IMG/VR virus record: IMGVR_UViG_3300013004_000031
Span: 62,001-121,814 of that record
DNA from: an uncultured virus (IMG/VR IMGVR_UViG_3300013004_000031)
Lineage: Duplodnaviria > Heunggongvirae > Uroviricota > Caudoviricetes
Reading direction: 5' to 3' (one strand)
Length of the DNA stretch: 59,814 nucleotides
Numbering within the stretch: position 1 is the stretch's first letter; every line of letters starts with the position of its first letter. This document shows, in pieces, positions 1 through 59,814 of the stretch. The position numbers were made by a program, and so were the translations under genes. The notes beneath the pieces were generated by a model that was not told the origin of the DNA, did no database searches, and saw only the letters and a list, made by a program, of their open reading frames with translations.

Positions 1-1
1 G

Positions 2-154
2 GAAACCATCAAGGAAGAAGCTGTTCAAAACCGCAAGCACAAGCCCGATTTCGTAAAAGAACAAAAAATTGTTACTGAAAAGGTAAATAATAATACGGAT
101 GAAGAATCTGATCCTTATCTGGATGTTTTGAAACAACAAACATTCCGTAGGTAA
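2..154 (+). CDS. 3' end of probable prohead core scaffold protein (gp22-like), partial
   Basis: Open frame to TAA at 152-154, acidic/helical C-terminus (DEESDPYLDVL), directly upstream of the major capsid gene as in T4-like phages. Confidence 0.55.
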   Translation, partial: ETIKEEAVQNRKHKPDFVKEQKIVTEKVNNNTDEESDPYLDVLKQQTFRR

Positions 155-217
155 AAAATTTCCAACCCGCACTATGAGGAAGCAATTCCTGAACAATGTG
201 AATAGAAAGTCAAATAT

Positions 218-1684
218 ATGAATAATCTACCATCTACTGATATCCAAGGCTCCAAGATGCAACAAGCAGTTGCCAAGTGGCGTAAGGTTCTCGATTATAG
301 CTCGGACTCGATCCCAGCTATTCGGAACGAACACGTTTACAAGACCACTGCAATGCTCCTTGAGAACCAAGAACAGTGGTGCTACCAAGAATCGAATACT
401 GCTGCCTCCGGTGGTGTGTTCGGTGCAACGACTTCCATTGGCAACGGTATCGCTAACAGCGACTCCTATGCTACTGGTGATGCTCGTCTGCCAAAGATTC
501 TGATTCCTATGATTCGACGCACTTTCCCTGAATTGATTTCCAATGAGATCGTAGGCGTTCAGCCTATGGGTGGTCCTGTTGGTCTTGCTTTCGCTCTTCG
601 TTACGCCTATCAAGGTGATACTCTGAGCGATAGTAGCATCGACGGCAAGACCTCTGGAGGTGGAACTGGTTCTAGCTTCGGTAATCAGCTTAAAGCTGCT
701 TACGATGGTAGTACTGGTCTTCCAGACACCGAACTTGGTTATCAACTTCTGGACACACGTTTCACTGGCACATCTGCTGGATTCCTTTCGGGTAACACCG
801 AACACTGGACATTCGCAGATCAAGACCGTGGTATTGCTGAACTTTTGAGCAACTACGAATTGACGGGTAAAATCCCTCAAATCGAACTCAAGTTTGAAAA
901 GACCGCTGTTGAGGCCGGAACACGTAGATTAGCTACCCGCTGGTCGGTTGAGTTGGAACAAGACATCAAAAACATGAACGGTATCGATATCGATGGAGAA
1001 CTTACGAATGCAATGTCGTATGAAATCCAAGCCGAAATCGACCGCGAAGTTGTGATGCGTATGATCCAAACTGCCTTCAATGCTGGTGCTGGCGCAGGTT
1101 TCTCCATCTGGAGTCCTGTTAGTGCGGATGGACGTTGGACTGCTGAACGGAATCTTACCTTCTATCAACGCCTTATTATCGAAAGTGGTCGTATGGCTGC
1201 TCGTAACCGTAGAGGTGCCGCTAACTTTGTTATCGCCACTCCTCGTGTTTGCAGCATCCTCGAAATGCTTCCTGACTTTAAGGTTTACGAAATCAATGGC
1301 ACAGTCTCGACTGCTGGTGTTGGTATCGCAAAAGTTGGTACTGTTGGTAGCCGCTGGACGGTTTATCGTGATACTCGGACTGAAGTTCAGAATTCCTCGC
1401 TCTATAGCCCTAACTACTACTCTGGTCAAACCAGTGGTGTGGAATATGCGCTGTTGGGTTACAAGGGTTCTGAATACTATGATACTGGTCTGATATACTG
1501 TCCGTATATCCCGATCATGGTGCAAAGAACGATTGGACCAAATGATTTCGCTCCTCGTGTGGGTCTTATGACTCGTTACGGGATTGTGAACAACATTTTT
1601 GGTGCATCGCTCTATTACCACCTTATCATCGTAAAGGGTCTTGGTACTGCGTTTACACCGGGGTCGGTTTCAACCTACCTCTAA
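218..1684 (+). CDS. Major capsid protein (T4 gp23-like)
   Basis: LLENQE, LIPMIRRTFP, VGVQPMGGP, EIQAEIDRE, YCPYIP and GLMTRYG motifs of gp23. Confidence 0.97.
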   Translation: MNNLPSTDIQGSKMQQAVAKWRKVLDYSSDSIPAIRNEHVYKTTAMLLENQEQWCYQESNTAASGGVFGATTSIGNGIANSDSYATGDARLPKILIPMIRRTFPELISNEIVGVQPMGGPVGLAFALRYAYQGDTLSDSSIDGKTSGGGTGSSFGNQLKAAYDGSTGLPDTELGYQLLDTRFTGTSAGFLSGNTEHWTFADQDRGIAELLSNYELTGKIPQIELKFEKTAVEAGTRRLATRWSVELEQDIKNMNGIDIDGELTNAMSYEIQAEIDREVVMRMIQTAFNAGAGAGFSIWSPVSADGRWTAERNLTFYQRLIIESGRMAARNRRGAANFVIATPRVCSILEMLPDFKVYEINGTVSTAGVGIAKVGTVGSRWTVYRDTRTEVQNSSLYSPNYYSGQTSGVEYALLGYKGSEYYDTGLIYCPYIPIMVQRTIGPNDFAPRVGLMTRYGIVNNIFGASLYYHLIIVKGLGTAFTPGSVSTYL

Positions 1685-1695
1685 GTCGTTAATAC

Positions 1696-2487
1696 TCAAG
1701 CAGTTACGCAAATCAAATCTGAAACCCAAGGTGCCGAAGACCCTTGGGTTTCCTCGTTTTTATAGGTATCGAATGTTCTTATCTCTGAAATATATTTTAT
1801 AACCGTCTTAACTGGAAATGGGTGTTTTGTAAGTTTGGTTCTCTTCTTGAAGACATATTCGCCGTTTGTTCTGATGCGCGAGAATACATGATCTTCTGTT
1901 TTATATTCAGTTAGAAAATCTCTGAGTGTTTTACTCTCAACGACAGACTTGCCATCGGGATATGATATCTCATACGTGACAATACCGAATCCATTATCTA
2001 GCATGAATTGTCTCTTTTTAATTTCCTTATCAGATTTACCCTCTTTAGATTTTCTTAAATCCATCGTAGCTTTCCTTTTCTTTAAGGATTCTTTCCATTT
2101 ATCATAATGTTCGGGGTCTTTATATTTTTCTTTAAGACCACTGCTTATTTTAGAATACACTTCATCCAATTCATTTTCATCCATGTATTCAGTGTAATAA
2201 CCCCCCCTACCACCCTTTTGAATATTGTAACAATTACTCTTACCGAATTTGTGGTGTAGCCTTCTGATTAACTTGATTTCCAATCTATTCAAGTCTTCTG
2301 GTGTAGTTATCTTTAAATTAAACCACCTAGTTTCAAAATTTTCTTTTCCATATTTGACCATAGCTTGGCGCAATCTATAACCAGAACCCATATATCTAGT
2401 TTTTGGATACCAATAATGTTTTCCCCCATAAACCTTGCCATTGATTTTGTTGATAGTGACGTATAATTTGAATTGTTTTCTGTTCAT
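1696..2487 (-). CDS. GIY-YIG (Seg-like) homing endonuclease
   Basis: LYVTINKINGKVYGGKH...YMGSG...E...YN; ATG 2487 is 5 nt after TAAGTA. Confidence 0.85.
   Translation of the reverse strand: MNRKQFKLYVTINKINGKVYGGKHYWYPKTRYMGSGYRLRQAMVKYGKENFETRWFNLKITTPEDLNRLEIKLIRRLHHKFGKSNCYNIQKGGRGGYYTEYMDENELDEVYSKISSGLKEKYKDPEHYDKWKESLKKRKATMDLRKSKEGKSDKEIKKRQFMLDNGFGIVTYEISYPDGKSVVESKTLRDFLTEYKTEDHVFSRIRTNGEYVFKKRTKLTKHPFPVKTVIKYISEIRTFDTYKNEETQGSSAPWVSDLICVTA
1721..1761 (+). terminator. Intrinsic terminator after the capsid gene
   Basis: GAAACCCAAGG...CCTTGGGTTTC hairpin followed by a T-run. Confidence 0.7.
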
Positions 2488-2511
2488 GGTAATACTTAAT
2501 ACCGGAATCAA

Positions 2512-3966
2512 TTATTGCAATGATTTCCTCCACACAAATTTATAATTACCACAATCATATATCTTATAAAAACCATTCATCTTCATATTATCCCCTTCAC
2601 TCAACGACTCATCAAAGATTGGTAACTTATCTTCGAGCTTATGTTTCTGGAACTGATGGCGAGAATATCTAATACCTTCTCGCTTATTAAAATAATAATA
2701 ATTCACCGCATCATTTTGAATCTCTTTCATACCAACACTACGGTATATATTACCAATTGAATATCGCTTATCTGCGTAAGATACTATGGAATTTGGATTA
2801 TAAGTTCTGATGAAGTGTTTGAACAACTTCTGAAATCCACCGACTATCGAAGTGTTCAATACGTTGGCGAAACGAATAAGCTCCCATTCCACATTCTTAT
2901 CGAATCTACTTTTACCAAATGTTAATATGGATACCAATTGGTTATTGTAATAGAGTCCTAGCGAAATTGAACAATTGGAATATCCTTGTAGATGGTTGTC
3001 GTTTAGAAAATGTCTTGTATTGAAATTGTCAACCATTCTTATTTCACATTTTCTAGCATGGATTTTATTGGGAACTTTCCCGAAATTATATCTAATAATG
3101 GATTTCCAAATCTCCTGTTTGTTCCGCCATTCATCCTCAAATATGTGAAACAGACGAATACCAGATTCCAGACACTTATTTGTCTTGTATAAATGATAAT
3201 GTTTGTCCTTACCTTCTTCTTCTGAATGACAAAATAACCCGTTCATCTCAATTGCAATATTGTGTTTTGGGGATAGGACATCCAATTCTTTTTTATCTAA
3301 AATTTGTTTATCGTTTCTAATAATGTCGGTATCCAATTCAGACTCCACAAATTCTCTAAGTTCTTCTTCAATCTTAGATAGATTCTCAGCACATACTGGA
3401 CATCTTGTTTTAGAGTGAAGAAGATTATCCGGTCTAACCAACCATTCTCCATGCAATTCACACACAGCTTTAATATGTGTTTTATTGTTTGTGTATTCCT
3501 GATTGGGAATTTGATATGATGTTAATTCCCTGATCCTTTCAATCGTCAATCTTTTCTTTCCCGAACATTCGGAACAACCATATTGTCTTGCCAACAAGTG
3601 CTTGGGAGTGATTTGAAATTCTCCGTGTTTGGGACATGCGATAATTCCTTTGGTGGTGTTGTTCTTATATATGAATTTAGAAAAATCATATTCCTGAAAT
3701 TTCGAATATTTTTCTTTCAATTCTTCCATGAATTGTTCTTGGGTTCTTCGTTTGAATCCCCCTCTTGGGACACCCGCGCAATCAGGACAACCAGAACCTT
3801 GTAAATGATGTTGCTTGGAAGTTAGAAATTGACCATGATCTTTACAAATCACAATCCCTTTATCATTCTTTTTACCGGGATAAATAAACATCGAATAATC
3901 ATATCTATCCCCATGCTTCTCCTTGAAAAGTTTGATCACTTCATCTGTTGAGTATTTTTTAGCCAT
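2512..3966 (-). CDS. Putative homing endonuclease with zinc-ribbon repeats and a PD-(D/E)XK/Vsr-like (Hef-like) domain
   Basis: Three CxxHG...CxxC repeats; ELDVLSPKHNIAIEMNGLFCH; ATG 3966 is 5 nt after TAAGTA. Confidence 0.75.
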   Translation of the reverse strand: MAKKYSTDEVIKLFKEKHGDRYDYSMFIYPGKKNDKGIVICKDHGQFLTSKQHHLQGSGCPDCAGVPRGGFKRRTQEQFMEELKEKYSKFQEYDFSKFIYKNNTTKGIIACPKHGEFQITPKHLLARQYGCSECSGKKRLTIERIRELTSYQIPNQEYTNNKTHIKAVCELHGEWLVRPDNLLHSKTRCPVCAENLSKIEEELREFVESELDTDIIRNDKQILDKKELDVLSPKHNIAIEMNGLFCHSEEEGKDKHYHLYKTNKCLESGIRLFHIFEDEWRNKQEIWKSIIRYNFGKVPNKIHARKCEIRMVDNFNTRHFLNDNHLQGYSNCSISLGLYYNNQLVSILTFGKSRFDKNVEWELIRFANVLNTSIVGGFQKLFKHFIRTYNPNSIVSYADKRYSIGNIYRSVGMKEIQNDAVNYYYFNKREGIRYSRHQFQKHKLEDKLPIFDESLSEGDNMKMNGFYKIYDCGNYKFVWRKSLQ

Positions 3967-4049
3967 ACTATTACTTAACAGACTATCAGACCAAAAACAG
4001 ATTTCAATAAAAATATTTGACAAATTTAAAAATTGTGTTAAATTAATAC

Positions 4050-4484
4050 ATGACAGTATCAGAAACCGCAATCCAAAAAGCTTACGAGTTGGCAGAAATA
4101 GACGCTTTTTACGTTGAACGACCATATTCAAAAGAAACAGTTGAAAACCGTTTGAACTTGTTGGATTGGTTTAGGGGATGGTTTGATAAAAACGAAGAGG
4201 GTGATATTTATTGGGATAGCGGACGAAATTGGCTGTGCGAAGAAATCGAGGCATATTATAATGATAAAATTTTTGATTTAAAATATTCAAATGTGGCGAA
4301 GACACCGTTGGTAGTTAAATGGATTAAAATTCTATCATTACCAAGATTCAATCTTCCACAATCCGCATATCATGAGGTTGCAGAAGATTTGGAAAAAATC
4401 GAGCTTGATAATATTGAAGCTGGAAAGGATACCGTGTCTTCCAAACTCATAGAATACTTTGAAAATAATTACCCAAATTACTAA
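4050..4484 (+). CDS. Hypothetical protein
   Basis: 144-aa ORF; TTGACA-16-TAAATT promoter 5 nt upstream. Confidence 0.75.
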   Translation: MTVSETAIQKAYELAEIDAFYVERPYSKETVENRLNLLDWFRGWFDKNEEGDIYWDSGRNWLCEEIEAYYNDKIFDLKYSNVAKTPLVVKWIKILSLPRFNLPQSAYHEVAEDLEKIELDNIEAGKDTVSSKLIEYFENNYPNY

Positions 4485-4492
4485 ATAATACT

Positions 4493-4945
4493 ATGAGCCT
4501 ATACACGTTCCAAACCGTCCTCCTTTCCGCTGAAAAAACCGGAACCCCGAACCTTACGAACACTTCCCTATCTGCCACGGGTGTCACCTATCTCTCTGGG
4601 GCAGACGTTGTGGTTACAAGTCGCCAAGTTGGAGTCGTATCCCTTTCCACCACCGATGTAGGACTCGCTTTCTCCCCCGTGAATTTTTCTGTGGGTAGCA
4701 CCGTTCACACCGCATCAGCATTCTCCCTTGCAACCTTTCCAAACGTCACGGTGAATGTTCTGGGATCGGTGTTCAACATCCCGTCTTCCCTCCACCTCAC
4801 CGATATGGCAGTTGTCAACACCGACAATTCCTATTCGGTTTTCCCGTTCCTCAGTTCGGTTACTACCGTTCCCGTATCAGCGTTCTCTGAGACGTTCTCG
4901 GTGTCCACGGCTGATACGCGCAGGAAAAGGTTGCTTGGATATTAA
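4493..4945 (+). CDS. Ser/Thr/Val-rich late protein, probably virion-associated
   Basis: TAAATA-N5-ATG; beta-rich composition; followed by a terminator. Confidence 0.65.
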   Translation: MSLYTFQTVLLSAEKTGTPNLTNTSLSATGVTYLSGADVVVTSRQVGVVSLSTTDVGLAFSPVNFSVGSTVHTASAFSLATFPNVTVNVLGSVFNIPSSLHLTDMAVVNTDNSYSVFPFLSSVTTVPVSAFSETFSVSTADTRRKRLLGY

Positions 4946-4972
4946 AAAACGGACGGAAAGTGTCCGTTTTTG
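4945..4972 (+). terminator. Intrinsic, possibly bidirectional terminator
   Basis: AAAAACGGAC-loop-GTCCGTTTTT. Confidence 0.75.
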
Positions 4973-4986
4973 TATTTTTCAGCACC

Positions 4987-5020
4987 TTGACATCCTTTCT
5001 TGGAATGGTAAGATGCTCCC
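4987..5020 (+). promoter_or_regulatory. Sigma70-type promoter, leaderless (others at 4017, 7207, 26702, 38314 on + and 37373 on -)
   Basis: TTGACA-16 nt-TAAGAT-6 nt-ATG. Confidence 0.75.
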
Positions 5021-5791
5021 ATGAGTAATTGCTACGTGCATCCAATTGGTGGTTTGGGAAACCAGCTATTCATTATTGCTGCGGGATACGCCTATGCCAA
5101 AAAGCATGACAAGAATTTGATAATCGTTCCCGATAATTGGAATGCTGGTCAAGGTAATAGCGTCTTATCGTATAAAGATAATATCTTTCGCAATTTTGAA
5201 TATGGTTCTCCACCAGTTACTAGAGATGTGATTTCTCTTCACGAGAAGAGATTCAATTACGATGAATTACCTTTTCATCATGGAAGTGTTTCTCTTCATG
5301 GATATTTCCAATCCCTCAAATATTTTGAGGAATTTAAGGATGAATTTATATCGTTATTGGACTTTGGGGATAGTAATTCAACTCCCAGTATTTATCCCAT
5401 AATCAGAGTGGCGTTCCATGTAAGAAGGGGGGATTATTTGATATATCCAAATATTCATTATGTCTGTAAGACAGAATATTTCGATTATTTCCTCAACATT
5501 TTTGCCCCCGAAATGGTAAAAGGAACCAAAATTTATATGTTCACGGATTCTCCTGAACACGTTACAAAAGAATTTAATATGTTCAATTACACTTTGATTG
5601 AAACCGATTCTGATGTGAAAGAGCTTGCCATGATGAGTAAATGTGATATTATAGTGGGAAGCAATTCCACGTTCTCTTGGTGGGCATCCTTAATTGGGGG
5701 AAAGACTTGTTACTTTCCATCCAAATGGTTTGCTGATGGTGGAGAACATGGAGACATTTACAGAGAGGATATGATACTACACGATGTTTAA
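5021..5791 (+). CDS. Glycosyltransferase family 11 (alpha-1,2-fucosyltransferase-like)
   Basis: GGLGNQLF, HVRRGDY and NSTFSWW motifs. Confidence 0.9.
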   Translation: MSNCYVHPIGGLGNQLFIIAAGYAYAKKHDKNLIIVPDNWNAGQGNSVLSYKDNIFRNFEYGSPPVTRDVISLHEKRFNYDELPFHHGSVSLHGYFQSLKYFEEFKDEFISLLDFGDSNSTPSIYPIIRVAFHVRRGDYLIYPNIHYVCKTEYFDYFLNIFAPEMVKGTKIYMFTDSPEHVTKEFNMFNYTLIETDSDVKELAMMSKCDIIVGSNSTFSWWASLIGGKTCYFPSKWFADGGEHGDIYREDMILHDV

Positions 5792-6059
5792 CACCATAAA
5801 TCATATTATCTTTGATAAGAAAGGAGAGATGACCAACGAATTGTTGGAAGAGTTCTCCCCTTACATGGTGACACGTTATCTGAGTTTCTATGATGACGAT
5901 CTGTTGAATTATGCCAATGAGACGGTAAATAAGTATAGTCAGATTTTTGAGACTGATGAAGAACAATTTCGTTTCTTTCAGAACTTGATACCCAAGTTGA
6001 AACGGAAAAGAATTAATTATATTTCTAAAAAACGCTTGCCTTCCAAAAAAGATGAATAA
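5784..6059 (+). CDS. Probable clamp loader small subunit (gp62-like)
   Basis: FSPYMVTRYLS...YANE...QFRFF...KRKR pattern seen in gp62 of T4-like phages. Confidence 0.6.
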   Translation: MFNTINHIIFDKKGEMTNELLEEFSPYMVTRYLSFYDDDLLNYANETVNKYSQIFETDEEQFRFFQNLIPKLKRKRINYISKKRLPSKKDE

Positions 6060-6067
6060 ATATTCTC

Positions 6068-6493
6068 ATGACAGTAAGCATTGATAAGTTAGCACCCCAA
6101 AAATCCCACATTGATCTAAATGATCCCAACCTTCCCACAGACTTCGGTATGGATGATTATATCCTCTCCCGCCTGATGGATGATGTGATGCTTGTGGAAT
6201 ATTGTGACATTGCCCAAGGAACTGAACAATCGGGCGATTTTGTCCAGCGTGGTAGTCTTCTGATTCCAATTGCAAATGTGGATAAGATGTGGCGCAAGGG
6301 AAAAGTGATTTTAAAAGGACCGAATGTTCTCTTCACGGAAGTTGGAGAGATTGTGGTGTTTCCCAGCGGAATGGGAAGTGGTGTGAGTAATCTGGAAGTT
6401 AAAGGCTACGGAAAAGTGAAGAACGGACTGTTCTTGAATGAGCAACGCATGTTTGGCGTTTGTGAGATAAATGAGACTAATAAAACGGACTGA
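6068..6493 (+). CDS. GroES-like co-chaperonin (gp31-like)
   Basis: GSLLIP...GKVILKGP...VGEIVVF cpn10 pattern; TAAATA-N5-ATG. Confidence 0.75.
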   Translation: MTVSIDKLAPQKSHIDLNDPNLPTDFGMDDYILSRLMDDVMLVEYCDIAQGTEQSGDFVQRGSLLIPIANVDKMWRKGKVILKGPNVLFTEVGEIVVFPSGMGSGVSNLEVKGYGKVKNGLFLNEQRMFGVCEINETNKTD

Positions 6494-6884
6494 GTTACAG
6501 CGTTTGCTGAAAAGCAATATCTGTGATCTGATGATCGTCCGTAGAAGACCGGAACGCGCCCCCGGAAGACCGGAGATTCGCCAGATGCTATGCACCAATA
6601 GCAACGAGATTCTACGATCCGAAAACGGATTGAGAACCCTCCAGTATCAAGGTTCTCTGGAACCCAAGAAAATCAACGAACGTAAACATAATATCGTGGT
6701 AGCATGGGATATTTTCATGCAATCATATAGAAATATATCAATGGATATGTGCTACCTCGTTCAACAAATGCCAGCAGATGATACGTTCTGGCCGTTCTTT
6801 AATGAAAAAATATTTCCCATGAGTCCCAACGAAAAGATGCGATACATGGATATTGAATTGAACCTTGACCCCTTTCCAAAATGA
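6471..6884 (+). CDS. Hypothetical protein (possibly SH3-like/WYL_2 fold)
   Basis: RQMLCTN...VVAWDIFMQSYRNI pattern. Confidence 0.6.
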   Translation: MRLIKRTELQRLLKSNICDLMIVRRRPERAPGRPEIRQMLCTNSNEILRSENGLRTLQYQGSLEPKKINERKHNIVVAWDIFMQSYRNISMDMCYLVQQMPADDTFWPFFNEKIFPMSPNEKMRYMDIELNLDPFPK

Positions 6885-7210
6885 TTAAAATTGAAGAACA
6901 TCTTAAACAATTGATTTTCCGTGAAGTGAAATTTGTGTTAAACTCCCGAACCATCAGGGAGGGTAAAATACAAATGTTCAACACCAAGCAGAATTTCGTA
7001 AAATTCAAAATCGAAGAAGGAGGGGAAGTCAAGGAATGGGAAATCTCCTATCCTTATGACATCAAGCTCACGGAGGGGGGATTTATTTTCGATTATGCCC
7101 TGAGTGCGTTTTGTCCCCGAACGGAAGAGGTGTATTGGAAAATGCGGATGCTGAACAAATCGGAAGCTTCAAAATTCTTCGATAATCATCTCTACGTGAT
7201 CACGGGTTGA
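6881..7210 (+). CDS. Hypothetical protein
   Basis: 109-aa ORF overlapping the upstream stop (ATGA). Confidence 0.7.
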   Translation: MIKIEEHLKQLIFREVKFVLNSRTIREGKIQMFNTKQNFVKFKIEEGGEVKEWEISYPYDIKLTEGGFIFDYALSAFCPRTEEVYWKMRMLNKSEASKFFDNHLYVITG

Positions 7211-7240
7211 CATTCGTTGTTGGTGGGGTATCATACCCAT

Positions 7241-7789
7241 ATGAAACAGAGGGATATAGAAAATATCCAAAGGATTTTGATGAATGAAAGTCCTTGGAAT
7301 TATGGGGTAATGGACGATGATTTTGAAGAACACATGTCCAATTTTTCCGTTGAAAAGGTTCAACAAATGAAATTTGTAACTGAGTGGAATACCATGAATG
7401 TTTACTATCAGACTGAATTTGAATATGGGGAATATTACATTTTAAAAAATAATGAATTGGTCGCTTTTTATAGGTTTGATCCAAAGTCTAATTACATCCA
7501 AACGGAAATAACTTGGAATAAGCGAGGAAACAAAGGAGTTCTTAGAAAATTTTTGGCTGAATATATTATTCCTAAATATGGGATGGTTGAAAGTGGTAAC
7601 AAATTATCAACGAACGCATTTAGTATGTGGGAGAATATGTATGTGGAGTATCCACAGTATGATTATCTAGTGAAATATAAAAACGGAGAAACAAAAACAA
7701 TAACACACCACACACAATTCGTGTTGTATAGCAGTTCATCTTTTAATGATGACCTTGCTTTCACAACATTTATAGTAAAAGAAAAATGA
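7241..7789 (+). CDS. Hypothetical protein
   Basis: TTGACA-16-TATCAT-6-ATG places the start at 7241. Confidence 0.7.
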   Translation: MKQRDIENIQRILMNESPWNYGVMDDDFEEHMSNFSVEKVQQMKFVTEWNTMNVYYQTEFEYGEYYILKNNELVAFYRFDPKSNYIQTEITWNKRGNKGVLRKFLAEYIIPKYGMVESGNKLSTNAFSMWENMYVEYPQYDYLVKYKNGETKTITHHTQFVLYSSSSFNDDLAFTTFIVKEK

Positions 7790-7980
7790 ATATGATAGCA
7801 ATAGAATATCCAGATAAACCGACTGAAAAATACAGGGGTGGTGAAATATTCCAATACAGGGAATTCAATGGAATATACCAAGTCCATTCCAAGGGACGAC
7901 AACATTGGGCATTGTGTGATACTCAATCCATGGCTAAAGTGGTGTGTGATGCATTGGAAGAATTTTATAAAAACAAATGA
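7786..7980 (+). CDS. Hypothetical protein
   Basis: ATGA overlaps with both neighbours. Confidence 0.6.
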   Translation: MNMIAIEYPDKPTEKYRGGEIFQYREFNGIYQVHSKGRQHWALCDTQSMAKVVCDALEEFYKNK

Positions 7981-9602
7981 ATAACTTAATCTTAAACTTT
8001 CCAGAGGGATTCAATCCCCGTGACAAACAAGCCAAAGCTCTTAATGCCATTGAAAAAGCATTTGAGAATGGTAAGAAATTCGTGATCGTCCATGCCGATA
8101 CGGGTGTTGGTAAAACACATTTGGCAAAGACGCTTGGCAATGTATCCAAAGATGTTCCTGCCGAATTTGAAAGGATCGTCAGAAATTACAGCATCTTTGG
8201 GGAGGATGGAGCGGGATTGGTTTCAGATTTTGAACCTTTTGGCTGTTATGCCCTGACAATTACCAAATCCCTCCAAGACCAATATCAGATGACCTTCGAT
8301 GATACGGGACTGTTAAAAGGCAAGAGCAATTACCAATGCGATGTGGATGACACACTATCGGTCGATGTCGCTCCCTGCATCTACGTGGCAAACCAGAAGA
8401 CCGAATGCTGGAAAGCAAATCGCTGCCCTTATTACAATTCCCGTAATGACATGCTGACTTCCAAATTTGCAGCCCTGAATTACAGCATGTTTTTTTCCTT
8501 ACCAAACCATCTCAAGAAGAGACAAGTGATGGTGTGTGACGAGGGATCGGAATTGGAAGAGCAATTGGTGAGTCAATTCACATGTGAGGTTGATATCCCA
8601 TTCCTGATGAAAACCCAGACTTTGGTGACACCGTTCCCCAACGATGACAAGAATAAGCCCAAGGTTCTCTCATGGATAAATTCCCTGATGGAAAAAGTCG
8701 AAACGTCTTGTGAGGATTACAAGGAATGGTTCTCTTCCAATACAGCCAAGAAAGACATCATCACGTTCAATAAAAAGAAACAGGAATATACCAAACTTCA
8801 GAATCTTTTCAATTCTTTGGGATTACTCTCTGAATCATTCTATGACAGTGATTATATAATTGAGCGGGTGGAATATGGTATCCGGTTCATTCCCCTGAAA
8901 GTGGATGTCCTGTCCAAGCACCTTTTCTCCCATGCGGAGAAGGTGGTAATCATGTCCGCAACGATCATTGATCCCGATGCATATTGCAAATCTCTGGGAA
9001 TCAAGGATTATGAATACCTTCATATTGGAACTGATTTCAATCCTGAGAAATCTCCAATTCATATTATGGCTAAACAAAAGTTGAATTTTCAAAATTTGAA
9101 ATCCATGCTTCCAACTCTGGTGAAACAGATCAAGGGGATTCTTGAACACCATGGGGATGAAAAAGGTATCATACACACTCATACCCAATACTTGACGGAT
9201 TATATTCGAGATAATGTAAAATCAGATCGTTTACTTTGTCGGGAACCGGGGGTGAATAATGAGCAGCTTTTGGAAATGCATGAGGAGTCGGAGGAACCCA
9301 CTGTTCTGGTGTCTCCCTCCATGACCTATGGTGTTGACCTGAAAGGCGATCTGGCGCGGTTCCAGATCATCCTGAAGGCACCTTGGCTACCAACCAAGGA
9401 TGTGCGGGTGGAGAAGCTGATGAAGCTTGATAAGGATTGGTATGGAAATCAGATGTTGAAGACACTGGTGCAAGCTTGTGGTCGCGGCGTTAGATCAAAA
9501 GATGATTATTGCGAAACATACATACTTGACGGGAGCATTTTTGATGCTATAAACAGGAACAAGAAGAAGCTGCCGAAGTTCTTTTTAGATAGATTTAATT
9601 AA
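7977..9602 (+). CDS. DinG/Rad3-like SF2 helicase
   Basis: Q motif PRDKQ, ADTGVGKT, Cys cluster, CDEG, MSAT, GVDL, QACGRGVR. Confidence 0.9.
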   Translation: MNNLILNFPEGFNPRDKQAKALNAIEKAFENGKKFVIVHADTGVGKTHLAKTLGNVSKDVPAEFERIVRNYSIFGEDGAGLVSDFEPFGCYALTITKSLQDQYQMTFDDTGLLKGKSNYQCDVDDTLSVDVAPCIYVANQKTECWKANRCPYYNSRNDMLTSKFAALNYSMFFSLPNHLKKRQVMVCDEGSELEEQLVSQFTCEVDIPFLMKTQTLVTPFPNDDKNKPKVLSWINSLMEKVETSCEDYKEWFSSNTAKKDIITFNKKKQEYTKLQNLFNSLGLLSESFYDSDYIIERVEYGIRFIPLKVDVLSKHLFSHAEKVVIMSATIIDPDAYCKSLGIKDYEYLHIGTDFNPEKSPIHIMAKQKLNFQNLKSMLPTLVKQIKGILEHHGDEKGIIHTHTQYLTDYIRDNVKSDRLLCREPGVNNEQLLEMHEESEEPTVLVSPSMTYGVDLKGDLARFQIILKAPWLPTKDVRVEKLMKLDKDWYGNQMLKTLVQACGRGVRSKDDYCETYILDGSIFDAINRNKKKLPKFFLDRFN

Positions 9603-9605
9603 AAA

Positions 9606-10751
9606 ATGAGTAAATTAAAAACAATAATCGACAAATCGTTGGAGAACGTGTTCTGGGTTTCCCATCAGGGGAAATTCCTTGGCTCTTCCGATTACCCCCA
9701 AGAATTTGAGCAGAAATATGGGAATATCTCCTATGTGTCTTTGGCAATAGATGACTATCTTTTTGACAAGCAGCAGCTTGAGAGAATCCATGATTTCCTG
9801 AGAAAATGGAAATTCGATGTCACACAACAATACAAGATCAACGAATACAACACGGGGTATTATTACTGCGACGATCTGACGCTTATGGTTCGGGCTACAT
9901 TTGGTATGCCGGAAGATAAGGTTGAGAAAGAGGATGATGAGGGGGAGGTTTTCTCGCCAAATAGTGGAGGGATCACTATTAGCTTTTCACCTCTGATTAA
10001 GAATAGAAAAAATATTGAGGAATTTTTGAAAGAATTTGTGGATGGGGAATTTCTGTTTCTCCCCACTTCTGAAAAGAACTTTTATATGATTGCTCAGACT
10101 CAGCATGGATTAACTAAGCAGAAAACGAGTTTTGCTGATATTGAAATTAAGGATGATAGATATGATCTATATTATGGAGAAGCGTTTCCAAAAGATAAAA
10201 TTATGAGCTTTGTTAAGGATAAACATCCAGAAAGTTTGCTACTTTTTCATGGGGTGCCGGGGTCTGGAAAATCTAACCTGATTAAAAATCTCATCACCGA
10301 ATGTGAAGATGATGTGATCTATATTCCACCCTCCATGGTATCGGTGATCTCCCAACCATCTTTCATATCATTCATGTTAGATAATCGCGGATGCATATTA
10401 TTAATCGAAGATGCGGAAGAAATATTATCAGTTGATAGGAATTCGGGAACACAAAATATTTTGGGTATGACCGATGGTTTCCTCCGCGACTGTATGGGTA
10501 TGCGTATCATTTGCACATTCAATTGCGATTTGAAAAAAGTTGATCCAGCCTTATTGCGTAAGGGTAGGCTCTACCTAGAATACCGTTTCGGAGAGCTTTC
10601 CATTAAAGATGGTCAGAGATTAGCTGATCATTGTAATCTTGATATTACAATTGACAAGGAAATGACACTGGCTGATATTTTCAATTATCATAAAGAAAAC
10701 ACTTCTACGAAGTCGTTTGAGGATCGTCCAATGGGGTTTGGGAATTTTTAA
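9606..10751 (+). CDS. AAA+ ATPase
   Basis: GVPGSGKS Walker A, LLIEDAE Walker B, DPALLRKGR arginine finger. Confidence 0.9.
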   Translation: MSKLKTIIDKSLENVFWVSHQGKFLGSSDYPQEFEQKYGNISYVSLAIDDYLFDKQQLERIHDFLRKWKFDVTQQYKINEYNTGYYYCDDLTLMVRATFGMPEDKVEKEDDEGEVFSPNSGGITISFSPLIKNRKNIEEFLKEFVDGEFLFLPTSEKNFYMIAQTQHGLTKQKTSFADIEIKDDRYDLYYGEAFPKDKIMSFVKDKHPESLLLFHGVPGSGKSNLIKNLITECEDDVIYIPPSMVSVISQPSFISFMLDNRGCILLIEDAEEILSVDRNSGTQNILGMTDGFLRDCMGMRIICTFNCDLKKVDPALLRKGRLYLEYRFGELSIKDGQRLADHCNLDITIDKEMTLADIFNYHKENTSTKSFEDRPMGFGNF

Positions 10752-11478
10752 TTTTGTTTCCGCCTATGGCATTTTTATTTCCCATCAAACTTTGAGAAAT
10801 TCTTTTTCTTCGTTCTTCTGGAACTGGGTTACCATAGCTTGGATTATTTTCACCGCTCAATTTTAGAGATAATTTTAATCTTTCGTTGGGGTCTTCGTAT
10901 CGTTTTCTCATTATTTCAGCAGTTTTTCTTTTTCCTTCTTCGGAATTAGCTCGGATTTTTTGTGATCTTCTCATATTTTCAATAGCTTCTGGAGAAGCTT
11001 TAACCCCCAATCTAGACTTTCTAATATTTTCCCTATGCTCTTCTGTGAATGGTTTCTTTTTCTTACCCTTCTTAGATAAGCTCATATTTATTCTAGCTTC
11101 AGGTGATGCTTTCTTTCCTAATTTAGCTAGTGACATTTTTTTTCTACTTTCTTCACTATATTTTCTTCCAGTATTATCTAAACCTCTAGTGCAAACATTA
11201 TACCCAAGTGGAACCAAACAATTATATTTTATTATTAATTGTTCTTCTAAGTCATGTAAAAATGTTTTATTGACATCTGGTAGGTAGTATATTTCTACGT
11301 GGAAATTATTAATACCATGTTTTTTAAAAGCTTTTGAAATAACTTGGTGTTTATGGGATCGGTGTTCACTTATTCGTTTATGGATATTCATCGTTTCCCC
11401 AATATAATACTTCCCATTCACCTCATTGCGAATGATATACACCCCCGGTTTGTTCTCAAATTTATCAGTTAGTCTCAT
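10705..11478 (-). CDS. GIY-YIG homing endonuclease with NUMOD3 repeats
   Basis: GVYIIRN...YYIGET; repeated SEESRKKMSLAKLG-type units. Confidence 0.9.
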   Translation of the reverse strand: MRLTDKFENKPGVYIIRNEVNGKYYIGETMNIHKRISEHRSHKHQVISKAFKKHGINNFHVEIYYLPDVNKTFLHDLEEQLIIKYNCLVPLGYNVCTRGLDNTGRKYSEESRKKMSLAKLGKKASPEARINMSLSKKGKKKKPFTEEHRENIRKSRLGVKASPEAIENMRRSQKIRANSEEGKRKTAEIMRKRYEDPNERLKLSLKLSGENNPSYGNPVPEERRKRISQSLMGNKNAIGGNKIKNSQTPLDDPQTTS

Positions 11479-11608
11479 TCAATTTATCCTCTAGTATTCT
11501 TTTGATATATTCGGTCATAGTCAGACCAGATTTCTTAGCAATTTTACGAATTTGTTCCTTCATCTCGGAAGTCACATACAGTTCTATTTTTTTCTTTATT
11601 GTTTCCAT
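11465..11608 (-). CDS. Small ribbon-helix-helix (CopG-like) DNA-binding protein
   Basis: METIKKKIELYVTSEMKEQIRKIAKKSGLTMTEYIKRILEDKLNETN (47 aa, absent from the ORF track); TAAGTA upstream. Confidence 0.7.
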   Translation of the reverse strand: METIKKKIELYVTSEMKEQIRKIAKKSGLTMTEYIKRILEDKLNETN

Positions 11609-11707
11609 ACTATATTACTTAGTAAATTTTAATGATTTTTCCATGATTTTTTCATAAAAAAGTTGAGAGAAGGTTATTATATTAAGTATTATCAGACCGT
11701 GTAAAAA

Positions 11708-12787
11708 ATGAACGATTACAATTACTTCTTTGAAAATTCCCAACTCCTCAACATGTTCGTTGCAGCGTTTGACGATGCATTCGTATATCGTTATGATGCT
11801 CGCACCCGTGTAGCAAAGGAGAAGATTGAGGTTCGATACGTCAATGGACCGAAACACCGTGTTCTCCTCGATCTGAGCGATAGAGCCAAGACACTCACCC
11901 TACCCGTGGTGACGATTGAGCAAACCTCATTGGCGCGTGATCCGTCCCGTATCCATAATAAAGGCCAATTTATTTACAGAAAACAGTTGGATTCCACGAA
12001 TCGGATGGCTAAAATTCCCCAACCAATTCCCGTAAATCTTACTCTGGATGTGAACATCATCTGCTATTTCAAGGAGGATTTGGATCAGATCATTCAGAAT
12101 TTCGTGGTGAATTGCAATCCATATATCATGGTTTCTTGGAAAATTCCTGAAAAATTCAACATGCCGTTCATTGATGAGATTCGTTCGGAAATTCAGTGGT
12201 CGGGAGATATTTCCTATGAAAATCCCAAGGACTTGTCTCCCGATGTGAAATGGAGAATTTCTGCTTCCACTTCTTTCACGGTCAAGGGATGGTTGTTCAA
12301 GGATTACAATCAGACCCAAGCACCAATCTATGTAATCAATGCTGACTTTCATGCGCTTCCGTTTAGCAGCCGCTTCTGTGATTACAATCTCTTTGATGCG
12401 ATCAGTGCTGAAGGAGTGGTGACGGATAGCGTATCAATCAGTGCATATCCAGAATTCACCAATTATTTCATCAACGGTATTCACCAAGGGGATTCTCTGG
12501 TTGTCACGGAATTGAATGACAGGAACTTCCAATTCTATGGTAAGCGATTTGGATATAATAACACTTGGTATCTATCAGGTGCTTATAATATTCCCGAATT
12601 GGTATATACGGAGATTGACACTGCCAAGTTCCCCACCATTTCCGCATACCAGTTACCAGAGAATGTGATTACCACAGTGAATGATAATATTGTCACGGTG
12701 TCGCTAAGTTCCAATTATTTTAGTAATTTGTCAGGAAATATGGTTTTTGTGACAGCTAATGATGCGGGATGGGTTGCATCCTATTAA
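11708..12787 (+). CDS. Tail terminator/sheath stabilizer (gp15-like)
   Basis: YVNGPK, TLPVVT, RDPSR, PIPVNL and EDLDQIIQN motifs. Confidence 0.8.
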   Translation: MNDYNYFFENSQLLNMFVAAFDDAFVYRYDARTRVAKEKIEVRYVNGPKHRVLLDLSDRAKTLTLPVVTIEQTSLARDPSRIHNKGQFIYRKQLDSTNRMAKIPQPIPVNLTLDVNIICYFKEDLDQIIQNFVVNCNPYIMVSWKIPEKFNMPFIDEIRSEIQWSGDISYENPKDLSPDVKWRISASTSFTVKGWLFKDYNQTQAPIYVINADFHALPFSSRFCDYNLFDAISAEGVVTDSVSISAYPEFTNYFINGIHQGDSLVVTELNDRNFQFYGKRFGYNNTWYLSGAYNIPELVYTEIDTAKFPTISAYQLPENVITTVNDNIVTVSLSSNYFSNLSGNMVFVTANDAGWVASY

Positions 12788-12813
12788 AAAAAACAATTCA
12801 ACTAAATAATATC

Positions 12814-13122
12814 ATGACTACGAAAGATCAATTTGCAATTTCAAATCTTATAACAGAGATGTATTCAGAACAATCAGGTATTGTTAAATTGGAGCAAGAT
12901 GAATTTGGAAATCTTTCGACCAGAACACCAGACGGTGAATTGGAAATGTTAATGGGATATTCTAGCGGTGGAGAACCAGTAACTTTCAAATTTCCAATGA
13001 GTGAGTATCAACAACAATATTTTTCCAATGCTTTGTATGATGCAATTGAGACTGGTATGTTACCATCGTCCACGACAGCAGTTCAATTACCAGATGGTTC
13101 CACTTTTGAAATACCTAAATAG
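12814..13122 (+). CDS. Hypothetical late protein
   Basis: TAAATA-N5-ATG at 12814. Confidence 0.7.
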   Translation: MTTKDQFAISNLITEMYSEQSGIVKLEQDEFGNLSTRTPDGELEMLMGYSSGGEPVTFKFPMSEYQQQYFSNALYDAIETGMLPSSTTAVQLPDGSTFEIPK

Positions 13123-13162
13123 ATTTCATTGAATAATTGAAGATTCCGCTTAAATAATAAGT

Positions 13163-14986
13163 ATGGCGGGTATCGGCAGTTCAACAACACCATCTTCAAA
13201 CAAACAATACCAAGGAACGGATGGTAAAGGTTCCACATTTGATAGGAACATGCAATCCTATTTGAAGAATCGCGGGAATTTCATTGAGAAGACTCCTGAC
13301 GAAGCGAAGAATACAAAATATAAATATTTCCAAAAGATTGGTTTACGCAGACCGGAAGCGATTGCTAGAAATTCCGTAGCTCTCAATAACGACTGGAACA
13401 ACACTGCATTTTCCGCAATTTACCAAGACAAGTCCTTTACGGATTTGATGTATTCCCAAGCTTCGGAGGAAAAACCGGGGCGTTTGCGGGACTACCGCAT
13501 GATTGCCGCTTACTCTGAAGTGGCGGATGCCATGGATGAGATTTGCGATGAGACGATCAATGTGGATGAGAACGGAGAGATTGTAACTCTAGAAATCCGT
13601 AATACTGATCTGGAATCGGAAAAGAAAGAGGAGATTGAGAAGGAATTCTCCCGTTTCGTTGCCATGATGGAACTGGAAGACAATGGTTGGAATTATTTCC
13701 GCCAATTTCTTATTGAAGGCGAACTGTTCTTTGAATTGATTCTAAAAGATGATTATATCAAACAAGGGGTAGTTGCCATCAAAAACCTCCCTGCTGAACA
13801 ATTTGATCCTGTATATGACAACATTCAGACGATGTTGGTGAAAGCGTTCATTTACAAGAAGCCAATCTTCTCTTCGGTGGATAATAAAAAGGTAGAACGC
13901 TATGAATACATTCCCTTTGAACAAAACCAAGTCCTCTATGTGAACAGTGGGCAATATAATGAAACCAAGGATTTTATCATTCCTTTCATTGAGAATTGCC
14001 GTAGAGCTTACAGACAGCTTTCCATGATTGAGGATTCCGTGGTGATCCACAGAATGGTTCATGCGCCCCTCCGCTTCCTCTTCAACGTGGATGTGGGAAG
14101 ATTGCCCGTCCCCGCAGCAGAAGCCTACCTACGCAAGCTACAGAGCCAATACTGGTCAACCAAGACGTTTGACATGGATCAGGGAGATATTGTCAAGAAA
14201 TACGCACCTCAATCCACGCTTGATTCATTCTGGTTTGCCAAGAGACAAGGACAAGAGGCAACTACAGTTGAAACATTTGGGGGTCAAATGTCGGATGGTA
14301 ATATGGAACCTCTTGATTGGTTCATCAAGAAATTATATCGTTCTCTCAAGACTCCAACTTCTCGTTTGAATAATGAAACGGGTTATAATGATGGAACGGA
14401 GATGCTTCGGGAAGAACTGAAGTTTGCCAAGATGATCATTCGTCAACAACAACGCTTTGCCCAAGGTATCAAGAGAGCGTTTATCACACACCTCAAGTTC
14501 AAGGACATGTTCGATGATTGGGATTTGTTCGATGACAATATCCGCGTGGAATTCAATGTTCCCACCAATTTCTATGATATGCGGGAGAGCCAGAAGCTCA
14601 ATCTTAAGATTGAGACTTTCAATAACATTACGGGTAATGAAATGGTATCCACGATTTATGCCATGAAGAAATATCTGGATTGGAGAGATTCCGATATCCT
14701 TGCCAACCTACATTTCAAGAAGGTGGAAGCGGAACACATGTTTGAAATCGAACAAATAAAAACACTCGGACCCAACTACAAAGAGTTATTAGCTCAACAA
14801 GCTGGAGGCGAAGCTGGTGGTGATATGGGAGCCATGGGAGGATCAAGTGGAGGTGGTGGGATGCCTCCAGATTTTGGAGGCTCTGGCGCAGCTATAACTG
14901 ATTCAGAAGCTCCAAATGTCGAAGCTCCACTCGATCAAGCAGAAACGCCGGAAGCTCCGTCCAATGAACCAGAGATGGGTGTCTAA
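13163..14986 (+). CDS. Portal protein (gp20-like)
   Basis: EDSVVIHRMVHAPLR, DVGRLP, AEAYL, KKLYRSLKTPTSRL, REELKF. Confidence 0.95.
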   Translation: MAGIGSSTTPSSNKQYQGTDGKGSTFDRNMQSYLKNRGNFIEKTPDEAKNTKYKYFQKIGLRRPEAIARNSVALNNDWNNTAFSAIYQDKSFTDLMYSQASEEKPGRLRDYRMIAAYSEVADAMDEICDETINVDENGEIVTLEIRNTDLESEKKEEIEKEFSRFVAMMELEDNGWNYFRQFLIEGELFFELILKDDYIKQGVVAIKNLPAEQFDPVYDNIQTMLVKAFIYKKPIFSSVDNKKVERYEYIPFEQNQVLYVNSGQYNETKDFIIPFIENCRRAYRQLSMIEDSVVIHRMVHAPLRFLFNVDVGRLPVPAAEAYLRKLQSQYWSTKTFDMDQGDIVKKYAPQSTLDSFWFAKRQGQEATTVETFGGQMSDGNMEPLDWFIKKLYRSLKTPTSRLNNETGYNDGTEMLREELKFAKMIIRQQQRFAQGIKRAFITHLKFKDMFDDWDLFDDNIRVEFNVPTNFYDMRESQKLNLKIETFNNITGNEMVSTIYAMKKYLDWRDSDILANLHFKKVEAEHMFEIEQIKTLGPNYKELLAQQAGGEAGGDMGAMGGSSGGGGMPPDFGGSGAAITDSEAPNVEAPLDQAETPEAPSNEPEMGV

Positions 14987-16025
14987 ATTTTAAATTAGCT
15001 CTCTTACTGTCGTTAAGAGACTCTGGTATTGTTTGGAGATTTCCATGGTGATGATAACCTCCTTTGGTTAGAGGTAAGATATGATCAACATTATATTTGA
15101 TACCTAGACAATCTTCCAGCCTGATTCGCATATCAACATATGTTTTTTCAATGTTTTGATCGTGATTAGGATGTGTTGCGTTCTTTTTTAACGCTCGTCT
15201 TTTACTATTTCTCAATAATACCTTATCCCAATTATTTTTATCCCAATTATTCTTTTTAATATTTAATTGTTCTTTATTATTTTTATAATATTCAGAAAAT
15301 TTTTTGTTGTGGCAAGCTTCACAATAAGACGATCTATTTTTAAATTTTTTATGTAATATACAAAAGCTATCAATTGGGGAAATTTGATCGCATGAGTAAC
15401 ATTTTTTATTACCACTCATTTCTAATTTTACATTTTCTATTTGTAATGCCTTGTCCCATAAAAATTCTGGAGTGTCCCCCCAATATTTTAATATGGGATT
15501 ATCGTGCTTAATTAATTTATTGGCTATTCCCTCGAATGATTTTGGTATAACTTGAATATTTTGGTGATGATGATAACCTCCTTTATTCATTGGGATTATT
15601 TTATGTAATATAAATTTAACACCTAAACATTTTTGCAATCTAATTTTCATTTCTATTAAAACAGCTTCTATCTTCGGATCATGTTGTTCGTGATAAGCAT
15701 CGTTTTTAATTGCATTCGTCTTATAAGAACCCAATTGTCTAATCACCGGATTCTTCAATTTATAATTTTTAGAACGGAGTAATTCCTTTTCCAAATTCTT
15801 TTCTCTATATATTTTACCTCTCTCTATACAAAGCTCACGGTTTTCTTCTCTGTATTTTACCATATAAGCATCATGACGATCTTTATTTTTCAATCTCCAT
15901 TCACGTTTTCGTTCTTTCCCACATTCAATACATTCATATTGCAAACCATCAGGACTTTTGGAAGATTTTGTAAATAAATTTAATGATAACTCACTTTTAC
16001 ATCTAGTGCATTCCTTCGTATTCAT
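14892..16025 (-). CDS. HNH homing endonuclease with a duplicated Zn-finger/HNH module
   Basis: VDHILPLTKGGYHHHGNLQ...N in the second half; degenerate copy in the first half. Confidence 0.85.
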   Translation of the reverse strand: MNTKECTRCKSELSLNLFTKSSKSPDGLQYECIECGKERKREWRLKNKDRHDAYMVKYREENRELCIERGKIYREKNLEKELLRSKNYKLKNPVIRQLGSYKTNAIKNDAYHEQHDPKIEAVLIEMKIRLQKCLGVKFILHKIIPMNKGGYHHHQNIQVIPKSFEGIANKLIKHDNPILKYWGDTPEFLWDKALQIENVKLEMSGNKKCYSCDQISPIDSFCILHKKFKNRSSYCEACHNKKFSEYYKNNKEQLNIKKNNWDKNNWDKVLLRNSKRRALKKNATHPNHDQNIEKTYVDMRIRLEDCLGIKYNVDHILPLTKGGYHHHGNLQTIPESLNDSKRANLKFRHPSLVHWTELPAFLLDRVELRHLELLNQL

Positions 16026-16098
16026 ATTAATATTTAACTAAACGGATCAAACTGGAAAGAAAAAATTGTGATAAATCACCATCAAATTAAATATTATC

Positions 16099-16518
16099 AT
16101 GACTTCCCACGACTTCAAAAATCTAGCACTATTATATGAAAGTATGGAAAACCATACCATGTCTCTGAACGATATTTATGGTGATATTGAATATGATGTT
16201 CCTGAAAACGAGGCACTTTATAGTGCTGTTGACCCCGAAATAGGGGATATCCAAATTCCGATCAAAACACTATCACCAGATCAATTGTTGAAATTGACGA
16301 CATATAAAGATGATACCACGGTATTTCAAGCATATAAAGATTTTGCTGATAGGGATCAGAAGCAAATCGTAAATCATTACAAGAAAAATTTAAATGAATT
16401 ACACGATAACCCAATCGTCATTAATAATAACACGGCTTTGGATGGGTATCATCGAATTATTGCAGCTATTTTGATGAAACAATCTTTGAAAGTATTGGAT
16501 GTGTCGGATATACAGTAG
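16099..16518 (+). CDS. ParB/Srx-like domain protein
   Basis: PIVI...LDGYHR motif; TAAATA-N5-ATG. Confidence 0.65.
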   Translation: MTSHDFKNLALLYESMENHTMSLNDIYGDIEYDVPENEALYSAVDPEIGDIQIPIKTLSPDQLLKLTTYKDDTTVFQAYKDFADRDQKQIVNHYKKNLNELHDNPIVINNNTALDGYHRIIAAILMKQSLKVLDVSDIQ

Positions 16519-16519
16519 T

Positions 16520-17194
16520 TTAATTTAAAGGAATGCCATAAGTCTTGGCATATTCTTTCGATTTCTGGTCAAAAGGATAAATTGTCCCATGCCACAGGAA
16601 ATCGTTTCCCGAATCGATTGCCCCCAAAGGACGGACTTTCACAATCCACTCGCCCATATATTCGCCTTTGGAGTTTTTAAATTTTAATTTACCAGAAAAC
16701 TGTGAAAATACATCGGTTGAATCCTCCCATCTACGCATGTAATCATCAAGTTGATGTTCGTCTTCCACGAAATTTTTCCAATTTAATCTAAGCAATTCTT
16801 CTGATGATGTTGCACACAGATTACAATATGCTTCATTCACCATAATATTAAGACCTTTGGAGGTAACTCTAAACGATGGTTTGGGATTGAGCCAAAACAT
16901 AGCCTCTATTTCAGCTTTGATTATTTTCACAGAATCCCGCATGGAACCCCCACCATTCGGGGATATTTCATATTCAACATTTTTTAAACGATCATCAATA
17001 TTTGACACAGTTCCTTGAATATTTTTTAAAGATTCTGGTATGGAATTCCGAGATTTAATATATTCCTGACGTTCCTTATATTTTTCGACAATAAAAGTCC
17101 TGAGTTGTTTCCAAGTCAATATAATGGCACCAATCGCCCCTAGAATAATTTTTATAAAATTGGCGTGTTGTTGAACAAAATCGTAAAAATCCAT
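16520..17194 (-). CDS. Membrane-anchored PAS-domain protein
   Basis: N-terminal TM (IILGAIGAIIL), coiled coil, PNGGGSMRD, PAS-like VNEAYCNL...ELL...W.NFV...D. Confidence 0.65.
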   Translation of the reverse strand: MDFYDFVQQHANFIKIILGAIGAIILTWKQLRTFIVEKYKERQEYIKSRNSIPESLKNIQGTVSNIDDRLKNVEYEISPNGGGSMRDSVKIIKAEIEAMFWLNPKPSFRVTSKGLNIMVNEAYCNLCATSSEELLRLNWKNFVEDEHQLDDYMRRWEDSTDVFSQFSGKLKFKNSKGEYMGEWIVKVRPLGAIDSGNDFLWHGTIYPFDQKSKEYAKTYGIPLN

Positions 17195-17211
17195 AATATT
17201 ATTTATGAAAG

Positions 17212-17508
17212 TTAATCACAAAAGCTCACACAGTTGAACGCGGAATTATAATAATATTTTGTTCCATTGTTTTCTTCAGCATTCCAACCCGAATCAGTGG
17301 GTCTATCACAGTCATAGAAGTAGAATTGACTCCCATTATTGGACGATGGGTGGATGTAAGTGGTGTCCTGCCCCCAGAGGATGAAATCGTTGGCAGATAG
17401 GTAATAATACGCGGAACCGTTGTTGGTATTAGCATTCCAACCTGAAACGGTGGGGATGCCGCAGGATAATTCGTAATAAATGGAACCGTTGTTTGATTCA
17501 AAGGACAT
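17212..17508 (-). CDS. Small repeat protein (4 x NNGSxYYY-like)
   Basis: TAAGTA-N5-ATG at 17508; internal repeats. Confidence 0.65.
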   Translation of the reverse strand: MSFESNNGSIYYELSCGIPTVSGWNANTNNGSAYYYLSANDFILWGQDTTYIHPSSNNGSQFYFYDCDRPTDSGWNAEENNGTKYYYNSAFNCVSFCD

Positions 17509-17536
17509 AATAATACTTAACAGATTAAATAAGATT

Positions 17537-18676
17537 ATGAGCTTATGCCAAGTTGAACCAATTTCCGCTTTCATGTCCACCAATCTCAATTCCAAGATTG
17601 AGTGTTACCAGCGTTTGGGAGAGAGGATTCTGAGAACCTTGGGACATCCCATGATTAATGTGGAGTTACATTACGATCAGTTACACGAAGCCATATCAAT
17701 GGCGGTTGACTTCTATACAGTATATAGTGGTTACACTAAAGAATATCTTATTTTTGACAGCCGATTGTATGAGGGTAACAAAGGCTTACGATTGGATCAT
17801 CTTTTCACAGTTGCCAATTCGGGATACACACCATCGGAAAAGCTCAATGATAAGAGAACCGGACCACAACCGGATTATGAAGTGACTCTCCCAACTCCTT
17901 TATATGTTTCCCTTTCCACAATTCCCAGCGCATATTTCACAGCTTCTTCAGCATTAAGCGGAGTGGTTCCTTCCGATGGCATTACTTCCATGCAAATTAT
18001 TGACCAAACTACTTACGATCTTCTAGTGGGATTCAATGCTGGTTTGAGTGTGCTGTTCCAACAATCCTATCAAAAACCGTTCACGATACAGTGTGAACAA
18101 CAGGATGATGTGAACACATTCAATAATATGTTTGATTATGATGTCATGGATTACCGCAAAGTAGTTGATGTTATTTCTTTTGAGGAAGGTTCTTCCACAG
18201 GTGTAAACACATTGTTTTCCGTGGAACAAACCATGGCTCAACAAAGTTATCACGCTTATTCGCTGGGTAACTATGGATTTGATATTCTATCTTGGCACAC
18301 CGTCAAGGATTGGATTGATACCCGCGAAAAAATGTTTGCTACTCGTCGGGACATCTATTTTGATGCAAGAACACAATATCTCCGTTTAATACCTCAACCG
18401 AAAAACACTCAATTTTTTGGCTTGCTCACTTGCTACGTGGAAAAACCTTTAAGAGATTTGATCAAGGAGAAGTGGATTTTGGAATACGCCACCGCCATGT
18501 CTAAGATCATGTGGGGACGGATACTCACTAAGATATCCGGTGTTACTTTACCCGGAGGTGGTTCCATTGATGGTTCCAGCATTCTTTCGGAAGGATTGGA
18601 AGCGAAAAAAGAATTGGAACAATTCTTAATTGAAGGTGGATTCTCAACGGACCCTCCCTTGATGCTCGTGATGTGA
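17537..18676 (+). CDS. Neck protein (gp13-like)
   Basis: LRTLGHPMINVEL, WILEYATA, GVTLPGG, C-terminal PP motif; TAAATA-N5-ATG at 17537. Confidence 0.85.
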   Translation: MSLCQVEPISAFMSTNLNSKIECYQRLGERILRTLGHPMINVELHYDQLHEAISMAVDFYTVYSGYTKEYLIFDSRLYEGNKGLRLDHLFTVANSGYTPSEKLNDKRTGPQPDYEVTLPTPLYVSLSTIPSAYFTASSALSGVVPSDGITSMQIIDQTTYDLLVGFNAGLSVLFQQSYQKPFTIQCEQQDDVNTFNNMFDYDVMDYRKVVDVISFEEGSSTGVNTLFSVEQTMAQQSYHAYSLGNYGFDILSWHTVKDWIDTREKMFATRRDIYFDARTQYLRLIPQPKNTQFFGLLTCYVEKPLRDLIKEKWILEYATAMSKIMWGRILTKISGVTLPGGGSIDGSSILSEGLEAKKELEQFLIEGGFSTDPPLMLVM

Positions 18677-18697
18677 GATACCTTATTAAGTATTGTT

Positions 18698-19423
18698 GTG
18701 TTTATTCGTGGATCAGGGGCGGGCAATGAGGCGAAAAGGAACGACGAATCGTTCTACCGTGGAATTGTGGTCAAGAACAACGATCCCCTGAAAATGAATC
18801 GGGTTAAGATATTCATTCCCGAATTATCCAACCAACCTTTTGAGGAATGGTTTGAGAAATATGAGGAAATGAATATTCAAAGACCCGGACTCAACAACCC
18901 CGAAGACACTTGGGTTGATATCAAGATTTACGAAGAGATTTCCAAACACATTCCATGGGCGGAACCGTGTTATCCTCTGATGGGAGAATCCGGTAATGGA
19001 CGATACTTCAAACAGGATGGGGATGGTTTGGCTGTTATAACGGACAGTAACTATTCGGAGACTTACGAAAATAATAATACTGAAGTCCCAACTTTAAGCG
19101 GGGGATCGTTCTCCCCTTCATTTTTATATGAAAACATGGATACCATGGTATCCGATGCGTTTGCCAATCCTCTTGATGTTTTCGCTGTCAAATGCAATCC
19201 CTATGCTTTTGGATATAAATCGAATAATTTCACAAACAAATCCAAGGGAATGTTCGGTATTCCCGAAGTGGGTTCCAAGGTTTGGGTGTTCCATTATCTG
19301 GGAGATTTAAACTTTCCCATTTACTTTGGAGTGTCGCAGGATTTCCGTGGACTGACACTGATAAATAGAACCGACAATGATAATAAAATTTCCCCTTATT
19401 ATCCAAACGATTTTGAGAATTGA
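18698..19423 (+). CDS. Baseplate hub gp5-like, N-terminal OB-fold part
   Basis: YRGIVVKNNDPLKMNRVKI, IPWA, IPEVGSKVWVF...PIYFG; TAAGTA-N5-GTG. Confidence 0.8.
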   Translation: MFIRGSGAGNEAKRNDESFYRGIVVKNNDPLKMNRVKIFIPELSNQPFEEWFEKYEEMNIQRPGLNNPEDTWVDIKIYEEISKHIPWAEPCYPLMGESGNGRYFKQDGDGLAVITDSNYSETYENNNTEVPTLSGGSFSPSFLYENMDTMVSDAFANPLDVFAVKCNPYAFGYKSNNFTNKSKGMFGIPEVGSKVWVFHYLGDLNFPIYFGVSQDFRGLTLINRTDNDNKISPYYPNDFEN

Positions 19424-19425
19424 TT

Positions 19426-21018
19426 ATGGCCGATAAAATTTACAGAAATAGGACGATACTAAACCAAAGGGGTGGCTCTTTGGTGATTACAAACACAACC
19501 GATCAGGAGAGCATTCAGCTTTCCCAAAGATCGGGAAGCAATGTTCTGATGAACAATCTGGTCAATTCAGAACTTGCCACTAACAACAAGCAAACCCATG
19601 TCATCAATGATAATTTTGAGACTGTTCTGAATGATGATAATAAATTCGTAAAAGGCGTTCAGACCAATCGTGTGGGAAATACCAGATATGATTTCAAGGG
19701 GTTCCTGAAAGACGAGGAATTTGATGCTTACCAGCAATGGAAAGACACTTTTAATTCGGTGGCATTGGTAAATTCCAAATTCAAAATCAAACGGGGAGGA
19801 GTATCCGGCCCGAATGGTGTGGATACTGATTTGGAAGGAGAACGTGCGGACAATCCGGTGATCGGTTCCAAGGTCTATGTTGTCGAGAATAAGTTCGGGG
19901 GGTATATAAAATTACCCCGAAGATTATCATCTACAGATGAAGTTACTGATTATTCCCCCGTTCCTGACCGTGGCAAGACCAAACCAGCGGAAGAAAAAGA
20001 TATAAAAGAGGAGGATATTTCCAAGAGTGCGGGAGAGCAAGGATCGAAAGCTCCCGGTGTTTTGGAATTTGGAGCAAATAAATCAGCAGCTACGGAGAAC
20101 GGGGAATGGGAGCCGGAAGAGGATGCCCAAAACATTGCTGATGCTGTATTGGCAATTCAGGAAGAACTCACTCCCATTGAAGAGAAGATGGGTGATGGGG
20201 GGGATGAACATATCATCGTCAAGAGAAACAAAATTGAAACGGTGGGAGCGATTTTCAATGATTACCCATCGGTTCGCATTGATGAAAAAGGGAGAAGTCA
20301 ACCATTTGAAATGTTGGTTGGTGATACGGGTGTATATAAAAACCATGATTACATTCCCCATGTGGAAGAAATAGATAATTCTTCCAATTTCCCTTGTGGA
20401 CAGGACACTAAGATTGTGGGCAATTCCTACAACCGTATCGTCGGTTCCGGTGGCATTTCCCTGAAGACCACGGGAGCCACCGAATTGGGGGGAGCCACTT
20501 TAAAAGCCGGATTCAAAAAAATAAATATTAATGCTTCCCATGGTGTCCACATTGGATCGGAGAACGCAATTGAATTGCAATCCATGAAAACCATCGTTCT
20601 CCGCACGAACAGGCAGGTTTATATCGAATCATCCCTTGGAGTTAAAAATAACTTAATTGTGGGGGGTGGTCTTGCCGTGGAGGGTCAGACATACCTCCAA
20701 GGCGTTACTGCCCCGCTGGAGGTGCAGCAGACGGAAAATACGCTGGTTTCCGGCAGGTTCGCCACAACCACTGATCGCAGCTTGTATATTGGGGACTGCG
20801 AAATTGCAGGAGAGTATTATCCCGTGTATGCCAGAGCCGCCGATGACCTGATTGTGACGTATCCCCATAGCCACCACTTCAACAACCTACCGTTGAAACT
20901 TATGGAAGCCAATGAGGACGTTCGGAAGGATGCCCACAAGAACGGTATCAATGTCCACAATTCGATTGCCCAAGCGTATCCTCAGATGCATGAGAAGAAG
21001 AAACCGCAAAAGGGCTAA
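19426..21018 (+). CDS. Baseplate spike, gp5 C-terminal-like (beta-helix)
   Basis: Follows the OB-fold gene; beta-repeat composition; HSHH metal-binding tip motif. Confidence 0.6.
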   Translation: MADKIYRNRTILNQRGGSLVITNTTDQESIQLSQRSGSNVLMNNLVNSELATNNKQTHVINDNFETVLNDDNKFVKGVQTNRVGNTRYDFKGFLKDEEFDAYQQWKDTFNSVALVNSKFKIKRGGVSGPNGVDTDLEGERADNPVIGSKVYVVENKFGGYIKLPRRLSSTDEVTDYSPVPDRGKTKPAEEKDIKEEDISKSAGEQGSKAPGVLEFGANKSAATENGEWEPEEDAQNIADAVLAIQEELTPIEEKMGDGGDEHIIVKRNKIETVGAIFNDYPSVRIDEKGRSQPFEMLVGDTGVYKNHDYIPHVEEIDNSSNFPCGQDTKIVGNSYNRIVGSGGISLKTTGATELGGATLKAGFKKININASHGVHIGSENAIELQSMKTIVLRTNRQVYIESSLGVKNNLIVGGGLAVEGQTYLQGVTAPLEVQQTENTLVSGRFATTTDRSLYIGDCEIAGEYYPVYARAADDLIVTYPHSHHFNNLPLKLMEANEDVRKDAHKNGINVHNSIAQAYPQMHEKKKPQKG

Positions 21019-22667
21019 CCTTCACAGGACTTACAATTCATGATCGATCTCGCCAAATCTTGGGAAGGATTTGAACTGCGACTGTAATATAAAGATTTAA
21101 TCCCCTGTTCCCAAGCGAAGATCATAAGCTGATTAATTTCCTTTGGTTTGGTTCCCGCTGGAATCATTAGGTTTAGCGATTGTCCTTGATCTAGATATTG
21201 ACCCCGTTGAGCAGCATGAACAACGATTTCTCGTTGGGAAATTTCTGCAAACGTCTTAAACACATCTTTCTCTTCTTGGGTTAAGAAATCTAGATGTTGA
21301 ACACTCCCCCCATGCGCCAAAATATCTTTCCAAACATCCTTGGTATTTTTATCTTTAGATTTCAATAATTCAATGAGATGTGGATTTTTATATGTGAATT
21401 TACCTTTTGCCAAATTCTTTACAAAGTAGTTGGAATTGAGAGGTTCGATGGATGGAGAGACTTGCCCCAAAATAAAACTGCTTGAAGTTGTTGGAGCCAC
21501 AGCCAACGTTGTAGTATTCCGTCTTCCATATCCTTTTAGGACTTCCGGTTCCCCGAACATTTGAGCCAATTCTTCCGTTGCCTTATCAGCACGTTCACGA
21601 ATCTTGGAAAAGATTTCAATATTCTCGAAATGTGCATCCATACTTTCCCAAGCGATCATCTTGGATTGGAGGTAATTGTGATAACCCAGAACTCCCATAC
21701 CTAATGCCCGATGATTCTTGGCAAATCTATGAGCAGCTTCCATCAATCTAATATCTGCGGTTTTTTCGATGAATTCGCTCATCACAGCGTCAAGGAACAT
21801 AATCAGCGTTTCGACAGCATCAGTATCTTTGATTTCATCCCACCAAAGCAGGTTCAACGACGATAAACAGCACACGAACGATTCTTCTCTGGTTGAAGGG
21901 AGAAAAATTTCAGTACACATGTTGGAACTATTGATTTTATAATCTTTATCTTTATAAACTTGTGGTTTCTGATTGTTTGCATTATCAGTGAAAAATACAT
22001 ACGGATAACCAGTTTCAGAACGTTTTTTGATAACAGCAGACCATCTACGTCTTTTTTCCTTATCACCTTCAACCATTGATTGCATCCATTCATCAGAAAC
22101 ACATACACCAATTGACATTTCTTGGATGGTATTACCTTCCGATCTAATTTTGATAAATTCATCAAAGTCATCATGATCAATTGGTAAATATGCAGCAAAG
22201 TGTCCTCTACGTGCGCTTCCTTGACTAACGATACTTGTTACAGTATCAAATAATTCCATACAACGCGCTGCACCTTCAGCAATTCCACCACCAGTGATTT
22301 TAGAACCGCGAGGACGAATATCCCCAAAATAACCAGAACATCCCCCACCAACTTTCGTCATCATCCCCACTTCTGCTTGTTTGAAGAGGAAATCTTCAAT
22401 ACTATCAGAAACGTGTGAATTGAAACATGAAATACCCAATCCACGTTTATTCCCAAAATTCATCCAAACGGGAGTTGCCAAACTATAATAACCCTTGGAC
22501 ATATAATCCTCGAATTTATCGGAAAATCCATCAACACCCAAGATTTTTTCGGCGGCATCAGCAATCTCTTTAATTCTCTCCAAAGGAGTCTGCCCCTCTT
22601 TCAAATATCCCTTCTCCAAAAATTTAACGGAGTCTTCGTTCAACCAATAGTATTTTTCTCTTGTCAT
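21015..22667 (-). CDS. nrdA: Ribonucleotide reductase class I alpha subunit
   Basis: SCF, GGG, SNMCTEI, APTTSSS, KSLYY and C-terminal CxxC; no ATP cone. Confidence 0.95.
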   Translation of the reverse strand: MTREKYYWLNEDSVKFLEKGYLKEGQTPLERIKEIADAAEKILGVDGFSDKFEDYMSKGYYSLATPVWMNFGNKRGLGISCFNSHVSDSIEDFLFKQAEVGMMTKVGGGCSGYFGDIRPRGSKITGGGIAEGAARCMELFDTVTSIVSQGSARRGHFAAYLPIDHDDFDEFIKIRSEGNTIQEMSIGVCVSDEWMQSMVEGDKEKRRRWSAVIKKRSETGYPYVFFTDNANNQKPQVYKDKDYKINSSNMCTEIFLPSTREESFVCCLSSLNLLWWDEIKDTDAVETLIMFLDAVMSEFIEKTADIRLMEAAHRFAKNHRALGMGVLGYHNYLQSKMIAWESMDAHFENIEIFSKIRERADKATEELAQMFGEPEVLKGYGRRNTTTLAVAPTTSSSFILGQVSPSIEPLNSNYFVKNLAKGKFTYKNPHLIELLKSKDKNTKDVWKDILAHGGSVQHLDFLTQEEKDVFKTFAEISQREIVVHAAQRGQYLDQGQSLNLMIPAGTKPKEINQLMIFAWEQGIKSLYYSRSSNPSQDLARSIMNCKSCEG

Positions 22668-22670
22668 ATA

Positions 22671-23645
22671 TTAAAATAGTTCATCTTCCTCATAACACTG
22701 CCCCTTTTTAGAATATTCCACACTTTTTGAATGGAAAAAATCTGTCATATTGGAACCCATCAATTCTTCTTCAAACCATGATGTTTCATCCAATAATACT
22801 TCATCAATATCAAAAACTTTTTTAAATCCAATCTGAACCAGAGATTCGTTGATCCTGTTTTTGATGAATTCCTTGAGAATTGGAGCAGTCAGTCCCTTTT
22901 CATCAATACCATTCACCATCCAGTCGATGATCTTCGATTCCGATATGAAAGCTTGTTCTGCTTCCTGTAAAATCTTGGTTTCCAATTCCTCATCAAAAAG
23001 CTCCGGTAGTTCCTCCCTAATGGTATTGATAATCTTAACACCTACCAACGCATGAATCATTTCTTCATTGCGGGTGTATCGAACCTGTTGATCAGTGTCT
23101 TTCAGGACACTCTTGTTCCGTCCGAACCAATTGATCACATAGAATTGAGAAAACAAGGATACGTTTTCCACAAACAATGTGAAAAGAATCAGGGCATAAA
23201 GATATTGTTTCTTGGAATCCTTATAGAAACGATGGGTATATTTTTTGAGATATTTCACTCTTCCCTGAATCCATTCCAATTTAAGGTTCTCTTCAAAAAC
23301 ATCCTCCATATCCAATACGGACAGGAGACGTTCGTATGCATTATTGTGGATCACCTCAACATTTGCCATCACAAATCCTAGATCAGACAAGGATGGGTGG
23401 GGGAGGTTGTCCCCAAGCTTTGCCCAAAATGTCTTTACCGCAACCTCAATCTGTCCAATGGCAGACAAGGTTCTCACAATGATTTCCCGTTCCTGATCCG
23501 TGAGTTGTGTCTTGAATTGATGAAGATCGCTTTTGAAAGAGAATTCCTTGTCAGTCCAAAAACCATTGTGCATTGCTTCAATGAATTTTTCTGTCCACGG
23601 GTATTTGTTTGGTTTCCTGCTTATCTGTTCGTCAAAAATGCTCAT
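22671..23645 (-). CDS. nrdB: Ribonucleotide reductase class I beta subunit
   Basis: FW, EVIHNNAY, VENVSLFSQF, EEMIH, DFF motifs. Confidence 0.95.
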   Translation of the reverse strand: MSIFDEQISRKPNKYPWTEKFIEAMHNGFWTDKEFSFKSDLHQFKTQLTDQEREIIVRTLSAIGQIEVAVKTFWAKLGDNLPHPSLSDLGFVMANVEVIHNNAYERLLSVLDMEDVFEENLKLEWIQGRVKYLKKYTHRFYKDSKKQYLYALILFTLFVENVSLFSQFYVINWFGRNKSVLKDTDQQVRYTRNEEMIHALVGVKIINTIREELPELFDEELETKILQEAEQAFISESKIIDWMVNGIDEKGLTAPILKEFIKNRINESLVQIGFKKVFDIDEVLLDETSWFEEELMGSNMTDFFHSKSVEYSKKGQCYEEDELF

Positions 23646-23744
23646 ATCGCCTGATTATTTATTCCCCACTTTCGTTGTTTCTCTTTCTTGATTTTGGTTG
23701 TTCGCCACGCTAAATACTGGCATAGCTTTTCCAAAAATCAAGCC

Positions 23745-24386
23745 TTAAACGATCTCATCAACGATTCCGTATTGGAGGCATTCCTCTGCATTGAGCCAGA
23801 TGTCCCGCTTCAAAAGTTCATCCAATTTCTTCATGGGAAGCTTGGTATTCTTTTTATAGAAATCTTTCAAAAGTTTCATCAGATTGGTGCAATTGAAAAT
23901 CTCATCCTCCATCTCCGAGAACTTTCCATAAACACCGGAACTCAATTGGTGGATCAAAAGATGAGCATGTTGTCCCATGTATCTCTTGCTACCAATGGCG
24001 GAAACCAAGGTTCCTGCACTTGCCACACTACCATCAATGTGGGTATGGACTTTGGATTTCAGTCTGCGGATGGTATCCACGGTGGAGAATGCTGCAAAGA
24101 TACTACCACCAAAGGTATTCAGGTGAAGATGGATGGTGGATTCATACGCACCGTCTAAAGCAAGTTCCATGCTTTGAAGCTTCAAATCTGTTTCTAAAAG
24201 AACCCTATTCAATTCTAACATCGCCCCCTCATTAACATCAGCATAAAATAAAATTTTATTATTGATGACTCTAATACCTTGAGGATATTGAGTTTCTTCA
24301 TTATCAGAAGAATTTATGATAATCTGGGGCATTTGGAATGCATTCATGTTCTCCTTCTCCTCTTCGTTTCGGTAACGCCACTTCAT
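23745..24386 (-). CDS. clpP: ClpP-like (S14) protease
   Basis: NTFGGS, ASAGT, LIHQ, RDIWLNAEECLQYGIVDEI. Confidence 0.9.
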   Translation of the reverse strand: MKWRYRNEEEKENMNAFQMPQIIINSSDNEETQYPQGIRVINNKILFYADVNEGAMLELNRVLLETDLKLQSMELALDGAYESTIHLHLNTFGGSIFAAFSTVDTIRRLKSKVHTHIDGSVASAGTLVSAIGSKRYMGQHAHLLIHQLSSGVYGKFSEMEDEIFNCTNLMKLLKDFYKKNTKLPMKKLDELLKRDIWLNAEECLQYGIVDEIV

Positions 24387-24433
24387 GTATAATACTTAAC
24401 ACAGAAATCGGGGTTCGCAATCTAAATACTAAT

Positions 24434-24739
24434 GTGGATCAAGAATTAAAAAACATCTATTCCGATATTATTTTGGAATACCAATCGGGTTTCAATCCTC
24501 CCCAAAGGGTTCCCAAGCAAGCGGTTCCCGATGAAGCTGGGGGTAAATTATCATATGGTAAGATTAAAATGGGAATGGTCAACACTCCAGTAACTACCAA
24601 TGTCTATGGGGAACAGGAGGAGGAAGCTGAAGGTATTTTAAAAATTATTCAGGATGTGGAATCGGAATATCGGGGGGATTCTCCCATAAATAATGCCGTG
24701 AGATTGGCATTCGGCAAATTAAAGGAAAAATTGGCATGA
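24434..24739 (+). CDS. Hypothetical late protein
   Basis: TAAATA-N5-GTG, in frame with ORF 24338..24739. Confidence 0.65.
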   Translation: MDQELKNIYSDIILEYQSGFNPPQRVPKQAVPDEAGGKLSYGKIKMGMVNTPVTTNVYGEQEEEAEGILKIIQDVESEYRGDSPINNAVRLAFGKLKEKLA

Positions 24740-24987
24740 ACAAGGATCAGGAAATATTGGAAGAGATGGTGAGGGAAATTATCGAGGAAATTGCCAAACA
24801 TGGTAAGACCCGCAAGTTATATGAGCTTTTGGATGATGCCGTGAAAAAAGGATTTGTGAAATACGTCGAGAAAAATGGGAAGATTATGGTGAAGTCCCTG
24901 AAAGATGATCGCCAATATCTAGCTCATCTTGGGGAAGTTGCAGTTGATCCCGTTTTTCGTTTTCTGAAAAAGCTTGGATATAATTGA
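24736..24987 (+). CDS. Hypothetical protein
   Basis: ATGA-coupled 83-aa ORF. Confidence 0.65.
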   Translation: MNKDQEILEEMVREIIEEIAKHGKTRKLYELLDDAVKKGFVKYVEKNGKIMVKSLKDDRQYLAHLGEVAVDPVFRFLKKLGYN

Positions 24988-24988
24988 T

Positions 24989-25657
24989 TTATTGAAGATT
25001 TTTATTGTTTATGGAGATTTTTTTATCTTCTTTAGATTTTAGAAGATTTTCTATACCCCATAACGGGCGAAGATTTACATAATTAAAACATTTGAATTGT
25101 TCTTCAGGGATGGATAAATCAAAAGAACAACAAGGAATAATGTGATCAATATGCCACTCACCATAATTATCCCATGACATATTTTCTTGAAATTGATTTT
25201 GAAGATGCAGCTTAAAAAAATCTACATCACAACCAAGTAATTCTATTGTCGATTTCGACTTACATTTCCCATGTAAAGCTCTTCTAATTCTTATTCTTAA
25301 ACGTTCAGATAAAACATGGTTTATATTATGTTTTCCTCTGCTGTGATACCATTTATTGATATTTCTCCTCTGAGAACCAGATTCTTTTCGCTGTTTATAT
25401 ACAGCATCCCAATTATTTTTCCGCCACTCTTGATTTCTTTCATATACCTTTTTTCTATTTTTTTCAGTATATCTTCTTTGGCTTTCTAAGTCTTTTTGTT
25501 TATATTCTGGATTGTTTCGATAAAAGGTTTTCGATTCCTTATCATATTTTCTTTTAATTTCCAATTGTTCGGGAGTCATGTCTTTTCGTGGTAGATTCCA
25601 CCATAATGATACTCCTTCTGGGAATTTTGGTCGTTGTATTTCGATATCATCTTGCAT
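24989..25657 (-). CDS. HNH homing endonuclease
   Basis: MSWDNYGEWHIDHIIPC...NLRPLW..EN; TAAATA-N5-ATG at 25657. Confidence 0.85.
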   Translation of the reverse strand: MQDDIEIQRPKFPEGVSLWWNLPRKDMTPEQLEIKRKYDKESKTFYRNNPEYKQKDLESQRRYTEKNRKKVYERNQEWRKNNWDAVYKQRKESGSQRRNINKWYHSRGKHNINHVLSERLRIRIRRALHGKCKSKSTIELLGCDVDFFKLHLQNQFQENMSWDNYGEWHIDHIIPCCSFDLSIPEEQFKCFNYVNLRPLWGIENLLKSKEDKKISINNKNLQ

Positions 25658-25693
25658 AATCATATTTAACATGATTATGACAATATGCAACAA

Positions 25694-26272
25694 CTACCGA
25701 TTCACTGCTTCGTGGTGCATTGCATCGTATCCCCAAAAAGCACCAGCGGCAATCCACCCCTCACGGGCAAAGCATTCCATAATCTCCAATGGCATATCTG
25801 ATTTCATTGGCCAGCTATCGCGGAAAGTATTATCATCGGCATCCAAATCAATGGCAGCACCATAGGCATGTAGAGAATAAGAAGAACCTCCACGCTTCAA
25901 GCGGAAATTGAAAACGCCCCCATAATCTTCAGCTTCATCTTTAATATCTGGATATTTTGGAATTATATCCTTAATGTTGTTCAATACCCTCAAAAGAGAA
26001 TCCACACATTTCTTATTAACACGGGTTTTAGTAACCAATTTACCACCATAATACATTGGGTATGGAAAGTTGATCATTACGAGATTTGATTCGTCTCCGG
26101 GTTTTCCGTAAAATTTAGTTAAGGATGCTTGATCACTTTTTGGCCATGGGTTGTTCTTAGGCATCAGAGAGCGTAGATATGTTTTACATGCGGCTTGTGA
26201 TTTCGGACCCCAAAATCCATCAACAGTTGTTCCGATTTTTTTCTGCATTTTTTTAATTTCATCGCTATTCAT
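25694..26272 (-). CDS. Endolysin, M15-family peptidase with a short peptidoglycan-binding N-terminus
   Basis: VDGFWGPKS; FNFR...SLHAYGAAIDLD...DAMH. Confidence 0.85.
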   Translation of the reverse strand: MNSDEIKKMQKKIGTTVDGFWGPKSQAACKTYLRSLMPKNNPWPKSDQASLTKFYGKPGDESNLVMINFPYPMYYGGKLVTKTRVNKKCVDSLLRVLNNIKDIIPKYPDIKDEAEDYGGVFNFRLKRGGSSYSLHAYGAAIDLDADDNTFRDSWPMKSDMPLEIMECFAREGWIAAGAFWGYDAMHHEAVNR

Positions 26273-26280
26273 AAAAATAC

Positions 26281-26688
26281 TTAGTCCAATCCATATTTTT
26301 CAAATCTCTTTTTCCAGATAAAATAAGAACCCGCAACAACAGCAGAATAAATCGTCCATCTCATGGGAAGAGATACCCCAGCCTCTTTCATCAATTCTAA
26401 AAACATCCAGTTGGATTCCTTCCAAGTGAATTTGTCGTTGAATGGAGAGAAGCACCAATCATGAATCAGAGCCGCTGGAAAAGCTCCTCCAAATGGCCCG
26501 ACAATTGGCCAAGCGAATTTCGGGGAACTGATCCCATCAGTGATGAATCCTTTCTTTACGGTGATGAGATGATTCTTATAAAAACAGCGAAAATTCTCCC
26601 CCAACTCAAATTTTCGGGTTCCTTTATGGATACCCAAATCTTTCAGATATATCGTATCAGGAAAGGTGTTTTTATTAACGGTGGTCAT
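26281..26688 (-). CDS. DUF1353-like protein
   Basis: VKKGFITDGIS.P...AALIHDW. Confidence 0.8.
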   Translation of the reverse strand: MTTVNKNTFPDTIYLKDLGIHKGTRKFELGENFRCFYKNHLITVKKGFITDGISSPKFAWPIVGPFGGAFPAALIHDWCFSPFNDKFTWKESNWMFLELMKEAGVSLPMRWTIYSAVVAGSYFIWKKRFEKYGLD

Positions 26689-26736
26689 AATAATATTTAG
26701 CTTGACATTGGGAAATATTTTATTATAGTGATGGAA

Positions 26737-27372
26737 ATGAAAGCAGAACTAATGAATTATTTTGGAGACGATTTAATGATCGTCAATGCGGCTAGAGTTT
26801 CTTTTGGGAAAAATAAAAATATTTTGGATGAGAAAGATGAAAAGCTGATCAAGTATTTAGTGGAGCATAAACACACAGCACCTTTTCGACATCCCCAATT
26901 ACAATTCAGAATTGAATGTCCTATCTTTGTGGAACGACAGCTTTTCAAACATCAGGTAGGATTATCAGCCAACAGTATTAGTGGTAGATATGTGGATTTC
27001 TCCGATAATTATTATCATGTTGAGGAGCTTAGACAACAATCGTCTTCGTCCAAACAAGGGAGTGATGGGTTGTTGAATAGACCGGATTTGATTAGCCAAA
27101 TGGATCATCATATTACATTGGGTAAGAAATTGTATAAGGAATTGTGTGATGCTGGTGTTGCCAAAGAACAAGCTAGAGTTATCCTGCCGCTTTGTTTGGA
27201 GACGCAATTTATCTGGACTGGATCGTTGTTGGCATTCATTCATATGTGGAAATTGCGGTTGAAAAGTGACACCCAACAAGAAACAAGAGAAATTGCCCAA
27301 CAGATGTTTGATCTTGTTAAAAACATCGAGGGGAACCCGTTTGAACACACTTTAAACGCTTGGGGATATTAA
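26737..27372 (+). CDS. thyX: Flavin-dependent thymidylate synthase
   Basis: VNAARVSF, HTAPF, RQLFKHQVG..NSISGRY, KEQARVILP; start could also be 26728 or 26731. Confidence 0.92.
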   Translation: MKAELMNYFGDDLMIVNAARVSFGKNKNILDEKDEKLIKYLVEHKHTAPFRHPQLQFRIECPIFVERQLFKHQVGLSANSISGRYVDFSDNYYHVEELRQQSSSSKQGSDGLLNRPDLISQMDHHITLGKKLYKELCDAGVAKEQARVILPLCLETQFIWTGSLLAFIHMWKLRLKSDTQQETREIAQQMFDLVKNIEGNPFEHTLNAWGY

Positions 27373-27373
27373 T

Positions 27374-27751
27374 ATGATTACAATATTAGCAGGATCAAGA
27401 GAGGGTGTCCATTACGATGATATCCTAAAAGCCATGGAAACCTGCCCATGGTCGCCCACAGAAGTCGTGTCAGGCAAAGCCCGTGGGGTTGATACTATGG
27501 GAGAACAGTGGGCAATGGAAAATAATATTCCAATTAAAGAATTTCCTGCCGATTGGAAAAATCTAGGGAGGTCTGCTGGATATCGTAGAAATGAACAAAT
27601 GGGAGATTATGCCGATGCTCTCATAGCTGTGTGGGATGGCTCAAGTAGAGGAACTGCACACATGATCAAATATGCCAAAGAAAAAGGTTTGAAAGTGTTT
27701 GTCCATGATTTAAGTAAAATCAATGAATACAAATTTCAAGATTGGATATAA
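27374..27751 (+). CDS. SLOG/YspA-like (DUF2493) protein
   Basis: GSR, VVSGKARGVD, ADW...AGYRRN, WDGSSRGT. Confidence 0.85.
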   Translation: MITILAGSREGVHYDDILKAMETCPWSPTEVVSGKARGVDTMGEQWAMENNIPIKEFPADWKNLGRSAGYRRNEQMGDYADALIAVWDGSSRGTAHMIKYAKEKGLKVFVHDLSKINEYKFQDWI

Positions 27752-27908
27752 AGTTCAAGACCCGAAATGGGGGATGTGTGAGATTGGAAGTGAGGGTTCT
27801 ATGATTGAAAGTGGGGAGATTGCTTATGTGGCAATTCCTCTTGAAGAAAGATATAAAGGTTGGGGTAAATTTTGTTTACTTGAAAAAGATTTGGAACTCA
27901 TTAAATAA
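27723..27908 (+). CDS. Hypothetical protein
   Basis: 61-aa ORF in operon context. Confidence 0.5.
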   Translation: MNTNFKIGYKVQDPKWGMCEIGSEGSMIESGEIAYVAIPLEERYKGWGKFCLLEKDLELIK

Positions 27909-27914
27909 TTTCGT

Positions 27915-28113
27915 TATGATTAAAATTCTAAAAAATAATAGTGTTCAATTGTGCTGCAAAGGAAAAAGTTGCCCTATCGTTACTGAACTTGCTGATGGAA
28001 TGGTGGAGATTGTGGATGATAACGGCAATCGTATCGTAGTCCGCAAGGAAGAAGCCCTCTTGATTTCCGATGGGGTGAAAACGATTGATAGTCAGAAATT
28101 GATCCTTGGATGA
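27915..28113 (+). CDS. Hypothetical protein
   Basis: MIKILKNN start near 27915-27916 downstream of TAAATA; exact start base uncertain. Confidence 0.55.
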
Positions 28114-28418
28114 GCCTTTGGTTTCAATCATTTGTTTTAATTGGCTGTTGTTTGATCCTGAAATACGGATCAATCCTTGAGCCTATTCGTGTCTTTCTCA
28201 GACAATGGGAATTCTTTGAAAAGCTTCTCAAGTGCTGTATGTGTATGGGCTTTTGGGTGGGAGTATTCTTTGGAATATTCTGGTCTGCCCACATTTGGGA
28301 GATTCCGCTTTGGGGATTCTACGCATCTGTAATCTGCTGGTTTGCAGACTATCTGACGATGGTGCTTGACAAATATCTGGATGATGGTAAAGTGGAGGAT
28401 GAAGAAATTACCAAATAA
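28110..28418 (+). CDS. Membrane protein, DUF1360-like
   Basis: TM helices around LLKCCMCMGFWVG. Confidence 0.65.
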   Translation: MSLWFQSFVLIGCCLILKYGSILEPIRVFLRQWEFFEKLLKCCMCMGFWVGVFFGIFWSAHIWEIPLWGFYASVICWFADYLTMVLDKYLDDGKVEDEEITK

Positions 28419-28704
28419 TTTTCATCAGAAAACGATTGAAGAAAAATCACAGTATTTTCATTCTTTATCTGACAAAGATGTGTATGATTTATCACCATCT
28501 ATGTCTTTTATATTTTATAAAACCAATAACATCGAGGGATGTTTATATGATGGATGGTATTATGATAAGGTTGTAATTAATAAAAATGCCTCAACATATC
28601 AACAAAAATTAATTTGTAAGGTAGTGGAAAAATATTATGGGTTTTTGAAATGGGATGACATATTGGGATCGCAAAAAATAGTTAATCACATTAAAACATT
28701 ATGA
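28366..28704 (+). CDS. Hypothetical protein
   Basis: ORF in operon; true start probably MKKLPNN (about 28399). Confidence 0.55.
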   Translation: MTNIWMMVKWRMKKLPNNFHQKTIEEKSQYFHSLSDKDVYDLSPSMSFIFYKTNNIEGCLYDGWYYDKVVINKNASTYQQKLICKVVEKYYGFLKWDDILGSQKIVNHIKTL

Positions 28705-28987
28705 ATAAAAAACATCCACATTATAAGGCAACTGTTGTGAGATACAGAGGGATCGGTGGCGGATTTAAAATTAAATGCAAAGACGGATCATTGTCTGATG
28801 AAACATACGGAACTAGGAAAGGTGCGGAGAAAATGATCAACGGAACATTTGGAAGTGCTGGAGGTATTAGATGAAAACAAAGGAAGAGCTTTTAGAGGAA
28901 TGGAAAGATGATGATAATGTGGAAGGTGAATGAGTGTAAGAATGCTGGATTAAAAACTAGATTATTATAAAGTGATTAAATAATCAA

Positions 28988-29752
28988 ATGGAAAGCTTCA
29001 AGACATTTTACGAAAAATTTGTAAACGGGGAACTCCCCCCAACCAACCGTAGGCGTAGGATGCTTCTGGAGGCGCAATACACTTACCCATCCACCGGAGA
29101 TAAGGCGATAATGGATTTATATGCCTTATATGCCCTGTGGTGGGAGCTTGGAGGGGGTAAGGCTTCTTATGGCTACGAAGACACCAACGTTCGCAATTAT
29201 AAGGTCAGGGAAAAGGTTGACCGCTATTTTGAGGAAGCTCTGGTGGTTATTTCCAATACCCTTTTGGAAGAATCCAAGGAAGCCATTGCAGATGAAGCTG
29301 AAAATATCTTCGACGAATACCTAATCCCCTCTCAAGTGGTGGTGGATTGGTTTAAGGAAAATGATATGATGCCAAAATTGGCAAAAGCTTATAATGGCGG
29401 TAAAGGGGGAATTTGGTTCTCCGTGTTTGATTATGGGGATACCCTTGATATATTATCCGCGCCATTTTGGGAACAATATGCAAATCTTTATGGTGGGGAT
29501 AAATGGGTGACTATTACGGAAACCACCCGCCAACTGGATAATGCTATTCGTAGGGAGAAGGTTCAAAATCTTATGAACGCCTTTGTCAAATTCATGGACT
29601 TGGAACACAATACTGGAAGTCTTTATTCCAAACTTAAAAGAATGAAAGTATCCAAGGAAACACTTGATCTTCGGGCGGGGTTCCGTTCAGCGGAGGATTT
29701 TAAACCGCATGTCAGTCCCCAAGTGGCGAAGCTGATTGGGCTTGTGAGATAA
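28988..29752 (+). CDS. Hypothetical late protein
   Basis: 254 aa; TAAATA-N5-ATG. Confidence 0.8.
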   Translation: MESFKTFYEKFVNGELPPTNRRRRMLLEAQYTYPSTGDKAIMDLYALYALWWELGGGKASYGYEDTNVRNYKVREKVDRYFEEALVVISNTLLEESKEAIADEAENIFDEYLIPSQVVVDWFKENDMMPKLAKAYNGGKGGIWFSVFDYGDTLDILSAPFWEQYANLYGGDKWVTITETTRQLDNAIRREKVQNLMNAFVKFMDLEHNTGSLYSKLKRMKVSKETLDLRAGFRSAEDFKPHVSPQVAKLIGLVR

Positions 29753-31276
29753 TTAATTCAATGAATGAAAATATGTAACCCATTCATTGAATTGGTTCCC
29801 CTTCAAAATACCGGAAGCAATTGTTTTCATTTCCTCTTCATTCGGTTCCCTACCAGCATTCAATTCTTCTAGAACATATTCTTGCAAGGCTGCTGTGATA
29901 TCCTTGAATTTGGATTTATCCTTGACAAGAATTGGAAACCATTGCATTAATTTATCACCACTGAAATATTGTTTCAGAAGTTTTCTGGTGTCATCTTCCG
30001 ATCCTCCAATGTTGGAAACCTTCTCTTCCGCCCTTTTGATCTTCTCCCAAAATTCCTGTTTATTGAAAAGACCAGAACCACGGGATGCTTCATCACAGTA
30101 ACCAACTGCTTTGATGGTTTCCCATGATGGATTCTGAATCAGCTTGGTGAGAGTCTTGATATTCAATTTATCTAAATTGTGAACAAGCATATGTTTATCA
30201 ACTGCTGCCAATATGTTCTTTTTATCTTGGGGGGATAATTCCGCAAAACGCAATCTTTTGAAAATTTCCTCAACAATGGGAACTCCCGCCGATTCGTGTC
30301 CATGATAATTACTGAAACCATTATCTTTCTTTCCTCTGGTAGTGGCTTTCCCGAAGTCATGGAAGAGAACTGCCAGATTGATCACAGGGTCTTTGTATGG
30401 TGATGCCTTTAGACATTCATAGATGTGTCCCAGAACTTGGGAATCCCCTTCGGGGTGGTGTTGTGGGTCGTGATCATATCCTTCCATCGTGGTAAATTCG
30501 GGAAGGATATCATGGAGGATTTTGGTGTCCTGTAATTTCTTTAGGAAATTCGCAAGCGTTTGTCCCGTTTTGGCGGATTTGAAAAATTCCTTGGAAATGC
30601 TTTCTTGGGAAATTGCCTTGGGGTCTTGGAGGAGATGCTTCAATTCAATTGCGGCAGCTTTGGTATTATCCTCAATTTCAAAATCCATCTTGGCGGCAAA
30701 ACGAAAGACACGGAGGATTCTCGTAGCGTCTTCCAGAAATCTTTGTTTTGCGTCTCCCACGGCACGGACGATCTTGTTCTTCAAATCTTCCAGACCACCT
30801 TGGTAATCCACGATCTTACCCTCTTCATCCAACCCGAAAGAATTGATTGTTAAATCTCGCCGCTCCGTATCCTTTTCAAATGAATCTGTTTCTGTTGATA
30901 TGTTGGATTGTCTTCCAATATCGCCGGAGTCGGTTCTGAATTTTGCCAGATCATAAACATAACCTTTCCAGAGAATGGCATACACGGGTTGGGAATCGTT
31001 CTTGGAAATATTTCTCAATTCAAAATGTTTTTCCAATTCTTCCACGGGAATATTGGTAGCCAAATCCACATCATCAATTGCGTTACCCATGAGTAGATCA
31101 CGGGGAACTCCCCCAACGATATAGATTTCTCCTTGTAATTTTGCCTTGATATTCTTCATCAAATCCAAAGCAACTTGGAGTTCTTCCGATTCTTTGACAG
31201 CGGTATTCCACTTCTCATCAAAATCCTCCACGTATTCACGCATGAGTCGGTGATATAATTTATGAAATCTTTCCAT
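29753..31276 (-). CDS. cca: tRNA nucleotidyltransferase (CCA-adding enzyme) with HD domain
   Basis: VGGVPRD, DVDLAT, RRDLTIN, EDATRILR, HHPEG, LFHDFGK. Confidence 0.9.
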   Translation of the reverse strand: MERFHKLYHRLMREYVEDFDEKWNTAVKESEELQVALDLMKNIKAKLQGEIYIVGGVPRDLLMGNAIDDVDLATNIPVEELEKHFELRNISKNDSQPVYAILWKGYVYDLAKFRTDSGDIGRQSNISTETDSFEKDTERRDLTINSFGLDEEGKIVDYQGGLEDLKNKIVRAVGDAKQRFLEDATRILRVFRFAAKMDFEIEDNTKAAAIELKHLLQDPKAISQESISKEFFKSAKTGQTLANFLKKLQDTKILHDILPEFTTMEGYDHDPQHHPEGDSQVLGHIYECLKASPYKDPVINLAVLFHDFGKATTRGKKDNGFSNYHGHESAGVPIVEEIFKRLRFAELSPQDKKNILAAVDKHMLVHNLDKLNIKTLTKLIQNPSWETIKAVGYCDEASRGSGLFNKQEFWEKIKRAEEKVSNIGGSEDDTRKLLKQYFSGDKLMQWFPILVKDKSKFKDITAALQEYVLEELNAGREPNEEEMKTIASGILKGNQFNEWVTYFHSLN

Positions 31277-31280
31277 ATTT

Positions 31281-33305
31281 TTATAGATATTTATAATAGA
31301 GTTTATACAATTGTGGATAATTGTATTTTTTGGATAAATCTTCAAATTCTTCAGGGTTGGTTGCTACGGTTTTCAACATGTGTAAGGCATACAATCTAAA
31401 AGCATTTATAATGTGGGGATACATATCATCAACAAATTGAACGAATTGATAATTTTTATTATCCATTTTGGGAAAGAGCATTTTGAGATTTGTGAATTCC
31501 AAATCCCCATAATTGAAATGTGTATTACCCGACAACATATAATCAACCCCATCCAGAGGATTGGAATACGACTCGAAAAATTTGTCAAATTGTAACTGCG
31601 CCGGATCATTATCCAACTTCGGTTTGAAATTTTCCATAGCCAGTTTTGTTATGATGTTTTCCAACACTCCTTTTGATTGACCATGTTTACTATCCATAAC
31701 ACCCTGAAGAGCATGGCGGAAATCCTCAAGAATAATAAGTCTGCTTGGAAATCTTACAGTAAAGGATTTCCTGACATCGTTGCCTGAAATTGTCAGGGTG
31801 TCGAACGGTTCTTCTTCCATTTCAATATAATCTTCAATCATGGAGAAATTGCTATCTCCGCTTGCAGCGGTTTTTATAAACCCACCATCAATAAGCACTG
31901 TATAAAGCTCATCCTCATCATCCAACATATCCTCAATCTTATCGTCAAAATTCTTCATATAGTGACAATATGTATCAAATTTATCGGAATCATTATGATA
32001 TTCCTCTTCTGAAAAGTGGATTTCCAAGCTGGTGTTGGTTAGGATCATTCGATATATGTTGATGTCGGTAGCGTCATATATGTATTGGAACAATTGGGAA
32101 TACTCATAATCATCATCATATTTCCCATCCCTAGCTTTACTCACATCATAATCTTCAGCTTCCAACTCGACATCATCCGGTAAATTGAACTTGGTTAAAT
32201 CGATGGTTGATGTTCCGCTTGCTTGGAAATATACTTCTTCATCGTCCATCAAGTAATAATCAACACTACTATATGTCAACCTGCCGTTATATTCCTCTTT
32301 TATTTCTTCCAGTTCATCTTCCAGACCCAATTGGGAATGTCTGCTTTCCCCCCTTTCATCATCCCGATCATGGTTTATTCGTTTGAAATCGGATGAGTCT
32401 TGGGTGGATTCCTCATCCGTGAAATAATTGGCAACCAGATCAAGGATTTCATCATCATAATAAGTTCCCCCCTTTTTCGTATAGGAATTACCACGGAAAT
32501 CTTCGGGAGTGGTTGTTTGTTTATTTTTCAGATAATTTACCAAGGATTTGTAGAAATTGGGGATTGCGGTATCTCCATATATCTTGGTATCGGGAATGGC
32601 AATCTCATCTCCGTAATCATCCACCAATCGACGAACACGCAAACGGGACATGGGGCGCAATCCATATGCACCGGATATGCCCCTGTCGGAATCAACGAAT
32701 ATTTCCCTCTTCTGAAAGTCCTCTTCCGTAAGCTCATTGAAATCCTCTTCTCGCACCACATAAGCCACAGCACCTCCTGAAATGGCTTCTTGGATGGCAC
32801 ACTGGAAATATCCCCCACCTTGGGAATGACAGGATGATATGTTGCGGTGATCGGACATGCGAACCACATCAATGGGAGCGCGGGAAAGGATGACTATGAA
32901 TTCCGGTTTCTCAAACGCGGATTCCAGATTGTCCTTATACATTGCAAACCAATCCAGATATTTTTTCTTTTTATTCTCCGATACTTTCAGGGCAGCAATG
33001 GCTTTACCAATGTTGATTTTCTGTTCCTTGTGTTCCCCCTGCCCATATTTTGGATCAAGCTTTATTTTTCTGATGACTTCCCCTTTTTTCAAATCCACCT
33101 TGTCAAAATGCTGAATTCTTTTCAGGTCATCCATGATACTCTGAGCCGTGATGTCCGTCCCGATTGGAAATGCCACACGCATTTTGTCTCCAAAAATATG
33201 ATCAAAAGGTAAGACATCCGAATGTTGGTTGAGATAATCCACGACCTTTTGGTTCATCTCTGTGATGAGGACGGATTCGTAGAGTTCTTGGAGTTGGAAA
33301 ATCAT
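31281..33305 (-). CDS. Large acidic hypothetical late protein
   Basis: About 674 aa; TAAATA-N5-ATG at 33305. Confidence 0.8.
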   Translation of the reverse strand: MIFQLQELYESVLITEMNQKVVDYLNQHSDVLPFDHIFGDKMRVAFPIGTDITAQSIMDDLKRIQHFDKVDLKKGEVIRKIKLDPKYGQGEHKEQKINIGKAIAALKVSENKKKKYLDWFAMYKDNLESAFEKPEFIVILSRAPIDVVRMSDHRNISSCHSQGGGYFQCAIQEAISGGAVAYVVREEDFNELTEEDFQKREIFVDSDRGISGAYGLRPMSRLRVRRLVDDYGDEIAIPDTKIYGDTAIPNFYKSLVNYLKNKQTTTPEDFRGNSYTKKGGTYYDDEILDLVANYFTDEESTQDSSDFKRINHDRDDERGESRHSQLGLEDELEEIKEEYNGRLTYSSVDYYLMDDEEVYFQASGTSTIDLTKFNLPDDVELEAEDYDVSKARDGKYDDDYEYSQLFQYIYDATDINIYRMILTNTSLEIHFSEEEYHNDSDKFDTYCHYMKNFDDKIEDMLDDEDELYTVLIDGGFIKTAASGDSNFSMIEDYIEMEEEPFDTLTISGNDVRKSFTVRFPSRLIILEDFRHALQGVMDSKHGQSKGVLENIITKLAMENFKPKLDNDPAQLQFDKFFESYSNPLDGVDYMLSGNTHFNYGDLEFTNLKMLFPKMDNKNYQFVQFVDDMYPHIINAFRLYALHMLKTVATNPEEFEDLSKKYNYPQLYKLYYKYL

Positions 33306-33333
33306 GTTATTATTTAAGGGATAATGTGGAAAA

Positions 33334-33414
33334 TGGTAGATGCTGAGGGAATCGAACCCAATCTCTGAGAGGATCAAAACCTCTAGTGCTAAAAAACCGT
33401 TACACTACGCATCA
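33334..33414 (-). tRNA. tRNA-Gln(UUG), atypical
   Basis: AGAGG-TT TTG AT-CCTCT anticodon arm, GTTCGA, CCA end; imperfect acceptor and T stems. Confidence 0.75.
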
Positions 33415-33424
33415 ATTATAAAAA

Positions 33425-33522
33425 TGGTCTAGGTGACAGGATTCGAACCTGCGAGAGACAGACACTTACTGCCCCCAAGTAGTTCCAAGCTACCCCGATT
33501 ACCAAGCTATCGCAACACCTAG
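33425..33522 (-). tRNA. tRNA-Pro(UGG) with long variable arm
   Basis: CTAGGTG/CACCTAG-A-CCA; GGTAG-CT TGG AA-CTACT; 98 nt. Confidence 0.8.
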
Positions 33523-33525
33523 ATA

Positions 33526-33612
33526 TGGTGTGTCACATAGGATTCGAACCTACTCAGCCCAAAGGCAAATGATTTACAGTCATTCTCAACTCTCCAACTT
33601 TGACGGTGACAC
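33526..33612 (-). tRNA. tRNA-Tyr(GUA)
   Basis: GTGTCAC/GTGACAC-A-CCA; AATGA-CT GTA AA-TCATT. Confidence 0.9.
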
Positions 33613-33625
33613 ATATTAAAAAAAG

Positions 33626-33698
33626 AGCCGTAGGAGGAATTCGAATCCCCGACCACCGAATTACAAATTCGACGCTCTACCAACTGAGCTACTACGGC
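33626..33698 (-). tRNA. tRNA-Thr(UGU)
   Basis: GCCGTAG/CTACGGC; TCGAA-TT TGT AA-TTCGG; CCA not encoded. Confidence 0.9.
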
Positions 33699-33703
33699 AT
33701 TGA

Positions 33704-33775
33704 CACTTCTGAGGGGAATCGAACCCCTATTTGGTGGATGAAAACCACCCGTCCTAACCATTAGACGACAGAAGC
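33704..33775 (-). tRNA. tRNA-Glu(UUC)
   Basis: GGTGG-TT TTC AT-CCACC; GTTCGA; CCA not encoded. Confidence 0.9.
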
Positions 33776-33780
33776 AAAAT

Positions 33781-33890
33781 TGGCTCGCTTATTTGTTGAC
33801 GGAGGCATTAGTCTTTCGACAGCGAACGATGATCACTATTACGATCCTCTCCGAAGCAGTTTTTTGATTTGGGGACATACTCAGCCCAAG
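33781..33890 (-). ncRNA. Candidate structured small RNA ending in CCA inside the tRNA operon
   Basis: About 110-nt non-cloverleaf insert with GTC-GAAA-GAC and GATCG..TGATC hairpins and a 3' GCCA; 5' end uncertain. Confidence 0.4.
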
Positions 33891-33901
33891 ATTTTATAAA
33901 A

Positions 33902-33976
33902 TGGCTCTCAGGGTAGGATTCGAACCTACAACCTAGAAATTAACAGTTTCCCGCTCTACCATTGAGCTACCTGAGA
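33902..33976 (-). tRNA. tRNA-Asn(GUU)
   Basis: TCTCAGG/CCTGAGA-G-CCA; CT GTT AA loop. Confidence 0.95.
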
Positions 33977-33978
33977 TT

Positions 33979-34055
33979 TGGTGAGAGTCGCGGGATTTGA
34001 ACCCACAAGACCACGGATTAAAAGTCCGTTGCTTTACCAAATAAGCTTCACTCTC
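33979..34055 (-). tRNA. tRNA-Lys(UUU)
   Basis: ACGGA-CT TTT AA-TCCGT; GTTCAA; CCA end. Confidence 0.9.
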
Positions 34056-34141
34056 ATAATATTAAAAACATTCAGTGTGCTTGTTTCATCACAATCTCCC
34101 TTTCGGACTTTAATGTGTTCGGCCACATAACCCCTAGATAA

Positions 34142-34172
34142 CAAAAAACCCCATCTTGTTAAGGATGGGGTG
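34142..34172 (-). terminator. Attenuator terminator upstream of the tRNA operon
   Basis: ACCCCATC-loop-GATGGGGT followed by TTTTTG. Confidence 0.85.
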
Positions 34173-34199
34173 AAAACGAAACAGGATATTACCATATAA

Positions 34200-34262
34200 T
34201 CATTTGCACCGCCACCCAGATGGTGTCGGTTTCTCCTGATTATAATTTTGGTTGTTGCTCAT
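34200..34262 (-). CDS. Leader peptide MSNNQNYNQEKPTPSGWRCK of a putative tRNA-operon attenuator
   Basis: 21-codon ORF ending about 28 nt before a terminator; its 3' end is complementary to the terminator 5' arm. Confidence 0.75.
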   Translation of the reverse strand: MSNNQNYNQEKPTPSGWRCK

Positions 34263-34307
34263 GTCGTTATTCTTATTTAGCAGATGCGTTTAGATTTTCA
34301 AGTTCTT

Positions 34308-34505
34308 TTATAATAAAATTTCATTCATTTGATCAATTATCTCATTAATATTGATTGGAGATGCGTTTGTTTTATAGAATTGTGCTGCTGGTGAATACCA
34401 ATTAACCCAATGGGTAATATTCTCAATAGATACACCATTCAAATATTTGGAGTAAATGAGTAAATCAATATCAGCAAAATCCATCTCTTTTAATTCTTTG
34501 TCCAT
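34308..34505 (-). CDS. Hypothetical protein
   Basis: ATG immediately after the upstream stop. Confidence 0.6.
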   Translation of the reverse strand: MDKELKEMDFADIDLLIYSKYLNGVSIENITHWVNWYSPAAQFYKTNASPININEIIDQMNEILL

Positions 34506-34506
34506 A

Positions 34507-34926
34507 TTATTCCCCAAGTTCTTTCTTCAATTGTTCCAGAAGCAGAATTTTCTGTTCCTTGGTCTTTGCCAATTTGTTCATTTCCTTCTCCTTTTTCTTA
34601 CGTTCGTATTCTTCCTTGCGCTTACGTTCCGCTTCCAGACATTTGATACGTTCATCCTGTCTCTTTTTCACAATAAAATCAATTGCTGATTGGGCGGTGA
34701 TCTGTTCTTGTTTCACCACAAGGAACGCAAAAGATTTATTTTTATTTTTTGGCAAGTTGAAATTGCTCACAAATTCTTCCAATTCATATAAATCATCATC
34801 CTCCACCTCTTCCCATGGGGAATGATCTTCCACTAAAACCCTTGTGATGTCGGAGTAATCGTCCCCATAATTGAAATAAACCGTGTTGGTTTCCGTATTT
34901 GCGATAATCAATTTTACTTGTTTCAT
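34507..34926 (-). CDS. Hypothetical coiled-coil protein
   Basis: Preceded by TAAAAACTAGAA-TACAAT-N6-ATG. Confidence 0.75.
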   Translation of the reverse strand: MKQVKLIIANTETNTVYFNYGDDYSDITRVLVEDHSPWEEVEDDDLYELEEFVSNFNLPKNKNKSFAFLVVKQEQITAQSAIDFIVKKRQDERIKCLEAERKRKEEYERKKKEKEMNKLAKTKEQKILLLEQLKKELGE

Positions 34927-34947
34927 GTCTTTATTGTATTCTAGTTT

Positions 34948-35172
34948 TTAAGGCACTCCAGCCCGTAATCGTTTTGATCTTCCGTTGTGATAGGAATTAC
35001 TGGCGGCAAACAACGTTCCTTTATCATTATAGATGGGAACCTTACCAAAGCTGATCATATACCAGAGAAAGTGGATGTCAATCCTCCTGTCCATGCAGAT
35101 GTGAATACCAAAGGAAATATCGGGATATCCGAAATCGGTGATCCAGAATTTTTTAATCTTGTGGAATTTCAT
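34948..35172 (-). CDS. Hypothetical protein
   Basis: TAA stop is the start of a TAAAAACTA motif. Confidence 0.6.
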   Translation of the reverse strand: MKFHKIKKFWITDFGYPDISFGIHICMDRRIDIHFLWYMISFGKVPIYNDKGTLFAASNSYHNGRSKRLRAGVP

Positions 35173-35265
35173 TCTTATCCTTACAAGTTCTTTTCCACTT
35201 AAACCATTTCAACCATTTGCAGGTTGAGGTTTCGTTTTTGATTTTCTTTCGTAGCTTTTTATATT

Positions 35266-35547
35266 TCATATCATGCGGGATGCTTCCCAATCCGCCAAAG
35301 GACGGGCATTGTAATTACAATCAATATTGTGAACCTCTCGCCAATTTGCCAGACAGGATAGCTCATTAGCGAGATCATCAGCCAATTTCCTTTCGGCATT
35401 GAGATCATCGAGACGATCATTCAACTGATCGATGATAGATTGTAGGGCATCACGGGAACCGATGAACAGTTCATCACATTCCGCGATTTCCAGCTTGCCG
35501 TTTTTCCTTCGATGTAGGACTACTTGACTTGGTTCTTCTTTGTTCAT
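35266..35547 (-). CDS. Hypothetical protein
   Basis: 93-aa ORF, coupled to neighbour. Confidence 0.6.
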   Translation of the reverse strand: MNKEEPSQVVLHRRKNGKLEIAECDELFIGSRDALQSIIDQLNDRLDDLNAERKLADDLANELSCLANWREVHNIDCNYNARPLADWEASRMI

Positions 35548-35792
35548 ATTTTTACAAATGTCCCATCTTCAACCGCTTTACGAATATATCTCATAAAGTA
35601 TATTGCCTTGTCATGATTTTGGAAGGTTGCATCTCCACAATCCTCAATAGGAACAGGGAATCTATAAAGACCGCATTCATCTTCTGGTAATCCATTACCA
35701 ATAACAACTACGTTATAATATAGAATACCTTTACGATACTCTACAAATCTCACATAATTTTTATCTACAATTTGTTTTATTGTTAATTTCAT
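35544..35792 (-). CDS. Hypothetical protein
   Basis: 82-aa ORF with ATGA overlaps. Confidence 0.7.
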   Translation of the reverse strand: MKLTIKQIVDKNYVRFVEYRKGILYYNVVVIGNGLPEDECGLYRFPVPIEDCGDATFQNHDKAIYFMRYIRKAVEDGTFVKI

Positions 35793-36019
35793 TTTATACT
35801 TGATCCGAATTTTTTATCAATCTTTGCTTTTTCGGTGACATCTTCCACTGATCTTGTGCCTTGACTAACACCAATCACTTCCCATCCATCTTCCCAAGTC
35901 TTATCATCCTTTTTGATTTTGATGAACTTATTCATCACGGCGAATTTTGAAGGAATCCATGCCATATGATGTTGGTTTATTCGCTTGAGTGAACATTGTG
36001 TGTATGTATCTTTTTTCAT
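35789..36019 (-). CDS. Hypothetical protein
   Basis: MKKDTYTQC start 4 nt after the upstream stop. Confidence 0.6.
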   Translation of the reverse strand: MKKDTYTQCSLKRINQHHMAWIPSKFAVMNKFIKIKKDDKTWEDGWEVIGVSQGTRSVEDVTEKAKIDKKFGSSIK

Positions 36020-36023
36020 AATT

Positions 36024-36314
36024 TTAATCAGTAATATAATATAAACCCCATCTTTCACAAACAAAATTGAGACTATCCTTGATAAATTCCCGCATTGTTT
36101 TATCATTGTTTGGTGTAATAACTTCAAACCAAACCCCTCTAAGTTCCGATATGAATGAAAAATCTTTTATAAATTCCTGTTTCAAAGAATCATCGGGAAG
36201 CAGTAACAGCCCCCTTGAGTAATTTTCTATGTTTATTGTGGTATGAAAATCATATTTTCCTTCTTCAAGATCAACAATGGTTGCGTTATTTTTAGTTCTT
36301 ATATAGTGTGTCAT
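36024..36314 (-). CDS. Hypothetical protein
   Basis: MTHYIRTK start just downstream of tRNA-Gly. Confidence 0.6.
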   Translation of the reverse strand: MTHYIRTKNNATIVDLEEGKYDFHTTINIENYSRGLLLLPDDSLKQEFIKDFSFISELRGVWFEVITPNNDKTMREFIKDSLNFVCERWGLYYITD

Positions 36315-36333
36315 ATTTTTATTTTTTTGAAAG

Positions 36334-36410
36334 TGGAGCGACATGAGGGACTTGCACCCCCCAACCTGATGTTTGGAAAACACCCGCTCTACTAATTGAG
36401 CTAATGTCGC
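36334..36410 (-). tRNA. tRNA-Gly(UCC), atypical D/T loops
   Basis: GCGACAT/ATGTCGC-T-CCA; TT TCC AA; T-loop GTGCAAG. Confidence 0.85.
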
Positions 36411-36411
36411 G

Positions 36412-36499
36412 TTGCGGGAGTGGAATTTGAATCCACAACAGGACTTTAACCTTTCTCTTGGTTATGAGCCAAGGATTTTACCAATTAAACTACCCCGCG
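36412..36499 (-). tRNA. tRNA-Met(CAU), initiator-like, long variable arm
   Basis: CGCGGGG acceptor with C1:A72 mismatch; CTTGG-CT CAT AA-CCAAG. Confidence 0.8.
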
Positions 36500-36512
36500 A
36501 TTGAAATTGTAT

Positions 36513-36965
36513 TTAACCATGACAACCGTAATTGTCAATCATCTTCTGTTTGAATTCATCATCAAATCCACTGTAACCAACCAGAACGGGCAATCCCCCA
36601 TTATCCCTGAAGTTACGCATGAGATTGACCAACATTTTCACATACACCCTACATTGGGAACGCTCTTTCCAAACATTCCCAATGAGGGAAGCAAGGGGAT
36701 AATACCAACCCCACCCATTCATGTGCCATTCGGCAATCTCCTCATGGATCATCTTGATTTGTAGATCGTATTGTTGTTTGCCATTGATCATGGGTTCCAC
36801 GATCTTTTTCTCTTCTTCCGTGATACCCTTGTAACCTTGGGATTCAATTCTGGTAAAAATATCGATCTGTTCCCTTGTCGGTTCCGTAAAATCGGGGTAA
36901 TAATTCCTATCCACGAAATGAGCAATCGTCTTGGCGATTTCGTAATGTTTCTTTTTTAATTTCAT
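36513..36965 (-). CDS. Hypothetical protein
   Basis: MKLKKKHY start 2 nt after the upstream stop. Confidence 0.65.
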   Translation of the reverse strand: MKLKKKHYEIAKTIAHFVDRNYYPDFTEPTREQIDIFTRIESQGYKGITEEEKKIVEPMINGKQQYDLQIKMIHEEIAEWHMNGWGWYYPLASLIGNVWKERSQCRVYVKMLVNLMRNFRDNGGLPVLVGYSGFDDEFKQKMIDNYGCHG

Positions 36966-36967
36966 AA

Positions 36968-37336
36968 TTATAGACAATTTGCTGCCATCCTTGCCATGTT
37001 CCATCCTTCCGTTGTCGGCTCAAACCGCGCACACACGATATGACCATCTCCCAGAATGTGGGGATCAAGCTTTCCAAAGTATTTCACATCAATGTGGCAA
37101 CGCAATAATAATAATTTATCTCCCTTGAATGTGGTGCATCCCTCGTAATTCACCAGAAGGATCATTCCCCTTTCCAACTTTTCCTCTTTCAAAATTTTGA
37201 ATTTGAAAGGGTTTGGATTGGGGGCATAAATCTTTTCCTTTGGAATCTTTAGAAAATTATTGATCGTTGAACTCGATGCCGTTTGGGGCATTGAGTTCCT
37301 GTCACTGCTTTTTGATAATCCGATTGCCAATCCCAT
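36968..37336 (-). CDS. Hypothetical protein
   Basis: Preceded by TTGACA + TAAAAACTA + TACAAT promoter. Confidence 0.7.
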   Translation of the reverse strand: MGLAIGLSKSSDRNSMPQTASSSTINNFLKIPKEKIYAPNPNPFKFKILKEEKLERGMILLVNYEGCTTFKGDKLLLLRCHIDVKYFGKLDPHILGDGHIVCARFEPTTEGWNMARMAANCL

Positions 37337-37400
37337 GATGGATTCATTGTAGCTTAGTTTTTAAGAATGTCAAGGGGGGATTATTTAGCTAAATAAGAGT

Positions 37401-38257
37401 ATGAACAAGGATGATTTATCCCTACAACAAATCTACCAAGAAATGGCTCTTTCCAATCTACAAAAGATTGGCAAATGGGATGATAAGAAAAATCGCCATG
37501 GTTATGACAAAGCATCCATTGGGATTTTGTCGTCTCCTGCTGGTTTGAAAAAGCTGGAACAAAAATTTAATAATATTGGTAATTGGGATTTTAATTTATA
37601 TTTCGTCAAGAATCCCAATGCTTGGAAATATGCCGAACAGGGAAAAGTAACCGCTGGTCAACTTCAAGCTAGATTGGGATTGGAAGTTGGAAAAGATTTC
37701 CCCAACCGAAAGGCGATCAGATCACGGTCTTCTTCACAAACAATGCCGCTGCTGAGAAAGTTCCCCTGACCCCATGGACAATCGCTCACAGAATTGGTCA
37801 TGCTTTTGCAAAAACCTTTCGCAATGGTATTGGTTCGAGTAGGGTGGAATGGAATAATGATCAAATTTCAAGAATCCTAAGTAAAATATTGGGATGTTAT
37901 GGAATCCAAAAAGGGTGGTCTGGATTGAGATATTCCGAAGAATATTATATTCGGGACTTGTATCAAAAGATTGGAAAATTCCGCAGTGCGAGAATGAGTA
38001 AGTTAATAAGACCCAATGAATTCTACCACGAAGCATTTGCCTATTGGTTACTACATGATGGGGAACTTGATTTTAACGATCCTCCCCAATATCTGACATC
38101 ATCCAATAAAAAAGCATGGGGTAATCCAACGGGAAGAAATTACATGTTAAAGGATGAGGACGGTGCCACAGAACTTGTTCACCAATTGAGATATGCTCTG
38201 GAGGAAATGTTTCATACCATGGTAGGGGAACATATGGGAGAAATATCCATCATGTGA
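37401..38257 (+). CDS. Late gene split by a -1 frameshift (about 285 aa if joined), HxxxH zincin-like motif
   Basis: TAAATA-N5-ATG; -1 frame continues PQPKGDQITVFFTNN...PWTIAHRIGHA into ORF 37844..38257. Confidence 0.7.
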
Positions 38258-38347
38258 CGATAACCTTCCCTTGCACGATAAACACCGGAACTTTATCGTG
38301 CGGAATCAGGGTATTGACAAAACCAAATATTCTGTTAAGATAAAGCC

Positions 38348-38869
38348 ATGATAAACAAAATCTTCATCGATCTGGACGAGTGTATGCTACATTCGATGCT
38401 TCGTAAACCCAACCAAGAACATATCCAATTCACTCTGGAGAATGATGACAACACCTATTACACCGTCATCCGTCCCTGCGCCCAAGGATTGATTGATTTT
38501 GCACGGGAACTTGTGGGAAAGGATAACGTGTATATCCTAACCACATCCACCACCGATTACGCCAATATGATCAATGAAAAGGCGGGATGGGGATTTGAGA
38601 GGGATCATATCATTGCCAGAGAGGAGATTAAAAGACACCTGATACCCACGGCTTATGGCGGAAGCGCATACATCGAGAAAGAAGGGATTGCTCACAAGGA
38701 CAACGTTCTCATCGACAATCTCCCTTATCGGGAAAACATGGGTAAAGTCACCCTGATTGGAATTAAGGAAGATCGCTATCTGAAGGTGAAAGATTACTGG
38801 GGAGTAAACGGGATTGAAAATTGGTTTGAGGAGGATGTGAGGGAATTCCTGAAGGAAAAAATGGTATGA
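38348..38869 (+). CDS. HAD-superfamily (FCP1/NIF-like) phosphatase
   Basis: IFIDLDECM, IRP, ILTT, VLIDN; TTGACA-16-TAAGAT-6-ATG. Confidence 0.75.
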   Translation: MINKIFIDLDECMLHSMLRKPNQEHIQFTLENDDNTYYTVIRPCAQGLIDFARELVGKDNVYILTTSTTDYANMINEKAGWGFERDHIIAREEIKRHLIPTAYGGSAYIEKEGIAHKDNVLIDNLPYRENMGKVTLIGIKEDRYLKVKDYWGVNGIENWFEEDVREFLKEKMV

Positions 38870-39087
38870 CAAACGAAGAATTAATTAAGAAATGGGAAGC
38901 GGTTCTGGATTATACGGATGGGGAGACTCCTGCTTTGAACGAATTTCAAAGGTTATACAGAGCAACATTGATGGAAAATTGTGAGTTGGATTATTTTAAA
39001 TACGGGAATTATCCTGACCAAGCCCTGTTCGAAATGATTGGCGAAATACGGAGAACAGGTAAGCTACTCAACTCTCCATACGAATAA
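38866..39087 (+). CDS. Small paralog of the major capsid N-terminal segment
   Basis: KWEAVLDY...PAL...ATLMEN aligns with capsid KWRKVLDY...PAI...AMLLEN. Confidence 0.75.
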   Translation: MTNEELIKKWEAVLDYTDGETPALNEFQRLYRATLMENCELDYFKYGNYPDQALFEMIGEIRRTGKLLNSPYE

Positions 39088-39091
39088 TAAT

Positions 39092-39379
39092 ATGAACACA
39101 CTGACACCAAGAATGAAAGAGGCATGGGAAAGCTCATCGAGAACGGCTGATGGGTTTTATTCAACCACAACTCCTATGAGTGTTTATGCTAGAATCTGCT
39201 ATGAAGAAGGATGCAAACTGGAAAACGAACTCGCCGCCGTTACCGCACAGCGCGACATGCTGGCGGAGGCTTTGGGAAGACTAGAAAAAACAGCAGGTTT
39301 GCCAGCATTGCAGGATGACCCAGCAAGAGTTCAAGCACGACAAGCCCTCCAATCCCTAACCCCGAAGGAAGAACCATGA
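39092..39379 (+). CDS. Hypothetical protein
   Basis: MNTLTPRM start after the upstream stop; coiled-coil segment. Confidence 0.6.
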   Translation: MNTLTPRMKEAWESSSRTADGFYSTTTPMSVYARICYEEGCKLENELAAVTAQRDMLAEALGRLEKTAGLPALQDDPARVQARQALQSLTPKEEP

Positions 39380-39761
39380 CCCTAGAACAACAAAGAATTG
39401 CCATCGCGGAAGAATCCGGCAGAGAATAACGAAATCACCATATTGCACGGAGGAGTTCCGGTAGATATCGGAAGTATTTGGGAAAATCGAGAAAAATATA
39501 ATAAAAAAATTTTTTTCAATGGGGGGGAATTTCGATTTTTTATAGAAAAAAAATAAAAATTTATATGTCATATTTTTTCAAATGGTAATTTTTATATTTT
39601 TTATAAAAATAATTTTAGCCATGGCACCCCACCCCATACCCCCCCATCCCTAGTTTTTAAAGCAAATCGAAGTAGCCCCCCCCTAACAGTTAGATATGGC
39701 ATATCTAACAGAAAGCATTTATATATCATTTGCATATCTAACAGATCATATATCATGACAC

Positions 39762-39805
39762 AAAAAAAGCCCCTTGGCATACCTTCAAGAGATATGCCAA
39801 GGGGC
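39762..39805 (-). terminator. Strong intrinsic terminator ending the minus-strand small-gene array
   Basis: GCCCCTTGGCATA/TATGCCAAGGGGC stem followed by T7. Confidence 0.9.
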
Positions 39806-39812
39806 GAGGGGA

Positions 39813-40022
39813 TCAGGCGAAGTCGGCAAGGAACTCTTTCAGGGTGCTGCCGTTGACCGTGACAGTCTCACCGTCATAACAATCAACTTGTGCGTAGAAC
39901 GTGAAGGCTCCCCGCTTGCGGGACATGTAAACGGTTTCGGAATCTTGCGCGTTCCAACGAAACCCCTTCTTTTCAAGGACGGTGACAACGGCAACGAATT
40001 GTGGTAATGTGGTGGTATTCAT
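39813..40022 (-). CDS. Hypothetical protein (array)
   Basis: ATG set by the upstream motif. Confidence 0.7.
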   Translation of the reverse strand: MNTTTLPQFVAVVTVLEKKGFRWNAQDSETVYMSRKRGAFTFYAQVDCYDGETVTVNGSTLKEFLADFA

Positions 40023-40046
40023 GGTAGTAGCATCTTACCCTAGTTT

Positions 40047-40265
40047 TTATAGGGTGATGATCTCCGCATCCTTCAGAGTGGCGGCGAACGCTTGCGCTTC
40101 CTCCAAGGTAGCGTAGCGGGAGAAGCCGAAGGCATCGCAAACCTTGAACTTCTTTGCGTCCTCCTTGGCGCGATAGGCATCGAAGGCTGCGGCTTCTGCG
40201 CGTTGTGCTTCCTCCGATGGAGTGCAGCGTCCGGTGAAGTCATACTCAGGTGTCAGGTATCTCAT
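40047..40265 (-). CDS. Hypothetical protein (array)
   Basis: Motif-bounded at both ends. Confidence 0.75.
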   Translation of the reverse strand: MRYLTPEYDFTGRCTPSEEAQRAEAAAFDAYRAKEDAKKFKVCDAFGFSRYATLEEAQAFAATLKDAEIITL

Positions 40266-40321
40266 GGTAGTAGCATCTTACCCTAGTTTTTATTCTCCAC
40301 AGGCTTTCAGGAAAGTGTCAA

Positions 40322-40609
40322 TCAGTCGCAACCATGCAACATCATCTCGTCCTCATTCATCACTTCATCCTCACTCTCAACATCACGAACAGCGAGGGCA
40401 AACGCTTGTGCGTAATCCATTCCATCCCCTAGTCCACGGTGGATGAAGTTTTCGCCGGAGAAATTCCAATGCCCGATCTCAACTCGAACCTTGGCGAACC
40501 TTGCACAAGCCCAATGAGGTTGGACATCCTTGGAGATGACAGTGAAGGTTTCTTTGTAGCGTGGGGAATAATAGGTGGTGGTCATGGTGGTGTTGATGGT
40601 GTTGGTCAC
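40322..40609 (-). CDS. Hypothetical protein (array)
   Basis: GTG 6 nt after TAAGAT. Confidence 0.7.
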   Translation of the reverse strand: MTNTINTTMTTTYYSPRYKETFTVISKDVQPHWACARFAKVRVEIGHWNFSGENFIHRGLGDGMDYAQAFALAVRDVESEDEVMNEDEMMLHGCD

Positions 40610-40678
40610 AAGGGCATCTTACCCTAGTTTTTAAACGCTAGGACGTTGAGCGTGTCGGATGCGCTCCCCCCGTTTTGA

Positions 40679-40927
40679 TCATGCTTCGTAAGCCATCCAC
40701 GTTCCCGCGTCATATGGCTCCGCATACAGCCCCAAGGACTTCAGGGCTTTCTGGACTTCAGGATGCACCTGCTCGTCGTGGTAGCAGTCGAAGAAGGGCA
40801 TTCCATCCGTGTGAAGATTCCCTTCTTGGCGAAACCAGATGCCGCCTTCCTCCCCATCCCATTCGGTGGTGGATACGGCTTTGATCTTGGGGAACAACTC
40901 ATTCAGCTTGGCGATTTTGTTTTTCAT
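40679..40927 (-). CDS. Hypothetical protein (array)
   Basis: ATG set by motif. Confidence 0.75.
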   Translation of the reverse strand: MKNKIAKLNELFPKIKAVSTTEWDGEEGGIWFRQEGNLHTDGMPFFDCYHDEQVHPEVQKALKSLGLYAEPYDAGTWMAYEA

Positions 40928-40981
40928 GGTGAGGCTATCTTAGGCTAGTTTTTAAAAGGGGGATCGAACCCCTTTCGCTTA

Positions 40982-41269
40982 TCAGATCAGGCTGAAGACC
41001 AGCAACCAGCTTGGACTACCGTCCGGGCCGTGACCGTCAGACTCCACACGCTTACCCGTAGGAGTCTTGCAAACTCCATCCATTCCCCACCGTTCCAAGG
41101 AGGACATCGATGGGGCTTTGAATGCGCTTGTGATACGCACCTGAAGCGGTTCGGGATGCGCTGGCGAGTGAACAAGGCAACGGCTGTCCTTGCCCTCGAT
41201 GAAGGAGACGGGCAAGCCCTTGGCAAGTGTGGAACCGTCTTTGAGTAGGATGTCTTTTTGTGTTTTCAT
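40982..41269 (-). CDS. Hypothetical protein (array)
   Basis: ATG set by motif. Confidence 0.75.
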   Translation of the reverse strand: MKTQKDILLKDGSTLAKGLPVSFIEGKDSRCLVHSPAHPEPLQVRITSAFKAPSMSSLERWGMDGVCKTPTGKRVESDGHGPDGSPSWLLVFSLI

Positions 41270-41293
41270 GGTAGTAGGATTCTAGGCTAGTTT

Positions 41294-41515
41294 TTAACCC
41301 TCGTTGTTATAGGTGGTTGCGTGAGACTTCTTTGTAAAGGCGCGGTATCCGCCACCCACCCGCACAAGGTAACGGTAGTTTGGGTGAGGATTGTCCTTGG
41401 CGTTATTGTCAAACGTGGTGATACCGTTCTCAATGGAAAGGTCAGCATCCATGTCAATCTCATAGGATTGAATGAACACGTTCGGGAACTCTTCGGATTT
41501 GTATCGGGTGATCAT
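41294..41515 (-). CDS. Hypothetical protein (array)
   Basis: Motif-bounded at both ends. Confidence 0.75.
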   Translation of the reverse strand: MITRYKSEEFPNVFIQSYEIDMDADLSIENGITTFDNNAKDNPHPNYRYLVRVGGGYRAFTKKSHATTYNNEG

Positions 41516-41532
41516 GGTGAGGCTATTTTGTG

Positions 41533-41847
41533 CTAGTTTTTATTCGCGTTTTCCCAGAGGGTTTTGATTTCCCATTTGTCCCATATGATTTGATCTTCAT
41601 CGGTGACATCGTTCCCCACGTAGAGAACGGTTTTCCCAAGCTTTGCGGGACGGGTTCCGGTTCCGGGTCGTCCATACAAGCCAGAGGTTTCCCCACAGTA
41701 AAGCGTATGGGTTGCGCCTTGTGCCTTTGACCAGTCACAAGGTGCGCCCCCATAGACTTCATGGGTCTTGCCATAACTCTTTTCACGGACTCCCGTGATG
41801 GAGGTTTTACGGGCGCGGAGGATGTCTTCCAATGGGTAGTTGCTCAT
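41533..41847 (-). CDS. Hypothetical protein (array)
   Basis: Motif-bounded, ends KN-TAG. Confidence 0.75.
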   Translation of the reverse strand: MSNYPLEDILRARKTSITGVREKSYGKTHEVYGGAPCDWSKAQGATHTLYCGETSGLYGRPGTGTRPAKLGKTVLYVGNDVTDEDQIIWDKWEIKTLWENANKN

Positions 41848-42036
41848 GGTGCAATCAGTCTAGGCTAGTTTTTATCAGGCGTATTCTGCTCCGATCAATT
41901 CGTTACCCCAGCGAACGGGGCGACGAGCGAAATTTGAGATGGCAATTGCCTCATCCCTTGTGATGGCATAGGCAAGGACTTGTCCGCTGGCGGTGAATAA
42001 CATATCGTTCATGGTGCAATCAGTCTAGGCTAGTTT

Positions 42037-42135
42037 TTAAAACCACAGATAAAGGAAAAACAGGAGAAGGGCGAAAGGCCACAAGCCATAGGCAAGCAAG
42101 CCGACAATGGCGAGGATAAAAATGAGTTCTTTCAT
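42037..42135 (-). CDS. 32-aa hydrophobic membrane peptide
   Basis: MKELIFILAIVGLLAYGLWPFALLLFFLYLWF, motif-bounded. Confidence 0.6.
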   Translation of the reverse strand: MKELIFILAIVGLLAYGLWPFALLLFFLYLWF

Positions 42136-42195
42136 GTTAGTTTTTAAATGGTTTGCCCCTCCCCGGAACCACCCGGAGAGGGGACTTTTACCATG

Positions 42196-42435
42196 TTACC
42201 CCACGAAAGAGAAACCCGCTTGGGCGATTGCGCCCCGAACCATGCCTTGTTGCTTTGAAGTTGTGACGCTGTAGCGGTCAGGATTGACCCAGAAACCGCC
42301 TTCCACACGCTTGGCAAGGGGGAAGTGGTAGCCATAGCTGTAAAGGGTGTCCCCTTCGATGAACATGCTCTTCAGGCTATTCTTGCCCTTGGTTGCGCCG
42401 GATACGAATGCTTTAACGATTTGTTTGTTGGTCAT
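42196..42435 (-). CDS. Hypothetical protein (array)
   Basis: YSYGYHFPLA...YSVTTSKQQ; motif upstream. Confidence 0.75.
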   Translation of the reverse strand: MTNKQIVKAFVSGATKGKNSLKSMFIEGDTLYSYGYHFPLAKRVEGGFWVNPDRYSVTTSKQQGMVRGAIAQAGFSFVG

Positions 42436-42845
42436 GGTGGTGTGTGTTGTTGGTGTTGGTTACGAGATCAGTCTAGGCTAGTTTTTATCCAACCGTTACC
42501 GTTGTCCCAAAGGGAAGGTGCGCGGTGAATGGAAAGACCTTGGCAATGTCCACCTTGCCATCGCTGGAAAGGGTGAACTTGGAATGGCGGGTGTTTCCGA
42601 CAGTGATGGAGACGAGTATCAGTTTCATGGTGAGGCTATTTTGGTTTAGTTTTTATGCGATGGAGTCGATGAATGCCTTGGCTTCCGTGGTTGTCAAGGT
42701 GTGTCCGATCTTCCGCATGTCAGGGGAATAGATGTCAAATCCATCCCCGATCATGCCCGACTTAATGATTGTATGTGTTTTGTATTTCATGGTGCAGCTA
42801 TCTTACGCTAGTTTTTAAGGGGATTGAACCCTTAGGTTTGTTTGA

Positions 42846-43049
42846 TTAACGGCCATTCAAAACCATCTTAATGGCTTTCACGGTGTCGGGCTTCCACCCG
42901 TAGCAACGGGCATCCGTCTCCAGATTCATGGCGACTCCGAAAGGCATCCCCTTTCCTTGTTGACCAAAGGTGAAGTTCTCCACCGCGATACGTTTGGCCT
43001 TTGGATACTTGGCCATTGCTTTCTCGACTGCTTGTGTGTGTTCGTTCAT
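42846..43049 (-). CDS. Hypothetical protein, paralog of 53631..53837
   Basis: Shared AV.NF...MNL..DAR.YGW...T..AI. Confidence 0.75.
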   Translation of the reverse strand: MNEHTQAVEKAMAKYPKAKRIAVENFTFGQQGKGMPFGVAMNLETDARCYGWKPDTVKAIKMVLNGR

Positions 43050-43073
43050 GGTAATGTGATGTTAGTCTAGTTT

Positions 43074-43445
43074 TTAAGCAAGGCGGGACAACCAGACTTC
43101 GCTCGCCTTTGGCAATCCCCTCTCAGCAATCGCACCGTCCCGCATGACTTCCTTTGTCATGGCTTTTCTTGCGCTTTGAAGGGCTTTGATTTGAGCCAAG
43201 GAAGGGGCGCGATAGCTTGGGAAAACCGCTTGAATCGCCTTCTCTTCCGCTTGCAAGTTGCGGTGATTCTCTTCCGCGCTCTTGAAGGAATCAACATAGG
43301 GCTTAAATGTAAGTAAACGCTTACCTTTCACCTTTTCCCCGTCCTTAAAGAGATTGTAGCATCCTACGCCAAGGGGAACGATGTTCGCTTCACGGGCGGG
43401 GACGATCTTTTCGATTTCAGGTATTATATCAGATATATGTTTCAT
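43074..43445 (-). CDS. Hypothetical protein (array)
   Basis: Motif-bounded. Confidence 0.75.
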   Translation of the reverse strand: MKHISDIIPEIEKIVPAREANIVPLGVGCYNLFKDGEKVKGKRLLTFKPYVDSFKSAEENHRNLQAEEKAIQAVFPSYRAPSLAQIKALQSARKAMTKEVMRDGAIAERGLPKASEVWLSRLA

Positions 43446-43503
43446 GGTAGTAGCAGTTTACGCTAGTTTTTAAAAGGGGGATTGAACCCCTTTCGGGGTT
43501 GGT

Positions 43504-43755
43504 TTAATATCCGGCAAACTTGAATTTCACCTCTCCGAACATATCGTCTTCGAAGTAAAACCAGCCACCCTTAAAGGTTATTTCCTGATGCTCCCAAAGG
43601 ATAGGGAAATCGGTGGATACCTCATCGAAAAGGATGAAATGGGGAGGAGTTCCAAACTCATCGGCGGGGTGATATTCAAATTGTCCCAGAACGATGTTGC
43701 CATCGACATAGGTTTCAACTGCGATGGGGGCGGTGCTTGTTAGTTGTATTTTCAT
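43504..43755 (-). CDS. Hypothetical protein (array)
   Basis: ATG set by motif. Confidence 0.7.
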   Translation of the reverse strand: MKIQLTSTAPIAVETYVDGNIVLGQFEYHPADEFGTPPHFILFDEVSTDFPILWEHQEITFKGGWFYFEDDMFGEVKFKFAGY

Positions 43756-43779
43756 AACGAGACGATCTTACTCTAGTTT

Positions 43780-43863
43780 TTATCCAATCAGGATGAACAG
43801 GATGATGGGGGTGAACGCGAACAGGAAGAACGCAGCGAGGGTGTCAAGGATGAGTTGTTTCAT
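43780..43863 (-). CDS. 27-aa hydrophobic membrane peptide
   Basis: MKQLILDTLAAFFLFAFTPIILFILIG, motif-bounded. Confidence 0.6.
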   Translation of the reverse strand: MKQLILDTLAAFFLFAFTPIILFILIG

Positions 43864-43887
43864 GGTGCAGCTATCTTAATCTAGTTT

Positions 43888-44082
43888 TTAAGAGAAGAGT
43901 CTGTCCACATGGCGAACAATCCAAGGCTGGTTTCTGTCCTTCTCGATGGCAGCAAAGATTTCCTTGCCCTTGTGCATCACCCGGACAGTCCCGGCTTGCC
44001 AGTCCTTTTCCACGGGCAGTCCCGCGCTTTCCAGAGCTTTTACCATTGCTTTAACGTGTTCTTTTGTAAGTAATTTGGTCAT
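43888..44082 (-). CDS. Hypothetical protein (array)
   Basis: Motif-bounded. Confidence 0.75.
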   Translation of the reverse strand: MTKLLTKEHVKAMVKALESAGLPVEKDWQAGTVRVMHKGKEIFAAIEKDRNQPWIVRHVDRLFS

Positions 44083-44103
44083 GGTTAAATCTTAGTCTAG
44101 TTT

Positions 44104-44286
44104 TTATTCCTCTTCTTCCTCTTCTTCCTCGTCCTCTTCTTCTTCCTCGATGAATCCTTCGCGCTCGCAAAGGTCTTGAACATCGGCTTCCGACATGTAG
44201 GAGCAGAAGGCACTGATCACGGTATCCTTATCAAGAATACCCTCTTCGATCATTTCAAGCAGTTGGTTTGTGTATTGTCTGGTCAT
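44104..44286 (-). CDS. Small acidic protein with a poly-Glu tail
   Basis: Motif-bounded; C-terminal run of Glu/Asp. Confidence 0.75.
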   Translation of the reverse strand: MTRQYTNQLLEMIEEGILDKDTVISAFCSYMSEADVQDLCEREGFIEEEEEDEEEEEEEE

Positions 44287-44307
44287 GGTGTTATCTTAAT
44301 CTAGTTT

Positions 44308-44499
44308 TTAAACGATCACATATTCCCCGCGCTCCAATAGAACCCCCACAGGATCATCCTTTCGCTCATGGATAAAAATCAATCCTTTTTCCTTCCAATC
44401 GGGTTGATTGGTGGCATGGGAGAATCCATAGGTCTTGCGAACATCAAGAACAATATCAGTTCCCAACAGCTTGTAATTATGTAGTGGCTTTGCTTTCAT
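44308..44499 (-). CDS. Hypothetical protein (array)
   Basis: Motif-bounded. Confidence 0.75.
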   Translation of the reverse strand: MKAKPLHNYKLLGTDIVLDVRKTYGFSHATNQPDWKEKGLIFIHERKDDPVGVLLERGEYVIV

Positions 44500-44506
44500 G
44501 GTGAGG

Positions 44507-44719
44507 CTATCTTACGCTAGTTTTTATCGCTTCAAATTCATTTGAATATTTTCGCTCATCCGCATTCACCCTTGCCATTTCAGCAAGGACAAAATCCTCG
44601 ACAAGTTGCGTTTGCTCTCCCGTGATAATGCCTTGTTTGTAAAGGTTGTATGCAAGGAACTCAAAGGTCGTGGTGAGCTTTCCAACAAGATATGGGTAAC
44701 AGATAGGTGCTTCGTTCAT
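44507..44719 (-). CDS. Hypothetical protein (array)
   Basis: ATG set by motif; reads through the next motif. Confidence 0.7.
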   Translation of the reverse strand: MNEAPICYPYLVGKLTTTFEFLAYNLYKQGIITGEQTQLVEDFVLAEMARVNADERKYSNEFEAIKTSVR

Positions 44720-44980
44720 AGTGACAATATCTTAGGCTAGTTTTTAAATGGTATCACAACCCGCCTTCGGTTATGTTCAGATGTTGAATAGGTTGAGGAT
44801 CTCAACTTTCATGTTTTCCAGATACGCATCCATGTGTTCCGCATCGTATTCCATGGAGACTTCCATCTCAAAGTAATTGGAGATTTCATTTTGATATTGC
44901 AGAATGATATCTGCGATTTTTTCTTTCATGCTGTCAGTGTTTTGTGGCGTGTTCATGGTGACAATATCTTAGGCTAGTTT

Positions 44981-45223
44981 TTAAATGAATTGGGCTACTA
45001 CTGTGGAGCTTCCTACCAATTCTTCCTTGAAAAAGCAGTCATTTCTATCAGAATTCCATCCACTGAAAAGGAACTTTCGCCCCTCGTAGGTGAGAACTTT
45101 CTTACTAATTTTCTTTACATCATCCCATCCGTTAGGGACTTCGATATAAAGCCATCCACGCCCATCGGTGGAAACACGGTAATCTGCTTTGATTTCTTTC
45201 GGGTTAATGGTGATGTTGGACAT
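44981..45223 (-). CDS. Hypothetical protein, paralog of 51637..51876
   Basis: Shared P.GWDDVKK..KKVLT.EGRKF...GWNSDRN. Confidence 0.8.
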   Translation of the reverse strand: MSNITINPKEIKADYRVSTDGRGWLYIEVPNGWDDVKKISKKVLTYEGRKFLFSGWNSDRNDCFFKEELVGSSTVVAQFI

Positions 45224-45249
45224 GGCTAAATCTTAATCTAGTTTTTAAA

Positions 45250-45324
45250 TGGTGGAGCGTGTAGGAATCGAACCTACATTGGAGGTGTAGAAAACCTCAG
45301 TCCTATCCGTTGAACGAACGCTCC
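45250..45324 (-). tRNA. tRNA-Arg(UCU)
   Basis: GGAGCGT/ACGCTCC-A-CCA; GAGGT-TT TCT AC-ACCTC. Confidence 0.9.
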
Positions 45325-45347
45325 GATTTTGTGTTAGTTTTTAAGAG

Positions 45348-45423
45348 TGGTGCGCCCGAATGGATTTGAACCATTGACCCGCCGATTATGAGTCGGATGC
45401 TCTAACCACTGAGCTACAAGCGC
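45348..45423 (-). tRNA. tRNA-CAU, probably Ile2 (lysidine type)
   Basis: TAGCTCAGTGGTTAGAGCA..CGACTCATAATCG pattern of bacterial Ile2; CCA end. Confidence 0.8.
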
Positions 45424-45451
45424 ATTTTGTTCCACGTGGAACATTGAAAGG

Positions 45452-45534
45452 TGCTTCGGAAGGGACTTGAACCCTTACGCCATTACTGGCAACGGATTTT
45501 AAGTCCGTAGTGTCTGCCATTCCACCACCAAAGC
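45452..45534 (-). tRNA. tRNA-Leu(UAA)
   Basis: ACGGA-CT TAA AA-TCCGT, long variable arm, GTTCAAG; incomplete CCA. Confidence 0.9.
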
Positions 45535-45796
45535 ATGAGACTTTATTTAACGATTCCGTTGTGATAGTCAATCATGTCTTGGATATCGGATTCGGTCATT
45601 GTTTCGTTCATGGTGCTATTTTGGTTTAGTTTTTATCAGTGTCCCATAGCAACCTTGAATCCATATTGGTAATATCCACCAGTATCCAATTCGGAAATAA
45701 TTACGTCTTTCGTCCACACACCGTTCCATTCCATGTGATAGACTTGTCCTAACGTCATTATTCTAAATTTTGTCGTTATCATAGCTTTATTCTGCG

Positions 45797-45988
45797 CTAG
45801 TTTTTATCGTGTTCCTTTTGCGATTTCAGCATGATGATCGGCTTGATACTTTCCGGCGCATATTGTGATTGTGCCTTGAAAAATCCCACCCAATCCCCGA
45901 ATTTGTCGATCAGCTTTTGCTTTTGCTCGTCGGTGATGAAGTCGCCTTTCATATACATTCCCGCTTTTGAATTGTCCTTGTTTCGCAT
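45797..45988 (-). CDS. Hypothetical protein (array)
   Basis: Ends KN-TAG inside the motif. Confidence 0.65.
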   Translation of the reverse strand: MRNKDNSKAGMYMKGDFITDEQKQKLIDKFGDWVGFFKAQSQYAPESIKPIIMLKSQKEHDKN

Positions 45989-46129
45989 GATTCCGCTTTC
46001 ATGATATCGAAATCCGATATTGCAAGCGAAGGAAATAAAGTCTTATTCCGTTGGTTTTCTTTTCATGTCAAAATCTTACGCTAGTTTTTAAAACCAATTG
46101 CCTCCATCCTTTCGTATTCCCCTATCCCA

Positions 46130-46245
46130 AAATCTTAGCCAAGGCTAAGTTTCTTAGTCCTAACATACTTTCTTAGCAGGGACTTAGATTGTTTTTCATG
46201 GCTAAGAAACTTAGCCTGTACTAAGTTTTTTAGTCTTGACTAATA
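46130..46245. repeat. Non-coding cluster of CTAAG/CTTAG inverted half-sites
   Basis: GGCTAAGTTTCTTAG and its reverse complement CTAAGAAACTTAGCC, plus further copies. Confidence 0.6.
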
Positions 46246-46255
46246 ACTATCCCTA

Positions 46256-46636
46256 TCAGTCTTTAATCCTTAATTGTTCTACCTTGATTCCCATCTTATC
46301 AGCAATTTCTTGCAATGTCATTTCAACCACTTTTGGGCGTTTGTCAAATAAAACTCCATAGGAGTTTTCCCGATAGATTTCATTGCCCCTTGAATCGTAT
46401 TCACTTTTACTCCAATAACCAGTGGAGTCTTCCCGATAGATTTCATTGCCCCTTGAATCGTATTCACTTTTACCCCAATAACCAGTGGAGTCTTCCCAAT
46501 AGATTGTATTGCCATTGGTATCCCGTTCTCTTTTGCTCCAAGAACCAGTGGAGGTTTCATAATAGATTGTATTGCCATTCTTATCTTTGATGACGAATGG
46601 AAATGTTGTTACTTTTAATTGTTTGGCGATTGTCAT
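46256..46636 (-). CDS. Repeat protein with 20-aa beta-hairpin repeats
   Basis: (E)YDSRGNEIYREDSTGYW-type units x4; near-identical 60-nt repeats. Confidence 0.8.
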   Translation of the reverse strand: MTIAKQLKVTTFPFVIKDKNGNTIYYETSTGSWSKRERDTNGNTIYWEDSTGYWGKSEYDSRGNEIYREDSTGYWSKSEYDSRGNEIYRENSYGVLFDKRPKVVEMTLQEIADKMGIKVEQLRIKD

Positions 46637-46719
46637 AGTGCTATTCTGCTTTAGTTTTTAAGAGAGAAATCCGATCCCCATCAATCCATATAAACCCCAG
46701 CCTTGGAAAGTTAGTCTCC

Positions 46720-47064
46720 TCAAAGTTGCCACCATTCCACCAGTGTTTCCTCGGGAATTTCCATCCTTTTCGCAGCATTGGCCATGCGTTTGCATTCCCT
46801 GTATTGCTGGGGAGTCATCATGGAATCATCGAATTCCTCCCGCCCATTGCTTACATCGGATGCAAAGCAGAAAAGGATATCTTTCCCATCGGGTTCCTTA
46901 TTGTTTTGTGTATTGTAAATACTAGCGAAGTAATCGAAGGATACGCTGTTTCTTCCCTTGGAAACCCTCACCTTGTAATGGTTATGTATTCCCATTGACC
47001 ACGTTGGTTGCTTGGTATTGGAAAGGGTTGTCTTGATTGTGATTCCGTTGATTGTGTCTTGCAT
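46720..47064 (-). CDS. Hypothetical protein (array)
   Basis: ATG set by motif. Confidence 0.75.
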   Translation of the reverse strand: MQDTINGITIKTTLSNTKQPTWSMGIHNHYKVRVSKGRNSVSFDYFASIYNTQNNKEPDGKDILFCFASDVSNGREEFDDSMMTPQQYRECKRMANAAKRMEIPEETLVEWWQL

Positions 47065-47085
47065 GTTCTTATTATCGTTTAGTTT

Positions 47086-47328
47086 TTAAACCAATCCCAC
47101 AAGTCCTTCGGATTCCTTAATATCCTTGAAGTCTTGAAGGTGTTTTTCTTTGAATTCATGAAATACTTGGAATGATTCTGCTTGTTCTTTTGAATACACT
47201 CCCCCTTTGGAAACACGCAAACCGCTTTCCTCATGGATGATGCTTGCGTGTCTTCCCCAAGATAGGGTTTCAGTTTTCAATTTGAATCCGATTTTCTTTA
47301 ATTCTTTTCTTAATTGATTTAATGTCAT
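47086..47328 (-). CDS. Hypothetical protein (array)
   Basis: Motif-bounded. Confidence 0.75.
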   Translation of the reverse strand: MTLNQLRKELKKIGFKLKTETLSWGRHASIIHEESGLRVSKGGVYSKEQAESFQVFHEFKEKHLQDFKDIKESEGLVGLV

Positions 47329-47349
47329 GGTGCTATTCTGCTTTAGTTT

Positions 47350-47625
47350 TTAATACTTCCTCTCCACCTTGGGGCAAATCTTCCGCAGGGCGGTTTCAAT
47401 ATGGGAATCGTTCATATACTCATAAAGCTCATTGATAAAATTGTATTGCTTTGTGGAAAATAGGATATCCCACACGAATCTCTTTTGCAGGTCTTTCACC
47501 CTATCGGCACGGGGAAATTGTCCTTGTTCATAAAGGGATTTGATATGTTCTATTCCCCCGCATCTTTCCGCTTCCGTATTGATAATGGTTTCCAGCTTTT
47601 GGTAATCCTCCCGTTTGATCTTCAT
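47350..47625 (-). CDS. Hypothetical protein (array)
   Basis: Motif-bounded. Confidence 0.75.
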   Translation of the reverse strand: MKIKREDYQKLETIINTEAERCGGIEHIKSLYEQGQFPRADRVKDLQKRFVWDILFSTKQYNFINELYEYMNDSHIETALRKICPKVERKY

Positions 47626-47835
47626 GGCTTTATTATCCTCTAGTTTTTAACCTTCGTAAAGTTCCTTGCCTTTTTCAATGATCGCTTTCATTCCGCTTGG
47701 GGAAAGATTGTAATCCCCTGCCATCTTTTCAATTGTCAGATAATTATTAACCCAATCCAGATACGTTTTGATTGTCCATGCATCCAAAGCTTGTTTTGCT
47801 TGTGTTTCGGTCATGTCCAAATCTTAATCTAGTTT

Positions 47836-48399
47836 TTAAAGGAATGGATTGGGAATCATTTCCCGTATCATCTCACAGTGTTCTAACCTTGCTGCTGACG
47901 CTGCTGACCGTGCTGTTGACCATGCTGCTGACTCTGCTGACCATGCTGCTGACGCTGCTGCTGACGCTGCTGACTCTGCTGACCATGCTGCTGACCATGC
48001 TGCTGACGCTGCTGCTGACGCTGCTGACTCTGCTGACCATGCTGCTGACCATGCTGCTGACGCTGCTGCTGACGCTGCTGCTGACGCTGCTGCTGACGCT
48101 GCTGACCGTGTTTCTTCGCAAGGGTTTTCAATCCATGCCCTTGCAGCTTCAATTGCAAGTTTTGGGCGATTTTCCCCTTTAGGTATATTGACAAGACATT
48201 TTTCCGCAAATGCTATGGACAATCTCACTGATTGTTCCTTTTCAAGAGGTTTGCATTTTTCAAGCATCCAAAAAAGCCATTCTGGTTCCTCACAAGCATC
48301 CCAAACTTGGGACATGGTTTCGTGGCTTAGAGCAAATTCTCGCCCTTCCTCACACATCTCATTCGGGGAGTATTTGTTACAAAATTCAGTCGTGTTCAT
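47836..48399 (-). CDS. Ala-rich repeat protein (Imm5-like N-terminal part)
   Basis: RPKLAIEAARAW followed by SAA(A/W/E) 9/12-nt tandem repeats; motif-bounded. Confidence 0.75.
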   Translation of the reverse strand: MNTTEFCNKYSPNEMCEEGREFALSHETMSQVWDACEEPEWLFWMLEKCKPLEKEQSVRLSIAFAEKCLVNIPKGENRPKLAIEAARAWIENPCEETRSAASAAASAAASAAASAAWSAAWSAESAASAAASAAWSAAWSAESAASAAASAAWSAESAAWSTARSAASAARLEHCEMIREMIPNPFL

Positions 48400-48413
48400 G
48401 GTGTTATTGTATT

Positions 48414-48665
48414 CTAGTTTTTATTGTTCAGTTTTTCCGCCATTGCTTGGGCTTCCTCCATCGTTTGGATGATCTTCCCATAGAAGTAATTGGAATAGGT
48501 GATTCTTCCGCGATCATTGATTTCCATGGAAGGCTTGTGAATCACTTCATAAGCTTCCTTGGGGGAGGGCATTGCGCCATGAAAGGAAACGTGTTTGGGT
48601 AATAGCAGATGGGCATATTCATCCTTGAGCTTCCATAAGGGATTTGATATCGCTTTGTAGGTCAT
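48414..48665 (-). CDS. Hypothetical protein (array)
   Basis: Motif-bounded, ends KN-TAG. Confidence 0.75.
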   Translation of the reverse strand: MTYKAISNPLWKLKDEYAHLLLPKHVSFHGAMPSPKEAYEVIHKPSMEINDRGRITYSNYFYGKIIQTMEEAQAMAEKLNNKN

Positions 48666-48868
48666 GGCTAAATCTTAATCTAGTTTTTAACCCGTGTGAT
48701 TTGCACCAGTTCAATCCCATAGGTATCCCCTTGCCATGATATGATGCTATTCCAGAACCAATCTTGGATTTCAAAAACATCCCCCCCCTTGCGATATTCC
48801 GTGATGATTTCCCCACAATCCTTGTAAGTGATCCTGTATTTGTTCATGGGGTAATTGTGGTTTAGTTT

Positions 48869-49072
48869 TTAAGCTTTTCTTTTCTCCAGATCAGATTCCC
48901 CGAATGTCGCCTGTCCCAGAAAGTCAAATTCCTCATCAGTGCATACGTTTTTAGCGGAGGCGCATTCGTTGAGCCTGTCAAACCCTGTCACAATACAAGT
49001 TCCCCAGCGAGGGGCGTTGAATTTGTCGCCTTTGCGAACGGGCTTTTGATCGTGGTATCGGAGTGTCTTCAT
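48869..49072 (-). CDS. Hypothetical protein (array)
   Basis: Motif-bounded. Confidence 0.7.
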   Translation of the reverse strand: MKTLRYHDQKPVRKGDKFNAPRWGTCIVTGFDRLNECASAKNVCTDEEFDFLGQATFGESDLEKRKA

Positions 49073-49093
49073 GGCTCTATATTACGCTAGTTT

Positions 49094-49375
49094 TTAAAGA
49101 GGGCATGGGCATTCCCCATTCACCCAATCGCAAATTTCCTCAGATAATTCGTTAATCGCACTTTGGAGCGTTTCAATGTTCCTCCCCTTCCAATGCTCTC
49201 CCATACCATCAGGAACAGCGAGGATTTTGCGCTTGCCTGTCACAACATGGATAGGATAAAAGAACCATCGGCTCCCCATGTCACTTGAGCGATCCCAAGC
49301 TGCATCAATGCTTTTGAAATTCCTTCCTTCCGTAACCATTTCACCATCGATGGCAATACATTTGAGTTGAATCAT
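49094..49375 (-). CDS. Hypothetical protein (array)
   Basis: Motif-bounded. Confidence 0.75.
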   Translation of the reverse strand: MIQLKCIAIDGEMVTEGRNFKSIDAAWDRSSDMGSRWFFYPIHVVTGKRKILAVPDGMGEHWKGRNIETLQSAINELSEEICDWVNGECPCPL

Positions 49376-49396
49376 GTCGTTATTATGGTTTAGTTT

Positions 49397-49591
49397 TTAA
49401 AAGTCTGATTCAGGGCAACAATCGGGATTATAGAAACTTTCCACCTCCTCCCCAATAGTTACCAATTGCAGATATTCCACATTTTCATCATGTTCATATG
49501 AGTCAAAAGCGTGTTTGGCATCTTTCAGAAATTGAAAAGATTGGTAAGTCTTATCACAATTTCCCCATTCAATCAGTAGTAAGTAAGGCAT
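49397..49591 (-). CDS. Hypothetical protein (array)
   Basis: Motif-bounded. Confidence 0.7.
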   Translation of the reverse strand: MPYLLLIEWGNCDKTYQSFQFLKDAKHAFDSYEHDENVEYLQLVTIGEEVESFYNPDCCPESDF

Positions 49592-49612
49592 GGCTTTATT
49601 ATTGTTTAGTTT

Positions 49613-49903
49613 TTAAAGGCAGCTTTCGGCATCTGCCAGAATTTCCTTGGCAACCTCTCGACAATTGGAATTCCGAAAGAGATATCCCACTCCCCACGTT
49701 GGATAAAGATAAGCTCCCCCCGTATAGCTATTATCCCCCGTTTGATATCCCCATTCCCCATTTTCCGTATTGATCCCAATTGTGATTTGCATGGATGGCG
49801 TATCCCCATCCTCAAATGCACGGGAATCCTCATCAATGTATTTCTTGCAATGTATGAGAAGCTTTGTAATTTCCTTGATCGTTGGTAGCTTGTGTTTCGT
49901 CAT
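49613..49903 (-). CDS. Hypothetical protein (array)
   Basis: Motif-bounded. Confidence 0.75.
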   Translation of the reverse strand: MTKHKLPTIKEITKLLIHCKKYIDEDSRAFEDGDTPSMQITIGINTENGEWGYQTGDNSYTGGAYLYPTWGVGYLFRNSNCREVAKEILADAESCL

Positions 49904-49924
49904 GTCCTTATTATGGTTTAGTTT

Positions 49925-50383
49925 TTAAGCTCTCACATAATAGTCATCCCCTTGATAGGAAACGATTGTGTAATCTTGTGCCAAGGCTTCCGCCGCAGCT
50001 TCCCAATCAATATGATTGTAAGGCCATGACGCATTTCTTTCAGTTACTCCCAAATCTTCCGCCAGTTCCCTTGCATAGTCCTCAAAATCATCGACGGGAA
50101 TCATCGTTTCCCCACGGCTAAAATCGGAAATTTCGCTTTCCAGTTCCTCCAATTCCTCCAGTTCCCCTTTCTCGTCATCGGAGAAATTATCAATGGCATT
50201 TTGCAAGGTTTCCTCCAATTCATCCAATTCATCCTCCCATTCCCTGATTTCTTCCTCATCCTCTTCGGAGGGTTTCAAATCGCGGTGTTGATCCAATTCC
50301 GATTGGGCATCCGTAACGACATCCCGCAGGGCTTCCAGTTCTTCCTTGCGCTCTTTCAAGTCTCTTGTGTCAATTGTTTTCAT
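49925..50383 (-). CDS. Highly acidic protein, ArdA-like antirestriction candidate
   Basis: Very D/E-rich; FEDYARELAED...IDWEAAAEALAQDY resembles the ArdA C-terminal region. Confidence 0.55.
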   Translation of the reverse strand: MKTIDTRDLKERKEELEALRDVVTDAQSELDQHRDLKPSEEDEEEIREWEDELDELEETLQNAIDNFSDDEKGELEELEELESEISDFSRGETMIPVDDFEDYARELAEDLGVTERNASWPYNHIDWEAAAEALAQDYTIVSYQGDDYYVRA

Positions 50384-50414
50384 CGTGCTTTTATTTTATT
50401 CTAGTTTTTAAAAG

Positions 50415-50492
50415 TGGTAGTCCGGGCGGGTGTCGATCCCGCAACCTCTCACTTATAAGGCAAGCGCTCTCACCGCTTTGAGCTACCGGACA
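50415..50492 (-). tRNA. tRNA-Ile(UAU)
   Basis: CTTGC-CT TAT AA-GTGAG; T-loop GATCGAC; CCA end. Confidence 0.8.
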
Positions 50493-50519
50493 ATTTTTAT
50501 TTAATTTTATAGGACTTTT

Positions 50520-50714
50520 TCAAATCTCGCAAATGTTATAAATGTCTTCAATTTCAAAGTGTAGAAGAATCAATTGCCTACGCATCTCCCCAAGTTCCTT
50601 TTTCACTTTCTTCATATGAATCTTGGATTCAAGAGAGATATTTCCTTTTTCTTTATTGGCAATGTCCTGAATCATCGTTGCCAATTGCTGTTTAATGCTC
50701 TCGTATTGGTGCAT
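50520..50714 (-). CDS. Hypothetical protein (array)
   Basis: ATG 6 nt after TAAGAT. Confidence 0.65.
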   Translation of the reverse strand: MHQYESIKQQLATMIQDIANKEKGNISLESKIHMKKVKKELGEMRRQLILLHFEIEDIYNICEI

Positions 50715-50728
50715 GATCAAATCTTAAT

Positions 50729-51025
50729 CTAGTTTTTAAGTAGTCGGGCGGTGTATTTGTCAATTGCGGGTTTCAAATCGTAAATCAAATCTCTCAAATA
50801 CAATGCAACTTCACTCTCCCCCGCTGAATGTCCCCTTTCATATGCCATATAGGACAAAACTGAAACAAATTCTTCGGGAATGCTTTTCAATAGAAGCTCA
50901 GATTCCGTGGTTTCCTCAATCACCAGATCATCGCAAAAATCCATTTCATTTTCAACCTGCTCTTTGGTTGGATATTGGCAAGTGTATTTATACTTTGCGC
51001 TTGTGCCGATATAAATTTTGTTCAT
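50729..51025 (-). CDS. Hypothetical protein (array)
   Basis: Motif-bounded, ends KN-TAG. Confidence 0.75.
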   Translation of the reverse strand: MNKIYIGTSAKYKYTCQYPTKEQVENEMDFCDDLVIEETTESELLLKSIPEEFVSVLSYMAYERGHSAGESEVALYLRDLIYDLKPAIDKYTARLLKN

Positions 51026-51247
51026 GTTTGAAGTATCCTCTAGTTTTCACTCGCCCAAATATGTCCACCCCACAAATCCCAACCTTTGGAATAGCTCATC
51101 CTTGAAGATTGTTCGTGCTTCCTTTTCCGTCAAACGGATTTCCAGAGTATCCCCTTGGCATCCCTTGATTGCAGCGAACAAATCCGCGCTTCTCTCAAAC
51201 CGATACAGACCTGCTTTGTGTTTCATGTTTGAAGTATCCTCTAGTTT

Positions 51248-51439
51248 TTAATAAGACATGATTCGGTAGAAATCATCATTCTTGTCCACCCCAGCACCCG
51301 TTTCAGCAAAAGCAATCGACAATCCTTTTATGAACCAATCGGCTTGCTCTTTCGTCAGACCATAGGCGGAATCCCTACCGTTCATTCTCACAGTGAAATA
51401 CCCATTTTTGTCCTCTTTGAGTTCAATGCGGTGTGTCAT
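51248..51439 (-). CDS. Hypothetical protein (array)
   Basis: Motif-bounded. Confidence 0.7.
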   Translation of the reverse strand: MTHRIELKEDKNGYFTVRMNGRDSAYGLTKEQADWFIKGLSIAFAETGAGVDKNDDFYRIMSY

Positions 51440-51636
51440 GGGCTGATTATGGTTTAGTTTTTAAATTCTGATACTCCCGCCCATTCCAGAAGTTGGACAT
51501 CCCCTGAATTGATATGCTCTTTCAGGGATTCCAGTTCCGCGATTTCCTCATAACTGATACGTTCCGCTTCAATCTCCCCGCGAAGGTATTCCAATCGTTT
51601 TTGAATTTCGTTCATGGCTTAATTATCGTTTAGTTT

Positions 51637-51876
51637 TTAAGAGATTTTGGCAACCATCTCCACCCCATTCAAAGGGCGAGCGAAGAAAGCTTCGTTCCTA
51701 TCGCTATTCCATCCCGTGTAAGCGAATTTCCTCCCCTCAAACGTGAGAACCTTTTTCACAAGCTTCTTCACATCATCCCATCCTTCGGGACAATCCACTG
51801 TCAGGAATTCCCTCCCCACATCTTCCCGGATGCTATGTCTCACTGTCACTTCCTTGGGATCAATTGTTGCTTTCAT
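51637..51876 (-). CDS. Hypothetical protein, paralog of 44981..45223
   Basis: Motif-bounded; shared sequence with its paralog. Confidence 0.8.
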   Translation of the reverse strand: MKATIDPKEVTVRHSIREDVGREFLTVDCPEGWDDVKKLVKKVLTFEGRKFAYTGWNSDRNEAFFARPLNGVEMVAKIS

Positions 51877-51890
51877 GTCCGTATTGTGGT

Positions 51891-52088
51891 CTAGTTTTTA
51901 ACCTCTTGATTTTCCTCATTATCCCAAACCATGAAATCAATCCGGTTCAAATCTTTCCTTGGCTTGCGATTCGTGAAACGTTCATTAGAATCAGACAAAC
52001 GAACAATCGTGAATTTGTAAAGATTTGAAAGAGGATTTTTCATACCTTTTGCGGGCGGGGCTTGCCAATGGATATAATACATGTTCAT
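51891..52088 (-). CDS. Hypothetical protein (array)
   Basis: Motif-bounded, ends KN-TAG. Confidence 0.7.
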   Translation of the reverse strand: MNMYYIHWQAPPAKGMKNPLSNLYKFTIVRLSDSNERFTNRKPRKDLNRIDFMVWDNEENQEVKN

Positions 52089-52178
52089 GTGCTGATTATG
52101 GTCTAGTTTTTAAAAGTCGTCCCCTTCCCTTGCAAACCCTACTCACCAGCGGGAGGAAGGGGACTATCCGACGAGAAT

Positions 52179-52511
52179 TTATAGGGCGATCTTGGCTTGG
52201 AATGCGCCATTGACTCGCGGTTGGATATACGATCCACTCTTGGAATGCCTCACCTTTGCGTCAGGATGCTCCTGTAGGGCGTTTGTCGCGGCAAAGAACC
52301 TTTCCCGCTTGGCTTTCTCTTCCGCCGCCTTGTTGCGCTCCTGAAAGAGCAATTCAACCCGTTCCGCCTTGCGATGGGCGCGATCCTTTTCCGCGAAGAT
52401 CATTTTCAGCTTCTCCGAACGTGTGAACACGTTGCCCCTTGATGCTGCTCGGAAGATCGTTGGTGCTGAGTTCTTGCTTCCCATCCAGTTGCTTTTAAGT
52501 GTCGTTGTCAT
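52179..52511 (-). CDS. Basic hypothetical protein (array)
   Basis: ATG set by motif; followed by a hairpin. Confidence 0.7.
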   Translation of the reverse strand: MTTTLKSNWMGSKNSAPTIFRAASRGNVFTRSEKLKMIFAEKDRAHRKAERVELLFQERNKAAEEKAKRERFFAATNALQEHPDAKVRHSKSGSYIQPRVNGAFQAKIAL

Positions 52512-52535
52512 TGTGGTATCAGTGTAGGCTAGTTT

Positions 52536-52754
52536 TTATGCTTCCAGATTCAGGAGAGTCATACGGATTTCAATGGATACCCGCAAATCCCTGTCAATCT
52601 CGGAGAATTTCTTAGTGTAGAAAAACAAATCTTCCATGAAAATCTTGCGATTGTCAGAGGTTGTTTCGTGAAGATTTGCCTGAAGCTTGTCGCGCTCTTC
52701 GTAGAGACGGTTGATCTTATCTTCGTGGTATGCGATGTGTTCTTGCTTGGTCAT
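52536..52754 (-). CDS. Hypothetical protein (array)
   Basis: Motif-bounded. Confidence 0.7.
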   Translation of the reverse strand: MTKQEHIAYHEDKINRLYEERDKLQANLHETTSDNRKIFMEDLFFYTKKFSEIDRDLRVSIEIRMTLLNLEA

Positions 52755-52775
52755 GGTGTTATTGTGTTCTAGTTT

Positions 52776-52952
52776 TTATGCGTCTTGAAAGTTCTCCAAT
52801 GCTCGGCAAAGTTTCCGCTTGTCGGCATGATCCATTTGCATTTCACTGGCAATGAACATAATATCACCATCCTTTAGGTTTTGGATGAAATCCAGCAGGG
52901 CATCCCGCTCATCTTCCGTTAGCTTGTTGAGTTTGTCTTAGTAGTAGGACAT
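52776..52952 (-). pseudogene. Array gene with a premature TAA at codon 5
   Basis: MSYY*DKLNKLTEDERDALLDFIQN...FQDA*, motif-bounded at both ends. Confidence 0.65.
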
Positions 52953-53124
52953 GGCTTTATTATCGTTTAGTTTTTATTTTTTCCAAAGAATTTAGAAAAT
53001 CTTCCGCCGCCCATTTGAAATCGAGTGCGAGTGTATTATTTAAAATCGCTTCTCGTAGCCAGAAGGCTAATTTTTCAGCATTGTTCAAAAATTCATCGTC
53101 CATGGGTTCAGTATCGTTTAGTTT

Positions 53125-53361
53125 TTAATATCCGTTCTCCAATGCCCAATCCTCAATCTGAGAAAGAACCTTATTGGAAATCTTCTCTTCCCCCCCATTA
53201 TCTTTCTCAAGGAATCCCATGTCCAGAGCAAGACCAAGGGAAGATGCTCCCCCCGTATTGCTCTCAATGTCACAATATGATCGTTGATCCCCTCCCTCCT
53301 CAAAGAGTTCCAAGGTGACGGTATATTTTCCAAATGTCTTGGTAATGGTTTCGTTTCTCAT
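53125..53361 (-). CDS. Hypothetical protein (array)
   Basis: Motif-bounded. Confidence 0.75.
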   Translation of the reverse strand: MRNETITKTFGKYTVTLELFEEGGDQRSYCDIESNTGGASSLGLALDMGFLEKDNGGEEKISNKVLSQIEDWALENGY

Positions 53362-53382
53362 GGCTTTATTATCGTTTAGTTT

Positions 53383-53616
53383 TTAAGCGAAGTTGGTTTC
53401 GTATTCCGAATGGATTTCCCCGTTTTTGAAAATATAAATATATTTCACTTCCTTGTGGAAACCTTTCTTTTCCGCGAAGCTGTCCCAATAATCACAGTCA
53501 ATTATATGTTCCTTGACCCATGCTTTGGCTTCCTTGATTGTCAGGTGTTCCATGGGAGTTCCGATATGGTATTTCTCCCCATCAATCTCTTCAATACCTA
53601 CGGTTTCAATTGTCAT
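53383..53616 (-). CDS. Hypothetical protein (array)
   Basis: Motif-bounded. Confidence 0.75.
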   Translation of the reverse strand: MTIETVGIEEIDGEKYHIGTPMEHLTIKEAKAWVKEHIIDCDYWDSFAEKKGFHKEVKYIYIFKNGEIHSEYETNFA

Positions 53617-53630
53617 GGCGTAATTATGGT

Positions 53631-53837
53631 TTAGTTTTTATTCAGCAGTCCATCCCGAATCGCTTGCGTGGTTTCCTTGTTCCACCCATACAAACGGGCA
53701 TCCATGTCCAGATTCATCAGGGCATTGGGAATGTTTCCGCTATAGTGCGCGGTTCCCAGAAAGTTCCACACAGCGGTTTCGTTCACCCTTGCGCGATTGG
53801 CAAGCTTTTCAATCTCTTCCCTCGGTATCTTGTTCAT
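53631..53837 (-). CDS. Hypothetical protein, paralog of 42846..43049
   Basis: Motif-bounded, ends KN-TAA. Confidence 0.75.
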   Translation of the reverse strand: MNKIPREEIEKLANRARVNETAVWNFLGTAHYSGNIPNALMNLDMDARLYGWNKETTQAIRDGLLNKN

Positions 53838-54049
53838 GGTCGCAATATTAATTTAGTTTTTAAGATTTCCAGTTCCTTTCGAATCTCTGCGATCTTTACC
53901 CGATTTTTAATAAAGTTATCCACGATATACATGGGAACTTTACTTTTAATTAAAACCTGAGAGGTTTCATCCATTGACAACATCCCCGCAAGTTTGATTT
54001 CCAATCGATCAATCTTTTCCGATAGTGTTTCTCTTTTGAATATGTTCAT
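53834..54049 (-). CDS. Hypothetical protein (array)
   Basis: ATG set by motif; reads through the next motif. Confidence 0.65.
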   Translation of the reverse strand: MNIFKRETLSEKIDRLEIKLAGMLSMDETSQVLIKSKVPMYIVDNFIKNRVKIAEIRKELEILKTKLILRP

Positions 54050-54078
54050 ATGTGTATTATGGTTTAGTTTTTAAGATT

Positions 54079-54342
54079 CTATCTCTCTTCATGTTCAAAG
54101 GGAGGAGACACGTAAAAATTATCATACCAGAGAGAATAATTTTCGTGATAAACGGGACTGAGAGGATTGTTGGACAACCTAAATTCCATGTCGCTTTTTG
54201 CAGAGATCATTAAAGCGCACAAACCACTATCGTTTTTAGACTCCCACGCTCTTATCATGGATTTGATTTTACTTTCCAGAACACAAATCCTTTCGTGTTG
54301 TGCGGATGAATATTGTCCATACCTATTCAATTTCCTTTTCAT
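54079..54342 (-). CDS. Hypothetical protein (array)
   Basis: ATG set by motif. Confidence 0.7.
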   Translation of the reverse strand: MKRKLNRYGQYSSAQHERICVLESKIKSMIRAWESKNDSGLCALMISAKSDMEFRLSNNPLSPVYHENYSLWYDNFYVSPPFEHEER

Positions 54343-54363
54343 GATAGGATTGTGTGCTAGTTT

Positions 54364-54636
54364 TTAAAGGACTTCAATTCCCCGCGCCATCAGATATCCC
54401 GTCATAACACCTTGGATATATGATTGCGTTTGCTGGTATGTCCCATAATCATCGGGAACATAATATTCCGATATCATATCACAATAGAAATATCTATCAT
54501 CACAACGAAAATTGTCAGTGGAGAATCCCGCACCCCAATTATAATTGAGGAATCGTTCAATCAATTCTTGCCGATATGGTTCCATGTCTTCTTCAAACGC
54601 ATGGTCGTATTTGATATATATAATTTCTTTTTGCAT
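54364..54636 (-). CDS. Hypothetical protein (array)
   Basis: MQKEII start right after the stop of 54638..54808. Confidence 0.6.
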   Translation of the reverse strand: MQKEIIYIKYDHAFEEDMEPYRQELIERFLNYNWGAGFSTDNFRCDDRYFYCDMISEYYVPDDYGTYQQTQSYIQGVMTGYLMARGIEVL

Positions 54637-54637
54637 A

Positions 54638-54808
54638 TCATACATCGTGTGAGAAATCAATTGCAATATCCCATAGAACGTGATCGGAATCATCCAACCA
54701 TTCCTCATGTCCCAGCGCATCTGCACAACATTGTGCTGCTTCCGTCCAATTGGAAAAGTCTTGCATATTAATGGCGAACCATTTTTCAATTTGTTTTTCC
54801 TCTGTCAT
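54638..54808 (-). CDS. 56-aa acidic hypothetical protein
   Basis: MTEEKQIEKWFAINMQ...; ATG set by a motif variant. Confidence 0.6.
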   Translation of the reverse strand: MTEEKQIEKWFAINMQDFSNWTEAAQCCADALGHEEWLDDSDHVLWDIAIDFSHDV

Positions 54809-54822
54809 GTCGTAATTGTGTT

Positions 54823-55227
54823 CTATTTTTTATGCGCCACCGGAGCATCCCCACAATCGTTCTCTTGAACGTAGCAAGCTCCCACATCCTGAAAAACATC
54901 CAGAAATTTCTGGATCAGTTCCACGCTATTCCCCCACATTCCAAGAGAGAAAATGATTCCCCGCTTGCCAAGTTCCCCGTGGCATTCCTCAAAATCTTCC
55001 GTGTCCATATGGACAAACATTTGCCGTTCGTCAACCCCATCCTTGAAACGGAAGATATAGAAATTCCAGTGAGGATCATATTCAGGCTTTACAAATACAT
55101 TGGAATTGCTTACAAATGTATTTGTAGCTTCTCCTTGAATAGTTCTGATTACATCAAGCACCCTCTTACCAATCTCCCGAACATCAATGTTGTCGGTAAC
55201 TACATATCCTTTAGTGTCGCATCCCAT
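54823..55227 (-). CDS. Hypothetical protein (array)
   Basis: Motif-bounded. Confidence 0.75.
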   Translation of the reverse strand: MGCDTKGYVVTDNIDVREIGKRVLDVIRTIQGEATNTFVSNSNVFVKPEYDPHWNFYIFRFKDGVDERQMFVHMDTEDFEECHGELGKRGIIFSLGMWGNSVELIQKFLDVFQDVGACYVQENDCGDAPVAHKK

Positions 55228-55405
55228 GGTTGTATTATGGTTTAGTTTTTAAAAGCAATAATCTTATTCCAAGATTCTCCCACCTTGTGATTCCATTTCC
55301 ATGCCAACTTATCAACCCGACGATTCCAGTATTTCCACCTACGGAAATTCCCACGTATCAGGCGATTTTCATTTTTGATTGCTTGGGATAACTTTTCTCT
55401 CGTAG

Positions 55406-55627
55406 TCATGGCTTGTTAGCGATAAGAGATTCGAGAGCTACCACCTGCTCGTGGACTTCGCATGTTGCCAAATTGTAGTCTGGTTTTGTGCCGTGCTCGT
55501 ATCCGCCGTTATAGAGGCAGACGAGCGACATACACTCTCCATTCGCGTGTCGGTTGCAGCGAGATTTCAAATCGCTAACAAGGCGGTGGAGGACAACAGC
55601 CTCCCGTTGAGTCTCAGGTGTATTCAT
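55406..55627 (-). CDS. Cys-containing hypothetical protein
   Basis: 73-aa ORF below a motif copy. Confidence 0.55.
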   Translation of the reverse strand: MNTPETQREAVVLHRLVSDLKSRCNRHANGECMSLVCLYNGGYEHGTKPDYNLATCEVHEQVVALESLIANKP

Positions 55628-55863
55628 AGATTTTCGGCGGGAGGCTGTGCCTCACCTTGGTCGATATTGGTTTAGTTTTTAAATAGAAATTCCTGCTCAT
55701 TGTCGATGGATTCCTTACACTCTTCCATGTCATCAAACTTGAGAAAACGTTCTTGCGTATCGGAATAATACTCAAACATTCCAGAGGGGAATAGAATAGT
55801 GATACCTTTGCCGTTGTGTTCAATGTAATCAGTCATGGCTTTATTATCGTTTAGTTTTTAAGA

Positions 55864-56631
55864 TCACCGATCAGTCCTTGCGCTTGCCCAGACCTTGACA
55901 ATCTCTCCACTTTTCAACTTAACTTCCACGCTGTTAATGGTTGCCGAATCCTCAATGACTTTCTCAATATCCTTGGAAAATTGATAGGATGGGCAAGATG
56001 AATATCCGATTTGCCATTGTTCATCCAATTCTTGGCATTCCTCTCGCTCAATTTCCTCCCCATCCCTTGTCCCTTCGGAGATACGCCATTCCGCCACAAT
56101 ATCCATGGGAATGCTATAATCACCTTGGCATCGCATGAACAAAGGATAGGCATAACCTCCCCGCACATCACATCCCGTATGGGCATAGCATACCATGATA
56201 GCTTCGTCATCGTAAATCCAATCCCGCTTCACATTATCAAAATGGGAATATACTTCCCATACATAGTCCTGAGATAAGTCATTCTCATTATTATATGTAT
56301 TGTCCCTTGCAAGTTGTGTTAATCCCAACACTTCGGTTGCAAAGGTTTTCCCTGCTTCAAACCATGATAAATCGGAATTCTCTTCCAATGCCGCCCATGC
56401 TTCAAATTGCTCTTGGATATCGAAATCCACTTCACAAGTTTCAGCAAGGAAAAGAGCGGTTTCAATGGTTGCGGTAACATCGTTACCATATACATCGATC
56501 CTCACCATCGGTTGCTCTTCGGAGATTGGAGGCTTTTCATAATGCCTTCCGTAGTAGTCTCCACTATCCAACATGGACTTGCCTGTATTGAATCGGAATG
56601 CCTTGGCGATTGTCTCTTGGTTCTTGGTCAT
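55864..56631 (-). CDS. Acidic hypothetical protein
   Basis: 255 aa; NTGKSMLDSG..YGRHY and HTGCDVRGGY; ATG set by motif. Confidence 0.8.
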   Translation of the reverse strand: MTKNQETIAKAFRFNTGKSMLDSGDYYGRHYEKPPISEEQPMVRIDVYGNDVTATIETALFLAETCEVDFDIQEQFEAWAALEENSDLSWFEAGKTFATEVLGLTQLARDNTYNNENDLSQDYVWEVYSHFDNVKRDWIYDDEAIMVCYAHTGCDVRGGYAYPLFMRCQGDYSIPMDIVAEWRISEGTRDGEEIEREECQELDEQWQIGYSSCPSYQFSKDIEKVIEDSATINSVEVKLKSGEIVKVWASARTDR

Positions 56632-56645
56632 GTCGTAATTGTGTT

Positions 56646-56879
56646 CTAGTTTTTAATGCGTCTTGGTCTTGTCGGATTTGTCGGGCGCGGTTCATCCACA
56701 TCATTGACATTGCGAAAGATGTTCCTGTATGCCGCCACAATCACCCCCATGGGCAATCCTGAAACTTCCGCCATCTTTTCCATGCTCACATCTTCCAGAA
56801 TGTATCGGGCGGAACCAATGGCTTGCCAACGATCATCGTCAGTCATGTCCTCATAGGGCTTGATGTTTTCAATGTCCAT
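56646..56879 (-). CDS. Hypothetical protein (array)
   Basis: Motif-bounded, ends KN-TAG. Confidence 0.7.
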   Translation of the reverse strand: MDIENIKPYEDMTDDDRWQAIGSARYILEDVSMEKMAEVSGLPMGVIVAAYRNIFRNVNDVDEPRPTNPTRPRRIKN

Positions 56880-56900
56880 GTCGTAATTATTGTTTAGTTT

Positions 56901-57092
56901 TTATGGGAGGAGATAGTAGCATTCCCCATCCTCATCCCTCCAGTATCCCCCGAACAGACTTTGATCCTTACACCATTCAAAGCGTATCATCATCCCCTTG
57001 CATTGCTTTTCCGTTCCCCGGAAATATTCGGGAAGATCAAGCATGTCCGTTCCCTTGTGCAGATGTTCCAGAGTGTGTTTAACGATCTTCAT
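56901..57092 (-). CDS. Hypothetical protein (array)
   Basis: Motif-bounded. Confidence 0.7.
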   Translation of the reverse strand: MKIVKHTLEHLHKGTDMLDLPEYFRGTEKQCKGMMIRFEWCKDQSLFGGYWRDEDGECYYLLP

Positions 57093-57113
57093 GATAGGAG
57101 TATGCTCTAGTTT

Positions 57114-57599
57114 TTATACCGCTTTAATCTCACCCTTACAGCACATGCAAGTGTATGTTTTACCCTCCATGATCCGATTCACAATCGTTTTGGATACAGT
57201 ATGTTGACGGCATCCACAAGCGAAGAGATATTTCTTGACCTTGCGTGTCCTCTCAATGCCTGTAACATCGTAGCTATGGCATCGTGGCATGGTTTCCCCC
57301 GTAAGCACACGGCAAAAGTGACCCCATTCCCTCCCATGTGGCTTGGAATGGGGATAATGCTTGAACTGTAGGATGTGTGCCATTTCATGGGGGACCGTGC
57401 TGGACAAGAATTCGTCCATGTGCCTTTCAGCAAGAGCGAGATTGAATCGCATCTTGTGGCTTCTACGGAAAGCCTGTCCAGCGGTAGCACCCTTGAGAGA
57501 AAAATCAATCACACACTTGGGGAATTCGTAACCCTTAATTCGGGCAACTTCCGCAAATTGTTGGATTGTCTGGTGAATTCGGTTCTTGGTATCGGTCAT
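57114..57599 (-). CDS. SprT-like zinc metalloprotease
   Basis: AGQA, HEMAH, HGREW, C-terminal CxC...CxxC. Confidence 0.9.
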   Translation of the reverse strand: MTDTKNRIHQTIQQFAEVARIKGYEFPKCVIDFSLKGATAGQAFRRSHKMRFNLALAERHMDEFLSSTVPHEMAHILQFKHYPHSKPHGREWGHFCRVLTGETMPRCHSYDVTGIERTRKVKKYLFACGCRQHTVSKTIVNRIMEGKTYTCMCCKGEIKAV

Positions 57600-57620
57600 G
57601 GTGGGATTATCTGCTAGTTT

Positions 57621-57809
57621 TTATACGCAGAGATAGACTCGCTTGCTTGATCCATCCTCATTGGAGTAGATTGTGATATATGGGAACATGCGAACACCAT
57701 CCCTAACTTCACTCTTATCAAACATCAGATCATATTCCAGATCGGATAAGTCCTTGGGAAGCATATCTTCGTATTCCCATTCCACAGTATATAGATCATA
57801 GTCTTTCAT
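57621..57809 (-). CDS. Hypothetical protein (array)
   Basis: Stop lies in the motif. Confidence 0.65.
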   Translation of the reverse strand: MKDYDLYTVEWEYEDMLPKDLSDLEYDLMFDKSEVRDGVRMFPYITIYSNEDGSSKRVYLCV

Positions 57810-57883
57810 AATATTAAAGGTTCCTGATTACCGTATATCAGGATCGGGCGGGAGCTTCCGCTATGCTTGGCTATGGAAACATA

Positions 57884-58387
57884 TCAATCAATCACTTCTT
57901 CAGTGGAGAGAACGTTTTCCATCTTGATCGTGAAGCATTCAGGCTTTTCCTTTTCCCCCGTCAGTTTCTTGGCTTCCGATGGAGTGAGATATGTGGCAAA
58001 GATATCTTTTGATATCTCATTACCATTGGCAAAATATCGCACAACAGGAATCGAATCAGTTGGATACATGCGAAGATAATAATTGGTATTGCCTTCCTTT
58101 TCATATTTGATTAGGTAGGGAAAGTAGGCCCACTCCCCGAAAGGAAGGGATTGAACTTCCCCACGTTCGCCGGATTCGATCCCAGCCTTGACACTGGAAA
58201 GATTGGCGAAATCAAGACCAGAACGAATAATTGAAGTGGTGCGTTTTTCCAGAACAACATCCTTGAATGAGGCTGCTGGTTTTGGATTGCTTTTCCATGC
58301 CGCTCGCATGAATTGACCCTTTCCTTTGAAAAAGTTGGAAAGGATTTCGTTGGCAGTCAATGACTGAATGTTTGTAGTGATGTTCAT
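57884..58387 (-). CDS. Hypothetical protein (array)
   Basis: 167 aa; ATG set by motif. Confidence 0.8.
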   Translation of the reverse strand: MNITTNIQSLTANEILSNFFKGKGQFMRAAWKSNPKPAASFKDVVLEKRTTSIIRSGLDFANLSSVKAGIESGERGEVQSLPFGEWAYFPYLIKYEKEGNTNYYLRMYPTDSIPVVRYFANGNEISKDIFATYLTPSEAKKLTGEKEKPECFTIKMENVLSTEEVID

Positions 58388-58408
58388 GTTTGTAGTGTAG
58401 TCTAGTTT

Positions 58409-58687
58409 TTAATAAAAAATGTATCCCAGCCCAAGACTATCTTGTTGGAGATTTCTGAGAACGTTTTTCAATTCCTTTACACCCGTAGTATCATAGTCCT
58501 CTCCCATGTCCTTGGCATCAAGAACCATTTCAAAGAAACATTCCCCGATTGCTCCCATGAGATCGTCCTTACTATCGCACGTAATGGCGGTTGTTGTCTT
58601 CCCATACATTCCCCGTCCACTGTAATCTTCGTAAAGGGATAGGTCGTTTCCGTAATCAATAATCATTTCTGCGATGTCTTTGTTCAT
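58409..58687 (-). CDS. Hypothetical protein (array)
   Basis: YSGRGMYG...DSLGLGYIFY; motif-bounded. Confidence 0.75.
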   Translation of the reverse strand: MNKDIAEMIIDYGNDLSLYEDYSGRGMYGKTTTAITCDSKDDLMGAIGECFFEMVLDAKDMGEDYDTTGVKELKNVLRNLQQDSLGLGYIFY

Positions 58688-58708
58688 GTGCGTATTATGT
58701 TTTATTTT

Positions 58709-58945
58709 TTAAATAATATCAATGTGTGATTTTTCGCAATCCACTGTGATCATGGCAGAGAATTGATCGACATTATGATCAATCTCCACAATTCCATCCT
58801 TAAAGTCCTCCGCAAAAAATGTATAGAATTCCCGATTTTCAGCATTCATCAAATCGGAGATATTGTTGTGAGCATCCGCCACATCAGGATAGATATCAAC
58901 CGGAACATACATTAGAACCGGAATCGCGTGGTATTGTTTTGTCAT
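58709..58945 (-). CDS. Hypothetical protein (array)
   Basis: Motif-bounded. Confidence 0.7.
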   Translation of the reverse strand: MTKQYHAIPVLMYVPVDIYPDVADAHNNISDLMNAENREFYTFFAEDFKDGIVEIDHNVDQFSAMITVDCEKSHIDII

Positions 58946-59079
58946 AGTATAAGTATCGTTTAGTTTTTAATCCAGATTCGGAACCCATAGATATGCTATC
59001 AATAAAGCAACACCCCATAGAAAGTTTCCTGATATCATCAGCCAACACATTGTAATGAAAATAATTCCAGTTATCATAA

Positions 59080-59643
59080 TTAAAATTCCTCCCCTTCTTC
59101 GGTGTAGATATCCGCATCTTCATCCAGATAATCCATGATACATTCCTCACTTGTGAGATATGCGTATTCGTTCTCCAGAGTATCGCAGAACATCTTGGCG
59201 ACTTGATCAAATGCCTTGCGAACAGTTCTCCCATCAAGCAGTTCCTTCCATACGCATTCCACGATGTCCTCGTCAAAGCATACACCCGTGAATCCGCACA
59301 CACCGGGGAATTCCATGTCCTTGAAATGTTTGGGACGCGCATAGCCATTGTCGATCAGAACCCGCAGAAACCATGCCAGAGCGCGATTGCCTTCCAAGTC
59401 TTTAACGTAATAATTAGCAACTTTCACCTTCCAATTTTGGCAATAGCTACCAAAGGAATAGTCAACCAATCGCAGATTGCAAGCTTCACAGACTGCTTTC
59501 AGGGAATCCAGCATCTCTTGGGAAGTGAATTCCAAAAGACATTCATCGTTCTCCGCATCCCTGATCTTGTTGGTGATTACCCGTGCTTGCGCTTCGGGAG
59601 ATAACTCCTTGTAGGAGTAGAGTTGTGTGGTGATTGTTGTCAT
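59080..59643 (-). CDS. Acidic hypothetical protein
   Basis: 187 aa; ATG set by motif. Confidence 0.8.
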   Translation of the reverse strand: MTTITTQLYSYKELSPEAQARVITNKIRDAENDECLLEFTSQEMLDSLKAVCEACNLRLVDYSFGSYCQNWKVKVANYYVKDLEGNRALAWFLRVLIDNGYARPKHFKDMEFPGVCGFTGVCFDEDIVECVWKELLDGRTVRKAFDQVAKMFCDTLENEYAYLTSEECIMDYLDEDADIYTEEGEEF

Positions 59644-59814
59644 GGTTTGATTGTGGTTTAGTTTTTAAAAGCGAATGCTTCAGGATACGAGTTCCATGCG
59701 GGATTCTTTTTCCGTAGGATTTCCAATTCTTCCAATGTCGGCTTGTTGTCCTGCTTTGCAATCCAATCAATGGCATGGTATCGTTCAGCGATTTTCCGTT
59801 GGGATTGGTAGAAC

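Follow-up and report, generated by a model that had tools for sequence, protein, structure and literature searches.

The locus examined here lies in the genome of an uncultured T4-like phage, on a 121.8-kb contig with a G+C content of 39%; the window, by which we mean the whole stretch of DNA that was analysed, comprises 59,814 nucleotides. Along the minus strand, a promoter-like site is followed by a 20-codon open reading frame (the leader ORF), a terminator with an alternative antiterminator, and then tRNA genes for Lys, Asn, Glu, Thr, Tyr and Pro and a weak one for Gln (Table 1). No comparable leader module was found at the other two tRNA clusters of the window. The major capsid protein of the phage is only 32-34% identical to gp23 of T4-type cyanophages, and the neighbouring proteins P0001-P0003 match no family in PHROGs or Pfam. 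When 50,697 phage records were searched by DNA for cultured relatives, only tRNA-sized matches were returned and none of the 134 matching records covered at least 80% of the query; the neighbouring 674-residue protein had no tblastn match among the same records. A search of sequencing runs likewise returned no RNA run containing the stretch, each of its seven rows holding 0.06-0.07 of the sampled words.

Table 1. Features of the tRNA locus and its leader module, in the order of the minus strand.
Feature	Coordinates	Strand	Basis or remark
Promoter-like site CTTGAAAA-N12-TGCTAAATA: TTGAAA, 16-nt spacer, TG-extended TAAATA	34274..34302	-	putative
Leader ORF, 20 codons + TGA, peptide MSNNQNYNQEKPTPSGWRCK	ATG 34262 to TGA 34200	-	ATG, frame and TGA kept in 11/11 variants
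TATAAT hexamer, Tyr-Asn codons 7-8	34239..34244	-	present in 11/11 variants
Segment 1 CCGACACC, codons 12-14; pairs with GGTGGCGG	34222..34229	-	predicted 1:2 hairpin
Segment 2 GGGTGGCGGTGCAAATGA, codons 16-20 + stop; antiterminator 5' strand	34200..34217	-	alignment of pairs
Segment 3 TCGTTTTCACCCCATCC; antiterminator 3' strand, overlaps terminator 5' arm	34163..34179	-	predicted fold
Intrinsic terminator, 8-bp stem ACCCCATC/GATGGGGT, 8-nt loop, T-run	34143..34171	-	hairpin -13.3 kcal/mol
Spacer from terminator to first tRNA (type X)	34056..34142	-	strongly conserved
tRNA-Lys (ttt)	33979..34055	-	ARAGORN + Rfam
tRNA-Asn (gtt)	33902..33976	-	ARAGORN + Rfam
tRNA-Glu (ttc)	33702..33776	-	ARAGORN + Rfam
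tRNA-Thr (tgt)	33625..33698	-	ARAGORN + Rfam
tRNA-Tyr (gta), long variable arm	33526..33612	-	ARAGORN only; without Rfam tRNA match
tRNA-Pro (tgg), 98 nt, atypical	33425..33522	-	ARAGORN; Rfam only weak tRNA-Sec match, 26.1 bits
Divergent tRNA-Gln-like gene, anticodon loop TTG	33337..33414	-	28.3 bits vs Rfam tRNA gathering score 29; not called by ARAGORN

A preliminary description of this DNA had counted seven tRNAs downstream of the leader. Six of these were called by ARAGORN, but the seventh, Gln, was missed by that program and falls short of the Rfam gathering score. Because relatives have a clear tRNA-Gln(ttg) at the homologous position, we read 33337-33414 as a divergent Gln tRNA of uncertain function.

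The 20-residue upstream ORF given in that description was reproduced from ATG to TGA. Its codons 3-14 (AAC AAC CAA AAT TAT AAT CAG GAG AAA CCG ACA CCA) are restricted, as had been claimed, to the seven tRNA identities of the cluster, and every one of them is readable under standard wobble by one of the seven cluster anticodons, Gln included. The seven residues concerned (Asn, Gln, Tyr, Glu, Lys, Pro and Thr) make up 38% of the residues in the long ORFs of the phage, and no run of 12 or more of them occurs among 28,699 19-residue windows of those ORFs. The leader alone reaches a run of 12 among 926 short ATG ORFs of 15-40 codons (the runner-up has 8), and the six-frame translation of the 121.8-kb contig contains two runs of at least 12, the leader and one poly-Thr tract. 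In other words, the leader holds the sole mixed-residue run of this seven-residue set across all six frames of the contig.

The module recurs as 11 distinct sequences of 157-161 nt, encoding eight peptides; these variants were drawn from 14 IMG/VR contigs, six metagenome records and the window. The metagenome records came from a scan with a pattern of segment 2 plus terminator, which returned 44 stretches, six with the module (L065, L068, L070, L075, L097 and L100) and 38 unrelated; the same pattern returned 15 stretches from viral contigs, two of which (L048 and L055) are unrelated coding sequence. The module always stands 77-93 nt ahead of the same tRNA cluster, measured from the T-run to the first tRNA, and its upstream neighbour differs among loci, being a protein gene in some and tRNA-Met and tRNA-Gly in others. 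The preliminary description had treated conservation of the ORF as a check on its reading, and the ATG, the TGA and a length of 20-21 codons are indeed kept in 11/11 variants. The sole length change (variant H) is one whole codon, and several of the differences between leaders are synonymous (CAG/CAA, AAA/AAG, CCG/CCA, AAC/AAT, GAA/GAG).

The promoter-like site is unique in the window at zero mismatches. Both of its boxes are kept in 11/11 variants, and the 12 nt between them vary. Because these boxes upstream of the ORF are conserved, we infer that the leader lies inside a transcript. The ATG is 10-11 nt downstream of the -10-like box; at 37 of the 46 early-type motifs of the phage, the start codon is 6 or 9 nt past that box. 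The presumed 5' UTR of the leader, about 4-6 nt, exceeds that of most genes of the phage. No Shine-Dalgarno sequence precedes the leader ATG, and this is normal for the phage, since just 8 of its 87 long ORFs have one.

The RNA encoded by the leader folds better than 200 of 200 shuffles (z = -3.53), and the pairs that make up the two competing structures are conserved. The terminator, which had been placed at 34172-34142, was found at 34171-34143, within 1 nt; its eight pairs are paired in 100% of cells across the 11 variants, and in three sequences one C-G pair has become U-A by compensatory change. The 14 aligned pairs of the antiterminator are paired in 96.6% of cells, as opposed to 48-63% when the alignment is slid, three pairs have changed on both sides, and the helix contains only a 1-nt bulge. 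With a ribosome placed at codon 10, the predicted 2:3 pairing of the window comprises 6+4+6 pairs, reproducing the antiterminator of about 16 bp described earlier. Variant I (L100) joins a B-type segment 2 to an A-type segment 3, which produces a C.A mismatch in the antiterminator. The 1:2 hairpin also exists as a predicted helix, but it is weaker than the preliminary description implied: 79.5% of cells are paired, one change is compensatory, an A.G mismatch is present in 11/11 variants, and the helix is broken in F. The TGA forms the 3' end of segment 2 in 11/11 variants. The attenuator architecture first proposed is thus supported, in that all 11 variants retain the ORF, its length, the stop in segment 2, the terminator and the antiterminator that competes with it. 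Rfam has no family matching the leader or the spacers and gives only sub-threshold hits on the terminator hairpin.

Folding with the ribosome held at set positions, which had been put forward as a check, bore out a predicted switch in part. When the ribosome is at the stop codon, the terminator state is preferred by 10.8-16 kcal/mol in 11/11 variants. When it is at codon 10 and the RNA ends before segment 4, 6-9 of the 8-10 nt of the terminator 5' arm are hidden, again in 11/11 variants; the energy of the antiterminator minus that of the terminator is then -2.5 to +3.6 kcal/mol, so little separates the two states. When the full-length RNA is folded to equilibrium, however, the terminator persists at all ribosome positions in D and F (two of the four variants examined), and in H it is lost at codons 11-12 only. 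In such cases the switch, if it operates, must therefore rest on the order of co-transcriptional folding.

Leader codons were also compared with the tRNAs of their own cluster. Over codons 2 to n-5 the matches number 12/14 in A, I, B and C, 13/14 in F, 14/14 in D (in L007), E and G, and 15/15 in H; overall, 11-15 of 14-15 codons match, against a background of 38% for the seven-residue set. Ala codons occur in the four peptide variants whose lineage has tRNA-Ala(tgc); of the 10 Ala-codon loci with enough downstream sequence, 8 have this tRNA. Ala codons are absent from the four peptide variants whose five loci are without it. An ATT Ile codon is found in G and H only, whose clusters alone include tRNA-Ile(gat). 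H is also the one leader with a TCA Ser codon and the one with a separate tRNA-Ser(tga) beside tRNA-Thr in its cluster. Judged from these relatives, leader codon content follows tRNA cluster content. The co-variation that the preliminary description proposed to test is therefore present for Ala, Ile and TCA Ser, but it amounts to about three evolutionary events in a small tree of related sequences, and there are exceptions. Some codons fall outside the set: AGC Ser is present in every MS-type leader, TCT Ser in the A, B and I leaders and GAC Asp in the C leader. The H leader does not sample the tRNA-Cys and tRNA-Val of its cluster, nor does the G leader sample its tRNA-Glu, and the D leader is unchanged where tRNA-Ala has been lost (L006, L008) or tRNA-Tyr has been lost (L020, L068, L097, L075).

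Between the terminator and the first tRNA lies the type X spacer, which is strongly conserved in L015 and L018 despite their differing leaders and is predicted to be unstructured (z = +0.2). Because it is strongly conserved yet unstructured, it could contain an unrecognised promoter. A promoter scan of its minus strand found no sigma-70-like site, and its best match to the early-promoter profile of the phage scores -8.6, compared with at least 5.5 for 46 real sites; over the leader-to-tRNA interval, where no early-class promoter was found either, the best profile scores are -8.6 to +1.0.

The spacer bears directly on the possibility that the module is an independent small gene that has a promoter of its own, ends in a plain terminator and encodes a short RNA or a peptide of 20 residues. 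Production of the tRNAs would then depend on leaky read-through or on a spacer promoter of the kind just considered, and the codon match would reflect shared A-rich composition and common descent. The succession of a promoter, about 120 nt and a strong terminator is what a small RNA gene usually looks like, the spacer past the terminator is conserved but unstructured in the manner of a DNA-level signal, and the constancy of the D leader where the cluster has lost tRNAs fits as well. We nevertheless consider this reading unlikely. It leaves unexplained why compensatory changes have kept the antiterminator, with its overlap of the terminator; comparable runs are missing from all other A-rich stretches of the contig; the new residues in the leaders (Ala, Ile, TCA Ser) are those whose tRNAs join the cluster; and the spacer is without a sigma-70-like or early-class site in the scans.

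Another explanation would keep the switch but not the ribosome, with the RNA responding to a phage or host protein, a small ligand or a directly bound tRNA, transcription starting at the internal TATAAT and the ORF remaining untranslated. Both alternative helices are conserved, as such a switch would have it, and TATAAT is invariant in 11/11 variants while other Tyr and Asn codons vary. In the window, the promoter scan pairs this hexamer with a -35-like partner, ACGACA, at 17 nt. However, by our reading of the variants the partner is not kept at that distance in relatives (4/6 matches in A and D, 3/6 in F and 1/6 in H), and the leader matches no Rfam family at E up to 5, including the T-box; for the T-box this was so throughout 33250-34350, and six related loci gave no match at E up to 0.05. 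The conserved TTGAAA / TG-TAAATA boxes, the kept ATG and frame, and the codon-tRNA match would also go unexplained, and we regard this explanation as decidedly improbable. TATAAT itself may act as an internal promoter or a sigma-dependent pause site, or may be no more than codons. Finally, that the ORF arose by chance before an ordinary terminator ending an upstream transcription unit is very hard to credit: 20-codon frames are not rare at 39% G+C and further frames of the stretch are open in part, but the run is unique in the contig, the module with its own promoter-like boxes is conserved across differing upstream contexts, and its base pairs covary.

We propose instead, with a probability that we put at about 0.65, that the module is a ribosome-mediated (leader-peptide) transcription attenuator gating the phage tRNA operon, and that more of the tRNAs of the cluster are probably made when ribosomes read the leader codons slowly. 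RNA polymerase would start at the conserved TTGAAA / TG-TAAATA site, a few nucleotides before the ATG, and a ribosome would load on the nearly leaderless RNA and read codons for the tRNAs encoded downstream. Were it to arrive quickly at the TGA, it would cover segment 2, allowing segments 3 and 4 to form the terminator and transcription to stop before tRNA-Lys. Were it to linger at codons 8-13 (Asn, Gln, Glu, Lys, Pro, Thr), a charged tRNA for one of them being scarce, it would cover segment 1 and leave segment 2 free. Segment 2 could then pair with segment 3, sequestering the 5' arm of the terminator, and polymerase would enter the tRNA genes. Decoding speed would in this way feed back negatively on tRNA supply. 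The elements and their conservation, the covariation of their base pairs, and the correspondence between codons and tRNAs, including their co-variation, are features of the aligned sequences; from these we infer the transcript start, the translation of the leader, its coupling to transcription and the response to shortage.

This arrangement resembles, in its parts, the multivalent attenuators of enterobacterial amino-acid operons, in which the thr leader has Thr and Ile as regulatory codons and the ilv leaders have Ile, Leu and Val. Both have a short multi-amino-acid leader ORF, a stop in segment 2, a competing antiterminator and terminator and a U-run, and in both a stalled ribosome is expected to give read-through. 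However, the thr and ilv attenuators regulate biosynthetic enzymes, whereas the targets of the phage module are tRNAs. Its signal would be the supply or charging of tRNA itself, and its product would feed directly back on decoding. The phage leader also samples seven to ten amino acids, most of them only once or twice and without long runs, and it sits on a phage genome with a very short 5' UTR and no Shine-Dalgarno sequence. The E. coli pheST attenuator, with its pheM leader peptide, likewise puts a translation-apparatus gene under leader-peptide attenuation that follows how much charged tRNA is present, but there the gene is cellular, the target is a tRNA synthetase and a single amino acid is sensed. 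T-box riboswitches (Rfam RF00230) also report tRNA status through a terminator/antiterminator switch before translation-related genes; they work without an ORF, a specifier loop and a bulged T-box motif binding the uncharged tRNA directly, whereas the phage module has an ORF, only the 1-nt bulge in its antiterminator and, as noted, no T-box match. Phage T4 also has a compact tRNA cluster transcribed as precursors, with eight tRNAs and two small stable RNAs, and we know of no leader ORF or attenuator there. In mycobacteria, leaderless polycysteine short ORFs are reported to act as cysteine-responsive attenuators (bioRxiv 10.1101/834739). On that account they share with the phage module a (nearly) leaderless short ORF that senses codon decoding and controls downstream genes, but sense one amino acid and precede genes that encode proteins. 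Full-text literature searches, in what their listings and the openings of abstracts state, returned no account of such an attenuator of a tRNA operon, in agreement with the preliminary description, which knew of no multi-tRNA attenuator controlling phage tRNAs.

It has long been asked why phages have tRNA genes and when these are expressed, and the main ideas are compensation of codon usage and evasion of tRNA-cleaving defences. If our proposal is true, a phage measures tRNA supply and adjusts it by feedback, through the decoding speed of matching codons, and leader-peptide attenuation reaches beyond the genes of amino-acid synthesis to those for tRNAs. Because the module is short and self-contained, it can be tested directly in reporter constructs, and if confirmed it could provide a natural sensor for how available specific tRNAs are.

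The tRNAs for Lys, Glu, Gln, Asn and Tyr are wobble-modified and are classic targets of anticodon nucleases. We can speculate that such host nucleases are the link between infection and the shortage that the leader would sense. An extended version of the proposal, tentative and on balance doubtful, is that the leader is a roll-call of the tRNAs of its operon, evolving with their gain and loss; that it would turn on replacement tRNAs specifically when host defence nucleases cut host Lys, Glu, Gln, Asn or Tyr tRNAs; and that TATAAT, at about +20, would be a sigma-dependent pause holding polymerase until a ribosome loads.

Two smaller observations concern the same stretch. An ORF on the opposite strand (34220-34348, plus) was rejected as a candidate, its ATG being found, by our reading of the variants, only in those of MS type. 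The TAAATA of the promoter-like site also resembles the late-type [C/T/A]TAAATA motif of the phage.

We propose, with a probability of about 0.65, that the promoter-like boxes, leader ORF and terminator ahead of the Lys-to-Gln tRNA cluster form a ribosome-mediated attenuator, which would couple transcription of the tRNA operon to the decoding speed of the codons its tRNAs serve. The preliminary description stated that leader codons 3-14 specify only Asn, Gln, Tyr, Glu, Lys, Pro and Thr, and translation bears this out. Its count of seven downstream tRNAs holds for the six called by ARAGORN, but the Gln candidate lies below the Rfam gathering score; relatives carry a clear tRNA-Gln(ttg) at its position. 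At the level of sequence, every tested feature of the leader-peptide attenuator class is present save a convincing 1:2 hairpin, and the element would presumably work like the multivalent thr and ilv leaders and the pheM-pheST attenuator. In the boldest reading, host anticodon nucleases may be linked to it. Among titles and abstract openings returned by a full-text literature search, we found no published description of leader-peptide attenuation of tRNA genes. A T-box identity was ruled out, as Rfam searches of the window locus and related loci gave no T-box match.

Coordinates of features in the window and at loci of related contigs (L numbers)
Feature	Position	Strand	Basis or remark
Leader ORF encoding MSNNQNYNQEKPTPSGWRCK	34262 (ATG)-34200 (TGA)	minus	ORF translation
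Intrinsic-terminator-like hairpin, ACCCCATC / 8-nt loop / GATGGGGT + T-run	34171-34143	minus	terminator scan
tRNA-Lys(ttt), Asn(gtt), Glu(ttc), Thr(tgt), Tyr(gta), Pro(tgg), in order 3' of terminator		minus	ARAGORN
Gln tRNA candidate	33337-33414	minus	28.3 bits, Rfam gathering score 29; uncalled by ARAGORN
Stretch between tRNA-Asn and tRNA-Glu	33777-33901	minus	125 nt
tRNA-Pro	33425-33522	minus	98 nt
tRNA-Lys	L004:2725-2811		87 nt
tRNA-Asn	L004:2814-2906		93 nt
Asn-like gene	L018:3341-3418		aberrant D arm
674-residue protein and tRNA nucleotidyltransferase	29753-33305	minus	directly downstream of cluster
Early-type motif, examples	45803-45780; 50736-50713	minus
Late-type motif, example	33306-33320	minus	upstream of 674-residue ORF
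Terminator-to-first-tRNA spacer	34056-34142	minus	type X
Same spacer, relatives	L004:2648-2724; L006:1826-1904
tga anticodon at tRNA-Thr(tgt) position	L097:3380-3454		ARAGORN
Insertion ORF	L006:2376-2963	minus	HNH_3 endonuclease domain, 24.9 bits (cutoff 24.8)
Insertion ORF	L007:979-1650	plus	family search, nothing significant
Leu-Met-Arg tRNA cluster	45250-45534		directly behind protein gene
Ile tRNA	50415-50492		directly behind protein gene
Met-Gly tRNA pair	36334-36499		begins 14 nt past an ORF

The stretch between tRNA-Asn and tRNA-Glu is without an Rfam match and is missing in L004 and L005, whose gap measures 10 nt. Several tRNAs of the window and its relatives are unusually long or irregular, and the Asn-like gene of L018 was missed by both programs. 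Downstream of the cluster, the 674-residue protein is conserved, a search for a family match to it found none, and its neighbour is a CCA-adding enzyme; this region has the look of a neighbourhood of genes related to tRNA.

A T4-type major capsid protein encoded on the contig shares 32-34% identity with cyanomyovirus gp23, and the other products include a portal protein, a helicase, a ribonucleotide reductase and the tRNA nucleotidyltransferase; related contigs reach 177-207 kb, and DNA and protein searches of phage records found no close cultured relative. A Shine-Dalgarno sequence is present in only 8 of 87 long ORFs. An early-type motif, TAAAAACTAG-N2-TAnnAT, occurs 46 times in the whole contig, with an ATG 6 nt (22 sites) or 9 nt (15 sites) past the hexamer; it is probably the early promoter class of this phage and would yield leaderless mRNAs. 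Nearly all copies lie on the minus strand, in a region dense in small ORFs. A late-type motif, [C/T/A]TAAATA, which resembles T4-type late promoters, is followed 5 nt later by ATG in 30 of the 60 cases in the whole contig having an ATG within 15 nt, a spacing that implies transcripts beginning at the start codon. Because Shine-Dalgarno sequences are rare and these spacings recur, the phage seems as a rule to make leaderless or nearly leaderless mRNAs. The leader ATG lies 10-11 nt past its own TAAATA box, giving a presumed 5' UTR somewhat longer than most, and is not out of place among such starts.

Eight loci were gathered through the neighbouring 674-residue protein (three at 100% identity, two at 77%, three at 63%) and further loci through DNA patterns: the promoter-like boxes, the two spacer types, and segment 2 plus terminator, this final pattern placing no constraint on codons 1-14. 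The module occurs in 14 IMG/VR contigs and six metagenome records, at least one of which equals an IMG/VR contig in length and may be the same sequence, and these reduce to 11 distinct sequences (157-161 nt) and eight peptides. The promoter-like CTTGAAAA-N12-TG(C/G)TAA(A/G)TA, variable in its 12-nt interior, and the terminator are kept in all variants. The leader ORF of the preliminary description is likewise conserved, with ATG and TGA in all 11 sequences and 20 codons in every variant except H, where a whole-codon insertion makes 21. The T-run stands 77-93 nt from the first tRNA throughout, while the upstream neighbour varies (a protein gene in the window; tRNA-Met and tRNA-Gly, 12-14 nt or about 300 nt upstream, in MK-type loci), and the module is thus tied to the cluster that follows it. 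A leader and terminator were sought at the Leu-Met-Arg and Ile tRNAs and neither was found; from the contexts of the other tRNA clusters in the window, the module is specific to the Lys-to-Gln cluster.

Leader peptides of the module variants and codons matching the tRNAs of their own cluster
Variant	Peptide	Matching codons
A (window)	MSNNQNYNQEKPTPSGWRCK	12/14
B, I	MSNNQNYNQEKPTPSGWRRE	12/14
C	MSNDQNYNQEKPTPYGWRRE	12/14
F	MSNNQYNNQEKPTPYRWGRE	13/14
D	MKYEQYNQEKAATPNRWRRE	14/14 (L007); 12/14 (L006, L008, L020); 11/14 (L097)
E	MKYEQYNQNKPATPNGWRRE	14/14
G	MKYQQYNQNKPATPIGWRRG	14/14
H	MKYEQQYNQNKSTAPIRWRRE	15/15

Codons 2 to n-5 were counted, because the last five constitute segment 2; clusters were taken from ARAGORN, with Gln(ttg) added by Rfam in L004 and L005 and the odd Asn(gtt)-like gene of L018 read by eye. 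Ala codons occur in D, E, G and H, and tRNA-Ala(tgc) accompanies them in 8 of 10 such loci with enough downstream sequence, being replaced in L006 and L008 by an ORF with an HNH_3 domain; the five MS-type loci have neither. ATT (Ile) is limited to the G and H leaders, whose clusters alone have tRNA-Ile(gat), and TCA (Ser) to H, the sole leader whose cluster has a separate tRNA-Ser(tga) beside tRNA-Thr. Peptide-altering substitutions stay mostly within the set (E to N, E to Q, P to A, and S/Y/N/I at codon 15), and "A T" and "T A" occur in opposite order in G and H, which suggests that the composition of the leader matters more than its peptide sequence. However, AGC Ser (all MS-type), TCT Ser (A, I, B) and GAC Asp (C) are without a matching tRNA, and the leader does not sample tRNA-Cys and tRNA-Val in H, nor tRNA-Glu in G. 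The co-variation that the preliminary description suggested testing is seen for Ala, Ile and TCA Ser, but D stays the same where tRNA-Tyr or tRNA-Ala is lost; with some three events, on a small tree whose sequences are related, it is suggestive and no proof. In L097 and L070 a tga anticodon at the tRNA-Thr position may be an anticodon switch, the D leader there being unchanged and retaining its ACA Thr codon. Insertions of 620-1250 nt lie inside the clusters of relatives where tRNA-Ala or tRNA-Tyr is missing (gaps in L020, L068, L075 and L097). The constancy of D speaks for a small gene of its own, ended by a plain terminator, and the tracking of Ala, Ile and Ser speaks against one; we consider such an independent gene unlikely, and the best placed of the alternatives.

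Pairing was counted on alignment A2 of the distinct variants. The antiterminator (segment 2 with segment 3) has 14 pairs, three of which have changed on both sides, and 96.6% of 149 cells are paired; sliding the partner by 1-3 columns lowers this to 48-63%. Variant I (L100) has a C.A mismatch in it. In the terminator, with its 8 pairs, 100% of cells are paired, and three sequences have U-A in place of one C-G; at column 55, common to both helices, C-to-U keeps G.U in one and U-A in the other. These two elements of the four-segment attenuator proposed at the outset are conserved, but the helix of segments 1 and 2 is weak: 79.5% of its cells are paired, an A.G mismatch is present in every variant, H has a single compensatory change, and in F the helix is broken. 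The window leader RNA folds better than 200 of 200 shuffles (z = -3.53).

With a ribosome footprint modelled in ViennaRNA and the A site at codon 10, the RNA preceding segment 4 hides 6-9 of the 8-10 nt of the terminator 5' arm, and the antiterminator and terminator states lie within -2.5 to +3.6 kcal/mol of each other. The terminator state is favoured by 10.8-16 kcal/mol with the ribosome at the stop codon and by 6.8-16 kcal/mol without a ribosome; the hiding at codon 10 and both these preferences are found in 11/11 variants. Full-length minimum-energy folds of four variants run counter to a simple equilibrium switch: A loses the terminator with the ribosome at codons 1-11, H loses it only at codons 11-12, and D and F never do. 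In such variants the switch would hang on folding order during transcription.

A promoter at 34141-34056, which the preliminary description had set against its own reading, was found neither by a sigma-70 scan of that minus-strand interval nor by an early-promoter profile built from the 46 early-type motifs, whose best score between leader and tRNA was -8.6 in the window and +1.0 in relatives (real sites score at least 5.5). The spacer there falls into two unrelated types, X in the window, L015 and L018 and Y in the other loci, whose distribution is a mosaic relative to the leader types. Each is well conserved, with no structure predicted (z = 0 to +1), and an unrecognised promoter within them is possible. 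The sigma-70 scan does call ACGACA-17-TATAAT within the leader ORF. Its TATAAT is invariant in 11/11 variants, but the -35 partner is not conserved, matching by eye at 4, 4, 3 and 1 of 6 positions in A, D, F and H; a switch worked by something other than the ribosome, with transcription from this internal TATAAT, appears to us somewhat less probable than the independent gene.

Chance is a very improbable source of the codon run. The set of residues was not chosen post hoc, having been fixed beforehand by the tRNA cluster. In the 121.8-kb contig of 39% G+C to which the window belongs, the seven residues make up 38% of those in 125 long ORFs, where none of 28,699 19-residue windows holds a run of at least 12. 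Among 926 ATG ORFs of 15-40 codons the leader alone reaches 12, the runner-up being 8, and six-frame translation of the contig gives two runs of at least 12, namely the leader and a poly-Thr tract.
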